Shown in pieces: positions 1-64,000 of a DNA stretch of 64,000 nucleotides (its first letter is position 1; every line of letters begins with the position of its first letter). The position numbers and the translations under genes are program-made. Under the pieces are notes generated by a model that was not told the origin of the DNA, searched no databases, and saw only the letters and a list, made by a program, of their open reading frames with translations. This stretch comes from Candidatus Poribacteria bacterium (GTDB taxonomy: Bacteria > Poribacteria > WGA-4E > WGA-3G). The DNA lies in the NCBI GenBank assembly GCA_965198235.1, contig OZ240248.1, positions 4,640,001-4,704,000 of the forward strand, in the 5' to 3' direction.

Positions 1-1
1 C

Positions 2-682
2 GAAAAAGGTATTGCTATACTCTGCGAATACGTCGAAACGGTTCGCGACATTATCGGTTATGAGATTCCGCTCTCGGTCGATCATTTTGGGCATATCGGT
101 ATCGAGGACTGTATCCGTATCGCGAGGGCATTGGAGAAATACAATCTCGCGTGGTTAGAGGATATGGTGCCGTGGCAGTATACCGACCAGTATGTACGTC
201 TCTCAAATTCATGCGCCACCCCTATTTGCACAGGCGAGGACATCTATTGCAAAGAGGACTTTATGCCGCTGTTTGAGAGCCGCGGGATTGCTGTGGCTCA
301 CCCAGATATCGCGACATCGGGTGGGATTTTGGAGACGAAAAAGATTGGTGATTTGGCGGAAGATCACGGCATTGCAATGGCACTCCACATGGCAGGTACC
401 CCTATTTGTGCAATGGCGAGCGTCCACTGTGCCGCAGCGACATCAAATTTCTTGGCGCTGGAAAATCACTCCGTTGACAATCCGTGGTGGGATGAAATGG
501 TGACAGGCTTACCGAATCCGATCATCCAAAACGGTTATATCAATGTGCCAGAGACACCGGGTTTAGGTATTGACCTCAACGAAGAGGTCGTTCGGGAGCA
601 TCTCCATCCAGAGGAGACAGATTACTTCGCACCGACAACAGAATGGGATTCCGAACGTTCGCATGATAGGTTGTGGAGTTAG
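2..682 (+). CDS. Mandelate racemase/muconate lactonizing (enolase superfamily) enzyme, 5'-truncated by the window edge
   Basis: Frame is open from base 2 (EKGIAILCEYVETVRDIIGYEIPLSVDH...). Metal ligands D..., WLED and TGED; C-terminal PETPGLGIDLNEE. Confidence 0.85.
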   Translation, partial: EKGIAILCEYVETVRDIIGYEIPLSVDHFGHIGIEDCIRIARALEKYNLAWLEDMVPWQYTDQYVRLSNSCATPICTGEDIYCKEDFMPLFESRGIAVAHPDIATSGGILETKKIGDLAEDHGIAMALHMAGTPICAMASVHCAAATSNFLALENHSVDNPWWDEMVTGLPNPIIQNGYINVPETPGLGIDLNEEVVREHLHPEETDYFAPTTEWDSERSHDRLWS

Positions 683-794
683 GGATTTTGTTTATAAGGG
701 CGGACCTCCATATCCGCCCTACCTCAAACAAGTTGCAGCGTCCGGCAGATCGTTGAAAACCTGGATGTTACAATAATGCCCCATATCCCATCTA

Positions 795-1568
795 CTACAT
801 TTTCAGATTCGCCCACATTGTTGTGAGCTTACCATCTGCTTCGATAGCAGCAAATTCTTCAACATGGAACAGCAAATTCTCCATGAAAAGTTTTGCCATA
901 TCTTTCGTATTGTCATCGTTACCTGCGATATAGTATTTATCAGGGGCAATTGCCATCATCAGGAACTTACCTTTCCCGAATTCTGCTTCCATAATGACAG
1001 GTTCCCCTAAACTTTCCATCAGCACGTCAAAGCCCTTTTGAGAAGCGATGACTTCCCAGACAGTAGGCCAGCCCTGATGTCCCCAACCTTCAAACGTTTT
1101 TTGATCCATACGGTTTGGTTCGTTAAAGAGCTGATGGTCGGCTTGCAGTATTTCAAAAATTGGACTATCACGGTCACTCCGAACACAACTCAATCCAGGC
1201 GGCAACCAATCCACATTCGCTTCGTTCTGATCAGCTTGGGTCGGTTCCCAGACGATACCACCATTTTCGACGAAATCCTGAATCACCTTTGCATTCTTGT
1301 CGAGATTTTGGTGCAATCCAGCATTGTTAGTCAGCATGCTACCAATTAAAAAAATTTTATTTTCTACTTTGAGAGGTAGTTTTCCACCTTCAAGTGCCTT
1401 TGTCAGATCATCGTACTCAACTTTGAACTCATCCAGGGTCTGACGCAACGCATCAACCTTTGTCCACTCGTCAGCAAAATCAATAACAGCAATTTTAGCA
1501 GCTTCTACAGCCATTACACTCAAAACGAGAGTCAAAATACAGAGCCATGCAAACAAACGGGGATACAT
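795..1568 (-). CDS. Secreted protein (class I GATase-like fold) with Poribacteria-type C-terminal motif
   Basis: Signal peptide ending AVEA; C-terminus AIEADGKLTTMWANLKM; AGGAG RBS. Confidence 0.65.
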   Translation of the reverse strand: MYPRLFAWLCILTLVLSVMAVEAAKIAVIDFADEWTKVDALRQTLDEFKVEYDDLTKALEGGKLPLKVENKIFLIGSMLTNNAGLHQNLDKNAKVIQDFVENGGIVWEPTQADQNEANVDWLPPGLSCVRSDRDSPIFEILQADHQLFNEPNRMDQKTFEGWGHQGWPTVWEVIASQKGFDVLMESLGEPVIMEAEFGKGKFLMMAIAPDKYYIAGNDDNTKDMAKLFMENLLFHVEEFAAIEADGKLTTMWANLKM

Positions 1569-1660
1569 AAGTTAATCTCCTTACGTGTAACACGTGTTTT
1601 CATGATTTGAAGGGTTTTTTGCTCAATTGGTCCTATCAGGCCTCACATAAACATTATAGC

Positions 1661-1785
1661 GTGATAGACCTCACCCTAAAGGACGAGGCTTCTGCTAAAT
1701 AATTGCAGAAGCTTTCGTGCGATCAACGACCGTTGCTTTCTTACGAAAGTCTTACACAGCCTACTGCAACAGACGCTACCCCGAC
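1661..1785 (-). ncRNA. TnpB-type omegaRNA (reRNA) scaffold; guide would be the flank from 1660 downward
   Basis: GCGTCTG...GTAAGAC-TTTCGTAAGAAAG...GTTGA...GCAGAAGCC-hairpin-TCAC. TGAT/ATCA pseudoknot potential. 5' boundary is approximate. Confidence 0.7.
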
Positions 1786-1977
1786 TGCGACACACAAAGT
1801 GTCCTTACGAAATTTATTTTGAGACGTATATTTCAAATGGGATTCAGCATGACCTGTCTTTCCCTACTAACGTCTGTAAGCTACTACTTCTTGACCTTTA
1901 CTTTAGAGCTTTACACTATGGGAGTTTGATCAATAGGCGAGTAACAGCCCTCCATAGCAACCTTACACTCTGAAAGT

Positions 1978-2006
1978 ATTATAGCAGATTCAACAACATA
2001 TTTCAA
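1978..2006 (-). promoter_or_regulatory. Sigma70 promoter inside the ORF-less element
   Basis: TTGAAA-N17-TATAAT with extended TGn (TGCTATAAT). Confidence 0.75.
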
Positions 2007-2268
2007 GGAAAAGCAGCGTCTACATCTCCATGCTAAAGCATGGAGTTTTGACGCTGAAGATTATGATAAATCCAAATTTGGAAAAAAACACACACACAGG
2101 TTGGCGCGCGAAACAGACAGCGATAAACGCCATCAAAAGCAGATGTAACTGCCTGCACTCCGGGTTGCGAATGGACTTCAAAGTCAAAAGCATTAAGTGT
2201 TTGAGTAGCATTGACTTACCATGTGTGATGGCTGAGCCACTTGCTATAGCCGGTCGGCGAAGGAACAT

Positions 2269-2835
2269 TCAAAAAGCGTTTGCCACAGCCACCAAATCCA
2301 AAATATTGACGATCCCATCACCGTTAACGTCTGGTGCATCTGTGCCGAATCCACTGGCAACTGCCACCAAATCCAGAATGTTGACAGTCCCATCACCGTT
2401 GACATCCGCAGGTGTTCCGAGCCGTTTGAGATAGATTTCACCGTCTAAATCCGCGACAGTGTGAAGCGTGTTGCGCAAACCACTTTCTACACCTGTTGCC
2501 TGCTCTGATAGACGAATTTCTTGCGGTTTCCCACTGCGATTATAAATTGCCCAACTGTTGGTGAATTCTCGGATAAAGAGTCCTTCTATATTGCGATAGC
2601 GTTGCGCTTTTTCGCCGATAGGTTGTCCAAGATCGGCACTCCAGAAGTCATAATAGTAATGTTGATGTTGATGGTCGTGGATTTCACCACGGGTATGTTC
2701 GGCTGAATGCCCTTTCCAAATTTCATAGACATGAGTATGTATTGTACTACCGATACCAGACACATACTGGACATAGCCATCGGAATGTGTCAGACTTAAA
2801 GTCGTAAACAGACGCATCCAACGGCGGTTCGTTGT
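2269..2835 (-). pseudogene. C-terminal remnant of a secreted protein with two dockerin-like repeats
   Basis: NRRWMRLFTTLSLTHSDGY...; DVNGDGTVNILDLVAVA and DVNGDGIVNILDLVAVA. No N-terminus or signal peptide. Confidence 0.65.
2279..2406 (-). repeat. Two dockerin/EF-hand-like coding repeats, period 75 nt
   Basis: GCCACCAAATCCA..AT.TTGAC..TCCCATCACCGTT.AC.TC occurs twice. Confidence 0.8.
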
Positions 2836-3388
2836 TAACACATCCCTCCATGGTGATGCCTGATCCAGAGTCGCGCACCTCAACAGACCAGAGGGTTTGA
2901 TCTTTCTCGCGAACGCTCAGTGAAATCTGCATTTCAGCGTCTGAGGTATCGGTGAAACGTATCAGGTCTGAAACGGAGCTGAGATCAAAACAACGAATGA
3001 GTTGATTGCTGAAAATTTCAGGAGCGTTGAGGACAGATTGCAGCTGGGCGCGTATCTTTTGAGGTAAATCTGAGAATTTGTACGGTAACGCATCTTTCCA
3101 TAGTTTTTCGAGAATTGCCCTAATTTCTTCCTCCTTGTCGTAAGCCGGCAACCCACGTCGTGTTAATCTTAAGTCCAAAACATCATGGTGAGACCAAGGA
3201 AATCGTGAGAAACCAGCAAAACTACTGTACAATGCATAGATGAGTGCTGCGAGATAGGTCTTACCGGTATTGCTCTCACCGACGAACACAGTCAGTGGGC
3301 GTAGATCTATCTCTGCCTTCTCTATCGGTCCGAAGTTTTGCACCTCGATGTGGACGTTGGTGGGCTGTATGTCTCTGACTTCGTTCAC
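2747..3388 (-). pseudogene. N-terminal half of an ABC/AAA_15-type ATPase (AbiEii/OLD-like), truncated
   Basis: IEVQNFGPI...LTVFVGESNTGKT (Walker A). No signature or Walker B; it runs out of frame into the dockerin remnant near 2835. Confidence 0.7.
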
Positions 3389-3516
3389 TGTTTTGTCTCC
3401 CGCGAGTGGTGGATTTAAGTCCAATTATACACGTATTTGTAGCCGACTGCAAGGAAAAGGAACTTTGATAACAGGGTCATTCAATTGTAGGTTTTTTGAG
3501 CGTTTTCGCCAAGGCA

Positions 3517-3540
3517 TCGCGAGCTGGAGCTCGCTCCTAC
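3517..3540 (-). repeat. GTAG-family REP-like palindrome (one of about 9 in the window)
   Basis: GTAGGAGCGAGCTCCAGCTCGCGA on the minus strand. Confidence 0.65.
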
Positions 3541-3652
3541 AGAAGAGGGAGTTTCAACGACCGACCGAAAATATGGAGAATTGAATGGCCCTGACTTTGA
3601 TAAGATATAACAGAAGGCGGCCACAAAACCTCGAAACAATCCATAATGATAC

Positions 3653-4780
3653 CTACGGAATAACGGCAACGTAAACCTGCGAATGCCCTGAAACATCTGA
3701 TGTATACACAACAGCTGTCTCATCAGGACTGAATGAAGGATGCGGGTGCGTCCACTGCGGTCCGTAGACCGTGTCCACCTTCATCTCCATCCAACTCAGG
3801 GATTTCTCTCGATCGCCTGCTTGCTGTGCTGCCGCCCAATCCTCAGCGAGTGCATACCGGTCGGTTTTCCACTGACTGCCGCTGGACGAACTCTGCGGAT
3901 AACAGATCGGCGTATGTTCGCCTGTCTCCACGTCAATAAGCCGCAAACCGATATCGGGATGGACGGTGTCGCACAATACTTTCGACCCGTCGCGATTGCT
4001 GGCAATATGCCACGCGTTGAAATCGGCAATCGTCTGCATCTGTAGGGTTTCCAGAGACATACGTCGAAGTGCATAGGGCCAATGTGTCACGATCAGTTCA
4101 TCCAACGCACCAAGGAAGGTTTCGTGGACGAGAAATTCGTTATTATCGTGCTGATAGAGCGATCGGTTTTCTGTGCCGTTCCGCTTAATAGTCCACATCC
4201 GAGGTGCCGGATCCCCGGAATACGCGATGAGATCAGGGTATTTCGGATGAAACTGGGGATGGATAATCGTCTGATCCGGGGAGGTGTAGATGACCTCGCC
4301 GCCGTTGCCATCGGTAGCGGTTACGGCGATGTGCGATTTGTCGTCGCGCTTCATCGCCGTTACGATATACCATTCGTCTGCACTGACGCTACACTCACCG
4401 AGGCTTCCACCGGGGAATTCTGCAAGTACACGTTCCTCAAGGGTATTGAGATGGATCGCTTTTATGGTGTCTGCTTGCGTGTAAAAGAGTTCAGTGCCGT
4501 CTTTGGAAATCACGCCGGAATAGCCGTGAACCTCATCGGCATCTGTCAACTGGACGATGTCGCCATTAGGGAATTCCAACTTGAAAAAATTCGGATTTCC
4601 TGAACGGTAGGAGGTGAAAATGAGATGTTCTTGGTCGGGGGTGAACGAAGATGTTAGGAAGTAGAGGTTATGGTTGATGGAAGTATCGTTTGTGAGTTGA
4701 TAGATGTGTGTGCCTGTTTGATTGTCTTGAAATTCGCGTAGTTCTGAAGGATGAACGGACGCTTTGGCGTAGTTTGGCAT
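3653..4780 (-). CDS. Oligogalacturonate lyase-family beta-propeller protein
   Basis: LYF..SFTPD, HPQF, HE, WH and HPHPSFSPD motifs. Confidence 0.75.
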   Translation of the reverse strand: MPNYAKASVHPSELREFQDNQTGTHIYQLTNDTSINHNLYFLTSSFTPDQEHLIFTSYRSGNPNFFKLEFPNGDIVQLTDADEVHGYSGVISKDGTELFYTQADTIKAIHLNTLEERVLAEFPGGSLGECSVSADEWYIVTAMKRDDKSHIAVTATDGNGGEVIYTSPDQTIIHPQFHPKYPDLIAYSGDPAPRMWTIKRNGTENRSLYQHDNNEFLVHETFLGALDELIVTHWPYALRRMSLETLQMQTIADFNAWHIASNRDGSKVLCDTVHPDIGLRLIDVETGEHTPICYPQSSSSGSQWKTDRYALAEDWAAAQQAGDREKSLSWMEMKVDTVYGPQWTHPHPSFSPDETAVVYTSDVSGHSQVYVAVIP

Positions 4781-4816
4781 ACTTTGCTCCTCGTAAGTCT
4801 GTTGATGAGATAAATT

Positions 4817-5650
4817 TTACGAATTGAATAGGTAGTTTAACAGATGTGCGCTTTCGCGGAAATCGGGGATGATGATGTCTGCACCGGCGCGAATAAGACG
4901 TTCCCGTTTGTCGGCATTCATATTGTACATATTGTCCTCAACAGACGCGACACCGACAGCGATTGCTCCCACTTCTTTGGCGTTTTCGATTTCCACATAG
5001 CCGTCTCCAACGATGAGCAGTTCGCTTCCGCTAAGGTTGAAATCCGTGATGATCTTCTGGATGACCATGGCTTTGGAAAACTTCTTATATTCCCGCAGTG
5101 CGCCGAAAATGCCACCGTTAAGGTATTCCGCAACACCGAGGAGTGCCGCTTCGTTTTTGACGAATTCGACGTCTGTACCGCTGGCGAGATAGCAGCTTAT
5201 CCCTATCTCGCGCAGGCTTTGAAGAAATTCGAGGGACATCGGCACGCGAAGTGGATCAGCAGACAGCGTTCCCGCCGCGAGTCCAGCAATCCGTTCCTTA
5301 ACAACGGGCAGCAGTCGGCGATTATATTCATCTTTATACGCGAGTGGATCCTTCGGTGTCCCGCCACGTTTCTCGATCTCCTCGCTTAACTGGATCATCT
5401 GATAGATAGTTTGCTTACCGGTCAGCCTGTCCACAAATTCAACAACAATTGCCTCAAGTTGTTCCTGCGTTTCTGTGGTATCTGTTTCCGTTTGAAGGCA
5501 TTCAACCATCATCGGGACCATTACATTCTGCCAACCGTCTCGGATGAGGGAGATTGTCCCGTCAAAATCGAAGACAACATGACGAATATTTCCGGTTTGG
5601 ATTTCACGATGGATTTCAATTGCGGTATTATCCAAAAAAATGTTCTGCAT
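4817..5650 (-). CDS. HAD-family hydrolase
   Basis: FDFDGT, ASGT and VGDG motifs. Confidence 0.85.
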   Translation of the reverse strand: MQNIFLDNTAIEIHREIQTGNIRHVVFDFDGTISLIRDGWQNVMVPMMVECLQTETDTTETQEQLEAIVVEFVDRLTGKQTIYQMIQLSEEIEKRGGTPKDPLAYKDEYNRRLLPVVKERIAGLAAGTLSADPLRVPMSLEFLQSLREIGISCYLASGTDVEFVKNEAALLGVAEYLNGGIFGALREYKKFSKAMVIQKIITDFNLSGSELLIVGDGYVEIENAKEVGAIAVGVASVEDNMYNMNADKRERLIRAGADIIIPDFRESAHLLNYLFNS

Positions 5651-5785
5651 ATTTTTAACTATGACGTTTTGCTATGATCTGACCGTTGGCCAGGTCATCG
5701 TTTTCTGATTAAGTCTGTAGGGGCACGTAAAAGACTACATGCCATGCGGGAGTCGCTTACAGTCTCAGAGATATTCAATTCTCCC

Positions 5786-5845
5786 GTAGGAGGGATCTCC
5801 AAATCCCGACTTCGTCTTCTGTAGGGGCGATCTCCTGATCGCGAC
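5786..5845 (+). repeat. Tandem GTAG REP-like palindromes
   Basis: GTAGGAGGGATCTCCAAATCCCGAC and GTAGGGGCGATCTCCTGATCGCGAC. Confidence 0.6.
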
Positions 5846-6128
5846 ATTCTGCACAAAACGGGTAGAGAACCGAAAATTGAATGGCTCTGTTATAGCCTAA
5901 AAAGGCATTGATTTCCCTTCTCTAATCTGATAGTATAATAGCGTTCAGGGTGTTAAGCAAGCATTTTTAATTATACCTTGCGGTTCGGTGAGATGGGTTC
6001 GGAGCATAAATGTGCTTCTCCGTAGACCCGCTCTCCATTACATTACGAGCTACGCGCCTGAGTTTATCAGAGCAGTTTGAAAGGCGTATCGCTCTTAAAA
6101 TTGCCCAAACTTTAATAAAATAAAACTG

Positions 6129-7004
6129 ATGAACGAAAAAGAGATACTTAAAAAAATCCAACGCATTGAAATATTTACCAATCGCCTTGTTAACACTGTC
6201 TTTGCCGGTGAGTATGAAAGCGTCTTCAAAGGACAGGGGATTACCTTCGATGAGGTTCGGGAATATCAGGTAGGTGATGAAATCCGGACGATCGATTGGA
6301 ATGTCACCGCACGCATGGGGCAAGCCTACATCAAGAAGTACGTGGAAGAGCGTGAACTCGTCATGATGTTGGTTGTGGATGTGAGTGCTTCGACCAGTTT
6401 TGGCAGTATCGCTGAGACGAAGGCGGAAATTGCTGCCGAGATTGCAGCACTCCTCGCCTTTTCTGCCATCAAAAACAACGACAAAGTTGGGCTTATCTGT
6501 TTTACGGACACCGTTGAACATTTCGTCGCGCCGCGGAAAGGGAAAAGACACGTTTTACGCGTCGTTCGGGATATTCTCCATTTTCAGCCGAAACAGCCCG
6601 GGACGAACATTGAAACGGCATTGGCGTTCGTCGATCGGGTGCTCAAGCCGCACAGTGTTGTGTTTCTCATCTCAGATTTCAAAGATACGGGGTATGAAAA
6701 GCAGTTACGCTTGAGCAGTAAACAGCACTCACTTATTGCTATTACCTTACAGGACAGGCGCGAGGTGGAATTGCCGGATGTCGGACTCATAGAACTGGAG
6801 GACGCGGAGAGCGGAGAGACGGTTATTGTCGATACACGTTCCGAGGAAGCACGGCAACTCTATACGGAACTTAATCAGCGTGTAGATGCGGAACGCCGAC
6901 AGGTTTTCCGGGCAAATCAAGTGGATTCTATTCATATCAGAACAGATGAACCGTATGTGAAACCGCTTATCCAATTTTTCCGTCAGCGTACCGCCCGACG
7001 CTAA
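6129..7004 (+). CDS. DUF58 (MoxR-associated VWA-like) protein
   Basis: FDEVREYQVGDEIRTIDWNVTAR, VDVSAS and ISDF motifs. Confidence 0.9.
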   Translation: MNEKEILKKIQRIEIFTNRLVNTVFAGEYESVFKGQGITFDEVREYQVGDEIRTIDWNVTARMGQAYIKKYVEERELVMMLVVDVSASTSFGSIAETKAEIAAEIAALLAFSAIKNNDKVGLICFTDTVEHFVAPRKGKRHVLRVVRDILHFQPKQPGTNIETALAFVDRVLKPHSVVFLISDFKDTGYEKQLRLSSKQHSLIAITLQDRREVELPDVGLIELEDAESGETVIVDTRSEEARQLYTELNQRVDAERRQVFRANQVDSIHIRTDEPYVKPLIQFFRQRTARR

Positions 7005-7024
7005 AATAAAATTCTTGTAGGCTT

Positions 7025-7795
7025 ATGAGAAGATTAGAGGTAAAGAATTTAACACAAACCTTTGCTCAAAAAGGCGACCCATTACGAGTCCTGGAGGGTT
7101 TAAACCTCGCTGTTGACGATGGGCAGTTTGTCGCTTTGTTGGGTCCCTCCGGGTGTGGCAAAAGCACGCTTTTTAATATCGTTTCTGGGCTTCTTGTACC
7201 AGACACCGGAGAAATTTACCTCGACAGTGAGCGTATCTACGGCAACACAGGGGATTTCGCCTACATGCAACAGAAGGACCTCCTTTTACCGTGGCGGACG
7301 GTCCTTAGGAACGTACTCGTCGGACCAGAAATTCACAACGAACCGCTTGACACCGCGAAGGTAGAGGCACAACGGCGTTTAGCACAACTCGGATTGAGCG
7401 GATTTGAAAATAGTTATCCGATGCAGCTTTCGGGAGGGATGCGGCAACGCGTCGCGCTCGTCCGGACACTCCTGTTTCGGAAGAGAATTCTGCTATTAGA
7501 TGAACCCTTCGGCGCACTGGATGCAATGACTCGGACCGTCATGCAGTCTATTCTACTCGACATCTGGTCAGAGAGCCGACAGACTGTGCTCCTCATCACC
7601 CACGACGTTGAGGAAGCTCTTATACTTGCTGATAAAATCTACGTGCTGACAGCCAGACCCGCAACGCTAAAAGCAGAAGTCCCTATTCCTCTGTCTCGTC
7701 CGCGGAGCATCACGGATGTCTCCCTCATTCGCCTGAAAAAAGAACTTTTGGCGTTATTACAGGTCGAAATGTCACAGGTTTTCGATGTAGGTTAA
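7025..7795 (+). CDS. ABC transporter ATP-binding protein (NitT/TauB-like)
   Basis: GPSGCGKST, LSGGMRQR, LLLDEPFGALD and ITHD motifs. Confidence 0.92.
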   Translation: MRRLEVKNLTQTFAQKGDPLRVLEGLNLAVDDGQFVALLGPSGCGKSTLFNIVSGLLVPDTGEIYLDSERIYGNTGDFAYMQQKDLLLPWRTVLRNVLVGPEIHNEPLDTAKVEAQRRLAQLGLSGFENSYPMQLSGGMRQRVALVRTLLFRKRILLLDEPFGALDAMTRTVMQSILLDIWSESRQTVLLITHDVEEALILADKIYVLTARPATLKAEVPIPLSRPRSITDVSLIRLKKELLALLQVEMSQVFDVG

Positions 7796-7886
7796 CTCTG
7801 TTTAGGGTCCGAATCCTTTGTCAATGTTCTCTAAAACGAATGTGATGGGCGGTTCATCAAAGTTTACGGATTGGAAACCCCGTGTT

Positions 7887-8912
7887 TTAGTGCGGGGAGG
7901 AAAATCCGCTCCTGTAGTTAAAGTTAAGGCGTGTTAGCACCTTAAAATCCGTAGTTTTTGCTTTTTGAGTGAGGCGTTTACCTTCCAAGGAATATAACGC
8001 TATACCGTGTTTACCGAAGCCACTGATACGTGTAAGACCATATTTGATATGTCTAACCAAAGTATTTTTTACCAATCCATTCCATGTTGTTCCTCCATAA
8101 CGCGGGCGTTTCCCGCCTTTCTGTGGGTTCTGTCTGTGGAGTTCACGTCTCCGTATCGGGATTGGCGATATACAGAAGATTGAAGTATTGTCGACAATAG
8201 GTTTCCCGCCGATTGTCTGATATGCCAAACACCAACTATCGACACAATGTGCGTCAAAATGTTCTGATAGTTTGTTAGACGACTTCTTGAGTCCTAATCC
8301 GTCTCGTATCTCTTTTGTTTCCCACCCTTGAAGTGTCCGTAGTTGCCAACGCTTCTGAACTTCAGAGTAGAACCACTGCTTACCGACTTCCAGAGGACTA
8401 AAGGATTGATTCCACTTTTTCGCATGTTCTATAGTCCGTGCTTTAATATCTTCAACACATACATGCGTGATTGGATACAGTTTGGATAACCAGTCTAATA
8501 TACGCAACTTCCAATCCCATCTTGCGCGTGTGCCTGCGGGGATACGCTCTCTGTTCGTAAGACGATTCGTCCTATTTTTTCGGTTCGGACACTTCCGTGA
8601 ACGCCGTCCTCTACGCAACTCACGTCTCTTTTCAACTTTCTTACTGACTTTGCTATGGGCATCCGCTTGCACATTCAGATAAGTGTGTGATTCACTCTTA
8701 ACCGTAAAGCCTTCTTTCTTACTGCCAGGGTCTATGCCTACAGCAATCTCTTGCTTGTAATAGCGTTCTGCCACTTCTTTGTTAAGCCTGATACAGAAAA
8801 TACCATTATCCCAATAAGGCGTGGCTTCTCCGCTTTTAATCAAATGCCTCGCTACAGGTGGAATCGTAGGCATTAACTGTTCGCCTTCTTTACTCTTTAC
8901 TGATACAAACAT
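7887..8912 (-). CDS. isrB: IsrB OMEGA RNA-guided nickase (RRXRR/PLMP, split RuvC, no HNH), 341 aa
   Basis: QLMPT, RuvC-I GIDPGSK, Arg-rich bridge helix RRELRRGRRSR, RuvC-II CVED, RuvC-III HCVD. No room for an HNH domain. ATG at 8912 follows GGGAG. Confidence 0.88.
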   Translation of the reverse strand: MFVSVKSKEGEQLMPTIPPVARHLIKSGEATPYWDNGIFCIRLNKEVAERYYKQEIAVGIDPGSKKEGFTVKSESHTYLNVQADAHSKVSKKVEKRRELRRGRRSRKCPNRKNRTNRLTNRERIPAGTRARWDWKLRILDWLSKLYPITHVCVEDIKARTIEHAKKWNQSFSPLEVGKQWFYSEVQKRWQLRTLQGWETKEIRDGLGLKKSSNKLSEHFDAHCVDSWCLAYQTIGGKPIVDNTSIFCISPIPIRRRELHRQNPQKGGKRPRYGGTTWNGLVKNTLVRHIKYGLTRISGFGKHGIALYSLEGKRLTQKAKTTDFKVLTRLNFNYRSGFSSPH

Positions 8913-9122
8913 TGTAATCAACTCCCTTTCGGGGTATATGTTGCCCCATCCAGATCACAGGCTCAGAGAGGTATCAGACTTGGGGAGCATCCGATACATT
9001 ACTTTGGCTACCACGCCAAGAGACCGCGATATATTACTGTAGTCAATGCTTTAACTTGTGAAGTGGACGTTTGGTATACGCTTTGCACAAGTTTCCTCCT
9101 CTTTTAGGAGGAGGTCACTGAC
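8913..9122 (-). ncRNA. omegaRNA (HEARO-like) of IsrB element 1
   Basis: Starts GTCAGTG pairing with CATTGAC; TGCTCCCCAAG, CCTCTCTG, GGATGGGGCAACATA and CCCGAAAGGG are shared with 38972-39180. Confidence 0.85.
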
Positions 9123-9143
9123 GTTGTCAAACATCTAGCACGA

Positions 9144-10658
9144 TTATGCTACCGTTGGTGTCATTGTCCATGCGTCTAAACTGTTTAAAATTGCCGCACC
9201 GCCGTGTGCGAAAATTGAGACACCGACGCTGTCCGCTCGCGTCGGGTAGATGCGCTGGGTTAGACATAACCGGCTATTGACAAAAACTTCCAGCACCGAG
9301 CGGTCTAAGAAGATATGAAGTTTCAGGGATTCTCCTTCAACCAGTTTGAAGGGTGCCTCCTGTGAATTTGTATAGCGTTCTCCGCCGTCTTCGTCTTGTG
9401 GTGTCAGACGCGGATATTTTACTTCGTCATCCAAAGTTGATTTCGTGAGATCGATTTTAAGGAATTCGCCAGATGGCGAATGGACAATGGTGGTTTCCTC
9501 CTCGCCATTTGGGGACTTGCGAACCTTCACACCGAATTCTGTAGCACCTCTCGGATCAATTTCCACCTGTAGTTCAAGGCAATCGCCGTTTACATCTTCA
9601 ATATCGATCTCTGTATCTGCATCGAGTCGGGCTGTTTCTTGGTGGTAATGCTTAGCGCGGAGTTTTTCGAGTTCTGGAACGGGTTTGATACAAAGACTTC
9701 CGTCTTCACTCAACGATAGGATCCGCGGCAATGTCATCACGGAAGCCCAGCCGTATTTCTCCCACGGACGAGCTTCGCGAATCCAACCGAAAAAGATACG
9801 TCGTCCGTTATCGTCAAGGAGCGTTTCAGGTCCAGAGAGTTGTCCACCTTGCCAGTTCATACGTCCATGTATTTCAGGATAGAACTGCTCATCTTCGTAA
9901 CGTCCGAGGTAATAATGTGCCATACCGTAAGGGCGGTGCCCATGCATCAGAAGCATATATCTATCGCCGAGCAGAAAGAAATCGGGACAGGCGCAATCTT
10001 CAACCTCATCCGTCCAACGCCGCGAAGACTTGTAGAATGGACCGAGGTATTCCCACTGAATACAGTCGTCCGAACGGAAAAGACTGGTCGTGTCGCCTTC
10101 GTATCCCGGTCGGCTATTTTTGTTGCCTATAAGCGCATAGTAGGTGCCGTTTTCGTACCAGGCACACGGATCAAAAACGTGGTACTCTTGTGGTTCGTCT
10201 GGTATCGGAATGACCGGGTTTGCAGGCGAGGGTGTCCAGTGAATCAAATCGTCATCTTCGCTGGTTGCGATGCAGGTTCCTTGATTCGGCACGTGATAGA
10301 TGAAGGTTGGAAGCGGTGCGTTCTCAATAGCATCTCCGCTATATATGCCGCGTGGCATTGATCCATCAGTGGCAGGTTTTATTGCCGGTGGATGGTGTAT
10401 CCAATGCACCAGATCGCAGCTGGAGGAGTGGTCGAGCACCGGCAGCCATTCATCTGCGTTTGGATTTGGTATTCGCCCAAGATAAAAGACATGGTATCGC
10501 CCATTGAAAAAAATGGTACAGTTTGCATCATTAAAAAACCCATCGGGAGGGAGTAGGTGATAGCGTGGACGGTGGGGGTCGGCCGAGAGATATTCTCGCA
10601 ATTCACGCGCATCCCCGATGCGTTTATGAAGGTTTTCAATTGTAATTGCTGAATTCAT
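9144..10658 (-). CDS. Glycoside hydrolase family 32-like protein
   Basis: HRPRYH, NDAN, DLVHW, FDP, CPDFF, LPRIL and DRSVLEVF motifs. Confidence 0.85.
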   Translation of the reverse strand: MNSAITIENLHKRIGDARELREYLSADPHRPRYHLLPPDGFFNDANCTIFFNGRYHVFYLGRIPNPNADEWLPVLDHSSSCDLVHWIHHPPAIKPATDGSMPRGIYSGDAIENAPLPTFIYHVPNQGTCIATSEDDDLIHWTPSPANPVIPIPDEPQEYHVFDPCAWYENGTYYALIGNKNSRPGYEGDTTSLFRSDDCIQWEYLGPFYKSSRRWTDEVEDCACPDFFLLGDRYMLLMHGHRPYGMAHYYLGRYEDEQFYPEIHGRMNWQGGQLSGPETLLDDNGRRIFFGWIREARPWEKYGWASVMTLPRILSLSEDGSLCIKPVPELEKLRAKHYHQETARLDADTEIDIEDVNGDCLELQVEIDPRGATEFGVKVRKSPNGEEETTIVHSPSGEFLKIDLTKSTLDDEVKYPRLTPQDEDGGERYTNSQEAPFKLVEGESLKLHIFLDRSVLEVFVNSRLCLTQRIYPTRADSVGVSIFAHGGAAILNSLDAWTMTPTVA

Positions 10659-11309
10659 TTGCCGTGAACTCTCCTCAGTCTTCAGTGCTGCTTATGGTTT
10701 TCCGATTTTTTAATTATGGGAATCTGGTCATCGTTCCACGATGGTTCCTGGTTAATTCTAACCGAATTAGGGATATGTACACAATGAACGCCGACAAACC
10801 AAATCACAGTATAGCATATTAAGAGAGAAGTAACAAGAGAAATCGAGACACGTCAAACCTGTTTGGATATATCTATGAAGACGTTTTTCCTTGAGGTTTT
10901 TTATGCGGTTTGGTATACTGCCCCATAGGTGTCAATTTAGTGCTGTAGAGAATGATGCGTAATTTCAGAGTATTCAGAGTAAAATCGGAAAAATGGGGAT
11001 TTGGAAACGGGCTATAAACCTATGCAATGACTGGGTTTTGGACGATTTTCATTCAAAGGTTCTTGAAGGTTTACTCTGAAATTTTATATCAGAGCCGTCA
11101 GTCACCAGCACGACCGAAAGCAGAGCTAATTCTACAGAAGCGGACAGTTGGAACGAGTTATCGGCATTTGTAGATGAATCGGTGTGGTTTCAATACATTC
11201 TGTTAATATAATTTTACTATATTGTTTTTTCACGGAGACAGTGAATTTTCGCTTCCGAGAACCCACGGACCGCCTGACCCGAAAAAATCCTCCGTGAAGC
11301 CTCCGTGAA

Positions 11310-11498
11310 TTGTGCCTCTTGGAACATCGCAAGCCCAGCTCGCTGCATCTGACGATGCTCGTTTTTGGGACGTTTGGTGCAGAAATCTTGTTGCGGGAAG
11401 ATTTTGAGGCAGATGACTTTGAGTTCGGAACGTTTGCTGTTCAACCTGAAGGAAAACTCGCGACAGCATGCGGACATCTGAAGTTAAATAGTTGGTAA
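11310..11498 (+). pseudogene. Internally deleted remnant of a secreted protein with the Poribacteria C-terminal motif
   Basis: ...FGAEILLREDFEADD joined to FAVQPEGKLATACGHLK; the conserved W is replaced by C. Confidence 0.55.
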
Positions 11499-11516
11499 AC
11501 AGAAAGGAATTCAGTT

Positions 11517-12497
11517 ATGCAAAAATGTGCACTTATCAGCGGTAGAGGCATGGGGTTGATGCACGGTGGAAACTTCCACAGCCATCCAAACGCAGAAGTG
11601 GTCGCTGTGTGCGATATGGACCCGGAACTCCTTGCGAAGGTAGAGGAGCAATTTGGGGTCCCCGGGTATTCAACAATTGAGGATCTTTTAGCAAATTGTG
11701 ATGCAGAACTCGTACTTCTCATTGTCAATGAGACCCGGCGCATCCCACCGTTGCGGCAATTGCTTGAAGCCGGGCGAAATGTATTCACAGAGAAACCCCT
11801 CTGTGGATTGGAAGGACAAGATCGGTTGCGTGAAGAAGACCTCCAAATCGCGGCACCTGCTATCGCAACATGGCGCGACTCTAATCTTAAGTTCGGGATC
11901 GATTTCAACTACCGATTTATGCACCATTTCCGTAAACTGCATGATGATGTTGCCGAAAATCGGTTGGGTGAGATCAGAATGGTACACGCGCGGGCACATT
12001 TCAACTGTTGGTCCCATGTTATCGATCAGATTCTCTGGACGGTAGGGAGACCGGAATGGGTGAGTGTTGTCGGAGACCCGAATGAAGCCGGGGGTTGGGG
12101 ACGTTTAATTCATATCGGTTGGGAGAATGGTGTCATCGGTTCCCTGAGTGGCACAAACCTATGGGGTTACGACGATCATCCGCTTCGAGTTAAGGTCCTT
12201 GGCGATGAATTTTATGCGGAGGCAAAAGGATTGGAAGGCTCTTACTCCCGCAGAAAAGCGAATAGCTCTGAAATAGAGGAAGTCTGGGAAGCCGAGGCTG
12301 ACAATCCAGAGATGCCTGAGTCTTTCAAACGGATGGCTGATGGTGTGATTAAGGCAATGCATGCCGACACATCTTTCCCCGCTGATGGTGAAGCGGCATG
12401 GAACGAGCTGCTGTTTGAGGCGGCGGTCCACAGGTCTGCCTTGCAGAACAATGCCCGCGTATTTCTGAAAGATGTTGAAGAAGAAGCAAGTGCCTAA
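11517..12497 (+). CDS. Gfo/Idh/MocA oxidoreductase
   Basis: GRGMG..H, VFTEKP and FNYRF motifs. Confidence 0.85.
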   Translation: MQKCALISGRGMGLMHGGNFHSHPNAEVVAVCDMDPELLAKVEEQFGVPGYSTIEDLLANCDAELVLLIVNETRRIPPLRQLLEAGRNVFTEKPLCGLEGQDRLREEDLQIAAPAIATWRDSNLKFGIDFNYRFMHHFRKLHDDVAENRLGEIRMVHARAHFNCWSHVIDQILWTVGRPEWVSVVGDPNEAGGWGRLIHIGWENGVIGSLSGTNLWGYDDHPLRVKVLGDEFYAEAKGLEGSYSRRKANSSEIEEVWEAEADNPEMPESFKRMADGVIKAMHADTSFPADGEAAWNELLFEAAVHRSALQNNARVFLKDVEEEASA

Positions 12498-12554
12498 GGA
12501 GACTACAGGCGCGGTTTTCAACCGCGCCTATATCTCAGGAAATGGTATCACGTT

Positions 12555-13607
12555 TTAGGCAGCACTGCCTTTGATAGCGATCTTAATCGCGTCCTTTCCA
12601 TCTAAGTGGTAACTGCCGTGAAGTGCGTCGAAACCTTTGGACACATCCTCTAATGGAAGAATGTGGCTGACAAAACCTTCAAAGAGTGAAGCGTGTTTCT
12701 CAAGCATCGGTATGGCGCGGAGGAAATGCTTCCTTTCAAATCCCCATCCGGCTTCCAATCGGAGGTTTTTGCGCATTAGCATCTGGTTCGGATTGCAATC
12801 AAAAGAGCCAACGTCCACGAAATGCCCGTATACGACGTAAGTTCCACCGTACCTGATGTAGTCCAACCCTTCTGGGATAGCGGCGAGGAAACCGGTGCAT
12901 TCGTAAACAACATCCGCACCATTGCCTTGTGACGTATTTTCTCGGACAATCTGCTTGCGCTCTTCGGGATCTGACACTTCGGCGATATCAATAGTAAGAT
13001 CTGCCCCTAATCTTTTTGCCATCTCAAGCCTTCCGGGGGGCCCGCCGACGACGATAAGTCTTCCGGCACCAGAGACCCTTGCCCAATTAAGCGCAAGCAG
13101 ACCGATGGGACCGGTTCCTTGAATTACAACCGTGTCCCCGAATTCGATTTTGCCGCGTGACACACAGTGTGCGGCACAGGAAGCCGGTTCCGCGAGCACA
13201 GCGACTTCCGGTGATAGATCGGTTTTAAGAAACATATTAGTTGACGGGTTTGACAGATAGATGTACTCGCTGAAGCCACCACGCAGATACGGTGCTTCTT
13301 CCGACGGGGAAAAGCCGAGTCCTCCGCTGGGGGACAGCACTATCCTGTCGCCTTCTTTGACTGGGTTGCCGAGGTAGTCTGTTTCAACCCCCTCGCCTAA
13401 AGTCTCAATCACGCCGACGTTCTCGTGTCCGAGGATAATGTCGTGGTTGATACGCTGAAACTCCCAGTTATGAAGGTCGGTACCGCAAATACCCCCTAAC
13501 TCCTGACGTACGAGTACCGTACCGGGTGCGGGATCAGCTATCGGATACTCTCGAACTTCAAAATTTTTGCCACTCATCACGGTGGCGCGTGCGGTTCTGG
13601 TTCCCAT
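12555..13607 (-). CDS. Zn-dependent alcohol dehydrogenase (MDR)
   Basis: GICGTD, GHE, EP and GTGPIG motifs; the structural Zn loop is absent. Confidence 0.85.
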   Translation of the reverse strand: MGTRTARATVMSGKNFEVREYPIADPAPGTVLVRQELGGICGTDLHNWEFQRINHDIILGHENVGVIETLGEGVETDYLGNPVKEGDRIVLSPSGGLGFSPSEEAPYLRGGFSEYIYLSNPSTNMFLKTDLSPEVAVLAEPASCAAHCVSRGKIEFGDTVVIQGTGPIGLLALNWARVSGAGRLIVVGGPPGRLEMAKRLGADLTIDIAEVSDPEERKQIVRENTSQGNGADVVYECTGFLAAIPEGLDYIRYGGTYVVYGHFVDVGSFDCNPNQMLMRKNLRLEAGWGFERKHFLRAIPMLEKHASLFEGFVSHILPLEDVSKGFDALHGSYHLDGKDAIKIAIKGSAA

Positions 13608-13720
13608 TGTAAAACTCCTTTTAGAAACTCAGCCAAGGTGTGTAAGCACAACAACGGCTGTGCTGGATATATGAAATGTGGCATTTTTGCCAAGACATCC
13701 TCAATAATCCGCTAAGAACG

Positions 13721-14710
13721 TTAAGCAACTTTGACGACTATCTTACCGAGTTTTTCACCTGTGAAAAGCGCGATAAACGCCTTTGGCGCATTCTCTAATC
13801 CCTCTATGATCGTCTCTTCCCACTGTATCTTGCCTTCAGATATCCACTGCCGCATATCACGGTAAAACTCAGAGTTACGCTCCATGAAGTCAGTGACGAT
13901 AAACCCTTGTAACCTGATTCGTTTACCGATAGCAGAACTGAGGTTTGTCGGACCTGGGGTAGGTTCAATATCGTTGTATTGGGAGATCATACCACACAGT
14001 GGGATACGTCCGTGCATATTCATCACTGCGAGCGCGGCTTGTAGGTGTCTGCCTCCCACGTTTTCAAAGTAGATGTCAAGTCCATCGGGACAGTGTTCCC
14101 TGAGTTCAGCTTCCAAGTCATCGACATTTTTATAGTTAAAAGCCGCATCAACGCCAGCTGTCTCCAGTAGCCATGCGACCTTCTGATCGGAACCAGCACT
14201 CGCAACGACTCGGCATCCTTTGATTTTTGCGATCTGGCATACGATTGAACCTACCGCACCTGCTGCTGCGGAGACAAAAACTGTTTCTCCTGCTTTGGGC
14301 TGACCGATCTCCAGAAATCCGAAGTAGGCGGTACGTCCGGGCATACCGACAGCACCTAAAAACGACTGGAGCGGTGCAATCGTTAGATCAACAGCGGTCA
14401 CGCTTTCTGCCGGTGCGATGTAATGATCCCGCCATCCCTGCATACCTGTCACATAATCCCCAGCTTGAAACTGGTCGCTGTTCGATGCCACAATCCGACC
14501 GGCGCATCTACCTTCTAAGGGTTTACCGAGTTCAGCGGACCGCATACCGCCGCGCATATACGGGTCTACTGACGTGTAAAGGTTTTCGACTAATACCTCC
14601 CCTGCTGCGGGTGCAGGGAGCGTCGCCTCAACGATTTCAAAATCACTTTCTTTGGGCATACCGACGATTCGGTTTTTAAGGCGAATTTGTCGGCTTATAG
14701 TGTTCGGCAT
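13721..14710 (-). CDS. NADP-dependent alkenal/prostaglandin reductase-like oxidoreductase (CurA-like)
   Basis: SVDPYMR, GMPGRTAY, AAAGAVG and CGMISQYN motifs. Confidence 0.9.
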   Translation of the reverse strand: MPNTISRQIRLKNRIVGMPKESDFEIVEATLPAPAAGEVLVENLYTSVDPYMRGGMRSAELGKPLEGRCAGRIVASNSDQFQAGDYVTGMQGWRDHYIAPAESVTAVDLTIAPLQSFLGAVGMPGRTAYFGFLEIGQPKAGETVFVSAAAGAVGSIVCQIAKIKGCRVVASAGSDQKVAWLLETAGVDAAFNYKNVDDLEAELREHCPDGLDIYFENVGGRHLQAALAVMNMHGRIPLCGMISQYNDIEPTPGPTNLSSAIGKRIRLQGFIVTDFMERNSEFYRDMRQWISEGKIQWEETIIEGLENAPKAFIALFTGEKLGKIVVKVA

Positions 14711-14830
14711 TTTCTTCTCCTATCGGCTTACGATTCGATTGATTTAATTGGTATTGATGCAATGATAGCATATCTGAAAAAAAAGTCAAGATCAGGGATC
14801 TTTGGAATGCTCTGATGCTTTGAAATCCGT

Positions 14831-14859
14831 TTGACATTTGTTTGTAAATATGGTATAAT
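14831..14859 (+). promoter_or_regulatory. Consensus sigma70 promoter
   Basis: TTGACA-N17-TATAAT, with TG upstream of the -10. Confidence 0.75.
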
Positions 14860-15071
14860 TAGTAGGGTGTAAGGATGAACTTGCACAAGTACATTCTCTC
14901 TTCATATCCTTGAATCAAGTCAAACTCAACGGCGCGAAGCGCATATTACACTGATCGCGCTTACCTATCCAATTATCTAACTGAATATCTATAGTTGTTT
15001 ATGGCGGACCCCTCTGCTAAAGTTTCTGATTGAAAGCTTATATTGTCTGCTGCTCATTTTAGGAGGAAAGA

Positions 15072-15645
15072 ATGAACGCTCCCTCTAATGAATTTCTTAG
15101 AACAGATTTCGGACACGAGGTATATGATACGTGGTATCTTGAGCAGGGAAGATACAATTTTGAGACAAGAGATTGAATTTATCTTGGGCGACTATAATGA
15201 AATGAGTTTTGAGGAGAGGTTTTCTGTTATTTTCTTCGAGGGCTCATTTTTTTATCAATCCAAGGAGGGTTTAGTGTCGCTCTTAAACCGAATCCATAAA
15301 GCACTTACGCCTAATGGTAGGGTTTACTTTGTGCACCCAAATCATTCAATACGGAAAAAGCAATTTCCAGTGGTTAATTGGAGTGAAATTAAGAAAAACG
15401 TGTTCGTCCTGCAGAACGGAGAATATGACGAAAGTGAAGATATGGAAAGATGCACTTGGCTTAAGATAGATTTAGAGACACAGAAACATTACAAGTGCGA
15501 CTATTCTGTTATGCACCTCCCCCCGGACGAACTCAAGAACTGTCTTGTGGCGGCGGGATTTTCGGATTTCCATTTCTACAAGAAGCGTAGACTGGAAGAC
15601 TTCCATCTGGGGAATGATGGGTTTTCTGTGGTGGCTGTAAAGTGA
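15072..15645 (+). pseudogene. Class I SAM methyltransferase remnant (frameshift, motif I missing)
   Basis: AGGAGG and ATG at 15072 give MNAPSNEF...ETRD*. A second frame gives QEIEFILGDYNEMSFEERF...ALTPNGR...LVAAGF. No GxGxG motif. Confidence 0.6.
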
Positions 15646-15784
15646 GTGTATGCCTGTCCCCATAAATACTTTTATCCACTTGGGAATATTGCATTTACAT
15701 TTGTCCAAAAGAGTGCTAAAATAGGGAATAGGTCATCAGGTACAGGAGCCCTGCCCATTAGAATTTTGGAGGTTATTTGCAGTT

Positions 15785-16624
15785 ATGAAAGTCGAAAAAC
15801 CGAAAGAAAAATATGATCAATTAATCGCTGATGGTTACTGTGTTGTAGAGAGTGTTTTGAAGGAAGAGATGCTTACTCGACTTCGTTCAGTAACCGATGA
15901 ACTGCTTGACGCACAGACAGAAGATGAACGTGCCGCCCATCGCTCATCCGGTAGTATGATCAGTGTGTATATGCATCCGCTGTTCGCTGAGCTGGTCGCT
16001 TATCCGCGGGCACTGCAGGCTCTTGAAGCTTTAGGTTTCTTGAGACCGAAATGGTCGGCGGGGTATGTCATCAGCAAACCGCCCCAGAGTCCACCCCTAT
16101 TTTGGCATCAGGACTGGTGGGGTTGGAACGATCCGTGTAGCTACACGGCATTGCCTCAACAGTTGTTCCTTATGTACTATTTGGTTGACACAGTGCCTTA
16201 CAACGGATGCCTCCGTGTGATCAAAGGTTCGCATCTGAATCGACATCCGCTGCATGATATATTGCCCAATGCCCACGGCGAAGCACTCCAGCGCGTCAAT
16301 GATGCTAACCATCTCGCCTATCAACACTTTCCGGGTGAAGTTGACATACCGGTGAAAGCAGGGGATTTGGTTATCGGCGATTCTCGGCTGTTACATGCTT
16401 CACACGGTAATCAATCAGATGAACGTCGGACTGTGATTACGCTTTGGTATCATCCATTTTTTGCGCTGTTACCTGCAGAAATGCAAGCACATATCGGGAG
16501 GCTCCGGCAAAGTCTCGCTTGGTCGGACGCGGATTGGGCGCAAATTGCTGAACTCGCGCCGGTCTGTGAAAGCGACGTTGAACCGTTAAAATGGGATCGG
16601 AATCCGGGACCTGAACTGAAATAA
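15785..16624 (+). CDS. Phytanoyl-CoA dioxygenase (PhyH) family protein
   Basis: WHQD, NGCLRVIKGSH and LLHAS..N.S..RR motifs. Confidence 0.9.
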   Translation: MKVEKPKEKYDQLIADGYCVVESVLKEEMLTRLRSVTDELLDAQTEDERAAHRSSGSMISVYMHPLFAELVAYPRALQALEALGFLRPKWSAGYVISKPPQSPPLFWHQDWWGWNDPCSYTALPQQLFLMYYLVDTVPYNGCLRVIKGSHLNRHPLHDILPNAHGEALQRVNDANHLAYQHFPGEVDIPVKAGDLVIGDSRLLHASHGNQSDERRTVITLWYHPFFALLPAEMQAHIGRLRQSLAWSDADWAQIAELAPVCESDVEPLKWDRNPGPELK

Positions 16625-16827
16625 CCAAATTCCGATATAGCAAGATTTAATTTGAAAGAGATTGTATCTCATGATACACTAATATAACAGAAACTTTATT
16701 GTGTGGCACAATGATACAGAGGAAAGCCAGATTATTCTTGCTGCCTCAGTGACCAATACCTATCGGGCGAGACTCATTTTTGAATAATAGCCAGTGGATA
16801 ATTCGCTGACTAAGGAGGTAATAAAAG

Positions 16828-17625
16828 ATGAAAACCACAGTCACAAGATTAAAACTATTATGTGTCAGTTTAACGGTTATTAGCCTGATGTTTGTAGGTA
16901 TCAGCTCTGCTGAAGTTGACTTTGGAGATTGCGTCGGAATGTGGCTCTTTGATGAGGGACGTGGTAACAAAGCCGAAGACTCCTCTGGGACGGGCAATGA
17001 CGGCAAGATTGAGGGTGGTGCTAAATGGGTTGATGGCAAGTTTGGTAAGGGTTTGAGTCTTGACGGCTCGGATGCTTACGTGGAAATTGCTCATGATGAT
17101 TCTTTAAATGTTGGAGGCGAACACACGATTGCCCTTTGGTTTAAATTAGATAAGCCTCCCGGGGGTGGCACGGCTGTTGTGACCAAAGATGATTGGGCTC
17201 CCGGATTTTGGTGGGATGCGGGTAGAATCCGACATCACACGCATGACCCAGGCGGCACGCTTCACTTTATAGATGCACCTTGGAAACCAGACACAGACTG
17301 GCATCATGTTGCCGTTACTTGGGACGGCGAAGCCTTCGGCGTATATATAGACGCTGATCAGATTGGCGAGGGTGTAACGACACCGAACTTAGGAAGGAAC
17401 CCGTTAACCGACAAACCCGTTTTAATAGGTATCTACTTAGCCACCGGACAACATGGTCAGTGGGGCCAGTTTTTCGCTGGAATCATTGACGACGTTGTCA
17501 TCTTCAATGTGGCGTTGACCGATGATGATCTTGAAACCATCATGACTGAAGGATTAGAAAAAGCAGCTGATATTGAACCTTCAGGTAAACTCGCAACGAC
17601 CTGGGCTGCCATTAAAGCCGATTAA
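16828..17625 (+). CDS. Secreted LamG/concanavalin-like protein with Poribacteria C-terminal motif
   Basis: Signal peptide; WLFDEG, GKFGKGL, WHHVAVTWDG, GIIDDV; ends EPSGKLATTWAAIK. Confidence 0.85.
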   Translation: MKTTVTRLKLLCVSLTVISLMFVGISSAEVDFGDCVGMWLFDEGRGNKAEDSSGTGNDGKIEGGAKWVDGKFGKGLSLDGSDAYVEIAHDDSLNVGGEHTIALWFKLDKPPGGGTAVVTKDDWAPGFWWDAGRIRHHTHDPGGTLHFIDAPWKPDTDWHHVAVTWDGEAFGVYIDADQIGEGVTTPNLGRNPLTDKPVLIGIYLATGQHGQWGQFFAGIIDDVVIFNVALTDDDLETIMTEGLEKAADIEPSGKLATTWAAIKAD

Positions 17626-17830
17626 CCTACTCCCAAATCTAAAGATTGCGTTGGTTGGCGATTTTCCGATGTTTGCGGGTAAACCCCGGGCAACCGAGCA
17701 GGGAGTTCTTATTTAGCGGTAGGCGGATTTTTGAAATCCGTCTCTATATTGGTGGTGACAGGACTGAGTGTGGTTCAATACTGAGCCTCCTCGGTCTTGT
17801 CGAAAGTATCACTAAACGGGAGGAGTTTTT

Positions 17831-18589
17831 ATGTCACAACCCCCGATTTTTCATGCCTACACGTTTGGTGAACAGGAGCGAAGAGTGTTGGATAGCGATG
17901 GACATTTCGTTTTCCCTGGCTTGCTCACATCGGATGCACAGGAAAATCTGACCCGCTCACTGTCGTATATTCATGAACTCTCGCGCACACCGAAGGAAGG
18001 ACATGAGCCGAACCGATTTTCCGCAGAATACGACAGTTATCTCGAAAGCCTGATTGCACACCCGCAGATGCTTAAACTCGCACGGCAGGTTTTGGGTGAA
18101 GATATCCGATACGATCACTGTGTCAGTCTCAATCGACCGGGCGGCAATCGTGGCATTGGATGGCACAGCCACGGATACTCCGATGACGACCCGCGTTTGG
18201 GCTTCGTCCGTATCTTTTTCTACGTTAACGGATTTGACCCGGACGATGGTGGTTTGAAGGCTGTTCCCGGAAGTCATCTATATCGGGACACAAATATTCG
18301 TGGGCAGTCCAATGCAGAGCTGCAAGAAAATTGGTTGGCAGGAAAAACGCATCCAGAAACGGGTGAACCGTTAGAGATTGAAGCATTATCTGCACCCCCC
18401 GGCACGGTCGCGTTGATGTGGACGCATGCTGCGCATGCAGTTAATCCGAGAAAACCGAATAGCGATACACGCTGGTGTGTCGTTTATGCCTATCGTAACC
18501 CGGGCAAACCCTCCGGTGCCCGATGGATTACATCCGAATTCGAGCAAAAATCCATCCCCGGCGCAGAAGGATTAATGTCCCTTTACTAA
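17831..18589 (+). CDS. PhyH-family dioxygenase with an atypical HxH motif
   Basis: WHSH, GGLKAVPGSH and AAHAV...R motifs. Confidence 0.75.
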   Translation: MSQPPIFHAYTFGEQERRVLDSDGHFVFPGLLTSDAQENLTRSLSYIHELSRTPKEGHEPNRFSAEYDSYLESLIAHPQMLKLARQVLGEDIRYDHCVSLNRPGGNRGIGWHSHGYSDDDPRLGFVRIFFYVNGFDPDDGGLKAVPGSHLYRDTNIRGQSNAELQENWLAGKTHPETGEPLEIEALSAPPGTVALMWTHAAHAVNPRKPNSDTRWCVVYAYRNPGKPSGARWITSEFEQKSIPGAEGLMSLY

Positions 18590-18624
18590 AGCAGGAGGCA
18601 CATGCCGTCTGCCATAACGTAGCT

Positions 18625-20049
18625 ATGTCACAAGATAAACCGCATATTCTATTCCTCATCAACGACGAACACCGTCCCGATGTCCTGCCGATCGAAGGGG
18701 ACACCGCTATCCGCACGCCGACACTTTCTCGGTTTATGGATGAGGGAATCTACTTCCGCAACGCTTATACCCCCTCACCTATCTGTGTTCCTGCTCGGCA
18801 GAGCTTTCTTTCAGGACTCTATCCGCGTAACTGTGGGAGCCTCAACTTCGGTGATCCGATGCCCACAGAGGTCCGAACGATTCCAGGACAATTGGGAAAC
18901 TATGGGTACTACACCTGTTGTGCAGGCAAAATGCACTTTGTCGGGACTGATGTGATGCACGGGTGGCAGGAACGAGTGGGACGCGATATTGTTGGTAACA
19001 ACGGCTATCCTTACCCACCTGTTAAGGATGAGCACTACGCACGAACCGAATCGGAATCCGGTACGGGTCCGAAGCAGAGCAAGGTGATTCAGGAAGTCCG
19101 CGATGCCCAACCCGGTTTAGGGCGTTGGATGCTCAATGACCAATACAATGTGGACGGTGCGCTGCTGTTCCTTGAGGAATATTTTGTTGATGCTCCTTAT
19201 GACCGTCCGAGATCAAATCCTCTTTGTATGGCGGTAAGCCTTATAGCACCACACTATCCGTATCAATGTCCACTGGATCTGTTTAACTACTACATGCAGC
19301 GAGTGAAGCCGATTGTTGAAGAGCCTAACGAGCAGTTTGGATACGACAATTTTTTCAGGGTCCGAGTCGGTCAAGATGTTACCTACCGTCAGGCGCACCG
19401 GGCGACCGCGGCATACTACGGAATGATTGAGTGGATGGACGCACAATTCGGTCGGGTCATTGAGAAACTGGAACATTTGAACGTCTTAGACGATTTTATT
19501 ATCGTTTTCCTCTCTGACCACGGTGAGATGCTTGGCACGAAAGGGCTTTGGGAGAAACAGAGCTACTTTGAGGCTTCGGCACGGGTGCCGCTTTCTATCT
19601 GGTATCCGAAACGGTTTGGACGAGAACCGAGAATCGTTGAGCAGAATGTTTCGTTGGTCGATCTGTTTCCGACTGTATGTGAATTAGCGGAAATCCCCGC
19701 ACCGGATGAGCTTGATGGACGTTCGTTCCTGCCACTTATTGAAGGAGATACAACAGGATGGCATGATACCGTTTATAGCGAACTTTGGCGCGCCCAGAAT
19801 GGGCCCTCTGTGATGGTCAAAGAGGGAAGTTTGAAGTATTTCAGATTCGACAACGATAAGGGGTGGCCCGAACAACTCTTCGATCTCTCCGAAGACCCGG
19901 ATGAACGGAACAACCTGATTGACACATCTGCCTACGCCGACGCACTCTCGAAACTACGCGCAAAAGCCGACGCATTACCTCCGCCGCGCCGAAAGGATGA
20001 GAATAACAGGTTCATTGACCCATATCGCCCGATTATGTTGTCGAGTTAA
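18625..20049 (+). CDS. Formylglycine sulfatase (choline-sulfatase-like)
   Basis: CVPARQSFLSG, GKMH and SDHGEM motifs. Confidence 0.9.
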   Translation: MSQDKPHILFLINDEHRPDVLPIEGDTAIRTPTLSRFMDEGIYFRNAYTPSPICVPARQSFLSGLYPRNCGSLNFGDPMPTEVRTIPGQLGNYGYYTCCAGKMHFVGTDVMHGWQERVGRDIVGNNGYPYPPVKDEHYARTESESGTGPKQSKVIQEVRDAQPGLGRWMLNDQYNVDGALLFLEEYFVDAPYDRPRSNPLCMAVSLIAPHYPYQCPLDLFNYYMQRVKPIVEEPNEQFGYDNFFRVRVGQDVTYRQAHRATAAYYGMIEWMDAQFGRVIEKLEHLNVLDDFIIVFLSDHGEMLGTKGLWEKQSYFEASARVPLSIWYPKRFGREPRIVEQNVSLVDLFPTVCELAEIPAPDELDGRSFLPLIEGDTTGWHDTVYSELWRAQNGPSVMVKEGSLKYFRFDNDKGWPEQLFDLSEDPDERNNLIDTSAYADALSKLRAKADALPPPRRKDENNRFIDPYRPIMLSS

Positions 20050-20149
20050 GTTCGCATTGTGCTGCAGCCGTCTTGAAAACCATCCAAGCGAATCCAGTTC
20101 TGTTTCACACCACTGAAGTTTGGGGGTTTCCGTTCATTCGATGGACCGA

Positions 20150-21565
20150 TCAAAACAGGTCGTTTACCTCGATGAGAAACACGCCTTCTTTTTCTGCTCT
20201 CTGTTTGAGTGCATCCGTGAAACCATTAGCAGAAAACAGAATATATCGCGGATTACGTTTCCATTTATCGGTGACTTTCATAGCGTTTTCGATGAGATGG
20301 TTTAGGACGTTTTCACCGACTGGAGCGTTCCACCATTTGCACTCACCAAACCAGTGGCTTTTGTCAACATTTTCTGTCAATACATCAATTTCAAAATCTG
20401 ATTCCCAATGTCCCCCAACTTTTTTAGGGGCAATCTTTAGTTTTTCTTCCCAATAGTGGCTGATATATTGGCGGCAAATTCCTTCAAAAATTTCTCCCAT
20501 ATAGTGTGAGAGGTTCGGAGCAATTATCTGCTGGTATACCAAATCAATGTTCCCAGATTCGATGAGACTTCGATTGGGTAGCACAAACCGAAACCAGAAT
20601 TTGACATAGTTATCTTCAATTTTATAAAGTCCCCTTTTGCTTTTTTGAGGTGCGCGTTCGGTTACCCGTGTTTCACGCTTGACTAATCCCAATTCTCGGA
20701 GCACGTTGAGATATTTGTTCACATCTGTCGGATTGAGTCCAACCCGTTGGGCAATTTCATTCAATCGCGTCGCGCCGGCGGCGATTGCCTGTAATATGCT
20801 TGCATACGTTCTGGGTTCCCTGAGTTCCATACGTAACAGAAAATTGACCTCATCAAACAGGTAACCTTGAGGTGTAAGCAATTCATCTTTGATACGTTGT
20901 TGAAATGTCTTTTGGGGTGCATCCGGCGAGCGGTTCAAAGGATACAGCGCAAATCGGTTGAGGTACGCCGGAATACCACCCAGGATACCATAAGCAATTA
21001 GTTTCTGCTTGACAGAATATTCTGAAAAGAAATACCCGCTGTCGCGGTAAGACAGCGGCATTAAGCGAAGTTGACCAGTGCGCCGTCCATATAACGGTGA
21101 CCTTTCCGCCAGTACCTCTCGCTCCATGAAACTCACCTGCGATCCGCACAAAATCAAGAAAAGTTTACTGTTTTTTCCGTGTAGGTCCCAGAAGCGTTGG
21201 ATCAGTGATGGGAGTGCAGCGTTATCTTCACAGAGATATTGAAACTCATCGAGTACCAGAATAAGTCTTTCTTCTTCTGCCTGTTGTGCAAAATAGATGA
21301 ATGCAGATTCCCAATCATTAAAGGCAAGGCTTTGCAGCAGTGGATCATTGATGGTATGCCGTGCGATTTCAGTAAGTTGCCGGAGATGATCTCGTTCTTT
21401 CAACTGACTGGCAAGAAAATAAATGCTTCTTTTTTGTTTACAGAACTGCGACAAGAGTTCAGTTTTCCCAATCCGTCTTCTGCCGTATAATACGAAGAAT
21501 TGTGCCATTTCTGACTGAAACATTTGCTCTAAAGCTGCCAGTTCTTGGTGTCTATTAATAAACAT
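20150..21565 (-). CDS. AAA+ ATPase with wHTH, DUF234 and PD-(D/E)xK-like C-terminus
   Basis: FINR..EL, GRRRIGKT, LDEFQ, SPLYGRRT, FWFRFV and EID...GECKW motifs. Confidence 0.88.
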   Translation of the reverse strand: MFINRHQELAALEQMFQSEMAQFFVLYGRRRIGKTELLSQFCKQKRSIYFLASQLKERDHLRQLTEIARHTINDPLLQSLAFNDWESAFIYFAQQAEEERLILVLDEFQYLCEDNAALPSLIQRFWDLHGKNSKLFLILCGSQVSFMEREVLAERSPLYGRRTGQLRLMPLSYRDSGYFFSEYSVKQKLIAYGILGGIPAYLNRFALYPLNRSPDAPQKTFQQRIKDELLTPQGYLFDEVNFLLRMELREPRTYASILQAIAAGATRLNEIAQRVGLNPTDVNKYLNVLRELGLVKRETRVTERAPQKSKRGLYKIEDNYVKFWFRFVLPNRSLIESGNIDLVYQQIIAPNLSHYMGEIFEGICRQYISHYWEEKLKIAPKKVGGHWESDFEIDVLTENVDKSHWFGECKWWNAPVGENVLNHLIENAMKVTDKWKRNPRYILFSANGFTDALKQRAEKEGVFLIEVNDLF

Positions 21566-21588
21566 AAGGTTTCTCTCCTTAAATGCGA

Positions 21589-21630
21589 TTTAGAGTATTA
21601 TACTCTAAAGTATTATACTCTAAAGTATAA
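21589..21630. promoter_or_regulatory. Palindromic/tandem operator-like repeat upstream of the DUF234 ATPase
   Basis: TTTAGAGTA-TTA-TACTCTAAA inverted repeat; AGTATTATACTCTAA occurs twice (21594-21623). Confidence 0.55.
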
Positions 21631-21911
21631 TTAAAATCTAATAAAATTCTCGCGGTGTCACAATCGTTGAGTTTTTGGTTTCCGGGCTCCGCTCAAGACC
21701 TCTTTCCAGTAGAAGCGATCTCCCGGTCATGACTTCTGACTGATTGCTGACATCCGATAACTGCCTGCTGCTGGATACCGCGAGATTTTCCTTGCACATA
21801 TTTCGCTTTAAATGATATATTATAGTAAACAATCCTTGAGGATAATAGGACTTACATTGATGTAGGGAGCTGACATCGCCCGCACAGAAGAAATGGAGGA
21901 AAGTTTCTATA

Positions 21912-24900
21912 ATGTCCCAGACACAGTTATCACCTTTAGGTACTTTGATATGGTTTCGCACTGGCTGTATGAGTCTTATGGTACTCTTGTTAGGACTCGC
22001 TATTGTACTACAACCTGTCTATGCCGAGAAGCTTCAATTCGACCGTGATATTCTGCCGATCTTGTCAGATAAATGTTTTGCGTGTCACGGTCCCGACCCC
22101 GCGGTTCGGCAAGCCAATCTGCGGCTTGACACAAAGGAAGGTGCGTTCTCCGCACCAAGTGGTTATCCAATTATCGTGCCGGGTGAACCGGAAAACAGCG
22201 AATTGGTCCTACGCATAACACACGAAGACATTGACCAAAGGATGCCGCTACAGATCTCCAATCGGCAACCGACACAAGAACAGATCGATACGCTCATTCA
22301 GTGGATTGCTGAAGGTGCGGAATGGGAAGATCACTGGGTGTACAATCTGCCCGAACGGGTGGATCCGCCAGTTGTCAAGGATACATCTTGGGTCCGCAAT
22401 CCTATCGACGCATTTATACTCGGAAGATTGGAAACGGAAGATCTCATGCCGTCGCCAGAAGCGGACAAACGGACGCTCATTCGCCGCTTATATTTCGATC
22501 TTACCGGACTGCTGCCTACGCCTGCTGAGGTGGCGCGTTTCTTGAGGGATGAAACCCCGGATGCCTATGAATCACTTGTCAATGGACTTCTGTCTGAACC
22601 GCAATACGGTGAACGGATGGCACTGTACTGGCTTGATCTGGTGCGCTATGCGGACACGAGCGGTTACCATGCTGACGAAAACGTGAGCATCTGGCCCTAT
22701 AGGGACTATGTGATCCAAGCATTTAATGATAACATGCCGTTTGATCAGTTTGCAATCGAAAATCTTGCAGGCGATCTCTTACCGAATGCCACAGTTACAC
22801 AGAAGATCGCTGCCGGTTATAACCGTCTGAATCAGACAACCTCAGAAGGAGGTGCACAGGCAAAAGAATATCTCGCGATCTATGCTGCCGACCGGGTGCG
22901 GACGACTGCCTCCGTCTGGTTAGGTGCGACGCTCGGCTGCGCACAGTGCCACGACCACAAGTTTGATCCGTACACCGCAAAGGATTTTTACAGTTTCGCC
23001 GCGTTTTTCGCGGATGTCAAGGGACCTGGCGTATACGGTGGTGGAAGTAAATGGGAACCCGTCGTTATGCTACCGACACCCACACAGAAGTCAACACTCC
23101 AGGATATTGACGATGAATTGACGAAACTGCAACAGGTATTCAAGGCATCATCCCCCGGATTAGAAGCAGAACAGACGGAGTGGGAGAATGAGGTGCTTTC
23201 CCTGCTCGAATCAACAGAGCCGACCGACTTCGCGTGGATAGACGACGCACAAGCAAACGGTGGTAGGACTGAAGGCACATGGGTATTCGTTGACAAAAGT
23301 GAAGCCCCCGTTTTCAGTAAGTTATACTCACGAAAACAAACAGCGGAAGCAGGAAAGACAATCCAGCATGCTTTCCGTGGCGCGAATCGAAAGTTCACCG
23401 TAGCAGAAGGTGACCGACTCTTTGCCTATATCTGGATTGACCCCGAATCACCTCCAGAAACAGTCATGCTCCAGTGGAACGATGGAAATTGGGATCATCG
23501 TGCTTTTTGGGGTGAAGACAAAATTAACTTCGGCGAGATTGGAACTGATACACCTGCTCACAAGCCGATGGGACTGCTGCCAGCAGTCGGCGAATGGATG
23601 CGTCTTGAAGTAGATCCAGCAGACGTTGGATTGGAGCCGGGGAGTGTCCTGAATGGGATAGGTTTCGCACAATTTGGTGGCACCGCCTATTGGGATATGG
23701 CTGGCATCGCAACAACTCTCGGATCGTCAGTAAAACACACGCATACGGAACAGGTTATCGCAGCAATTCGGGTGGATACCTCTGTCAGGACGACAAGTCA
23801 GCGTGAGCAGATCGCAGCGGAGTATCGCCGCATCACACCTGCGCTTGATGGTATCCGGAATCAGATTGCGGATTTACAGAAGCAGAAAGGTGAAATCGAA
23901 GCACAGATTCCTTACTCACTTACCACTGCGTCTACACAACCTCGCACAACACGCGTGCTACCGAGAGGCAACTGGATGGACGATTCGGGTGAGATCGTTG
24001 AACCGATGATACCGGCTTTCCTTGGCGATCTCGGTATCAAAAACCGCCGACCGACCCGTTTAGAGCTTGCACAGTGGATCGCGTCAAAGGACAATCCACT
24101 AACTGCCCGTACGTTTGTAAATCGACTTTGGGCACTCTACTTCGGGACAGGATTATCCCGCGTCTTGGATGACCTTGGCGCACAAGGCGAATCGCCGGTA
24201 CATCCTGAACTGCTTGACTGGCTCGCTGTCGAATTTGTGGAGAGCGGTTGGAACGTTAAGCATCTCGTAAAGCTCCTCGTCACTTCAAATACTTATCGTC
24301 AATCCTCGAAATCAAACGAGGTATTGGAGGAGAAGGATGCTTACAATCGCTTGTTGGCACGTCAATCACGCTGGAGACTCGATGCAGAGGCGGTCCGCGA
24401 CAACGCGTTGATGCTGAGTGGACTTCTTGTTCCCAAAATCGGTGGTCCGAGCGTGAGGCCGTACCAGCCGAAGGGTTATTACTCAAATCTAAACTTCCCG
24501 AAGCGGGTTTATGTGCACGATGCTGGGGAGAATCAATATCGCCGTGGGCTTTATACGCATTGGCAGCGCACCTTCTTGCATCCGAGCATGATGGCGTTCG
24601 ATGCACCGAGTCGTCAGGAATGTACTGCTGAGCGTGCAACCTCTAATACCCCAATGCAAGCTTTGACGCTACTCAACGACCCAAGCTACGTTGAGGCGGC
24701 GCGCGTCTTCGCATCACGGATCGTCCAAGAGGGTGGTGAATCCGTCGCTGAGCGTATCAGCTGGGCGTACCAATGGACATTGTCTCGGATGCCACAGCCA
24801 AAGGAATTAGAGATTATGACTTCTCTCTATGAGAAGCACCAAGCCGAATATACTGCTAATCTTGATGCTGCCAGTACTCTCGTCGCAACGGGTGAAACAC

Positions 24901-24995
24901 CTATGACAGAAGGCGTTGAACCTGACGAATTGGCGGCGTGGACTTCTGTGGCACGGGTAATATTGAATTTGCATGAAACGATTATGCGATATTAG
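21912..24995 (+). CDS. Planctomycete cytochrome c / DUF1549 / DUF1553 protein
   Basis: CFACH, WLDLVRYADT, CAQCHDHKFDP, HPELLDWLA and QALTLLN motifs. Confidence 0.92.
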   Translation: MSQTQLSPLGTLIWFRTGCMSLMVLLLGLAIVLQPVYAEKLQFDRDILPILSDKCFACHGPDPAVRQANLRLDTKEGAFSAPSGYPIIVPGEPENSELVLRITHEDIDQRMPLQISNRQPTQEQIDTLIQWIAEGAEWEDHWVYNLPERVDPPVVKDTSWVRNPIDAFILGRLETEDLMPSPEADKRTLIRRLYFDLTGLLPTPAEVARFLRDETPDAYESLVNGLLSEPQYGERMALYWLDLVRYADTSGYHADENVSIWPYRDYVIQAFNDNMPFDQFAIENLAGDLLPNATVTQKIAAGYNRLNQTTSEGGAQAKEYLAIYAADRVRTTASVWLGATLGCAQCHDHKFDPYTAKDFYSFAAFFADVKGPGVYGGGSKWEPVVMLPTPTQKSTLQDIDDELTKLQQVFKASSPGLEAEQTEWENEVLSLLESTEPTDFAWIDDAQANGGRTEGTWVFVDKSEAPVFSKLYSRKQTAEAGKTIQHAFRGANRKFTVAEGDRLFAYIWIDPESPPETVMLQWNDGNWDHRAFWGEDKINFGEIGTDTPAHKPMGLLPAVGEWMRLEVDPADVGLEPGSVLNGIGFAQFGGTAYWDMAGIATTLGSSVKHTHTEQVIAAIRVDTSVRTTSQREQIAAEYRRITPALDGIRNQIADLQKQKGEIEAQIPYSLTTASTQPRTTRVLPRGNWMDDSGEIVEPMIPAFLGDLGIKNRRPTRLELAQWIASKDNPLTARTFVNRLWALYFGTGLSRVLDDLGAQGESPVHPELLDWLAVEFVESGWNVKHLVKLLVTSNTYRQSSKSNEVLEEKDAYNRLLARQSRWRLDAEAVRDNALMLSGLLVPKIGGPSVRPYQPKGYYSNLNFPKRVYVHDAGENQYRRGLYTHWQRTFLHPSMMAFDAPSRQECTAERATSNTPMQALTLLNDPSYVEAARVFASRIVQEGGESVAERISWAYQWTLSRMPQPKELEIMTSLYEKHQAEYTANLDAASTLVATGETPMTEGVEPDELAAWTSVARVILNLHETIMRY

Positions 24996-24997
24996 GG

Positions 24998-25108
24998 GTG
25001 AATGGCGTTACCGCAACGTTTCACCGTCCCCATAATCAAAAAGAAGCACGTTCCTACCAAGTGAAGGATGCCCGGCGTTTTCTGGAGGAGGCAGGAATAA
25101 TTCCATGA
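24998..25108 (+). pseudogene. hicA: HicA toxin C-terminal fragment
   Basis: VNGVTATFHRPHNQKEARSYQVKDARRFLEEAGIIP*; ATGA overlap with the hicB start. Confidence 0.7.
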
Positions 25109-25599
25109 AGTACAAGGGTTATAGTGCACATATTGAGTACAGCGAAGAAGATAGATGTCTTGTCGGTCATATTGCAGGAATTACTGACATCGTCGGGTTT
25201 CACGCGGACACTGTTCCTGAACTTCAAGAGGCTGCAGTTAGATTAGGCGTTATGGACCCCGAAGACGTACGGCGACTGACCGTCGAAGACGCACTTGTTG
25301 ATACCGGCGCAACCGGGCTCTGCTTATCGATTCCGCTTATCGAACAACTCGGACTTACCCCACTGAGAGAGACTCGCGCGCAAACCGCCAACGGTATTGT
25401 GACGCGTACCATTTATTCAGAGGTGGAATACACTGTCTTGGAACGAAGCGACTCTATCCGGGTAACAGATCTTCCTCCGGACATGCCTATCCTCTTGGGA
25501 CACATGATTTTGGAAACTCTCGATCTCTGTGTTGACATGAAAGAAGGATTAATTCATAATCCAGCACATGGTGGGGCATAGATGATAAAGATCCTCTGA
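25105..25599 (+). pseudogene. Chimera of the HicB N-terminus and a clan AA aspartic protease fragment
   Basis: MKYKGYSAHIEYSEED...GFHADTVPELQEA fused to ...ALVDTGAT...ILLG; ends HGGA*MIKIL*. Confidence 0.65.
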
Positions 25600-25659
25600 G
25601 AACGAAAGGCACCCATACCCTTTCCAAACAGGAGAAATTATTGACGGGAGATATCAAAT

Positions 25660-27099
25660 ATGGTTATGGATATTCATGAAGAAACCAATCGTCGCCTCAC
25701 GAGGCGCACTTTTTTGGGTAAAAGCGTGCGTGGTATCGGATCGCTTGCGCTTGGCTCCCTGCTTGCACCATCGCTGCTAAATGCCGCACCGGAAATTGAG
25801 CGGTGGCAGGGAATTGTTACCACACCACATGTACCGCCGAAAGCGAAATGCATTATTCATCTCTGTATGGCGGGTGGTCCTTCGCACTTAGAGACTTTGG
25901 ACTACAAGCCGCAACTGGCGGAACTCCATGGACAATCGATGCCGAAGTCTTTCACTGAAGGGCAGCCGATTGCGCAACTCCAAGGACAAGCGGATTCACT
26001 CAAATGCCTCGGTCCAACACATGAATTCAAAAAGTATGGAGAATCGGGGCAGGAGATGAGTACGGCGTTTCCACATATTGGAAGCCTCGCCGATGATATT
26101 TGCATCGTGCGTTCCCTGCGCACTGAGCAAATCAACCACGATCCAGCGCACACTTTCATGAACACCGGTACTGCAATCGCTGGTAGACCGAGCATGGGTT
26201 CGTGGCTGCTTTATGGGCTTGGCAGTGAGAATGAAAACCTGCCGGGTTACGTCGTCCTCACCTCTTCTGGCGGCGGACAGGACCAGCCGATTGCGACGCG
26301 GCAATGGCATAGCGGGTTTCTCCCAGGTCAGTTTCAAGGAGTCCAGTTCCATCCGACCGGCGATCCCGTTCACTATGTCACCAACCCTGACGGTGTCAAC
26401 ACTGAACAACAACGGGACGTTGTAGATGCTGTACAAACCCTAAACGGTATGTTCAACGAGACCGTAGACGATCCAGCAATCGCGACGCGGATTAGTCAGT
26501 ACGAGATGGCGTTCCGAATGCAGACGAGTGTCCCTGAGTTGACGGACATCTCGGAAGAACCGCAGCACGTTCTGGATGCGTACGGTGCAAAGCCTGGTGA
26601 CGGATCCTATGCTTCAAACTGTCTCCTCGCGCGACGGTTAGCCGAACGCGGGGTGCGATTTATTCAACTCTACCACCGGGGTTGGGATCATCATGGCGGC
26701 ATTGAGAACGCCATTAAGACAACCGCTGGCTATGTTGATAAGGCGACCGCTGCTCTTGTCAACGATTTGAAACAGCGCGGCATGTTAGACGACACTTTGG
26801 TCATCTGGGGTGGCGAATTCGGTCGGACACCGATGGCACAAGGCACTGGGCGCGATCATCACATCAAAGGATTCTCGATGTGGATGGCGGGTGGTGGCAT
26901 CAAAGGTGGTATTAGTTACGGAAACACCGATGAGTTGGGGTATAATGCTGTTGAAAATATCGTGCATGTCCACGATTTCCACGCTACGATGCTTCACCTG
27001 TTCGGAATTAATCACGAAAAACTCGTCTACCGCTTCCAAGGACGAGACTTCCGTCTCACAGATGTCCACGGGCATGTCGTCCGTGACATTTTGGCTTAA
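25660..27099 (+). CDS. DUF1501 protein with Tat signal
   Basis: TRRTFLG, GGPSHLE, GWDHH, GEFGRTP and GRDH motifs. Confidence 0.92.
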   Translation: MVMDIHEETNRRLTRRTFLGKSVRGIGSLALGSLLAPSLLNAAPEIERWQGIVTTPHVPPKAKCIIHLCMAGGPSHLETLDYKPQLAELHGQSMPKSFTEGQPIAQLQGQADSLKCLGPTHEFKKYGESGQEMSTAFPHIGSLADDICIVRSLRTEQINHDPAHTFMNTGTAIAGRPSMGSWLLYGLGSENENLPGYVVLTSSGGGQDQPIATRQWHSGFLPGQFQGVQFHPTGDPVHYVTNPDGVNTEQQRDVVDAVQTLNGMFNETVDDPAIATRISQYEMAFRMQTSVPELTDISEEPQHVLDAYGAKPGDGSYASNCLLARRLAERGVRFIQLYHRGWDHHGGIENAIKTTAGYVDKATAALVNDLKQRGMLDDTLVIWGGEFGRTPMAQGTGRDHHIKGFSMWMAGGGIKGGISYGNTDELGYNAVENIVHVHDFHATMLHLFGINHEKLVYRFQGRDFRLTDVHGHVVRDILA

Positions 27100-27230
27100 C
27101 GGTAGTAGGCACACGCTGTGTGATGTCTTTGCCGCAAATTGTCTCAATTGACTGACAAACAGAGGGTCAGATACGGAAGCACTGGAATCTGAGAGAAGAA
27201 ACTGCCCTACAGAAATGGTGAGGTTGCAGA

Positions 27231-28523
27231 GTGACTTATATGAAAAAAGCGGACAGGATTTTAGTACACATCTCGTTCTTGTTAGTTCTAACAGTATCTG
27301 CCTTCAGTCACGAGCTCCCTATGGTGGAGCCTGAAGCGGTTGGACTTTCTACCGAAAGGCTCTCAAGAATTGATAAAGTAATGGAACGGCACATCGCTCA
27401 GCAGAAAATCGCTGGCGGCGTTACATTGCTTGCTCGGCACGGAAAGGTCGCACATCTGGGCACTTACGGTATGATGGATGTCGAAACGGGAAAGCCAATG
27501 ACACCCGACACCATTTTCCGTATTGCATCAATGACGAAGCCGATCACGAGCATCGCTGTAATGATGCTCTATGAAGAGGGGCATTTTCGGTTGCATGAGC
27601 CGGTCTCAAAGTTCATTCCCGCTTTCAAAGAGATGCTTGTGCTGCCACAGGAAGATGCTGAAGATTCGGCATCACCTGTACCCGCGACACAACAGATTAC
27701 CACTTGGAACCTGCTCACCCACACGTCTGGTCTAACGTATCACTGGAATGAGCGACTCGGTCCGCAATACAACGATGCGGGTATCACCCACGGGCTTCTT
27801 CAGGATGAGAGCACCCTTGAAGAGAAGATGAAAGTGTTGGCGACTATTCCCTTGTTGCATCAACCGAGTGCCGATGTTGAGTACGGTCTATCAATAGATG
27901 TACTCGGTTATCTCGTCGAAGTCGTGTCGGGGATGTCCCTTGATGCATTTTTCTCTGAGCGTATCTTCAAACCGCTTGGCATGGAAGACACACATTTTTT
28001 TATCCCTGAATCGAAACGCGAACGGATCGCAACAGTGTACGAGCGAACCAAAGATGGACCCATAGTGCGAAAGTCCCAAGAACCGACAGTGGAGGGTTCG
28101 CTGACCTACTCAACTGACTATCCTTACAATGGTCCGCGAACCTATTTCTCTGGCGGAGGTGGGTTAGTATCCACCGTCTCTGATTACGCCCGCTTTGCGC
28201 AAATGATGCTCAACAGTGGAGAACTTGACGGTGTCCGATTGTTGAGCCGAAAAACCGTTGAATTGATGACTACGGATCAGCTCGCCGATATGGATGTCGA
28301 CTACGGATTCGGTTTGGGCTTTGGCGTTGTCCGAGACGAATCGGATCTTAAGGAGGTCGGATCAGTTGGGAGGTATGGTTGGAGCGGTTTCTTCTTTACC
28401 AGTTTCTTCATTGACCCTCAAGAACAGATGATTGGCATCTTCATGTGCCAATTGCATCCGAGCGGCGGTTTGGATCTCGGAGAGAAAATTCGCATCCTCT
28501 GCTACCAAGCAATTGCCGACTGA
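27231..28523 (+). CDS. Serine hydrolase, beta-lactamase/esterase family VIII
   Basis: FRIASMTK, LLTHTSG, YGLS and GWSG motifs. Confidence 0.88.
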   Translation: MTYMKKADRILVHISFLLVLTVSAFSHELPMVEPEAVGLSTERLSRIDKVMERHIAQQKIAGGVTLLARHGKVAHLGTYGMMDVETGKPMTPDTIFRIASMTKPITSIAVMMLYEEGHFRLHEPVSKFIPAFKEMLVLPQEDAEDSASPVPATQQITTWNLLTHTSGLTYHWNERLGPQYNDAGITHGLLQDESTLEEKMKVLATIPLLHQPSADVEYGLSIDVLGYLVEVVSGMSLDAFFSERIFKPLGMEDTHFFIPESKRERIATVYERTKDGPIVRKSQEPTVEGSLTYSTDYPYNGPRTYFSGGGGLVSTVSDYARFAQMMLNSGELDGVRLLSRKTVELMTTDQLADMDVDYGFGLGFGVVRDESDLKEVGSVGRYGWSGFFFTSFFIDPQEQMIGIFMCQLHPSGGLDLGEKIRILCYQAIAD

Positions 28524-28748
28524 AATTTTTTAATTTATGAGCACCTGGGCTGCCCTCCACTGCGTTACGGGCAGGTTTCCGATTAATTCACAACTGGTTT
28601 TGAGAAGACAGTCCGTTATTTAAGAGTGCTTTAATAGAAACGTTATTACCGGACTATAGTAAAATCTACGATTACTGAACAAGCAGGGAACTACTACGCG
28701 TTCATGCGGCTTTAAGCTACAAATAACATAGGAAGGAAATTAACCAAT

Positions 28749-29780
28749 ATGCTAAGAGAACTCATTGCACCGGCACAAGAGCAGGTCGCTTTCCGAGAAT
28801 ATGAAAGCCAACCGTTGCAAGCGAATGAAATTCGGGTCAAGAGCCAGTTTGGTGCAGCCAAACACGGTTCAGAGATGGCATCATATAAGGGTTATGCAGG
28901 CCCACGCGGTGGCTACGATTCAGAATATAAGGTCTTTCAAGCGAACACCTCCGGCATGGTGAGCTATCCTTCAGGACTTGGGAACATGTGTGTTGGCGAG
29001 GTAACTGAGATTGGCGCGGACGTTACCGAATTTGAGGTCGGAGATCGCGTTTTTCGGCACAGCTCCTTTCGCGAGGAAAATGTTTGGGGTGCAGCAGGTG
29101 TCCGGAAACTTCCTGATGGTGTTCCTTGGCAGGCAGCCGTCTGTTTGGATCCGACAGATTTCGCCTTGGGAGCAGTGCGCGACGGTCATGTCCGTATTGG
29201 TGATGCCGTGGCAGTCTTTGGAATGGGTGGAATCGGACTGATGGCACTGCAGCTTGCCAAGTTGGCGGGTGCCTATCCTGTAATTGGTATTGATCCACTT
29301 GAGTTGCGCCGCAACGCTGCCCTTAAATGTGGTGCTGATATTGTTATTGATCCTACAACAGATGATGCCGGTTTGGAAATTAAAAAGGCTACCAACAAAC
29401 GTGGTGCCGATGTTTGCATTGAATATAGCGGTCATCATACGGCACTACAAGCGGCTATCCGCGGCGTGACGTATTTAGGAACAGTTGTTGCTGGTGCATG
29501 GCCCGGTATCTATCCAACGGGATTAGACCTCGGTGCCGAAGCGCATTTCAACCGACCGACTATTATCTTCTCACGCGCTTGCAGTGAACCGAATCCCGAA
29601 TATCCAAATTGGAATGAAGGTAGACTCTTTGAAATCAGCTGGCGGCTACTTTGCGACGGCAGTCTGAAATCTGAACCGGTTATCCATCCTGTTGTTGATT
29701 TTGAGGACCTGTTGGACGAGTATCCGAAGATCGCGACGCATCCGGGTGAGAATGTAAAATTAGGTGTCCGGTTCGCGTAA
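28749..29780 (+). CDS. MDR-family dehydrogenase
   Basis: KHGSE, VGEVTEIG and GMGGIG motifs. Confidence 0.8.
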   Translation: MLRELIAPAQEQVAFREYESQPLQANEIRVKSQFGAAKHGSEMASYKGYAGPRGGYDSEYKVFQANTSGMVSYPSGLGNMCVGEVTEIGADVTEFEVGDRVFRHSSFREENVWGAAGVRKLPDGVPWQAAVCLDPTDFALGAVRDGHVRIGDAVAVFGMGGIGLMALQLAKLAGAYPVIGIDPLELRRNAALKCGADIVIDPTTDDAGLEIKKATNKRGADVCIEYSGHHTALQAAIRGVTYLGTVVAGAWPGIYPTGLDLGAEAHFNRPTIIFSRACSEPNPEYPNWNEGRLFEISWRLLCDGSLKSEPVIHPVVDFEDLLDEYPKIATHPGENVKLGVRFA

Positions 29781-29888
29781 CCGCGATTTTCAAATGATTG
29801 CCTATTTCTTTTTGGAGAGGAATCCCCTTGACACGATACTGCCTCAATTTTTGGAGGTTGTCGCGTCAAGGAGGGTGCTTTTCTTAAG

Positions 29889-30878
29889 TTATTTCAGTCC
29901 CGCTGCCCGCAATACCGTTTCTTGAACTGTGAACTCGTGGTCGAGGGAACGATCAGGGGATTTCTCACCACGGATATCAGCGACAAACGCTCGAAGGCTT
30001 TCGACGTAACGCGGTCGCCGTTCCACAGGCACTGTCTGCCAGCCTTTCGCATATCCGTCCCGCGCCTCGTCAAGACACAACCGCAACTCTGGGGGTTCAA
30101 GCGGCTCAAGAATTGCGCTACCGCGTGTCCCATAAACTTCCAATCGTCTTGATTTCCCCGAATCAACTTCCAACGCCGTTGACTCAAGAATCGCCAATGC
30201 GCTCGGATATTCAAGGACAGCCGCTGTATTGTTCCGATACCATGGCACATCATGTCCATCGTGTCTCGAAAAGGGTGTTACCCGTGTGGGTCGTCCTAAC
30301 AATGCCACGATAATATCGGTGAGATGACAGGCGAGAATAAACATAATGCCGCCCGAATGTTCACCGAGCGAATCCCAGCGTTGCCAATGGGCATCGCTTG
30401 AAGGTCCTGATGAGATTCTTGCCCGAACAGAAAAAATTTCACCGAGTTTGCCTGAGTTCACCCAATCAAGGATAAACTGAAAGCCGGCATTGTATCGGAA
30501 CATATAACCGAGTTGAACGAGCAGCCTCCTGTCTCGTGCAATGTCCAAAACCTCTCGAAATTCATCAAGATTATCACCCGCAGGTTTATCAAACCAAACA
30601 TGCTTGTTGTGTTCAAGAATCTCCCGTGCAAAGGTGAGATTCTGCGACACACGTCCCTGCGCCGCGACCCCAACGATTGTTTCGTCCTCGAGTATTTCTT
30701 CTTTGGACGTAAACCAGTGAACGCCTTCGTAGACCGGGCTTTGACCAAGGGTCTCTCGGACTTCTAATGATGGCTCAAAGACACCGGCGAAGTCAATGTC
30801 GTCACTTTCCTTCATCACGCTGGCTTTTCCCGAAGCGTGGTCGTGGGAAATACCGTATTGTGCGAGTCTCATTTTCAC
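29889..30878 (-). CDS. Gfo/Idh/MocA oxidoreductase
   Basis: HVWFDKP, GYMFRY and GG....ACHLTD motifs. Confidence 0.85.
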   Translation of the reverse strand: MKMRLAQYGISHDHASGKASVMKESDDIDFAGVFEPSLEVRETLGQSPVYEGVHWFTSKEEILEDETIVGVAAQGRVSQNLTFAREILEHNKHVWFDKPAGDNLDEFREVLDIARDRRLLVQLGYMFRYNAGFQFILDWVNSGKLGEIFSVRARISSGPSSDAHWQRWDSLGEHSGGIMFILACHLTDIIVALLGRPTRVTPFSRHDGHDVPWYRNNTAAVLEYPSALAILESTALEVDSGKSRRLEVYGTRGSAILEPLEPPELRLCLDEARDGYAKGWQTVPVERRPRYVESLRAFVADIRGEKSPDRSLDHEFTVQETVLRAAGLK

Positions 30879-31175
30879 GTCTTTTCTCCTTAGATAGTAT
30901 CATGCTTGAAACCTATGATTGCCAAAAACATCGGGTAAGGTCTAAGATAATTCTATCATATAATCCATATTGGCACATGTAAAAAGTGAGTGCGATTTTT
31001 GGGGACTTGTGCTAAACTCTAAAGTATGGAAGCTTTTTTTGATAAACGTCACAGTCCTCAATACCAGCGTACTTAACTGGAAACCTGCCCGAAATGAAAT
31101 TATGTTTCCTTAAATGGCATAATTTGTCTTTGCTTTATATTTGGAGGGCAGATCAGAGGCACATAATTAAAAAAG

Positions 31176-31454
31176 TTGAAAACCGAACCGATACAACTCC
31201 AGTTCTACACGAAACCGGATTGTCCGCTCTGCGACGAGGCAAAAACAGTGCTGCAGAGTATCGGAGAGAAGACATCATTTATTGCGGTAGAAGAGATTGA
31301 CATCACGAAGAATCTCGGACTATTCACGAAATATAAGCATCTGATTCCTGTGCTTGAGTTGGATGGACACAGGCTTTTTGTGCATCGCACCACCCGCTGG
31401 AAGTTAATCTGGCAGTTGCGATGGCATCGGTTTTGGAGGATTTTAGCGAATTAA
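31176..31454 (+). CDS. Glutaredoxin-like (DUF836) protein
   Basis: YTKPDCPLCD and IPVL motifs. Confidence 0.8.
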   Translation: MKTEPIQLQFYTKPDCPLCDEAKTVLQSIGEKTSFIAVEEIDITKNLGLFTKYKHLIPVLELDGHRLFVHRTTRWKLIWQLRWHRFWRILAN

Positions 31455-31486
31455 AACTTGCTGTAGGAAATAACAAGGAGGTAAGT

Positions 31487-33106
31487 ATGGCTTTTCCATC
31501 ATACGGTACAACACACCGATCCACTGTAACGGGTACACGCGGAATGGCGACAAGTGCGCATCCGCTTGCAAGCCTTGCTGGTGCACGCATGTTGCTCGCT
31601 GGCGGTAATGCGTTTGATGCAGCAGTCGCAGTGGCTTCGACACTCAATGTCGTTGAGCCTTATATGTCGGGTATCGCTGGCAACGGGTATATGTTGCTCT
31701 ATAGTGCGAAGGAAAAAACACACCGCGTGATAGACTATTTGGGCACCGCACCTTACGCCGCGACGCTGGATGTCTATCCAACACTCGAAAGCCAGCAGGT
31801 TGGCATTCGTGCGGGTATGGTCCCCGGTGGATGCGGTGGCTGGCTGGCACTCTTAGAGCACTATGGGAGTATGGATCACGCAGATGTCTTTACTCCGGCG
31901 ATTGAATTGGCAGAAAATGGATACGCCGTCACCGTCAAGAATGCGGAATTCATCGCAGGCGCGCTGCCTTATTTCTCTAAAAGGGCTGAAGAGGTTATCG
32001 CTTCGCGAGGGAGAACACCACACCCCGGCGAAGTTTTAGTGCAAAAGGATTTAGCCAACACATTCCGTCAAGTCGCTGAAGGCGGTGCGGAGACATTTTA
32101 TCGCGGCGACATCGCCAAAGAAATTGTCCGTTTTTCCGAAGAAACCGATGGACTGATTACCGAAAAGGATTTAGCTGACTTTGAGGTGGAATGGCAGGAA
32201 CCTATCTCCGTTACCTACAAAGATTATGAAGTCTACTGTCCACCGCCGCCGTGTTCAGGCTTTCAGTACTTAGAGACACTGAATATTTTGGAAAACGATG
32301 CCCTCGGTGAACTCGGACACAATACCCCGGAATACCTGCATCTGCTGATTGAAGCAATTAAGTTAGCGAGTACGGATAGAGCCGAGTATGCTCCACGCCC
32401 GAACCCGCCGATTGAACGCTTGTTATCTAAAGACTACGCACGTGCACAACGCGAACGCATTGGCGAACAAGCCGCAGTCAGCGGTGGTGAACGTTGGTCA
32501 AAGGACAAACTCCCCGGTGAAATTATCGCTGATGACTGGACAACCGAATGCACAACCCATTTTGACACCGCTGATGCAGAGGGCAATATTGTCGCCGTGA
32601 CACAGAGCCTTGGACAACCTTTTGGCTCAGGGGTGATTCTCGGTTCAACGGGGATGTTTCTCAACAATTTCATGAACTGGTTCGACAGAATTCCAGAGAG
32701 CCCGAACGCCGTTGGACCGCATAAACGGATAGAGATGTGCATGTCGCCGTGCCAAGTTTGGAAGGATGGAAATCCGTTCGCTGCGATTGGCACACCGGGC
32801 AGCCACGGCATCCTTCAAACGACACTACAGATGGTGTTGAATCTGATTGAACACGGGATGAATGTTCAGGCGGCGATTGAAGCACCGCGCGTTCGCGTGG
32901 TAAATCCGGGAACGCATGTCAGTATGGAGGGACGTATTCCTGCTGCTGTCCGTGCAGCGTTAGAGGCGCGCGGACATGAGGTAGAGGTGTTGCCTGACTG
33001 GACAGCCGCCGTGGGTGGAGGTCAAGGTATTGCCTTTGATTCCGAAGAAGGCAGTTTCATGGGGGGTGCTGATCCGCGGCGCGATGGGTATGCAATAGGT
33101 GTGTAA
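31487..33106 (+). CDS. ggt: Gamma-glutamyltransferase family protein
   Basis: GGNAFDAAVA, TTH, GTPG and ADPRRDG motifs; AAGGAGG RBS before ATG 31487. Confidence 0.9.
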   Translation: MAFPSYGTTHRSTVTGTRGMATSAHPLASLAGARMLLAGGNAFDAAVAVASTLNVVEPYMSGIAGNGYMLLYSAKEKTHRVIDYLGTAPYAATLDVYPTLESQQVGIRAGMVPGGCGGWLALLEHYGSMDHADVFTPAIELAENGYAVTVKNAEFIAGALPYFSKRAEEVIASRGRTPHPGEVLVQKDLANTFRQVAEGGAETFYRGDIAKEIVRFSEETDGLITEKDLADFEVEWQEPISVTYKDYEVYCPPPPCSGFQYLETLNILENDALGELGHNTPEYLHLLIEAIKLASTDRAEYAPRPNPPIERLLSKDYARAQRERIGEQAAVSGGERWSKDKLPGEIIADDWTTECTTHFDTADAEGNIVAVTQSLGQPFGSGVILGSTGMFLNNFMNWFDRIPESPNAVGPHKRIEMCMSPCQVWKDGNPFAAIGTPGSHGILQTTLQMVLNLIEHGMNVQAAIEAPRVRVVNPGTHVSMEGRIPAAVRAALEARGHEVEVLPDWTAAVGGGQGIAFDSEEGSFMGGADPRRDGYAIGV

Positions 33107-33175
33107 CCTGTAGCAATGCTACTTTCGTTTGGGAAATGTAAATTATTATGGATCTGCGCAAAAGTGAGGGTTTAA

Positions 33176-33625
33176 GTGGCTCATCCGAAACACATTGTTG
33201 CTGCCTCTGGATTGATAAGCCATCCCGACGGTAAAATTTTGGTCATACGGGGTCCGCGCCGTGGATGGGAATTTCCGGGTGGTCAGGTCGAAGAAGGTGA
33301 AAACCTTATTGAGGCGTTACAACGCGAAGTTCAAGAAGAGACCGGAGTCACTGCATCAATTGGACCGTTGGCTGGTGTCTACTCAAACATCAAGTCTCCT
33401 ACTAAAGTGGCGTTTGGTTTCTTAGGAAATTACGTCTGTGGTGAATTAAGTACGAGCGATGAAAGTTTAGAAACCGAGTGGGTTGCACGTGGTTCAGTTT
33501 TGCGACGTATATCACATCCTGTTATTTATGACAGAATGAAAGATATGCTCGATTTTTCGGGACGTGTCATTTATCGCGTTTACACCAATGACCCTTATCA
33601 GATTTGTGAGCAGTGTTTCCTGTGA
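33176..33625 (+). CDS. NUDIX hydrolase
   Basis: Nudix box GGQVEEGENLIEALQREVQEETG. Confidence 0.9.
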   Translation: MAHPKHIVAASGLISHPDGKILVIRGPRRGWEFPGGQVEEGENLIEALQREVQEETGVTASIGPLAGVYSNIKSPTKVAFGFLGNYVCGELSTSDESLETEWVARGSVLRRISHPVIYDRMKDMLDFSGRVIYRVYTNDPYQICEQCFL

Positions 33626-33712
33626 AATCAAGGCAGATTGGCTACTGAAATGTCCTTAACAAAATAATTTTTTGAATTTCATACCCATGATAAAGTTCTT
33701 TAAGGAGGAATT

Positions 33713-34762
33713 GTGAAAAGTTTTAATACCTTGAACAAATCCGTTTTTTTGGCATTGGGACTACTTGTAATCTGTGGTTGTGACGCGATTCAGGACGTAA
33801 TCCTTTCTGACCCATCAACTGAAACAGAGGTTACACCACTTCGCGTAACCATGATATACCCAAGCGATTGCATTGGCTCCGCGGCTTACTGTGATGCCTT
33901 CCATATTGGTGTAAAGGCTGCAGCGGAAGAACTTGGAATTGCGCTGACTGAAGTAAGCGGTATGGAAAACGATCCCGTAGCCACAGAGATGCTCCTAAGA
34001 GATGCAGCACAAAATTCAGAACTTGTTTTGACAGCAGGTTATCAAATGGGAGATGTGCTTGCTCGTGTAGCACCAGAATTTCCTGATGTCAAATTTGCGA
34101 TCTTTGATGTTGTGCTTGATATTCCAAACGTGGCTTCTGTGAACTATAAATCCAACGAAGGATCGTTTCTGGTCGGGGCAATTGCGGCTTTAAAATCGGA
34201 AAGTAACAAAATCGGCTATATCGGAGGTGCGGATGTCCCTCTATTACAAGAATTTGAAGCAGGCTATGTTGCTGGGGTTCACGCAGTCAATCCAGACGCG
34301 GAAGTTACTGTAGAATATATTAGCAAAGATGCAACAGGTTTCGGTCAACCTGAAAAAGCAAAAGAATTGGCTTTAGCACAATATGAACGCGGAATAGATG
34401 TGATTTACGTTGCTGCTGGCGGATCCGGCCAAGGAGTGCTCGAAGCCGCTCAAGAACAACAAAAGTTCATCATTTGGGTTGATTCCAATGGTAACCATCT
34501 TGCCCCTGGAATTGTCTTGACGAGTATGACAAAAGAGATTCCGGCTTCTGTGCAGCGCATCATCCGAGAAACCGCTGGGGGCAATTTTATGGCAGGTGTC
34601 CGATACTTCGGACTCGAAGATGGCGGTGTCAGTTATGCCATTGATGAACATAACCAATCCTTGCTTGCAGACAACCTCATAATGACCGTTGAATCGTTGA
34701 AGGCAAAGATCATTGCTGGCGAGATTGTCGTTCCCAACACAGTTTCGCTTCCGCGTGAATAG
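33713..34762 (+). CDS. BMP-family ABC substrate-binding lipoprotein
   Basis: Lipobox-like ICGC; EGSFLVGAIAA, IGYIGG and AAGGSG motifs. Confidence 0.88.
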   Translation: MKSFNTLNKSVFLALGLLVICGCDAIQDVILSDPSTETEVTPLRVTMIYPSDCIGSAAYCDAFHIGVKAAAEELGIALTEVSGMENDPVATEMLLRDAAQNSELVLTAGYQMGDVLARVAPEFPDVKFAIFDVVLDIPNVASVNYKSNEGSFLVGAIAALKSESNKIGYIGGADVPLLQEFEAGYVAGVHAVNPDAEVTVEYISKDATGFGQPEKAKELALAQYERGIDVIYVAAGGSGQGVLEAAQEQQKFIIWVDSNGNHLAPGIVLTSMTKEIPASVQRIIRETAGGNFMAGVRYFGLEDGGVSYAIDEHNQSLLADNLIMTVESLKAKIIAGEIVVPNTVSLPRE

Positions 34763-34812
34763 TCCTTGTGGTGACATTCTGTCTTTGTATTCCTACAAAA
34801 TTGGAGAATTTT

Positions 34813-35193
34813 ATGCTTAATCAATACCCGTACCCGGAGTCCGAAGGTAGACGGGGTATCGTGATTGGAATTTTGGTCAGCTTGATTACTTGTGGTATCT
34901 ATGGACTTTACTGGCAATACAAGCAGATGGCAACACTTAATGCTTGGTTGAAGCGGGATGAGTACTCTTTTTGGCTCTGGTTTTTTCTTTCGATTATTAC
35001 TTTCGGCATCTTCGGTATCTATTATGAGTACAAGATGGCAAATGGTATCAATAAAGTTCAGGCTGATAATGATTTGGTATTTGATTCAAACTTGCCTATC
35101 ATCTGTGTTGTGTTAGCAATTGTCGGTATTGGTGTTGCTTCACTCGCTATTCAACAGCACCAGATTAACAGACTCTACGGACGAACTCCTTAA
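34813..35193 (+). CDS. DUF4234 membrane protein
   Basis: SLITCGIYGLYW and SIITFGIFGIYY motifs. Confidence 0.75.
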   Translation: MLNQYPYPESEGRRGIVIGILVSLITCGIYGLYWQYKQMATLNAWLKRDEYSFWLWFFLSIITFGIFGIYYEYKMANGINKVQADNDLVFDSNLPIICVVLAIVGIGVASLAIQQHQINRLYGRTP

Positions 35194-35567
35194 TGTTTAA
35201 CCATGTATTTCTCGCCCGTCTCTTTCTTATCGGATTGGGTGTAGTAGGGGTTTACACTACAATTTCAGAAATACCACCAGCAGAGGTTTCATTGATTCCG
35301 TGTATACTTCATTTAGTAACCGATATTCCATGTCCTGGGTGTGGAATGACGCGGGCGTGCCTTGCTTTAACACACGGACATTTCGCAGACGCTTGGCGTT
35401 ACCATCCGTTTTCTTATTTAATTATTGGATTGGCTATCGGGTCGGCATTCTTTCCGATGTGGTTAAAAAACGCTTGGACCCGTTATTCACCGGTCACTCA
35501 AAATACGATTGCCATCGGTGGAATTGCGCTATGTCTCTCCATTTGGGTTTATAAATTGTGGGCATAA
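35193..35567 (+). CDS. DUF2752 membrane protein
   Basis: PCPGCGMTRA...GHF..AW.YHP motif. Confidence 0.85.
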   Translation: MFNHVFLARLFLIGLGVVGVYTTISEIPPAEVSLIPCILHLVTDIPCPGCGMTRACLALTHGHFADAWRYHPFSYLIIGLAIGSAFFPMWLKNAWTRYSPVTQNTIAIGGIALCLSIWVYKLWA

Positions 35568-35698
35568 AAGCGAAGTCCCTCCACTACCAGTCACAAGCGG
35601 TTCTGTAGTAGCAGATGAATCTCTTCAGTTCCGCAAATGTACATAGCGACGAAGGTCTATGGAAAACTGTGGTAGATCGAATTATAAAGAGCGAAGTC

Positions 35699-36640
35699 TT
35701 AGTGCCCCCTCAGGATAGTCCCCTTCGCACCGACAATCCACCCCGCATTTTTCTGGAGATAGATATCCTGCAAGTTGTGTTGAGCCGGGGTAGGATAACG
35801 GTTCCATGTGTTGCCACTATCGGTTGTGTGAAGGATTAACCCTTTTTCGCCGACTGCCCACCCGCGTTTTTCGTCACGAAATGCCACGTCCCGTAGGTTT
35901 AGATTTACAGGCGTTTTTTGCCGAATCCACGTTATTCCACCATCAGTGGTATGGAGAATCAAGCCGTTTGTCCCGACAATCCATCCATACGTCAGATTTG
36001 CGAAATGGACAGCGAATAAAGGCTGCTCGGCGTTACTTCTCTGTTGAACCCACCGTTTTCCGCCATCTTGGGTATGCAGGACTTCACCCTCTTCCCCAAC
36101 AATCCATCCGTGTGCTGGATCGACAAAATACACACCCCATAAATGTTTATCTGACAGACCTCTTTGGCTCTCCCAACGACCCCCACCATTCTCTGTTTTG
36201 AGCACTGTCCCTTTTCCGCCAACTGCCCAGCCTTCTGTCGTACTAACGAAATGCAGGTCCAAGATTCCTGGTGATGTCTTGCTCTCACCGCGTGCTTGGT
36301 GTTGCAAGTTCCATGAAGCACCACCGCTGCCCGTATAGTGCACCTGTCCAATGCTGACGGTCCAGCCGTTGTTTGGGGTCGCGAAATTAACTTGCGTCAG
36401 TGTGTCTTTCGAGATCAAAGTCGCTTTCCAAGAGGCTCCACTGTCAACCGTAGATAGTACTGTTCCACCCGTACCGACTGCCCATCCGCGTTTCGTATCT
36501 ATAAAATGGATGCCGTAAAGATGTTCACCCGTCCCGCTTTCAAGTTGTCGCCACTCAAATTGCACCGTATCTTGGGAGCAACCGAGGCACACAAGACTTC
36601 CACACAAAATCATGAGCGCGATGTAGTTTTTATTCTGCAT
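35699..36640 (-). CDS. YCF48/BNR-repeat beta-propeller lipoprotein
   Basis: LGC lipobox; repeated GW.VG..G.ILHTTDGG..W. Confidence 0.85.
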   Translation of the reverse strand: MQNKNYIALMILCGSLVCLGCSQDTVQFEWRQLESGTGEHLYGIHFIDTKRGWAVGTGGTVLSTVDSGASWKATLISKDTLTQVNFATPNNGWTVSIGQVHYTGSGGASWNLQHQARGESKTSPGILDLHFVSTTEGWAVGGKGTVLKTENGGGRWESQRGLSDKHLWGVYFVDPAHGWIVGEEGEVLHTQDGGKRWVQQRSNAEQPLFAVHFANLTYGWIVGTNGLILHTTDGGITWIRQKTPVNLNLRDVAFRDEKRGWAVGEKGLILHTTDSGNTWNRYPTPAQHNLQDIYLQKNAGWIVGAKGTILRGH

Positions 36641-36923
36641 TTCAGGTCCCCTTTTCCGAACAAAATTTTATTGCATCTGTTTTTTGAATCGTGGTAGACT
36701 ATACTATTATAAGGAATCTGTGGCGAGTTGTCAAGCTCTTACAGAAGTACCACTTTTAGACTTGAACCCATGATTTGACAAAAAGTAAAAAATATATAAT
36801 GACTCTGGCAGTTATGGAGGTTCGACTTAGCACCCGCGACACCTTGTCGCAGTACCACACTATTCTCTGTGACAAACGAATCAAGACTGGCATAACTGGC
36901 AAACAACTAAAGGAAATACGAAA

Positions 36924-37118
36924 ATGAATCAAGACAAATTTGAAGAAATGGTGGTGTCCACATTAGAGAGCGTACGCGCCGACCTTTCCAATATCAAGTC
37001 CGACATCTCATGGGTCAAAGGGAAGCTAGAGGGCCGAGCGGAGACACGTCATGTTATCCTAACAGCGATTTCTATTATCGTTGCTATCTGCGCTGTTGTC
37101 ATCGCTATTTTGAAATAA
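36924..37118 (+). CDS. Small coiled-coil protein with a C-terminal TM helix
   Basis: AAGGA RBS; heptad region followed by a hydrophobic tail. Confidence 0.6.
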   Translation: MNQDKFEEMVVSTLESVRADLSNIKSDISWVKGKLEGRAETRHVILTAISIIVAICAVVIAILK

Positions 37119-37161
37119 GAGCGAAGGCGGCAAGTGGAGATCCGAAAGACCTTAGCATATT

Positions 37162-38067
37162 ATGTACATCATCGGAATTGATGGCGGCGGAACGAAAACA
37201 ATTGGTATTCTGGCAACAGGAACGGGGCAACACCTTGCACAAGTGCAATCGGGACCCGCAAACTACCACGTCGTTGGCGAGGCAAGAACGCAGGCAGTTT
37301 TAGAAGACATCGTCGGGGAGCTCTATGAAAAAGCAGGCGTTCCATCAGGAAATTCTGTCCGGTTCTGCTTGGGTATGGCTGGTTTGGGACGCTCCGCAGA
37401 CCGAGAAGTGATTGGACGAATTTGTGATGAACTCGGCATCTGCCAAAATCGGGTCTTGACCCACGATGCACATATCGCTCTCGTTGGTGGCACGGAGAAA
37501 CAGGAAGGTGTAATTGTCATCTCTGGAACCGGTGCGATTGTCTACGGCATCAATGCCGATGGCAGAGAAGCACGCGCGAGCGGATGGGGATACCTACTTG
37601 GAGACGAAGGGAGCGGTTACGATATTGCTATAAAAGGACTCCAAGCCGTTACTCGTGCTGCTGATGGCAGAGGCGATCGAACCGAATTGACAGATCGAAT
37701 CCTCAATAGACTTGAACTCAACGAACCACCTGAACTGATTCGCTGGGCGCACGCCGCGAGTCGAGATACGATTGCCCAGTTGACAGAGGTAGTGTTTGAT
37801 ACTGCCCGAACAACAGACGCGGTCGCAGGATGCATTGTTGATGAGGCGACTGATGAACTCGCTTGTGCCGCAGTCAGCGTAATTGAACAGTTGAAATTCA
37901 CAGAGCCGTTTGATATTGTTCTCAGTGGTGGCAATCTCATCCATCAAACGATGTTCGCCGACAAACTCCGCCACCGGTTTGCAAGGATTCAACCAGAGGC
38001 ATCGGTGCAACTTCCAAAACATGAGCCCGCGTATGGTGCTGTGTTGTTAGCACAAGCGAGTTTGTAG
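37162..38067 (+). CDS. BadF/BadG-type N-acetylglucosamine/MurNAc kinase
   Basis: GIDGGGTKT, ISGTG and GWGYLLGDEGSG motifs; adjacent to murQ. Confidence 0.88.
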   Translation: MYIIGIDGGGTKTIGILATGTGQHLAQVQSGPANYHVVGEARTQAVLEDIVGELYEKAGVPSGNSVRFCLGMAGLGRSADREVIGRICDELGICQNRVLTHDAHIALVGGTEKQEGVIVISGTGAIVYGINADGREARASGWGYLLGDEGSGYDIAIKGLQAVTRAADGRGDRTELTDRILNRLELNEPPELIRWAHAASRDTIAQLTEVVFDTARTTDAVAGCIVDEATDELACAAVSVIEQLKFTEPFDIVLSGGNLIHQTMFADKLRHRFARIQPEASVQLPKHEPAYGAVLLAQASL

Positions 38068-38073
38068 ACGGAA

Positions 38074-38979
38074 ATGATCACCAGCAAAGGATGCATGCAG
38101 TCCACAACGGAACAGCAAAATCTGACTTCTGTTGACATCGATCTGAAGTCAACATCAGAAATCGTCCGGATTTTTCACGAAGAAGATCGGAAAGCGATTA
38201 AGGCAGTAGAAGCAGAATCCGAAGCGATTGCACACGCTATTGAATTATGCGTTGCTGCATTTCGCGCCGGTGGCAGACTGTTTTATGTCGGCGCGGGTAC
38301 GAGTGGTAGACTTGGGGTGTTGGATGCCTCCGAATGTCCACCGACTTTTAGTACGTCCCCAGAGATGGTCCAAGGGATAATTGCTGGTGGGGACGTTGCC
38401 TTACGTCGCTCGGTGGAAGGTGAAGAGGATAAGCTTGAAAGTGGTGCGCTCGCTGTCCGGGAGCGACAACTCACATCACAAGATGTGCTCGTCGGCATCG
38501 CAAGCAGTGGACGGACGCCTTATGTTATAGGGGCTTTGAGGGAGGCGCGTGCTATTGGTGCGACAACAATATTTCTCTGCTGCGTTCCACCTCCTGAGCA
38601 ATTAAAAGGATGGGTGACGCATTTCATCACACCCATTGTCGGACCGGAGATTATCACCGGCTCAACCCGATTGAAAGCGGGAACAGCCACAAAGTTGGTT
38701 CTGAACATGTTGACGACTGCTTCTATGATCAAACTGGGTAAGGTCTACAATAATCTGATGGTAGACGTACACGCCTCTAACACGAAACTGGTCGCGCGGA
38801 GCATCCGAATTGTCCAAGCCGTCACTGGGGTTGATGCTGTGGTGGCTGAGGAAGCGTTAGCACGGGCAGGCGGTCGTGCTAAACTCGCTATTGTAATGCT
38901 CGCGAAAGGACTGAATCCGACGGACGCGAATACACTATTAGATGAACATGAGGGATTTCTAAGGCAAATTCTTCAGTAA
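38074..38979 (+). CDS. murQ: N-acetylmuramic acid 6-phosphate etherase
   Basis: GAGTSGRLGVLDASECPPTF, GSTRLKAGTATK and NLMVD motifs. Confidence 0.95.
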   Translation: MITSKGCMQSTTEQQNLTSVDIDLKSTSEIVRIFHEEDRKAIKAVEAESEAIAHAIELCVAAFRAGGRLFYVGAGTSGRLGVLDASECPPTFSTSPEMVQGIIAGGDVALRRSVEGEEDKLESGALAVRERQLTSQDVLVGIASSGRTPYVIGALREARAIGATTIFLCCVPPPEQLKGWVTHFITPIVGPEIITGSTRLKAGTATKLVLNMLTTASMIKLGKVYNNLMVDVHASNTKLVARSIRIVQAVTGVDAVVAEEALARAGGRAKLAIVMLAKGLNPTDANTLLDEHEGFLRQILQ

Positions 38980-39180
38980 CTCCACGCTAAAGCGTGGAGA
39001 TTGTAGAATATCCCGAGCCAACGGGGGACCCTGCAACGCGAGATGCTGAATACACGCACATATCGCGGACCTTGTGGTGGCACACAACAAGACGGTACTA
39101 GGTGCTCCCCAAGCCTGTATCCTCTCTGGTTCCGTGATGTGGATGGGGCAACATACAACCCGAAAGGGGATTTACTAACT
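38972..39180 (+). ncRNA. omegaRNA (HEARO-like) of IsrB element 2
   Basis: TTCAGTA pairs with TGCTGAA; CTCCACGC-TAAA-GCGTGGAG end hairpin; conserved blocks shared with 8913-9122. Confidence 0.85.
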
Positions 39181-40245
39181 ATGTTAGTTCCAGTAAAAAC
39201 GAAAGACAGTGAAAAGTTAATGCCAACCACTCCTGAAAGGGCGGCTATGATGATTAAGTGTGGCGATGCTACGCCTTACTGGAGTAATGGTATATTTTGT
39301 ATAAGACTCAATGTAGAACCCTCTGGAAGATACAAACAGGATATAGCAGTAGGCGTAGATCCTGGCAGTAAGAAGGAAGGTTTTACAGTTAAGAGTGAGT
39401 CTCATACTTACCTGAATGTGCAAGTAGATGCCCACAACAAAATCGGTAAGAAAATCAAGAATAGGCGGGAACTACGCAGAGGTAGAAGGGCGCGTAAGTG
39501 TCCTAATAGAAAGAACCGCATGAACCGCTTAGCCAACAAGCATCGTATACCAGCAGGCACACGCGCAAGATGGGATTGGAAACTACGCATATTAGATTGG
39601 TTGGCTAAGATATATCCAGTCACGCATGTATGTGTAGAAAATATCAAGGCACACACTAAGCAGTATCAAAAGCGTTGGAATCAATCGTTTAGCCCGCTAG
39701 AAGTCGGTAAAGAGTGGTTCTATAGCGAAATCTGCAAAAAGTGGAAATTGTTCACGCTGCAAGGGCACGAGACCAAAGAACTGCGCGATAGATTAGGTCT
39801 CAAAAAGTCATCTAACAAAGTCGCAGAGACGTTTGACGCACATTGTGTAGATAGTTGGGTGTTGGCATATCATACTATTGGCGGTGATCCTATAGTAGAC
39901 AACACCGATATATTTTGTATTTTACCATTCCAAGTAAAGCGTCGTACGTTGCATAGACAACTGCCACAGAAAGGTGGTAAGAGACCAAGATTTGGTGGAA
40001 CAAGATGCCTTGGACTGAGTAAAAACACATTGGTTAAACATCTTAAACACGGATTAGCAGTGATATGCGGACACCAACAAGGTGGATTTTCCTTGCAACC
40101 TATTCAAGGTGGAAAACGTGTTGCATTAACAGCAAAACGCACTGATTTTAAGGTATTAAAGAAACTGAATTTCCGATACAAAACTGTAAGTCAAGTAATA
40201 TCTATACAACAGAAAGATATTGCGTTACAGCTAACATTATTTTAG
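39181..40245 (+). CDS. isrB: IsrB OMEGA nickase, 354 aa
   Basis: KLMPT, GVDPGSK, RRELRRGRRAR, CVEN, HCVD; no HNH. Clear paralogue of 7887-8912. The longer ORF from 39043 reads through the omegaRNA. Confidence 0.88.
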   Translation: MLVPVKTKDSEKLMPTTPERAAMMIKCGDATPYWSNGIFCIRLNVEPSGRYKQDIAVGVDPGSKKEGFTVKSESHTYLNVQVDAHNKIGKKIKNRRELRRGRRARKCPNRKNRMNRLANKHRIPAGTRARWDWKLRILDWLAKIYPVTHVCVENIKAHTKQYQKRWNQSFSPLEVGKEWFYSEICKKWKLFTLQGHETKELRDRLGLKKSSNKVAETFDAHCVDSWVLAYHTIGGDPIVDNTDIFCILPFQVKRRTLHRQLPQKGGKRPRFGGTRCLGLSKNTLVKHLKHGLAVICGHQQGGFSLQPIQGGKRVALTAKRTDFKVLKKLNFRYKTVSQVISIQQKDIALQLTLF

Positions 40246-40383
40246 AGGAAAAACTAAAGAACGTGTTGATTTTCTTTAACAATTGGGTTTCCGTCCCGAT
40301 TTTTCCGTTGTCAAAATTGGGTTTTCGATTTGGTGAAGAACATCGGGGGATTAGGGCACTAACAATAAGGTCAGGAGGAACCG

Positions 40384-41334
40384 ATGGGTACAAAAGTTGG
40401 GCTTGCCAAGACCGGCAGGCGACGTTCTAACGTTTTTGAAGCGTTGGACAACATACGCGAGGATCTCACACCGAAAGTCCGTGAGCAGGTACTGTTAAAA
40501 CCGAATTTTCTCTCCAGTACGAATCAACTCGCTTCGTCGCACGTCGATGCGATGCGAGGCGCGCTTGATTTTCTGCTGAGTACACCACATCCGCCGAAAG
40601 AGGTGATTATTGCCGAAGGCGCAAATGAAGCGTTCTCCGGTGAGGCATTCCAAGTTTTTGGTTATGAGGCACTTCAAGCCGAGTACGATCTCCCGATCCG
40701 GCTCGTGGATTTGCATCAGGAAACCGAATGGGTGAAAACCACGGTCTTTCTTGCTGAGCGCAATGAAGATACCGTGCGGATGCCGAAGATAGTATTGGAT
40801 TGCCCCTGCACTATTTCTGTTGCTATCGCTAAAACACATGATGCCGGGGTCGTAACACTCGCAATGAAGAATATGATTATGGGTACTCTGCACAAGGAAG
40901 ACCGGATTAAAATGCACGGCTATCACAGTCACGCAGACCGGGTACTCCCGCGCGAAGCGCAGACGCTCAATATCAACTTGCTTCGTCTCTCACGCCACCT
41001 TAAGCCCGACATCGCTATTGTTGATGGCACCGTTGGGTTACAAGGCAACGGACCTGGTGGCACCGACTCTGTTCCACTCGGGATCGCGATTGCGAGCGGA
41101 GATGTGTTCGCAGCTGATGCAGTCACGACAAAAGCGATGGGATTTGAGCCATTAGAGATTGGGCTTTTTCATTACGCCAATGCGTTAGGATACGGCACCG
41201 CAGATCTTGACAAGATTGGCATCGTCGGGCCCGCCGTAGAGACAATCGTGACATCGTTTAAGCCCCATGAAACCGCTGAACTCCAGTTCCAGTGGCAAGA
41301 AGCGAGTCCGGCAGAATATCTGGCAGCAGACTAA
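40384..41334 (+). CDS. DUF362 protein
   Basis: VLLKPN, KTH...VTLAMKN and IVDG...QGNGP motifs. Confidence 0.85.
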   Translation: MGTKVGLAKTGRRRSNVFEALDNIREDLTPKVREQVLLKPNFLSSTNQLASSHVDAMRGALDFLLSTPHPPKEVIIAEGANEAFSGEAFQVFGYEALQAEYDLPIRLVDLHQETEWVKTTVFLAERNEDTVRMPKIVLDCPCTISVAIAKTHDAGVVTLAMKNMIMGTLHKEDRIKMHGYHSHADRVLPREAQTLNINLLRLSRHLKPDIAIVDGTVGLQGNGPGGTDSVPLGIAIASGDVFAADAVTTKAMGFEPLEIGLFHYANALGYGTADLDKIGIVGPAVETIVTSFKPHETAELQFQWQEASPAEYLAAD

Positions 41335-41347
41335 CAAAAGGAGCATT

Positions 41348-42244
41348 ATGAAACGTTTCTGTAATACGTTGATTCTATTTTCGATACTCCTCACCACGCC
41401 GGCGTGGGCATGGTGGGGAGGTGGACATGATATCCTCACGCAGGCAGCCGTCAAAGCACTTCCCGAAGAGATGCCTGAATTTTTTCGATCCGCCGAAAAA
41501 ATGGTCGCTCACTGTGCCTACGATCCAGACATATCGAAGGAGCGTGGCACACCGCACGCACGACAGGCTGAATACGGTGAACATTACATTGATGTAGAAT
41601 TGCTAAAAGGTCATCCGATCCCAGAGGGGCGCGACGCACACATTAAGTTGTGTGCAGAGTTAGGGCTTGCACCGCGAGCCGTCGGCACACTGCCCTATGC
41701 GCTCGCGGAGTGGACAGAACGGCTCGCTGTTGCTTTCGCAGAGCATCGCAAATGGCCCGATAATCCGATGATTCAGAACAAATGCTTTCTCTACGCGGGC
41801 TTCCTTGCACACTACGCACAGGATATGTGTCAACCTTTACACCTAACCATCAATTTTGATGGGATTAAGCAAGAGGACGGAACACGCCTGCATGCCGGTA
41901 TCCATGAGAAAGTCGATTCGGCAATTGAGATGTTGAAGCTGAATCCAGCAGAACTCGCGAAGGCACAACAGATTGAACCCGTTGGCGATTTAATGCCAGC
42001 AATAGTGAAACAGGTTAAAGTGGGGTTCAGTTTGGTTGATAGTGTTTACGCACTCGCGGAAGATTGGAAAAACCTGAAAGATCCAACACCTGCTTTGGTT
42101 GTTTTTACAAATGATCGGGCGCGTGAATCCGTGCGTTGGACGGCTTCACTCTATTTGACTGCATGGAAGTTATCTGAGGGCATCAGGTTGCCCGGTTGGC
42201 TTGACCGCGCACAAAACGATGCAGACGCATCGCACTCACACTAA
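41348..42244 (+). CDS. Secreted S1/P1 nuclease / Zn phospholipase C-like protein
   Basis: Signal peptide ending AWA, then W..GGH; HYID, HYAQD..QPLH and IHE motifs. Confidence 0.8.
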   Translation: MKRFCNTLILFSILLTTPAWAWWGGGHDILTQAAVKALPEEMPEFFRSAEKMVAHCAYDPDISKERGTPHARQAEYGEHYIDVELLKGHPIPEGRDAHIKLCAELGLAPRAVGTLPYALAEWTERLAVAFAEHRKWPDNPMIQNKCFLYAGFLAHYAQDMCQPLHLTINFDGIKQEDGTRLHAGIHEKVDSAIEMLKLNPAELAKAQQIEPVGDLMPAIVKQVKVGFSLVDSVYALAEDWKNLKDPTPALVVFTNDRARESVRWTASLYLTAWKLSEGIRLPGWLDRAQNDADASHSH

Positions 42245-42257
42245 AAGGAGAATAAAC

Positions 42258-43646
42258 TTGTTACAACAGTGGAAACCTGACCCAACTTTTTATCCGTCCC
42301 CAAAGATGGCGATTGAGGCTCCTATTGAAGATGTCGCTTATGTCGCTGCACCGAGAGATGACGGCAACCCCGACACTATGTGTGTGGTTGACCTCAACAA
42401 AGCATCTGACACCTACGGCGAGATTGTTCATAGGTTGGAACTCGGCGTTCGTGACGAGATCCACCACTTCGGCTGGAACGCTTGTAGTGCAGCACTCTGC
42501 CCCTATGCCCCACACCCTTATGTAGAACGGCGTTACCTCGTTGTGCCAGCACTGCGGGGTTCTAGTATCTATATCCTTGATGTGAAGGAGAACCCGAAGG
42601 CACCAAAACTCATTAAAACTTTGAATGTCAATGAAGTTGAAGAGCGTTCGGGATATACCCGTCCGCATACAGTGCATTGTGGTCCTGAAGGCATCTATGT
42701 CAGTGCTTTGGCTTCAGCAGGTTCGGAAGAAGGACCTGGTGGTATTTTCCTCATGGATCACTACAACTTCAATATTCTGGGGCAATGGGAAGTTGAACGT
42801 GGCTCTCAATCCCTCTCTTACGATTTCTGGTGGCACTTGGGCTACGATATCGCCGTCACCAGTGAATGGGGCACCCCGGCAATGATTGAAAACGGCGTGA
42901 GCCTTGAAGATTTAGGCGAGCGCAAATTTGGGCATAAAATCCATATTTGGGACATCCGACACCGTAAGAACATCCAGACCTTGGATTTGGGCGATGACTA
43001 TCAGATGATTTTGGAGTTGCGTCCAGCACATGACCCCACCAAGGCGTATGGGTTCGTCAATGCCGTGCTTAATATGAACGATTTGTCGAGTTCCATTTGG
43101 ACGTGGTATAAAGACGGAGACGATTGGGGAATTCAAAAGATTATTGATATTCCCGCACAGGCACCTGAAAATCCAGATGACTTGCCGCCGGCATTGAAGG
43201 ATATCGGAATGATACCGCCGCTCGTTACCGATCACATCCTCTCGTTGGATGACCGATTCCTGTATGTTTCTTGTTGGGGAACTGGGGAGATGCTGCAATA
43301 CGATGTATCTGACCCGTTTAATCCCAAGCATACTGGGACTCTTGAAATAGGTGGAATTACAAAATCGCATCCACACCCGGGTGCCGGTCCTGTAGGTGGC
43401 GGTCCTCAGATGGTTGAATTGAGTCGAGATGGCAAACGCCTCTACTTTACCAACTCCCTCTACGTCGCGTGGGATAACCAGTTCTATCCGGATAGCGCAA
43501 ACGGATGGATGGTGAAGGCTGATGTGAACCCTGATGGCGGTGTCGAATTGGATCCTGACTTCTTCGTGGACTTTGGTGATAGCCGTGCCCATCAGATTCG
43601 GTTGCAAGGTGGCGATAGTTCTTCCGATACTTTTTGCTACCCATAG
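42258..43646 (+). CDS. Selenium-binding protein SBP56 / methanethiol oxidase-like
   Basis: DPTFYPSP, HHFGWNACS, PHTVHC, YDFWWH, GGPQM.ELS.DG and GGDSSSD motifs; TTG start after AAGGAG. Confidence 0.9.
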   Translation: MLQQWKPDPTFYPSPKMAIEAPIEDVAYVAAPRDDGNPDTMCVVDLNKASDTYGEIVHRLELGVRDEIHHFGWNACSAALCPYAPHPYVERRYLVVPALRGSSIYILDVKENPKAPKLIKTLNVNEVEERSGYTRPHTVHCGPEGIYVSALASAGSEEGPGGIFLMDHYNFNILGQWEVERGSQSLSYDFWWHLGYDIAVTSEWGTPAMIENGVSLEDLGERKFGHKIHIWDIRHRKNIQTLDLGDDYQMILELRPAHDPTKAYGFVNAVLNMNDLSSSIWTWYKDGDDWGIQKIIDIPAQAPENPDDLPPALKDIGMIPPLVTDHILSLDDRFLYVSCWGTGEMLQYDVSDPFNPKHTGTLEIGGITKSHPHPGAGPVGGGPQMVELSRDGKRLYFTNSLYVAWDNQFYPDSANGWMVKADVNPDGGVELDPDFFVDFGDSRAHQIRLQGGDSSSDTFCYP

Positions 43647-43856
43647 GAATACAAGTGGCGCGCAGTTGGCGAGGTTCTTAGGGAAATCCACAGGGAAACA
43701 CCCTATCAAAAACCCCAAGCAAAGACCCCAAGCAAAAACACCTCGCTTTTTAAGCCCATATATCATTACAACGTGGTTTAAATCACAACTTTTTTAGAAG
43801 AGGGTGTGCAAGTTCTCTTGCAGCACCCTCATACTATCAGTAGAAAGATATTTTTT

Positions 43857-44498
43857 ATGGATACTGTCTCATGGTTAAGCTATACCCTCCTCGGTGTATT
43901 TCACGGAATTAATCCGGGGATGGGATGGCTTTTTGCGGTCGCGTTGGGGATGCAGGAAAAACGGAGACGCGCGGTTATTGGTGCCCTTTTTCCAATGGCA
44001 CTTGGACACGCGCTATCCATCGCAGTCGTGGTTTTCGTCATCGCCTTGGCGCAGCAACAGTTACCGGACGGAGTACTTCGTATCGCCTGTGCAACTGTGT
44101 TGTTCGGTTTTGGCGCGTACAAGTTTTTCCGAGCGCGACATCCGAAGTGGGTCGGGATGCGTGTTAACTTCAAAGACTTAACGATTTGGTCATTCCTGAT
44201 GGCATCCGCACACGGGGCAGGTTTGATGCTGGCACCCCTTCTGTTACGAATGCCCGCTGCTGAGGCATCAGCACACATGCACCACGCTCCCGCAAGCATG
44301 GCACATAACGCGACGATGTTATTATCCGCAGTTGGGGTGCACACTCTCAGCTTTTTCGTCGTGACAGGGATCGTGGCAGTTATCGTTTACGAGGTCGTAG
44401 GGCTTGCGTTGCTTCGCAAGGCGTGGTTTAATTTGGATCTGTTGTGGTCTATTGCTTTGATGATTGCCGGTGTTGTCACTCTTTTCTGGAAGCATTAG
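43857..44498 (+). CDS. His-rich membrane protein commonly paired with SBP56
   Basis: GVFHGINPGMGWLFAVALG, HGAGLM and WFNLD motifs. Confidence 0.75.
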   Translation: MDTVSWLSYTLLGVFHGINPGMGWLFAVALGMQEKRRRAVIGALFPMALGHALSIAVVVFVIALAQQQLPDGVLRIACATVLFGFGAYKFFRARHPKWVGMRVNFKDLTIWSFLMASAHGAGLMLAPLLLRMPAAEASAHMHHAPASMAHNATMLLSAVGVHTLSFFVVTGIVAVIVYEVVGLALLRKAWFNLDLLWSIALMIAGVVTLFWKH

Positions 44499-44690
44499 AA
44501 AAGAGTGAGTCTCCTACCTTAAAACTCTGAACGTTTCAGCTCCTGTGGGCGAAGTTTCTAACCCCAATTTCTCTTACGAAGATCCTCTACCCCGGTAGGC
44601 GAGGTTTCCTAACCTCGTCTCTTCCAGTAACCCCTGTCTACCAACAGATGTGGACCCTACACGTACTAATTTAAGTCGAACTCACGTGTG

Positions 44691-45322
<632 letters not shown>

Positions 45323-45339
<17 letters not shown>

Positions 45340-45538
45340 CAGCAACCTCTAACGTCATCTTCAAGTATGCGACAGCTTGTTCTTGAGATACCGTTGGAAA
45401 GTCATCAAGGAACTTGTTGAGTGAGTCACCTGCCGTTAGATGCTGAATTAATATCTCTACTGGCACACGGGTCCCGGTGAAAACTAATGCACCATTCATC
45501 ACTTTTGGGTTGCGCGAAACAATCTGTTCTTTTTTCAT
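45323..45538 (-). CDS. DUF433 antitoxin
   Basis: P.VMNG..VFTGTRVPV...FLDDFPTVS motif. Confidence 0.88.
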
Positions 45539-45577
45539 GGGTGAAACCTCCTTGAAAAGGGTTATCTGAGATCTACG

Positions 45578-46141
45578 TCAGAGGATTCTCAACGCGGCTT
45601 CGTATGTATCTCTGACTAAGTCTTGAATGTCCTTGCGCAGTTTCCGCCAACTCCGTTGTAGTTTTTCTTTGACCCATAGCCTACCTTCATCGATTCCCAT
45701 TCCGTGATGAACGTAGGCTAAGTATAAAAGCGAGGGTACTTGTTTAATATGAGACATCGCATCGGCATTAGCCAGACATTCTCCTTCTGCGCTCCGATGT
45801 TCCATTATTACACTTGCTCGATGTGTTGCGATAGCATCTTTAACAGCTTCCGTTTTTTCTTCTGGATAGTCGAAACGCTTCAGGAGTTTCTCCGCTTCAA
45901 TTGGACCATGAATATGATGATCCGCATAGAGTGCTTTGTCCTTTATGCTGGCATAATCATGGAGTAATGCCGCAAGATCCACAATTTCGGGGTCAGCATC
46001 AAAGCGTGGGGCGAGTTGTTTTGCGTTTTGAATGACTTGTAGGATGTGATGGGTCCAAATATCATAACCGAAGATGTTGGTATCCGCTGCACAAGCTTGT
46101 TCGACAATCTGCTCAATTTCGTTTCTCGTAGTTTCAATCAT
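45578..46141 (-). CDS. HD-domain phosphohydrolase
   Basis: H...AALLHD...H...ADA motifs. Confidence 0.85.
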   Translation of the reverse strand: MIETTRNEIEQIVEQACAADTNIFGYDIWTHHILQVIQNAKQLAPRFDADPEIVDLAALLHDYASIKDKALYADHHIHGPIEAEKLLKRFDYPEEKTEAVKDAIATHRASVIMEHRSAEGECLANADAMSHIKQVPSLLYLAYVHHGMGIDEGRLWVKEKLQRSWRKLRKDIQDLVRDTYEAALRIL

Positions 46142-46168
46142 GGAAAGATTTCTTTCTAAGATATGGGT

Positions 46169-46387
46169 TCACAACTCGTCAATTCCCATTTTCTTGATAC
46201 GACCAGCTTTGATGTCGTTCCGGACTTTGTGGGCAAGTTGGGCGAGTTTATCTTGCGATTCGGCAAAAGCCTTGTCCCATAGCCGCTCATCTTCTAATTC
46301 TTCAAGAATTACTGTAGCAATGGCATCCTGTTTTTCTGGAGGTAGTTTATAAACCTCGGTGCGTACTTTCTCAAGAAGCCGTGTCAT
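46169..46387 (-). CDS. Small putative antitoxin
   Basis: LP..KQDAIA..ILEELEDE..WD..FA.SQ..L..LA pattern typical of RelE/ParE-associated antitoxins. Confidence 0.6.
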   Translation of the reverse strand: MTRLLEKVRTEVYKLPPEKQDAIATVILEELEDERLWDKAFAESQDKLAQLAHKVRNDIKAGRIKKMGIDEL

Positions 46388-46756
46388 AATTGTTCCTTTC
46401 TTTGTGAATTCCCGCGCTTAAATTACGCGCAGATCGACATCAACATTGCGCGAGAGCGTATTCGTCACAGGTGAAGCAGCCAGCATCTCGTCCCAAGGCA
46501 GGAGTTTCGTTCATTAGCATTAAGAGTATCACAAAACTGGCTTCAGGACAATTAAAAATGGCAGTGAACAGAGGTCAACATCGTGTGATTGCTCGTCCTG
46601 ATGCTGAAACGAAAAACTTGTTTTTTTTCCCCGTGCATGCTACAATTTCTTTTCAGTAACGGAATACAGAAATTTGATCCATCTTCTTAATATAGGCTTG
46701 AAGGCAACGCCCTTGAATCGAAACTATCAAGCTGCACCAAAAAGGGGAACCTTAAT

Positions 46757-47845
46757 TTGATAAACTTATATGGAGCAACGTATGATAGAATGCAACTGCT
46801 TCGCCACGTCGGAGATGTATCGCAAATTGCCCATGCCAAGATGTACCAACTAATGGACGGCAACGAAAAGGGCGTTGACGCTATTGACTTCCGAACCGGT
46901 AGTGGTCTTAATTTTACCGTGCTGCCCAGTCGTGGTTTGGATGTCTCTTATGCAGAATATCAGGGTATCCCTCTTTGCTGGCGTTCGAGTACGGGCGATG
47001 TTAGCCCTGCGCATTATGAACCCGATGGTCTCGGCTGGTTACGGGGCTTCTACGGGGGCTTGCTGACAACCTGCGGTATGCGACAAGTCGGCGTACCGGG
47101 CGAAGATGCCGATGAGGCATTAGGGCTTCACGGCAGAGTCTCGTATATCCCCGCCAAAAACGTTTGGGTCGACAGTCGGTGGGAAGGGCAGCGCTATATG
47201 CTATGGGCACAGGGCAAGGTGAAAGAAACCGCCGCTTTGGGCGAAAACCTCTCTCGGACCCGTAGAATTTGGACCGAGTTAGGCTCACGTACGTTGCACG
47301 TTGAGGATATTGTCGAAAACTTGGGATACCAAGATTCACCACACATGTACCTCTTCCATATTAATGTTGGATTTCCAATCCTTACCCAAGACAGCGAATT
47401 GATTGCCCCTTCCTCACAGGTCACCCCGCGTGACGAACAGGCTGCCGCAAACTTGAACAATTATAATCTCTGCGAACCGCCAACCATCGATTTCCAAGAA
47501 GAGGTTTTCTATCACGAAATGGAGCCAGATGTTGATAATCACATCCACGTTGCACTTGTAAACCGCAATTTTAACGGTGGACAAGGTATAGGCGTATCGG
47601 TGCGTTACCACAAAACGCAATTTCCGCACTTTGTTCAGTGGAAAATGTGTGGTGAAGGAAGCTATGTATTCGGTTTAGAACCATCGAATTGCGGAGTAGA
47701 AGGCAGGGCAAAGGAACGTGAACGTGGTGCCCTACAATATATTGAATCCGGCGGTCGTAGGCATTATGAGGTCGAAATCGGTGTGTTGTCCTCCAATGCA
47801 GAGATTGACACCCTGCAAGAAAAAATATCAAAAACCCAAAATTAA
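46757..47845 (+). CDS. Aldose 1-epimerase-like DUF4432 protein
   Basis: RGLD, GGLLTTCG, LHGR, HINVGFP and GLEP motifs. Confidence 0.85.
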   Translation: MINLYGATYDRMQLLRHVGDVSQIAHAKMYQLMDGNEKGVDAIDFRTGSGLNFTVLPSRGLDVSYAEYQGIPLCWRSSTGDVSPAHYEPDGLGWLRGFYGGLLTTCGMRQVGVPGEDADEALGLHGRVSYIPAKNVWVDSRWEGQRYMLWAQGKVKETAALGENLSRTRRIWTELGSRTLHVEDIVENLGYQDSPHMYLFHINVGFPILTQDSELIAPSSQVTPRDEQAAANLNNYNLCEPPTIDFQEEVFYHEMEPDVDNHIHVALVNRNFNGGQGIGVSVRYHKTQFPHFVQWKMCGEGSYVFGLEPSNCGVEGRAKERERGALQYIESGGRRHYEVEIGVLSSNAEIDTLQEKISKTQN

Positions 47846-47899
47846 TACTATAAATCTAGTGAGGATACGCCGATAGGCTGTCCTACACCTCAGGAGAAA

Positions 47900-49933
47900 T
47901 TGATGATGAAGAGATGTTTGTCTTTACCCCTTATCGCCTTAGCATTACTGGCAACGTTTATATTCACTGGTTGCAGCGCGAAAGAGACCCCTCCAGTTCC
48001 AATTACCACTGACGCACCTATAGCACAACAAGAATCAGAGGAAAAACATGAAGAATCACAGGCAATAGAGCGCGATCTTGATGAACACCACGAATCGTCG
48101 GAGGAAGCACACGAAGAACCACACGCGGCTGAAGAGGAAACGCATCATGAAGTTGAATCTGAAGAAGCAATGCCAATGGTGGAGCTCCCGGGCAGCAGTG
48201 TGCTACATCTGATACCGCAACAAACAGCCGGGATTATTTATTGTCCGAGTTTGAATGAGTTAAACAATCGAGTTGACATGTTAGCGATGGACTTGATGCC
48301 GACCGCTGAAAATCCGGAGATAATCGCCAAAATTTTAGCAAATACTTTTGGTGCTGGTTTTGAGAGTCTTAGTGAATTGGAGGAAATTGGGCTGGATTTG
48401 AATCAAGATTTTGCAATCTTTATGACCTCTTTGAAGCCACCAGATCTCTCCGCAACCGTACATCTCATAAACCCTGCAGCTATGAAACAGGTGATTGCAG
48501 CCGAAAGTGAGGGGAGTGCTCCGATAGAATATAACGGCGTAACCTATTGGAACGCGGCTGGAGGGGGCGGTAGTTTCGCTATCATAGATAACACCCTCGT
48601 TTTTTCTCAGTCCGCTGAAGTCTGCGAAAGCGTCATCGACACCTATAACAAAACCAAACCGGCTGTCACAACCAATCCAGATTATGGGACCTTCCTTGCC
48701 GATGTTTCAGCTGGGACTTCACAGCTCGCTGTACACTTTGACCTTGAATCAATCGCCCCTATCTTGAGTGCATCCCTCGAAGCAGAATCGGAGTCAATGC
48801 AAGACAGCCTTGAAAGCGATCCTGCAGCTATGGCAGCAGCACCTCTCTTTAAAAGTATATTTGTTGGCGTGATAGATTTGCTTGAGCAGCTAAAATCTCT
48901 GAGCGCGACACTTGAAGTGGAAGGAACCGATGTGAAACTCTCTCCATTTCTGAGGTTCAAGAGCAATGGCGGAATTCAGAACGCTTTAAAAGGGATGGCT
49001 CCCGACGAGTTGACCCTTCTTGGCGAACTCCCAAGTCCGGCGTTTATGAATGGTGCTTTTCAGGGTAAACCCGAATTGATGATTGAGATGAACCTGTTCT
49101 GGCTGAAGTTGCTTTCACAGGACTCTAACCCGGAACAGACTGAACTACTCGCGTCCCTTAGCAAACAAATGGAAGACTTTTATGGAGCCCTTGCCGAAGA
49201 ATGGTCTTTCTCTGCCAATTTTAAGGATAGCGTCCTTCCAGATTATTTGGTTGTCTATGGACTGAAAGATGAACAAAAGGCGAAGACCTATATGGAAGAG
49301 GCGTTGATTAAACAGCTCCAAGATTCGATGAAAGTTGCTCAAAACATGATGGGCGGTGCTGTTCCCAACCTTGATATGTACCGAGATGCGCATCACGGTG
49401 AATCCACAATGTACAACGGTGTTGAGATTAAGAGTTACGTCTTTCCTAATTTTAGTGCCGCTTTCGGAGAGATGCCACCTCAAGCTGCTGGGTTGATGCC
49501 CAGCGAATGGCACTGGTACTATGCTTTTACCGACGGTTATTTGCTTATGGCGATAGGCAGTCAAGAATTGATGAAAACAGCTTTGGACAACAGAGCGGGA
49601 GTCGGTACCGCGCATGGTTTCTCTGGGGAACCGAGTTATGAAAAATTGGTCACGACTTTAGGCGTGGAAAGTAACCTGTTTTTTGCTATTTCTCCAATGA
49701 CCATGGTTAAAAGTCTCTTACCGATTATTGCGAAGGCGGCGGATCCGAATGGTGCTGCCGCATTGCAAATGATGTCAGGAATGTTTATGAATTTGCCAGA
49801 GAACTATAGCATCGGTTTTTCCGCGAAAGTCCAAGACCATGGAATCGGCGCGAAACTTCTGCTGACCCTCGGTGATTTCAGGCAGCTTATCCAAACTTTT
49901 GCAATGATGCAGAGTATGGGACAGATGCAATAA
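47900..49933 (+). CDS. Hypothetical lipoprotein with a His/Glu-rich N-terminal linker
   Basis: FTGC lipobox; EEKHEE...DEHHE...ETHHE segment. Confidence 0.65.
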   Translation: MMMKRCLSLPLIALALLATFIFTGCSAKETPPVPITTDAPIAQQESEEKHEESQAIERDLDEHHESSEEAHEEPHAAEEETHHEVESEEAMPMVELPGSSVLHLIPQQTAGIIYCPSLNELNNRVDMLAMDLMPTAENPEIIAKILANTFGAGFESLSELEEIGLDLNQDFAIFMTSLKPPDLSATVHLINPAAMKQVIAAESEGSAPIEYNGVTYWNAAGGGGSFAIIDNTLVFSQSAEVCESVIDTYNKTKPAVTTNPDYGTFLADVSAGTSQLAVHFDLESIAPILSASLEAESESMQDSLESDPAAMAAAPLFKSIFVGVIDLLEQLKSLSATLEVEGTDVKLSPFLRFKSNGGIQNALKGMAPDELTLLGELPSPAFMNGAFQGKPELMIEMNLFWLKLLSQDSNPEQTELLASLSKQMEDFYGALAEEWSFSANFKDSVLPDYLVVYGLKDEQKAKTYMEEALIKQLQDSMKVAQNMMGGAVPNLDMYRDAHHGESTMYNGVEIKSYVFPNFSAAFGEMPPQAAGLMPSEWHWYYAFTDGYLLMAIGSQELMKTALDNRAGVGTAHGFSGEPSYEKLVTTLGVESNLFFAISPMTMVKSLLPIIAKAADPNGAAALQMMSGMFMNLPENYSIGFSAKVQDHGIGAKLLLTLGDFRQLIQTFAMMQSMGQMQ

Positions 49934-49942
49934 GTGTTTTCT

Positions 49943-49977
49943 AACTCGCCCACAATCAAATTGTGGGCGAGTTTTTT
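49943..49977 (+). terminator. Rho-independent terminator
   Basis: AACTCGCCCACAAT-CAA-ATTGTGGGCGAGTT followed by TTTT. Confidence 0.85.
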
Positions 49978-50488
49978 GTCCTTTATCACAGTTAGATGCT
50001 ATTACCTAACTGACGGATCATAAATCAGAGTTTCAATTCAAAACTGCACCTATACACCAAAGTTCTTAAAAAGCATAAAATGTGTAGTATGGTGCATTTT
50101 TTGCATGTTTGGCTTGCCTAATTAATTAAATATGCATACAATCATATAGAATATGCATATGAAAGTCTTTATGGTTAAGATTAACCGTATTAGTTATGAC
50201 TTACGCAAATCCCATATTTGCTAGTGCGGTTCCAAACCTTTCCAGCGATACATCGGTGAACATCGTAATTTTTCGCAATTTCTGTTAATATTGTTTTATA
50301 TTATTGTTAATGGTTTAATAACGGAGGTTCATAAATCGAAGTTTTGAGATATAAGAGGCGCAGGAATGGCAATCAGCTGTTGGTTGACGACCAGTAAGAG
50401 AGTTTCAGATTTCCGAAAAGTCCGATGGACCTACGGTGTCACGCCAAACGATTATATCCCACCCTCACCTAACTAAGGAGGAGAGCAG

Positions 50489-51805
50489 GTGTATAACTAT
50501 AGAAATTTCATGAATTCCTTTTTTCTGAAAAATCGGAAATATCAATACTTCTTCGGTGTCGGTATTGCCTTCTTGCTAATCGCTACTTCTTTCGCGATGG
50601 CTGATACAACCGAAGAGACGACGGAAACCGTTGAGGCTCCAGCACCGAAGAAGAGTCCGATTAAGATCGGCGGAGCAATGCGTGTAAATTACGTCTATGG
50701 TGGCTATGGCGATGAGGAGAATCCACATCCCCGAGGCGAAAAAATCGGGGATGTTGACCTTGAGATATTCCGCCTCAATGCTGACTTGGACTATAACAAT
50801 ATCATTAGTAGACTTGAATACCGATGGTATGATGGCTACAGCATGATACACACCGCATGGTTAGGGTATAAGCTTGGTGATTCTGGCACAGTTAAAGCGG
50901 GTATTGTGCGGGTGCCCTTCGGTCCGACCGCCTACGGCGTTTCTACGAGTTGGTTTTTTGACCAACATTTTTATGTCGGACTCGCCGACGATATGGATTT
51001 AGGGGTCACATGGAATGATACCTTCGACAAGCTGACGCTTGATGTAGGCTACTACCCTATGAGCGATCCTCAACTGGTAAAGTATAGCAGTCTGGCGAGT
51101 TCGCGATACAGCTATGACGTTGTCAAATGGGAAGAAAAAGCCGATGCGAAGGGAAAGGTCGAATGGGGTGCCGGTGAAAACGGATTTGATGAGCAACATC
51201 AATTTAACGTCCGTGCAATCTATGCAATTGAGAACATCGCAGATCTCGGTGTATCCCTTCAATACGGATTGCTGAAGGGAACGAATGTGGGGAAAGATGA
51301 TAGTGGTAACCACTATGCCCTTTCCGCACATGCGAAAAACACCTTCGCCGACTTCACCCTCTTTTCGCAATTCTCTTATTACGCACATAATATCACGGAG
51401 AAAACCCCTTGGGGCACCGGCGACCTAATTCCAATGGGTGCTTACAATTTCGCATGGCCCATCGCATCTAAAGGATTAATCCCCGCACTATCGCTGCGAT
51501 ACGGTGGCATAGATACCGCAGGTATTTCGTGGATTGACAGCGTTACGCCCTATGCGGAGTGGAGTACTATCCTCAAAACTGTAGATGACTACAACGCCAG
51601 CACGCTCGTGACGATCGGCGCAAGTTGGACAGTCCTGGGCGCACTGTATGTCTATACTGATATTGCACTTTCCGACGGCAACTTTTTTGTCGGTAACACG
51701 GGAGATGACTACGGAAATATCCTTACAGGGGTTAATCACGTTGGTGCTAACGGCAATAACGTATGGCATTGGCGACTTAACTTTAATTTTGGTTATTATT
51801 TCTAA
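50489..51805 (+). CDS. Outer-membrane beta-barrel porin
   Basis: Signal peptide; IGGAMRVNY; C-terminal RLNFNFGYYF. Confidence 0.75.
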   Translation: MYNYRNFMNSFFLKNRKYQYFFGVGIAFLLIATSFAMADTTEETTETVEAPAPKKSPIKIGGAMRVNYVYGGYGDEENPHPRGEKIGDVDLEIFRLNADLDYNNIISRLEYRWYDGYSMIHTAWLGYKLGDSGTVKAGIVRVPFGPTAYGVSTSWFFDQHFYVGLADDMDLGVTWNDTFDKLTLDVGYYPMSDPQLVKYSSLASSRYSYDVVKWEEKADAKGKVEWGAGENGFDEQHQFNVRAIYAIENIADLGVSLQYGLLKGTNVGKDDSGNHYALSAHAKNTFADFTLFSQFSYYAHNITEKTPWGTGDLIPMGAYNFAWPIASKGLIPALSLRYGGIDTAGISWIDSVTPYAEWSTILKTVDDYNASTLVTIGASWTVLGALYVYTDIALSDGNFFVGNTGDDYGNILTGVNHVGANGNNVWHWRLNFNFGYYF

Positions 51806-51900
51806 TCGGTTACGTGACCTTCCACCGTAGGCGCGTTTTGTAAGTGCGTCTCGCTCCGTGCGCGGTTCAAAACCGCTGAATCAATTCTAAAAGGAGAATT

Positions 51901-53520
51901 TTGAAAATGCACGAAGAAGGAAAACAACCACAGTATATGCAGGAAAGGGAGTACAAGAAGTTATTCGGTTTAGAGATTTACTTGACCCCTGTATTCGTGA
52001 TTTCCAGTATCGCCATCGTCGTCTTTATCATCGGATCGCTCATTTTCCAGGAGGGTGCGACAAAACTCTTTGGAGATCTCCGCGTCTGGCTCACTACAAA
52101 CCTCGACTGGCTGTTCATGATCTCTACCAACCTTGTCTTTCTTTTTTGCCTGTTTGCTGCATTCTCTCCACTTGGAAAGGTGCGTCTCGGGGGAGCGGAT
52201 GCGAAGCCTGAATATTCATACATAACATGGCTTGCTATGATCTTTTCGGCAGGCGTAGGCATTGGGCTTTTATTTTTTGGTGTGTTGGAACCGGTTACCT
52301 ACTTTCAGAGTCCGCCGCTCGGAGTAGAAACGGCTTATAACACGGAGACGGTCTACACCGCTGAAAATGTTCCCAATATTTCAGATGCCAAGGTTCAAGC
52401 GGCGGGTAATTTGGGTATAGCTGCGACGGTTTTTCATTGGGGACTACAAGGATGGGCAATCTACGGTGTCGTTGGGCTTGCCCTCGCATTTTTCGCCTAC
52501 AATCGGGGTTTGCCTTTGCTCATCCGATCCGCCTTTTACCCCATACTTGGTGATCGGATATGGGGCTGGCCCGGACACATCATCGATACCTTCGCCATAT
52601 TTGCAGGTATCTTTGGACTTGCTACCTCCCTCGGTTTGGGGGTGCAACAGGTAACCTCCGGGCTTGACTACCTGTTTGGGATTCCGGCGAACGGTCTCAC
52701 TATGGTGGTGCTGATTGTAATAATTACGGCGATCGCTTTGGCATCGGTAATGACAGGGATTAATGTCGGTATTAAGCGTCTCAGCCAATTCAATATAATT
52801 CTCGCGTTTTTGCTATTGTTGGCTGTTATTGTCCTCGGCCCAACGCTCTACATTTTCCGCAGCATTTTTACTAGCCTTGGCACCTATGTTATGAAAATTG
52901 TCCCACTCAGTAACTGGATCGGGCGCGAGGACACCGCCTTCTTTCACGGGTGGACGACGTTCTACTGGGCGTGGTGGATCGCTTGGGCACCGTTCATCGG
53001 CACGTTTATCGCTCGCATTTCAAAAGGACGCACGGTGCGCGAGTTCATAATTTTTGTGCTTCTTCTACCGACGCTGGTGTGTTTGCTCTGGTTTAATGCC
53101 TTTGGCGGCACTGCCCTCCACCAATTTCTCACTGGGGGTTACACCGGTGTCACCGAGATCGTTGAGGCATATAAGCCGGAACTCGCACTTTTCAAAATGT
53201 TTGAAGGACTCCCGTGGACAACGCTGCTCTCCTGTGTCGGTATGACGCTGACAATCATCTTTTTCGTTACCTCATCTGACTCCGGATCCCTGATTATTGA
53301 CATCATCGCGGCAGGCGGTAAGGTTGACGCACCGATACCACAACGTGTATTCTGGTGTACTGCGGAAGGCTTAGTTGCCATTGCCCTGCTACTTGGCGGA
53401 GGCCTAAAGTCACTACAGGCTGCCTCCCTCGCGACGGGTTTTCCGTTCGCGATTGTGCTATTAGGCATGGGTGCCTGTGTCTGGATTGGGCTTCATAAGG
53501 AAGTACGTCAATCTCAATAG
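51901..53520 (+). CDS. BCCT (betaine/carnitine/choline) transporter
   Basis: FSAGVGIG, FHWG, WTTFYWAWWIAW.PF.G.FIARISKGRT and FFVTSSDSG motifs. Confidence 0.93.
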   Translation: MKMHEEGKQPQYMQEREYKKLFGLEIYLTPVFVISSIAIVVFIIGSLIFQEGATKLFGDLRVWLTTNLDWLFMISTNLVFLFCLFAAFSPLGKVRLGGADAKPEYSYITWLAMIFSAGVGIGLLFFGVLEPVTYFQSPPLGVETAYNTETVYTAENVPNISDAKVQAAGNLGIAATVFHWGLQGWAIYGVVGLALAFFAYNRGLPLLIRSAFYPILGDRIWGWPGHIIDTFAIFAGIFGLATSLGLGVQQVTSGLDYLFGIPANGLTMVVLIVIITAIALASVMTGINVGIKRLSQFNIILAFLLLLAVIVLGPTLYIFRSIFTSLGTYVMKIVPLSNWIGREDTAFFHGWTTFYWAWWIAWAPFIGTFIARISKGRTVREFIIFVLLLPTLVCLLWFNAFGGTALHQFLTGGYTGVTEIVEAYKPELALFKMFEGLPWTTLLSCVGMTLTIIFFVTSSDSGSLIIDIIAAGGKVDAPIPQRVFWCTAEGLVAIALLLGGGLKSLQAASLATGFPFAIVLLGMGACVWIGLHKEVRQSQ

Positions 53521-53660
53521 TAATTGGCTGTCAGCAGTTGGCTTTCGGTATCCTGTTGACGACGTTGATTCTTCCTATACGGAGAGGATTCACGACTCGA
53601 TAGTTTCCTGATTGCTGACTGCTGATAACCGATAGCCAATAATGTAATGGAATCAAAAAT

Positions 53661-54632
53661 ATGAACGCAACAGAGCTGGAATTTGAAAAGCCATTCATTG
53701 AATTGGAACGTCATCTCGCCCAACTGAATGCCTTCTCGGAAACGCATCCTGAATTAGATCTCACGGAGGGTATTGCGGCTCTAAAGCAGAATGCAAATAC
53801 CCTCACAAAACAGACATTCCAGAATTTAAGTCGCTGGGATAAAGTCCGGTTAGCGCGGCATGCGCAACGTCCGCAAGCCCCATTCTATATTAGTTCACTT
53901 TTCGATGAACATGTTGAACTCCACAGCGATAAATTATACGGCGATGACCGTGCACTCGTTGGTGGTTTCGCTTGGTTCGATGGACAACCGCTTGTTTACC
54001 TGGCACAACAGAAAGGCACGAACCTCGAAGAACGACAGGAGATGAATTTCGGTTACACGCATCCAGAGGGCTACCGCAAGGCAAGACGATTGATGCAGTT
54101 AGCAGATAAATTCAACCGTCCCTTAATCTGTTTTGTTGATACGCCAGGGGCGCACTTTGATCTTCGTTCCGAGGAGTATGGACAAGCAATGGCGATCGCT
54201 GAGAACCTCGCAGAGATGATGACCCTGCGTGTTCCGATCCTTGTTGTTATTATCGGCGAAGGTGGAAGTGGCGGTGCTTTGGCAATCGCAGTTGGAAATC
54301 GCGTTTTGATGATGGAGTACGCCATTTACTGTGTCGCACCCCCTGAAGCCTGCAGCGGCATCGTGTGGAAGGATAAAGGCGAACACGCACCTGAAGCAAC
54401 CGAAGGCTATAAACCGACTGCTCCCGATCTGCTTAAGTTGGAGATCATTGACCAAGTTATCCGTGAACCGCTTGGCGGTGCCCACAGAGATGCGGAAGCC
54501 GCCGCACGCAACGTCAAACGTGCAGTCCGTAAGCACCTCACTGAATTAATGCAGATGACACCGCAACAACTGATTCAACAAAGATATGAACGTTATCGGC
54601 ACATCGGCCTTTATGGCGAAGATCTTGCGTGA
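53661..54632 (+). CDS. accA: Acetyl-CoA carboxylase carboxyltransferase alpha subunit
   Basis: LEFEKP, PEGYRKA.RLM, DTPGA, IGEGGSGGALA and EPLGGAHRD motifs. Confidence 0.93.
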   Translation: MNATELEFEKPFIELERHLAQLNAFSETHPELDLTEGIAALKQNANTLTKQTFQNLSRWDKVRLARHAQRPQAPFYISSLFDEHVELHSDKLYGDDRALVGGFAWFDGQPLVYLAQQKGTNLEERQEMNFGYTHPEGYRKARRLMQLADKFNRPLICFVDTPGAHFDLRSEEYGQAMAIAENLAEMMTLRVPILVVIIGEGGSGGALAIAVGNRVLMMEYAIYCVAPPEACSGIVWKDKGEHAPEATEGYKPTAPDLLKLEIIDQVIREPLGGAHRDAEAAARNVKRAVRKHLTELMQMTPQQLIQQRYERYRHIGLYGEDLA

Positions 54633-54650
54633 TAGGTTAATACGAGCGAC

Positions 54651-55781
54651 ATGAAAATCCGAACGATTACCACAGGCATTCCGCTCCCTTTTTCGCCATA
54701 CCAACTTCAGCGTGCGGCAAAATTTAACGATGCCTGTCAAACCTATTTTGAGGCGAACGGTTACGACGTACAAACAACACGTGTAAGTTGTCAAATTTGG
54801 GACGAGAATCGGGATATAGATACAATCCTAAGGTTGGAATCCGATGCACGAGCATTAGGAATTGAGTTTCTTAACTTAGGAACGATTCTACCCGGAAAAC
54901 GGCATACCCAAGCTCATATTGCTCGCATCGCTGATGTAATTATTCAGAGTGAGATAATTTTCGCTACTGCCACCCTTACGACGCAGTCTGGACGTGTAGC
55001 ATCGGAGATAGCGGAAAGCACTGCTAAGGTCATTCAGCAGATAGCGCATCGAACTGATGCTGGTTACGGGAACCTTCGTTTTGCAGCGTTGATGAACTGT
55101 CCGTCAAATACGCCCTTTTTCCCAGCTGCATTCTGGCACGACACCAGAACTAACTTTGGTATCGGATGGCAAGCGGCAGATCTTGTGCAACAGGCTTTCA
55201 CAGATGCCCCTAATTTGGAAATTGCATTGCAAAATCTGAAGACCATCATGGAAGCGGAAGGACAGAAGATTGTCGCGCTCGCAGAAACCTTTGCGCAGAA
55301 GTGGGGGGTGAAGTTTGTCGGCATAGATGTGTCACCCGCACCAATGGGTGATGAGAGCATCGCTTATGCGATGGAACAGCAACTGCCCGGTCTTTTTGGT
55401 GAGCGCGGGACGCTAACAGTTGCCGCTGGTTTGACACAGACGCTTCGAACACTCGCACTCCCTTTATGTGGGTATTCAGGGTTAATGCTCCCTGTACTCG
55501 AAGATGTTGGGCTGGGAAAGCGCAGTGAAGCCGGCTATTTTAACCTTGATAGCCTTCTCCTCTATTCCTCTGTCTGTGGAACAGGTTTAGACACAATTCC
55601 CCTACCCGGCGATGTTTCCACGTCTCAACTTGCCGCTATTCTTATTGACGTTGCTGCTCTCTCCATCCGGCTCACGAAGCCGTTATCTGTGCGTCTTTTT
55701 CCCGTCCCCGGAGGCAGTGCAGGCGACATGACTCAGTTTGATTCACCGTATTTGACAAATACCAAAGTGATGCACGTATAA
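54651..55781 (+). CDS. DUF711 (UPF0210-like) protein
   Basis: GYSGLMLPVLED and SSVCGTGLDTIPLPGD motifs. Confidence 0.85.
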   Translation: MKIRTITTGIPLPFSPYQLQRAAKFNDACQTYFEANGYDVQTTRVSCQIWDENRDIDTILRLESDARALGIEFLNLGTILPGKRHTQAHIARIADVIIQSEIIFATATLTTQSGRVASEIAESTAKVIQQIAHRTDAGYGNLRFAALMNCPSNTPFFPAAFWHDTRTNFGIGWQAADLVQQAFTDAPNLEIALQNLKTIMEAEGQKIVALAETFAQKWGVKFVGIDVSPAPMGDESIAYAMEQQLPGLFGERGTLTVAAGLTQTLRTLALPLCGYSGLMLPVLEDVGLGKRSEAGYFNLDSLLLYSSVCGTGLDTIPLPGDVSTSQLAAILIDVAALSIRLTKPLSVRLFPVPGGSAGDMTQFDSPYLTNTKVMHV

Positions 55782-55866
55782 TCGAGGAATTTTCAGATCG
55801 AGGTTGATTGTGAACTTTTTCACTTGTCAATTGTCATAACTTCTGATAAGATGATGCGAGTGAAAT

Positions 55867-56643
55867 TTGACGAGCAGTGTTTACCCAATTGATATACATC
55901 GGAGGCATTTCACAATGTATATGCGACATTGGTTACAGAGCCCTTCAAGTCTAACGCACGGCAACATCATTAAACGCGAGATCTTTAGCAAAAAGACAGA
56001 GGATTCCACAGATAAAGAGGGGGCAATTCTAAGGTACGTTGACAGTTTCTCCCGATGTTACCTCGAACCGAAGATCGCTTCAGTTCCCACAGCACTGGAC
56101 GATCGGCAGCTTATTTTTTACATCGTTGACGGTTCCGGTATATTTGAGGCAGGAAATTTGAAACAGCAGGTTGGGGAAGGAGATGCAATTTTAGTGCCTC
56201 CCGGACTCACCCACGTCTTGGAAAATCCGGATGGTGCACCATTGGAATTCCTGATGTTGGAAGAGGTGCTTTCTGATGGTGTGAAGGCACCCCGGAAGGA
56301 TGCACTCATAAGAAACTACCGCGAACGACCGTTAGGACAGGGGCATTGGACGCATCTGGTACATGCGATTTTCAGTCCGGAAGATGGTTTGGTGACGCTG
56401 CATTCAGTACTCGTGGTGCGGATTGAAGCGATGCAAACACCTGATACACACGGCCACGGTCCCGATATGGACGAGGTTTGGTATATGCTTGAAGGCAACG
56501 GTATCCACGTTGTTAGCAGGAATGTTTATCGGCAGATGCCGGGTGATGCTGTTTCTGTGGCTTCGTCAAATCCAGGACATAGCCTCATCAATGACACAAA
56601 TGAACCGCTCATAACCTTTTACTTTGCGCGCTATGACCGGTAA
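55867..56643 (+). CDS. Bicupin protein
   Basis: FYIVDGSG...PPG..H and HGH...EVWY...H motifs. Confidence 0.75.
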   Translation: MTSSVYPIDIHRRHFTMYMRHWLQSPSSLTHGNIIKREIFSKKTEDSTDKEGAILRYVDSFSRCYLEPKIASVPTALDDRQLIFYIVDGSGIFEAGNLKQQVGEGDAILVPPGLTHVLENPDGAPLEFLMLEEVLSDGVKAPRKDALIRNYRERPLGQGHWTHLVHAIFSPEDGLVTLHSVLVVRIEAMQTPDTHGHGPDMDEVWYMLEGNGIHVVSRNVYRQMPGDAVSVASSNPGHSLINDTNEPLITFYFARYDR

Positions 56644-56655
56644 AAAAGGATAACC

Positions 56656-58113
56656 ATGAGTGACAAACCGCATGTTCTTTTGATTTCGACAGATCATTGG
56701 CCCAACTCGTTATTAGGAGTCAACGGGCATCCTGCTATCCAAACACCGACACTGGATACACTCGCTCGTGCCGGCACCCGTTTCACGCGAGGTTACAGCG
56801 AATGTCCTGTCTGTGTTCCGGCGCGAAAAACGTTGATGACCGGTACAACAACACGAACCCACAAAGATAGGGTTTTCAACGATCGGCAAGGATTAAATGG
56901 GCTCCCAACAATCGCACAGACCTTTCGGAATGCGGGGTATCAAGCCTATGCGGTCGGCAAATTGCATATCCATCCCCAGCGTGACCGCATCGGTTTCGAT
57001 GATGTGCTGTTGGGTGAGGAAGGCAGACTCCAGCACGGCGTGGTTGATGACTATGAGCTTTTCCTCGGCGATAGAGGCTATGCAGGTCAACAATTCGCGC
57101 ACGGGATGTGCAACAACGATTATCTCAACCGTCCTTGGCATCTTCCTGAAGACTGTCATGTCACAAACTGGAGCTCGCAGCAGATGGTACGGATGATTAA
57201 ACGCCGCGACCCAACTCGTCCCGGATTCTGGTATCTCTCCTATTGCCATCCACATCCACCCTTGGCACCCCTTCAGTGCTACATGGACATGTATCGCGAT
57301 ATTGACGTGGACATGCCATACTGTGGTGACTGGGCGAAACAAAACGAACGGCTACCGTTACCGCTAAAAGCGCGACAGAAACAGGACGAGCATTTTACAG
57401 AAGATCAGATTCGTTCGGCACGCCAAGCATTTTATGCCCTCTGCACGCATATCGATCATCAATTGCGGGTTGTTATCGGTACTTTACGGGAGGAAGGGTT
57501 ACTGAACAATACGATTTTGTTGTTTACCTCGGACCACGGCGACATGCTCGGAAATCATCAGATGTGGGCGAAACGGCTCTATTATGAGGATTCTACCAAC
57601 GTTCCTATGCTTCTCGTCGGCACCGCAGACGATGAACGGGTAGGACATCACAGAGTAGACGACCGACTCGTCGGATGGCAGGATGTAATGCCTACACTCC
57701 TTCATCTCGCAGGAATTGACATTCCAGATACGGTAGATGGGATACCGATGGTGGGCGACGAAAAGCGCGATTGGTTGTACGGCGAAATTGGTGAAGGCGG
57801 CAGTGCGACTCGGATGATTCATGAAGGACGCTTCAAGCTTATTTACTACGCCACTGGAAACTACCGTCAACTCTTTGATCTGGAAGAGGATCCGAGGGAA
57901 TTGAACGACCTCGCCGATTCACCGGCGCATGCTGATATACTTGAACGACTGACGAACCACCTCATAGGTGAACTGTACGGAGATGATGAAGACTGGGTAC
58001 AAGATGGTAAACTTGTCGGTCTGCCTGATCGAGCGTATCGTCCGTCTCCCAACCGCGCCTTATCAGGTCAACGCGGACTTCACTGGCCACCGTCACCATC
58101 CGCCGGGCGTTGA
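56656..58113 (+). CDS. Formylglycine sulfatase
   Basis: CVPARKTLMTG, GKLH, PHPP and SDHGDM motifs. Confidence 0.9.
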   Translation: MSDKPHVLLISTDHWPNSLLGVNGHPAIQTPTLDTLARAGTRFTRGYSECPVCVPARKTLMTGTTTRTHKDRVFNDRQGLNGLPTIAQTFRNAGYQAYAVGKLHIHPQRDRIGFDDVLLGEEGRLQHGVVDDYELFLGDRGYAGQQFAHGMCNNDYLNRPWHLPEDCHVTNWSSQQMVRMIKRRDPTRPGFWYLSYCHPHPPLAPLQCYMDMYRDIDVDMPYCGDWAKQNERLPLPLKARQKQDEHFTEDQIRSARQAFYALCTHIDHQLRVVIGTLREEGLLNNTILLFTSDHGDMLGNHQMWAKRLYYEDSTNVPMLLVGTADDERVGHHRVDDRLVGWQDVMPTLLHLAGIDIPDTVDGIPMVGDEKRDWLYGEIGEGGSATRMIHEGRFKLIYYATGNYRQLFDLEEDPRELNDLADSPAHADILERLTNHLIGELYGDDEDWVQDGKLVGLPDRAYRPSPNRALSGQRGLHWPPSPSAGR

Positions 58114-58131
58114 ATGACATCTCCAAATGTG

Positions 58132-58155
58132 GTAGGTGCGGTTTCCAACCGCACC
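58132..58155 (+). repeat. GTAG REP-like palindrome
   Basis: GTAGGTGCGGTTTCCAACCGCACC. Confidence 0.65.
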
Positions 58156-58411
58156 ACTCGATCCACTTTCTCTCCGCCATCCGCGCAAATCCATAATTCA
58201 GACAATCAACGCCTATATTCCTCAATTAAAACCGTTGAATTTCTATGCCAAATGTAGTATTATCTTAACAACCATCGATTACCGAGTGGACGTAGGGTGG
58301 GTTGAGTGGTTAATGACCGAGGTCCCTCAATTTATACGGAGAACACCGGCTTCCGATGATGCATTCGTATAGATATATATAACGAAACCCAACAATCCAA
58401 TTAAAAAAGTT

Positions 58412-60022
58412 ATGGCAAAAAAGAAATCAGGCACAAACACCAATAAAAGCGGTGCAACGCTCGGCTTTGAAGCGACTTTATACCAAGCAGCCGATAAGCT
58501 CCGCAACAACATGGATGCTGCTGAATACAAGCATGTGGTGTTAGGGTTAATTTTTCTCAAATACATATCAGATTCTTTTGAGGAAAAGTACAATTTTCTG
58601 CTTCAAGAATTTGCGAATTCCGACAGTGAATTCTATATTAAAGAGGAAATCGACCGTTTCGAGTATGCAGAGGATAGGGACGAATACTTGGCAGAAAATA
58701 TCTTTTATGTCCCAGAGGAAGCGCGCTGGTCATATTTACAGGCAAACGCCAAGCAACCAGAAATTGGCACCCTGATTGATAACGCAATGCTTGCAATTGA
58801 GCAGGAAAACCCACGGCTCAAAGGTGTTCTGCCCAAAAACTACGCACGCCCAGGACTTGACAAGCAACGCCTCGGTGAACTTGTTGATCTCATCGGCACA
58901 ATCGGTTTAGGTGAAGAAGAGAATCGCTCAAAGGATATACTGGGCAGGGTTTACGAATACTTCCTTGCACAATTTGCCAGTGCCGAAGGCAAAAGAGGCG
59001 GGCAATTCTACACACCTCGCTGTGTTGTGCAGCTCCTCGTTGAGATGCTCGCGCCATATCAAGGACGGATTTACGACCCGTGCTGCGGTTCAGGCGGGAT
59101 GTTTGTTCAGAGCGAAGCGTTCGTCGAAGCACACGGTGGGCAGCGCGATGATATCTCTATCTATGGGCAGGAGTCTAACCCAACCACGCGGCAATTAGCA
59201 CTGATGAACCTCGCTATTCGAGGCATTGAGGCAAATCTCGGACAGGAACACGCCGACAGTTTCCATGACGATATGCACCCAGACTTGAAAGTCGATTACA
59301 TTCTCGCCAATCCGCCCTTCAACAGTAGCGATTGGGGCGGTGACAGGTTACGTGAAGATAGACGTTGGGTTTACGGCACTCCGCCACCCGGCAACGCTAA
59401 CTTTGCGTGGGTGCAACACTTTATCTATCACCTTGTTCCAAACGGCATCGCTGGATTCGTGTTAGCAAACGGTTCAATGAGCAGCAATACTGCTAACGAA
59501 GGCGAAATTCGCAAGAAAATTATCGAAGCCGACTTGGTGGACTGTATGGTTGCATTGCCCGGTCAGCTTTTCTATTCTACATCAATTCCTGTCTGTCTCT
59601 GGTTTATTGCAAAGAGCAAACAACACCATCATTTTCGCACGCGAACCGGCGAAACGCTATTCATAGACGCTCGCAGCTTAGGAACCATGATTGATCGGAG
59701 GCACCGAGAGCTCACTAATGCAGAGATCACGCGCATTGCCGAAACCTATCACACATGGCGAGGCGATGTGGATGCAAGCGAATATACCGACGTGCCCGGT
59801 TTCTGCAAAAGCACAACCCTCGCAGAGGTAAAAGAGCAGGGTAACGTCCTAACTCCTGGACGTTACGTCGGTGCAGAAGTGCAAGAAGAAAATAGCGAAC
59901 CCTTTGAGGACACGATAGCACACTTGACTAAGAAATTGACCGAGCAGATGACAGAGGCAAGGCGATTGGATGATGCTATTGCTAAAAATTTGGATATACT
60001 CGGATTTGGAGAGGATTCATGA
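58412..60022 (+). CDS. hsdM: Type I R-M methyltransferase subunit (m6A)
   Basis: [20 protein letters not shown] and ANPPF motifs. Confidence 0.95.
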
Positions 60023-61812
60023 ATTTCAGTGATGAGAAAATCAAACGCCAAATGCGCTTAGGCGAGGACAGTCACTGGGAATTCAAGGAAATCGTGTTCG
60101 CAGGAGACGTTCCGAAAAGTCCCAGTCGTCACGATCTGGCGGATGAACTCGCCGCTTTTGCTAACACGGATGGCGGGGTGGTCTTGTGTGGTGTAACCGA
60201 CGGCGGCGATGCCCATGGCATGTCACGCAAGCAGATGGATGCGCTCGAGCAACTCTTGACCGAAATTTGCACCGATATGGTTAAACCGCCAATTCGACCT
60301 ACCATCCTTCGTAAGGAAATAGAGGAGGATAAGTCGTTCCTCTTGGTTGAGGTCGGTCAGGGACATACGCAGCATGATAGTCCCGGTGGCAGTTATCACC
60401 GAGTTGGTAGCTCAAAACGCAAAATGACGAGTGATGAACGATTGCGTCTGGCACAGCGGCGTGGGCAGGCACGCTTCCTATGGTTTGACAAACAGCCGGT
60501 CCCGGGAACAGGTTTTGGAGCGTTGGATGAATCCCTTTGGAAACCTTTGTTGAGTGCTGAAGGTGCCGCTGCGCCTGAATTGGCATTGGAGAAGATGGGA
60601 CTCCTGACCAGTGACGAGAACGGGACTCTGCGCGCTACCGTGGCAGGTGTTCTATTGGGCACCCGTTCCCCCGAGGAGTGGCTCCCCAACGCCTGCATCT
60701 CTGCAACCTGTTACCGTGGCAAAGACCGCGCCTCTGGACAAATAGACACTCAGACAATTACCGGTCCCTTGAACCGACAAATTGCTGAGGCGGTTGCCTT
60801 TGCTGTACGTAACATGCGTGTCGGTGCCTACAAAAACCCTGCGCGCACCGACTTGCCCCAATACAGCGAAAAAGCACTGTTTGAAGCGATTGTCAACGCT
60901 GTTGTCCACCGCGATTATGCAATTCGCAGCAGTCAGATTCGGATATCAATGTTCGCTGACCGGATTGAAATAAACTCCCCCGGTGGTTTACCAAACAACC
61001 TTACGATTGATAGCATGGATGTCCGACAATCAACGCGGAACGAAGCACTTGCTTCGAGACTCAGACAAATACCTGTTGGAGATATCCATGGCTCCGGCGA
61101 GCGGCAATTCTTCATGGAGCAGCGTGGGGACGGTGTGCCAACGATCTTTCGTGAAACGAGGGGTTTGAGTGGGAAATCCCCCAAGTACCGCCTCATTGAT
61201 AATTCAGATCTGTTTCTTACTATTCCAGCCGCTGAAACAGAATCTACACCTGCAACCACTGGTATTCTTGTCCATTACAATAGCAGTCCGCTGCCCGGAG
61301 TTGAACTATTGGTCTTGTTTCCGAATAAGACATGGAAACGCGCAACCACCGACGAAAATGGCAAAGCACAAGTCGATTTGCACATGACGCACCTTCCGAT
61401 GACGGTGTTCGCGTCCGCCCCCGGTTTTGCTGCACACCTTGAACACGATTGGGTGCCAGAACAGGCGGAACTTGAAATTAAAATACAAAGCCTCCCAGAT
61501 GGCGGGTCGGTAATTTTCCCCGAAGCAACAGGTAACATTCCAGGGTTATCTGGACGTTTGAATCCTACTCGCGATACCCAGGACCGGACCTATCTCTACG
61601 CCTCAAATATCGCTATTAACGAAGGACAACAGCAGCCTGTTACTTTTATTCCTGGAGACGATTTACACCTAACGGATGCCAATGGAAGAGAATTGATGGT
61701 GCGCATCGTTGCTATCATCGGCAGGTCGGCATTGGTCGAATATCGTGCTGATACCAAAGGAGATGAAAATGACAGTGAAAGAATTAGTAAAATTTCTCGA
61801 AAAATATCCTGA
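60019..61812 (+). CDS. AlbA_2/Schlafen-like domain plus HATPase_c_4 domain plus an extra C-terminal beta domain
   Basis: [18 protein letters not shown]...[21 protein letters not shown] and RGDG motifs. Confidence 0.8.
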
Positions 61813-62011
61813 TGATTTGCGCGTTGTTGTCAACGGTTATGAGGACGGTTTCGACGACATCTCACCGGAACGGATTTCCACCACAAAACTACAGTTAGAT
61901 GTTGGAGCCCACGATTGGGAAGGCCAACACAACGTTCCACCCAATGTTGGCAAATCAACGGATGATGCCAAGATTGTAGAGGCATTGGTTTTCCGCCGCG
62001 CGTCCTACTAA
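61763..62011 (+). CDS. Small hypothetical protein
   Basis: AAGGAG RBS; [27 protein letters not shown]. Confidence 0.6.
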   Translation: MKMTVKELVKFLEKYPDDLRVVVNGYEDGFDDISPERISTTKLQLDVGAHDWEGQHNVPPNVGKSTDDAKIVEALVFRRASY

Positions 62012-62039
62012 TGCAGTAGTTTGAAAACAATTCACAGAG

Positions 62040-63347
62040 ATGGTTATGATGTTTGATTTTCCCGATGGATGGCAGCTTGGATCTGTTGAGGATAGCATGA
62101 AAGCAATTATTGACTATCGCGGTAAAACACCGCGCAAAACACTCTCTGGTATTCCGTTAATTACGGCAAGAATTGTCAAAGATGGTCGGATAATGACTCC
62201 TACTGAATTCATCGCTTCCGAGGGTTATGATTCATGGATGAATCGGGGTCTACCGGAACCAGGTGATGTCGTCATGACGACGGAAGCTCCTTTGGGCGAA
62301 ATTGCACAGATTAATAGTTGTAAAGTTGCTCTTGGTCAACGCCTTATCACTTTGAGAGGCAAACCAGATTTGTTAAACAATACTTATCTCAAGTTTGCAA
62401 TGCAGACAACGTTTGTGCAAAACCAGTTGAAGGCAAGAGCCACAGGCACAACGGTTCTGGGCATTTCTCAGCGCGAACTTAGAAAGGTTGAAATACCTCT
62501 CCCGCCTCTTCAAGAACAACACCGCATTGCTCACATCCTCGGCACGCTTGACGACAAAATTGAACTCAACCGACAGGTGAATGAAACCCTGGAAGCAACA
62601 GCACGGGCAATTTTCAAATCGTGGTTTATAGACTTTGACCCTGTGAAAGCAAAGATAGAGGGACACAAACCCGTAGGTATGGACACTAAAACAGCCTCTT
62701 TATTTTCATCTGCGTTCCAAGATTCTCCACTGGGGAAGATCCCGAAGGGATGGCAGGTTGGAACGATTGATGAAGATTTCAATCTTACAATGGGACAATC
62801 GCCGCCTGGATCCACGTACAACGAAGATGAAAAAGGGTTGCCATTTTATCAAGGTCGAAAGGATTTTAGTTTTCGGTACCCAACGCGGAGGGTTTATTGC
62901 ACCTCACCAAAACGATTTGCTAAAAAAGGCGATACGCTTGTCAGTGTTCGTGCGCCTGTAGGCGATGTTAATATGGCGAATGAAAAGTGCTGTGTCGGTC
63001 GCGGTTTAGCATCGCTACGACATAAAACTGGGAGTCGATCTTATACCTACTACGCCATGCAATTTTTGCAGGAAATTTTTTCTCGTTACGAAGCAGAGGG
63101 AACAGTTTTTGGATCAATCAACAAGACAGACTTTCAAACACTTTCTCAACTCAGACCATTCAATGAAATCATTGAAGTATTTGAGCGTCTCATTCATCCT
63201 TTGGATCAATCTATTGAGAATAACGAACATGAATCCGACACCCTTTCCCAAATCCGAGACATGCTGCTGCCGAAGTTGTTGTCTGGAGAAATTCGTGTGG
63301 ATGATGCCAATGAGATATTGGAGGTAAAAGATGGCGGAAAATCCTAA
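62040..63347 (+). CDS. hsdS: Type I R-M specificity subunit
   Basis: PPLQEQHRIAHILGTLDDKIELN, IPKGW and RDMLLPKLLSGEI motifs; two TRDs. Confidence 0.95.
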   Translation: MVMMFDFPDGWQLGSVEDSMKAIIDYRGKTPRKTLSGIPLITARIVKDGRIMTPTEFIASEGYDSWMNRGLPEPGDVVMTTEAPLGEIAQINSCKVALGQRLITLRGKPDLLNNTYLKFAMQTTFVQNQLKARATGTTVLGISQRELRKVEIPLPPLQEQHRIAHILGTLDDKIELNRQVNETLEATARAIFKSWFIDFDPVKAKIEGHKPVGMDTKTASLFSSAFQDSPLGKIPKGWQVGTIDEDFNLTMGQSPPGSTYNEDEKGLPFYQGRKDFSFRYPTRRVYCTSPKRFAKKGDTLVSVRAPVGDVNMANEKCCVGRGLASLRHKTGSRSYTYYAMQFLQEIFSRYEAEGTVFGSINKTDFQTLSQLRPFNEIIEVFERLIHPLDQSIENNEHESDTLSQIRDMLLPKLLSGEIRVDDANEILEVKDGGKS

Positions 63348-64000
63348 AGTGTTCATCTCATATTCTCACGATTCCCCAGAGCATAAACGGTGGGTATCTG
63401 AACTTGCTGCGCGACTTCGCCACAACGGAATTGATGCAATACTCGATCAATGGGACCTCGGACTGGGCGATGATATAACGCGATTCATGGAACGCGGCAT
63501 CGTGGACGCTGATAGGGTGCTGGTCATTTGCACGGATCAGTACGTAAAAAAAGCGAACGCTGACGAAGGCGGGGTCGGCTATGAACGGATGATCGTAAAC
63601 GCCGAACTTGTTCAGAATTTAGGAACAGACAAATTTATTCCTATCATCCGTCAGGCATCAGGAAGGAAAAAAACACCGATATTCTTAGGAACCCGATTCT
63701 ATGCTGACTTTAGAAATGACAATCAATTTAATGCGGAATGTGAAAAATTAATTCGTGAGCTTCACGAAATGCCTATTGTAGAGAAACCACCTTTAGGAAA
63801 AAGTCCATTCCGTTCTGTGGAACCTGACACACAACCGACTGAGATACCAGAGGAGGTTAAATCTGCATCAGTAGCTTACAAAACAGCGTCTAAACTCGTT
63901 CGTGCTGGCGATACACTTGGATGGCGGCAACTCATCAAGAAAATTCGAGAACCTATATTCAAATCTTTGGTCCAATGGCGACAAGATGAATTAGATGGAC
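63331..64000 (+). CDS. TIR/SEFIR-domain protein, 3'-truncated by the window edge (not in the ORF track)
   Basis: MAENPKVFISYSHDSPEHKRWV..LA..LR..GID..LDQWDL..G...FME...GGVGYE; GGAGG RBS; overlaps the end of hsdS. Confidence 0.88.
   Translation, partial: MAENPKVFISYSHDSPEHKRWVSELAARLRHNGIDAILDQWDLGLGDDITRFMERGIVDADRVLVICTDQYVKKANADEGGVGYERMIVNAELVQNLGTDKFIPIIRQASGRKKTPIFLGTRFYADFRNDNQFNAECEKLIRELHEMPIVEKPPLGKSPFRSVEPDTQPTEIPEEVKSASVAYKTASKLVRAGDTLGWRQLIKKIREPIFKSLVQWRQDELDG

What the first reader, a model, noticed from the sequence alone, without database searches (positions are those of the whole stretch)
40170..40340. IsrB 2 has a C-terminal QLTLF clamp-type motif and no intact second IS end
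Seen: paralogue 1 ends NFNYRSGFSSPH inside its end hairpin, whereas paralogue 2 extends NFRYKTVSQVISIQQKDIALQLTLF. Downstream there are only half-sites (AATTGGGTTT twice) and no hairpin. Known: QLxLF is the beta sliding-clamp binding consensus. Inference: a replisome-coupled RNA-guided nickase, possibly immobilised or domesticated.
Basis: partly seen in the sequence, partly recalled or inferred. Interest (0 to 1): 0.7.

Follow-up and report, generated by a model that had tools for sequence, protein, structure and literature searches.

The report
IsrB nickase with clamp-binding-type tail
A transposon-borne RNA-guided DNA nickase (IsrB) in a sponge-symbiont genome ends in a short conserved peptide that looks like the tag proteins use to bind the replication sliding clamp, which suggests, without proving it, that this nuclease works at replication forks.

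Summary
The 354-aa IsrB (window 39181-40245) ends ...IALQLTLF*, and no GC-rich hairpin follows.

The "AATTGGGTTT half-sites" are not IS sequence. They are host intergenic DNA, also present at empty sites in sister genomes. The true right end is the 24 nt after the stop codon, and its subterminal hairpin has been deleted (34 nt).

The tail belongs to a Candidatus Poribacteria IsrB lineage:
- Of 49 tail-type protein clusters, 28 end in QLx[L/M/F](F/L/W or x-F/L/I); 12 fit the published clamp-binding definition.
- Q350 is invariant in 24 of 24 aligned sequences.
- The Leu after it uses five codons.
- pN/pS is 0.32-0.44 for the motif, 0.25 for the core and 0.79 for the linker.

An unrelated IscB in the same genome ends QQLEFPLFT, and 28 of its 63 homologues carry a similar end motif. 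The fold with the host DnaN gave only weak support (0.54; best control 0.00).

"Domesticated" is not supported. 62 of 64 sister genomes have the site empty, and tail-bearing copies elsewhere keep intact ends. "Immobilised" is supported by inference.

Verdict: a probable clamp-binding motif on an OMEGA nuclease, a new variant of a known theme. Binding is untested.

The parts
38972..38975 (+). TTCA in the host flank next to the left end. T(T)CA precedes the left end in all aligned copies. It is the likely target-site or TAM-like motif.
   Evidence: 5' alignment of 15 copies; junction comparison for L001 and L002.
38976..39180 (+). Left end plus the structured 5' region (omega-RNA-like scaffold) of the IsrB element. 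Its first bases (cag TAA, 38974-38979) supply the last codon and the stop of the upstream SIS-domain gene.
   Evidence: Conserved among copies. RNAalifold on 12 copies gave 30 pairs, 20 with compensatory changes. No Rfam match.
38980..38999 (+). Left-end subterminal hairpin CTCCACGC-TAAA-GCGTGGAG.
   Evidence: the repeat finder. The same hairpin type occurs at the left and right ends of relatives, with compensatory changes.
39181..40245 (+). isrB gene (IsrB-2), 354 aa, RuvC-only, intact.
   Evidence: Pfam RRXRR 1e-29 and no HNH. PDB 8DMB IsrB E=4e-36 over residues 3-280. D60, E153, H221 and D224 are invariant in alignment A1.
40180..40227 (+). Linker of the C-terminal tail (K334-L349).
   Evidence: Variable in length and sequence among homologues. 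pN/pS 0.79.
40228..40242 (+). QLTLF, a clamp-binding-type motif at the extreme C-terminus.
   Evidence: Q350 invariant in 24 of 24 and L351 in at least 90%. Codon table. Consensus from PMC11139829.
40246..40269 (+). Right-end remnant AGGAAAAACTAAAGAACGTGTTGA. The terminal part is kept and the hairpin is deleted. The last 4 nt (TTGA) could instead be flank.
   Evidence: Alignment to the intact right ends of L026 and L020; empty sites.
40270..40383 (+). Host intergenic DNA upstream of the DUF362 gene. It holds both AATTGGGTTT copies (40281-90, 40315-24) and is not part of the element.
   Evidence: Homologous sequence at empty sites in L215-L223. DUF362 by Pfam.
7887..8912 (-). Paralogue 1 (short-type IsrB, 341 aa). 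Its ORF runs into the right-end hairpin and stops in the loop.

Best explanation
Window 38976-40269 is a 1.3-kb IS200/IS605-type (ISC1-like) element. It encodes an intact RuvC-only OMEGA nickase, IsrB, and an upstream structured guide-RNA scaffold.

It belongs to a lineage, found so far only in Candidatus Poribacteria, whose IsrB has about 20 extra C-terminal residues. These form a variable linker followed by a conserved terminal peptide, hAhQLT[L/F](F or D-I).

The most likely role of that peptide is a beta-sliding-clamp (DnaN) binding motif. It would tether the IsrB-RNA complex to clamps on newly replicated DNA. That is where IS200/IS605 excision happens, where a sister copy is available, and where a nick can become a recombinogenic break, so restorative homing would be helped.

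This particular copy is a recent insertion specific to this genome, between a SIS-domain gene and a DUF362 gene. It has lost its right-end hairpin by a 34-nt deletion, so it probably cannot be excised by TnpA. It is immobilised, not domesticated.

Shown: gene identity, element limits, empty sites, hairpin deletion, motif conservation and coding-level constraint. Inferred: clamp binding, fork coupling and immobility.
For: Identity:
- Pfam RRXRR only; PDB IsrB 8DMB E=4e-36; covarying 5' structure.
- All 80 best genome-contig loci are Candidatus Poribacteria.

Motif conservation:
- Of 49 tail-type 90%-identity clusters, 12 fit Q-phi-x-[L/M]-[F/L] or Q-phi-x-[L/M]-x-[F/L/I]. 28 fit when F at position 4 or W at the end is allowed. 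Definition from PMC11139829.
- The closest relative, P0001, ends QLTLNF.
- Q350 is invariant in 24 of 24.

Coding-level selection:
- In 18 distinct tail DNAs the Leu after Q uses CTA, CTC, TTA, CTT and CTG, and the Ala at -2 uses all four codons.
- pN/pS is 0.32-0.44 for the motif, 0.25 for the core and 0.79 for the linker.
- RNAalifold finds no consensus structure in the tail DNA.

Rarity:
- 1 of 10,436 frames ends QLxLF.
- The canonical pattern is in the last 9 aa of 9 of 3,675 frames.

Host motifs are alike: DnaE 917 QMSLF and MutS 881 QMALF.

Convergence: the single IscB of this genome (RRXRR+HNH) ends QQLEFPLFT. 28 of its 63 homologues have QLx[F/L]-type motifs in the last 15 aa, after unrelated linkers. 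The genome background is 1.09%.

Fold with host DnaN:
- Weak support: score 0.54, best of 3 controls 0.00.
- The mark was reached by 58 of 80 solved complexes and 2 of 110 mismatches. At 0.60 or under it was reached by only 7 of those 80 solved complexes and by both mismatches that passed.
- Runs agree in at least 80% of contacts; partner pLDDT is at least 38.
- Clamp-peptide complexes are solved, so the pass may reflect likeness to those.

Precedent:
- Beta-binding peptides in transposases of nine IS families, and a putative motif at the C-terminus of IS200/IS605 OrfB in Cyanobacteria (PMC3971601, passages).
- TnpA of IS608 interacts with DnaN (PMC5027513, passages).

This copy:
- Empty site in 62 of 64 genus genomes (my reading of its rows).
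- Hairpin deletion.
Against: - No binding data. The fold verdict is only 'weak', a class the tool calls more often wrong than right without a good prior.
- The commonest family variant is QLTFDI, with F at position 4. The E. coli-based definition has L/M there, so only 12 of 49 clusters are canonical.
- 21 of 49 tail-type clusters lack the motif. 14 are cut short before or within it and 7 are substituted, for example QLTCDI, QRTLDI and PLTFQI. The last of these is the other intact tail copy of this same genome, L002.
- In the main type about 15 residues are conserved (KVxQxxhAhQLT..), more than a bare clamp motif needs.
- The linker has a low synonymous rate (0.40 against 0.78 in the core) and local inverted repeats, so some DNA-level constraint on the tail region is possible.
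- 68 distant IsrB representatives of 300 aa or more have no such end.
- Disorder of the tail could not be judged, because the AF2 model is poor throughout (mean pLDDT 49).
- Pairwise pN/pS uses 9-11 related sequences and is descriptive only.
Confidence: 0.55

Rival explanations
1. The conserved terminal peptide is a real short linear motif, but for another partner or role. Candidates are the element's TnpA, a recombination or repair protein, a protease or adaptor (C-terminal degron), or an autoinhibitory contact with IsrB or its RNA.
For: - The main-type conserved stretch is longer than a clamp motif (KVxQxxhAhQLT[F/L]DI).
- F at position 4 dominates in both the IsrB and the IscB sets, unlike the canonical motifs.
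- The fold support for DnaN is only weak.
Against: - This copy and several others fit the highest-affinity clamp consensus exactly: QLTLF, QLTLNF, QLLLF, QLMLF.
- Divergent tails share only the Q-L-x-h-h core, after unrelated linkers.
- The host DnaE and MutS motifs are of the same kind.
- There is precedent in many IS proteins.
- No other partner was tested.
Confidence: 0.25
2. The tail is conserved because the DNA or RNA that encodes it is part of the transposon's right end, for example an extra structure or a TnpA or regulatory site. The peptide would be a by-product of read-through.
For: - The tail-coding segment sits directly before the right-end hairpin.
- It survives in copies whose ORF is already broken: L003, L109, L130, L211, L213.
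- The linker has a low synonymous rate.
- Single sequences fold somewhat better than shuffles (z from +0.5 to -5.6), with AGATACAA...TTGTATCT-type repeats.
Against: - The motif codons turn over synonymously: 5 Leu codons and 4 Ala codons.
- pN/pS of the motif is 0.32-0.44.
- There is no consensus structure.
- Divergent tails keep the peptide with quite different DNA (L033, L121).
- The same kind of peptide ends IscB proteins with unrelated linkers.
Confidence: 0.1
3. IsrB-2 is a domesticated host nickase: an ex-transposon gene kept at a fixed locus for a replication-linked host function.
For: - The ORF is intact with invariant RuvC motif residues.
- The right-end hairpin is lost in both intact tail copies of this genome, L001 and L002, while the broken copies L003 and L008 keep it.
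Against: - The locus is not conserved. 62 of 64 other genomes of the genus have the two flanking genes 1-505 bp apart, with no IsrB between them.
- L002 is likewise absent at its site in at least 10 genomes.
- The left end and the 5' RNA region are still intact.
- Tail-bearing copies in other genomes sit at different sites with hairpins.
Confidence: 0.04
4. The QLTLF ending is a chance resemblance with no function.
For: The motif is short. The loose pattern occurs in 1.09% of C-termini.
Against: Family-wide conservation, coding-level constraint and recurrence in IscB. Only 1 of 10,436 frames ends QLxLF.
Confidence: 0.03

Closest known systems
IsrB of Desulfovirgula thermocuniculi (PDB 8DMB; OMEGA RuvC-only nickase; organism name and Hirano et al. 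2022 recalled, reference seen in the list of PMC13565253)
   Same: Sequence homologue (E=4e-36, residues 3-280). RRXRR/RuvC without HNH. Structured RNA region encoded 5' of the gene.
   Different: The phmmer match ends at residue 280, so it does not cover the C-terminal 74 residues; the solved construct's own C-terminus was not inspected. No Rfam or HEARO match to the 5' RNA.
Beta-clamp-binding motifs in IS-encoded proteins (Gomez et al. 2014, PMC3971601), including a putative motif at the C-terminus of IS200/IS605 OrfB (TnpB) in Cyanobacteria
   Same: A short Q-L-x-L-F-type peptide, often C-terminal, lineage-restricted and easily gained or lost, on proteins of transposable elements (passages).
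   Different: That work tested transposase peptides with E. coli beta. The OrfB case was only noted as putative, and its table S5 could not be seen. IsrB and IscB are not mentioned. Here the carrier is an RNA-guided nuclease, not the transposase.
TnpA of IS608 interacting with DnaN (Lavatine et al. 2016, PMC5027513)
   Same: The same IS family is linked to the replication fork and to the clamp (passages).
   Different: There the partner is the Y1 transposase, and its candidate motif was dispensable. Here the motif is on the accessory nuclease.
[quoted passage not shown]
   Same: Motif at the extreme C-terminus of a flexible tail. QLxLF and QLxLxF are the strongest forms.
   Different: Those are polymerases. 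The commonest Poribacteria IsrB form has F at position 4 and I at position 6.

Membership tests
IsrB (OMEGA RuvC-only RNA-guided nickase) | N-terminal PLMP/RRXRR region and split RuvC, no HNH insert | tested here: met
   Pfam gives RRXRR only. The IscB of the same genome does show HNH. 8DMB IsrB E=4e-36. D60, E153, H221 and D224 are invariant in A1. Their catalytic role is by analogy and recalled.
IsrB (OMEGA RuvC-only RNA-guided nickase) | Large structured omega-RNA encoded 5' of the gene, overlapping the left end | tested here: inconclusive
   Conserved 5' region of about 205 nt with 20 of 30 predicted pairs covarying, but no Rfam family matched. Transcription was not tested.
IsrB (OMEGA RuvC-only RNA-guided nickase) | Guide- and TAM-dependent nicking of one strand | not testable with these tools
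   Needs biochemistry.
IS200/IS605-type element (ISC1-like) | Subterminal hairpins at both ends | tested here: not met
   The left hairpin is present (38980-38999). The right hairpin is deleted in this copy. Relatives have both, so the lineage qualifies and this copy is defective.
IS200/IS605-type element (ISC1-like) | Insertion next to a short conserved motif, without target duplication, leaving clean empty sites | tested here: met
   T(T)CA precedes the left end in 15 of 15 aligned copies. Empty sites for L001 and L002. The exact right junction is ambiguous by 4 nt.
IS200/IS605-type element (ISC1-like) | Y1 (HUH) transposase TnpA, in cis or in trans | tested here: met
   Six PF01797 matches elsewhere in the genome, none beside this copy. 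Their match to these particular ends was not tested.
Beta-clamp (DnaN) ligands with a clamp-binding motif | Peptide fitting Q-phi-x-[L/M]-[F/L] or Q-phi-x-[L/M]-x-[F/L] | tested here: met
   QLTLF in this copy (definition). Across the lineage 12 of 49 are canonical and 28 of 49 fit the relaxed form.
Beta-clamp (DnaN) ligands with a clamp-binding motif | Motif lies in a disordered tail or exposed loop | tested here: inconclusive
   The tail has pLDDT under 50 and no secondary structure, but so does most of the poor model (mean 49). The variable linker is consistent with disorder.
Beta-clamp (DnaN) ligands with a clamp-binding motif | Binds the hydrophobic pocket of DnaN; binding is lost on mutating Q1/L4 | tested here: inconclusive
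   Fold with host DnaN gave weak support, 0.54 against a best control of 0.00, and no contacts were reported. No experiment.
Domesticated transposon-derived gene | Fixed, syntenic locus conserved across species | tested here: not met
   62 of 64 genus genomes have the site empty. One (G164) has an unrelated 3.1-kb gap, and one (G157) has only one flank among the listed rows.

The most novel reading that the evidence does not exclude
RNA-guided OMEGA nucleases of two families (IsrB and IscB) have repeatedly acquired C-terminal sliding-clamp-binding motifs. Guide-directed nicking or cutting would then be physically coupled to the replisome. The clamp would deliver the nuclease to freshly replicated DNA, where the transposon has just been excised, a sister template exists, and a nick is turned into a recombinogenic break. 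This would be a general, so far undescribed layer of the transposon-homing mechanism, and a natural model for clamp-tethered genome editors.
Probability: 0.35. Interest if true: 0.8.

Novelty: new variant of a known kind. Interest (0 to 1): 0.62.

Why it matters
How OMEGA nucleases, and a mere nickase in particular, manage to restore an excised transposon is still open. A clamp tether would place IsrB at the fork. There, IS200/IS605 elements excise from the lagging-strand template, and a nick can become a one-ended break that is repaired from the sister copy.

It would extend the known link between transposition proteins and the beta clamp from transposases to their RNA-guided partners. It would also give a simple, testable peptide-level handle: mutate Q and L, or delete about 20 residues.

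The same idea, a clamp- or PCNA-binding tag on a compact nickase, bears on editor design.

In the library I could search, no paper connects IsrB or IscB with the clamp. The 2026 OMEGA review does not contain the words clamp or DnaN.

Tried and rejected
- Rfam. No family matched at gathering score on the whole window or at E up to 1 on 38850-40400.
- AlphaFold2 of IsrB-2 with the 24-row alignment. The model is poor (mean pLDDT 49.3, pTM 0.32). It was not used for fold search and says nothing reliable about tail disorder.
- GC skew of the chromosome. There is no clear two-armed pattern, so the orientation of IsrB copies relative to replication could not be assigned.
- Consensus structure in the tail-coding DNA. 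RNAalifold gave none, so the 'tail is a nucleic-acid element' idea was downgraded, though local inverted repeats exist.
- Y-family polymerase as a host reference motif. PF00817 was not found in this 96.3%-complete genome. DnaE and MutS were used instead.
- JGI metagenome scan. It returned mostly 50%-identical IsrBs without the tail. Only L130 was tail-type, and it has a stop inside the tail.
- The reading of AATTGGGTTT as IS half-sites was rejected.
- The reading 'domesticated' was rejected.
- My first count of right-end hairpins by eye was replaced by a script. A CTCC..TAAA..GGAG-type stem of at least 7 of 8 matches is the script's best hit in 11 of 18 distinct tail DNAs. L211 and L213 have one of 7/8 by eye. 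L023 and L029 have only about 6/8. L001, L002 and L033 have none.
- Supplementary table S5 of PMC3971601, which lists the cyanobacterial OrfB motif, could not be seen and may bear on priority.
- The tree was built from hits ranked by likeness to a tail-bearing query. It is therefore biased towards tail-bearing rows. Rows shorter than 300 aa were left out.
- In one search I dropped P0067, P0099 and P0116 (non-homologous long ends) and own_L002 (same protein as P0013) before counting.
Full report
WHAT IS THERE. The + strand ORF ending at 40245 encodes a 354-aa protein from the ATG at 39181. It ends ...NFRYKTVSQVISIQQKDIALQLTLF*.

Pfam finds only the RRXRR family (1e-29) and no HNH. The best solved relative is the IsrB chain of 8DMB (E=4e-36, residues 3-280). 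The residues D60, E153, H221 and D224 of the RuvC-type motifs are invariant in a 24-sequence alignment. It is therefore an intact IsrB, the RuvC-only OMEGA nickase.

The ~205 nt between the left end and the ATG are conserved among copies. RNAalifold predicts 30 pairs there, 20 of them with compensatory changes. This fits an omega-RNA scaffold, although no Rfam family matches.

The genome is a 5.17-Mb assembly of 2 contigs. It holds six full-length IsrB copies plus fragments, six Y1-transposase matches elsewhere and two dnaN paralogues. All 80 best loci from the species-genome collection are Candidatus Poribacteria.

LIMITS OF THE ELEMENT AND THE 'SECOND END'. I searched the 65 genomes of the genus with 2.8 kb spanning the locus.
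- The upstream SIS-domain gene and the downstream DUF362 gene (Pfam) are present in all of them.
- By my reading of the listed rows, 62 of the 64 other genomes have the two flanks only 1-505 bp apart. That is too little to hold IsrB.
- G164 has a 3.1-kb gap. For G157 only one flank is among the listed rows.

Aligning nine empty sites shows that homology to the window stops after ...caaattctt (38973). It resumes at ttgattttctttaacaattggg (40266 or 40270).

The element is 38976-40269. It is preceded by TTCA, and T(T)CA precedes the left end in all 15 copies aligned. The element supplies the last codon and the stop of the SIS-domain gene.

The left hairpin CTCCACGC-TAAA-GCGTGGAG is perfect. After the IsrB stop only 24 nt of the element remain. 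They align with the terminal 27 nt of an intact right end (L026), and the 34 nt that form the hairpin are missing.

The other intact tail-bearing copy of this genome, L002, has an analogous 37-nt deletion. It is also a genome-specific insertion, with flanks abutting in at least 10 relatives. The two broken tail copies, L003 and L008, keep their hairpins.

By the established IS200/IS605 mechanism, TnpA needs both subterminal hairpins (recalled; general background in PMC5027513). This copy should therefore be immobile. It is not a conserved locus, so 'domesticated' fails.

THE TAIL IS A LINEAGE FEATURE, NOT A QUIRK OF THIS COPY. A search with residues 200-354 returned 1,221 proteins, and I inspected the best 120. 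Many extend past the NFRY core end. They have a variable linker and end in ...LALQLTFDI...LALQLTLDI...IALQLTLF...AIQLTFL...PVQLTLW...PLQLLLFSA...PEQLMLFPA or ...FVQLTLF.

Of 49 tail-type clusters:
- 12 fit the published definition Q-phi-x-[L/M]-[F/L] or Q-phi-x-[L/M]-x-[F/L/I] (review PMC11139829, passages).
- 28 fit when F at position 4 or W at the end is allowed.
- 21 fit neither. Of these, 14 are cut short and 7 are substituted.

Q350 is invariant in 24 of 24 and L351 is conserved in at least 90%.

On a tree of the core domain, motif-bearing rows lie on both sides of the midpoint root. At least 10 changes of state are forced, which looks like an old feature lost many times. The sample is biased towards tail-bearing rows.

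In the phylum scan, 81 of 176 genomes match the C-terminal 65 aa. Among the 150 listed rows only 21 matches, in 17 genomes, reach the tail. That is one to three per genome, while tail-less copies reach 25-29 per genome.

Distant IsrBs lack the tail. None of 68 representatives of 300 aa or more has it. Among the metagenome loci, which are mostly about 50% identical, only L130 is tail-type, and its tail is cut by a stop.

Tail-bearing copies in other genomes lie at different sites. Most are followed by a right-end hairpin. The tail therefore belongs to mobile elements.

PROTEIN-LEVEL OR DNA-LEVEL CONSERVATION? In 18 distinct tail DNAs:
- The Leu after Q is written CTA, CTC, TTA, CTT or CTG.
- The Ala at -2 uses all four codons.
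- The hydrophobic position -1 uses eight codons (Leu, Ile, Val, and one Pro).
- Q is CAA or CAG.

Summed pairwise pN/pS is 0.32 (9 sequences) to 0.44 (11 sequences) for the seven motif codons. It is 0.25 for 300 core codons and 0.79 for the linker. These figures are descriptive, because the pairs are not independent.

RNAalifold finds no shared structure in the tail DNA. The motif therefore evolves as a coding peptide under purifying selection.

Some DNA-level constraint on the linker cannot be excluded. Its pS is low, and inverted repeats such as AGATACAA...TTGTATCT occur.

IS IT A CLAMP-BINDING MOTIF?

For:
- QLTLF is the highest-affinity consensus form, and the nearest relative has QLTLNF, the other top form.
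- It sits at the very C-terminus, like the motifs of Pol II and Pol IV.
- It is the only QLxLF end among 10,436 frames of this genome.
- The host's DnaE and MutS carry QMSLF and QMALF where such motifs are expected (the expected places are recalled).
- A fold of the host DnaN with residues 305-354 gave 'weak support'. The score was 0.54 and the best of three controls 0.00. The mark was reached by 58 of 80 solved complexes and 2 of 110 mismatches, but at 0.60 or under by only 7 of those 80 solved complexes and by both mismatches that passed. The runs agree in at least 80% of contacts, and partner pLDDT is at least 38. Because clamp-peptide complexes are solved, this may only reflect likeness.

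An unplanned replicate is the strongest extra argument.
- The one IscB of this genome (621 aa, RRXRR+HNH) ends in a Pro/Thr/Glu/Lys-rich linker and QQLEFPLFT.
- Of its 63 homologues, 28 carry QLx[F/L]-type motifs in the last 15 aa, after unrelated linkers. That is 28 of the 41 that extend 25 aa or more past the core.
- The genome background for that loose pattern is 1.09%.

Against:
- There is no experiment.
- The fold class is weak.
- F at position 4 dominates in both families.
- Two in five tail-type clusters lack the motif, among them L002 of this genome (PLTFQI).
- In the main type a longer stretch is conserved than a clamp motif needs.

HOW IT WOULD WORK (inferred).
- IS200/IS605 elements excise from, and insert into, the lagging-strand template at forks. 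Their TnpA interacts with DnaN (PMC5027513, abstract and passages).
- OMEGA nucleases cut the empty donor site so that recombination restores the element (PMC13565253, passages).
- A clamp tether would concentrate IsrB-RNA on just-replicated DNA, beside the sister copy.
- For a nickase, it would favour conversion of the nick into a break by the fork.
- For the immobile copy studied here the nuclease has no empty site of its own to act on. It may be idle, or act with other copies' RNAs.

KNOWN OR NEW. Clamp-binding peptides on transposition proteins are known. Examples are nine IS families, Tn7, and a putative motif on IS200/IS605 OrfB in Cyanobacteria (PMC3971601, passages). Others, seen in search listings only, are Tn3 family elements (PMC11417375) and a group II intron protein (PMC6698660).

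I found no paper linking IsrB or IscB to the clamp:
- IsrB + sliding clamp.
- IscB + DnaN.
- IscB + clamp terms.
- TnpB + DnaN.
- TnpB + clamp terms.

The 2026 OMEGA review has no occurrence of clamp or DnaN. These searches cover only the held library.

VERDICT. The clamp idea is well motivated and now rests on lineage-wide and convergent evidence, but it is unproven. 'Immobilised' is yes, by inference. 'Domesticated' is no. This is a new variant of a known theme, of moderate to high interest.

Noticed in passing
L011:49-1911 (-) = G000:C1:1472441-1474303, outside the window: The genome's single IscB (621 aa, RRXRR+HNH) ends in a low-complexity linker and QQLEFPLFT. Of its 63 homologues, 28 have QLx[F/L]-type motifs in the last 15 aa.
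   Followed up: partly
L232-L235 (G000, G173, G151, G171): That IscB sits at a syntenic place in four related genomes. Its DNA is 93-95% identical, while the matching flanks are 82-91% identical. It may be a vertically kept or strongly constrained IscB, a better candidate for domestication than IsrB-2.
   Followed up: partly
L001 (window 40246-40269) and L002: Both intact tail-bearing IsrB copies of this genome have lost exactly the right-end hairpin (34- and 37-nt deletions). The two broken tail copies, L003 and L008, keep it.
   Followed up: partly
window 38974-38979: The insertion replaced the end of the upstream SIS-domain (MurQ/GKRP-like) gene. Its last codon and TAA stop now come from the left end of the element. 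Relatives end ...ILD* or ...ILS*.
   Followed up: yes
L018 and L019 (G000:C1:4351275.. and 2319526..): There are two dnaN paralogues, 74% identical (367 and 370 aa). Proteins of both lengths (367 and 370 aa) appear among the Poribacteria-like hits. Which one a clamp ligand would use is open.
   Followed up: no
tail-coding DNA of L021, L023, L028, L032, L055, L210 (homologous to window 40170-40200): An inverted repeat AGATACAA...TTGTATCT lies in the codons for RYKQIVS. The synonymous rate of the linker is low (0.40 against 0.78 in the core). This may be a DNA or RNA element inside the linker.
   Followed up: partly
G164:C1:3267608-3270730: In one sister genome the same two flanking genes are 3.1 kb apart, so something else is inserted at this intergenic site.
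   Followed up: no
window 7878-7897 (-): The right-end hairpin of paralogue 1 has only a 5-bp stem (CCCCG/CGGGG). Its relatives L005 and L006 have 8 bp with compensatory changes, so paralogue 1 may also be impaired.
   Followed up: partly
whole genome G000: No Y-family polymerase (PF00817) was found in this 96.3%-complete genome. A short dnaE-like fragment with two stops lies at C1:552935-553231.
   Followed up: no
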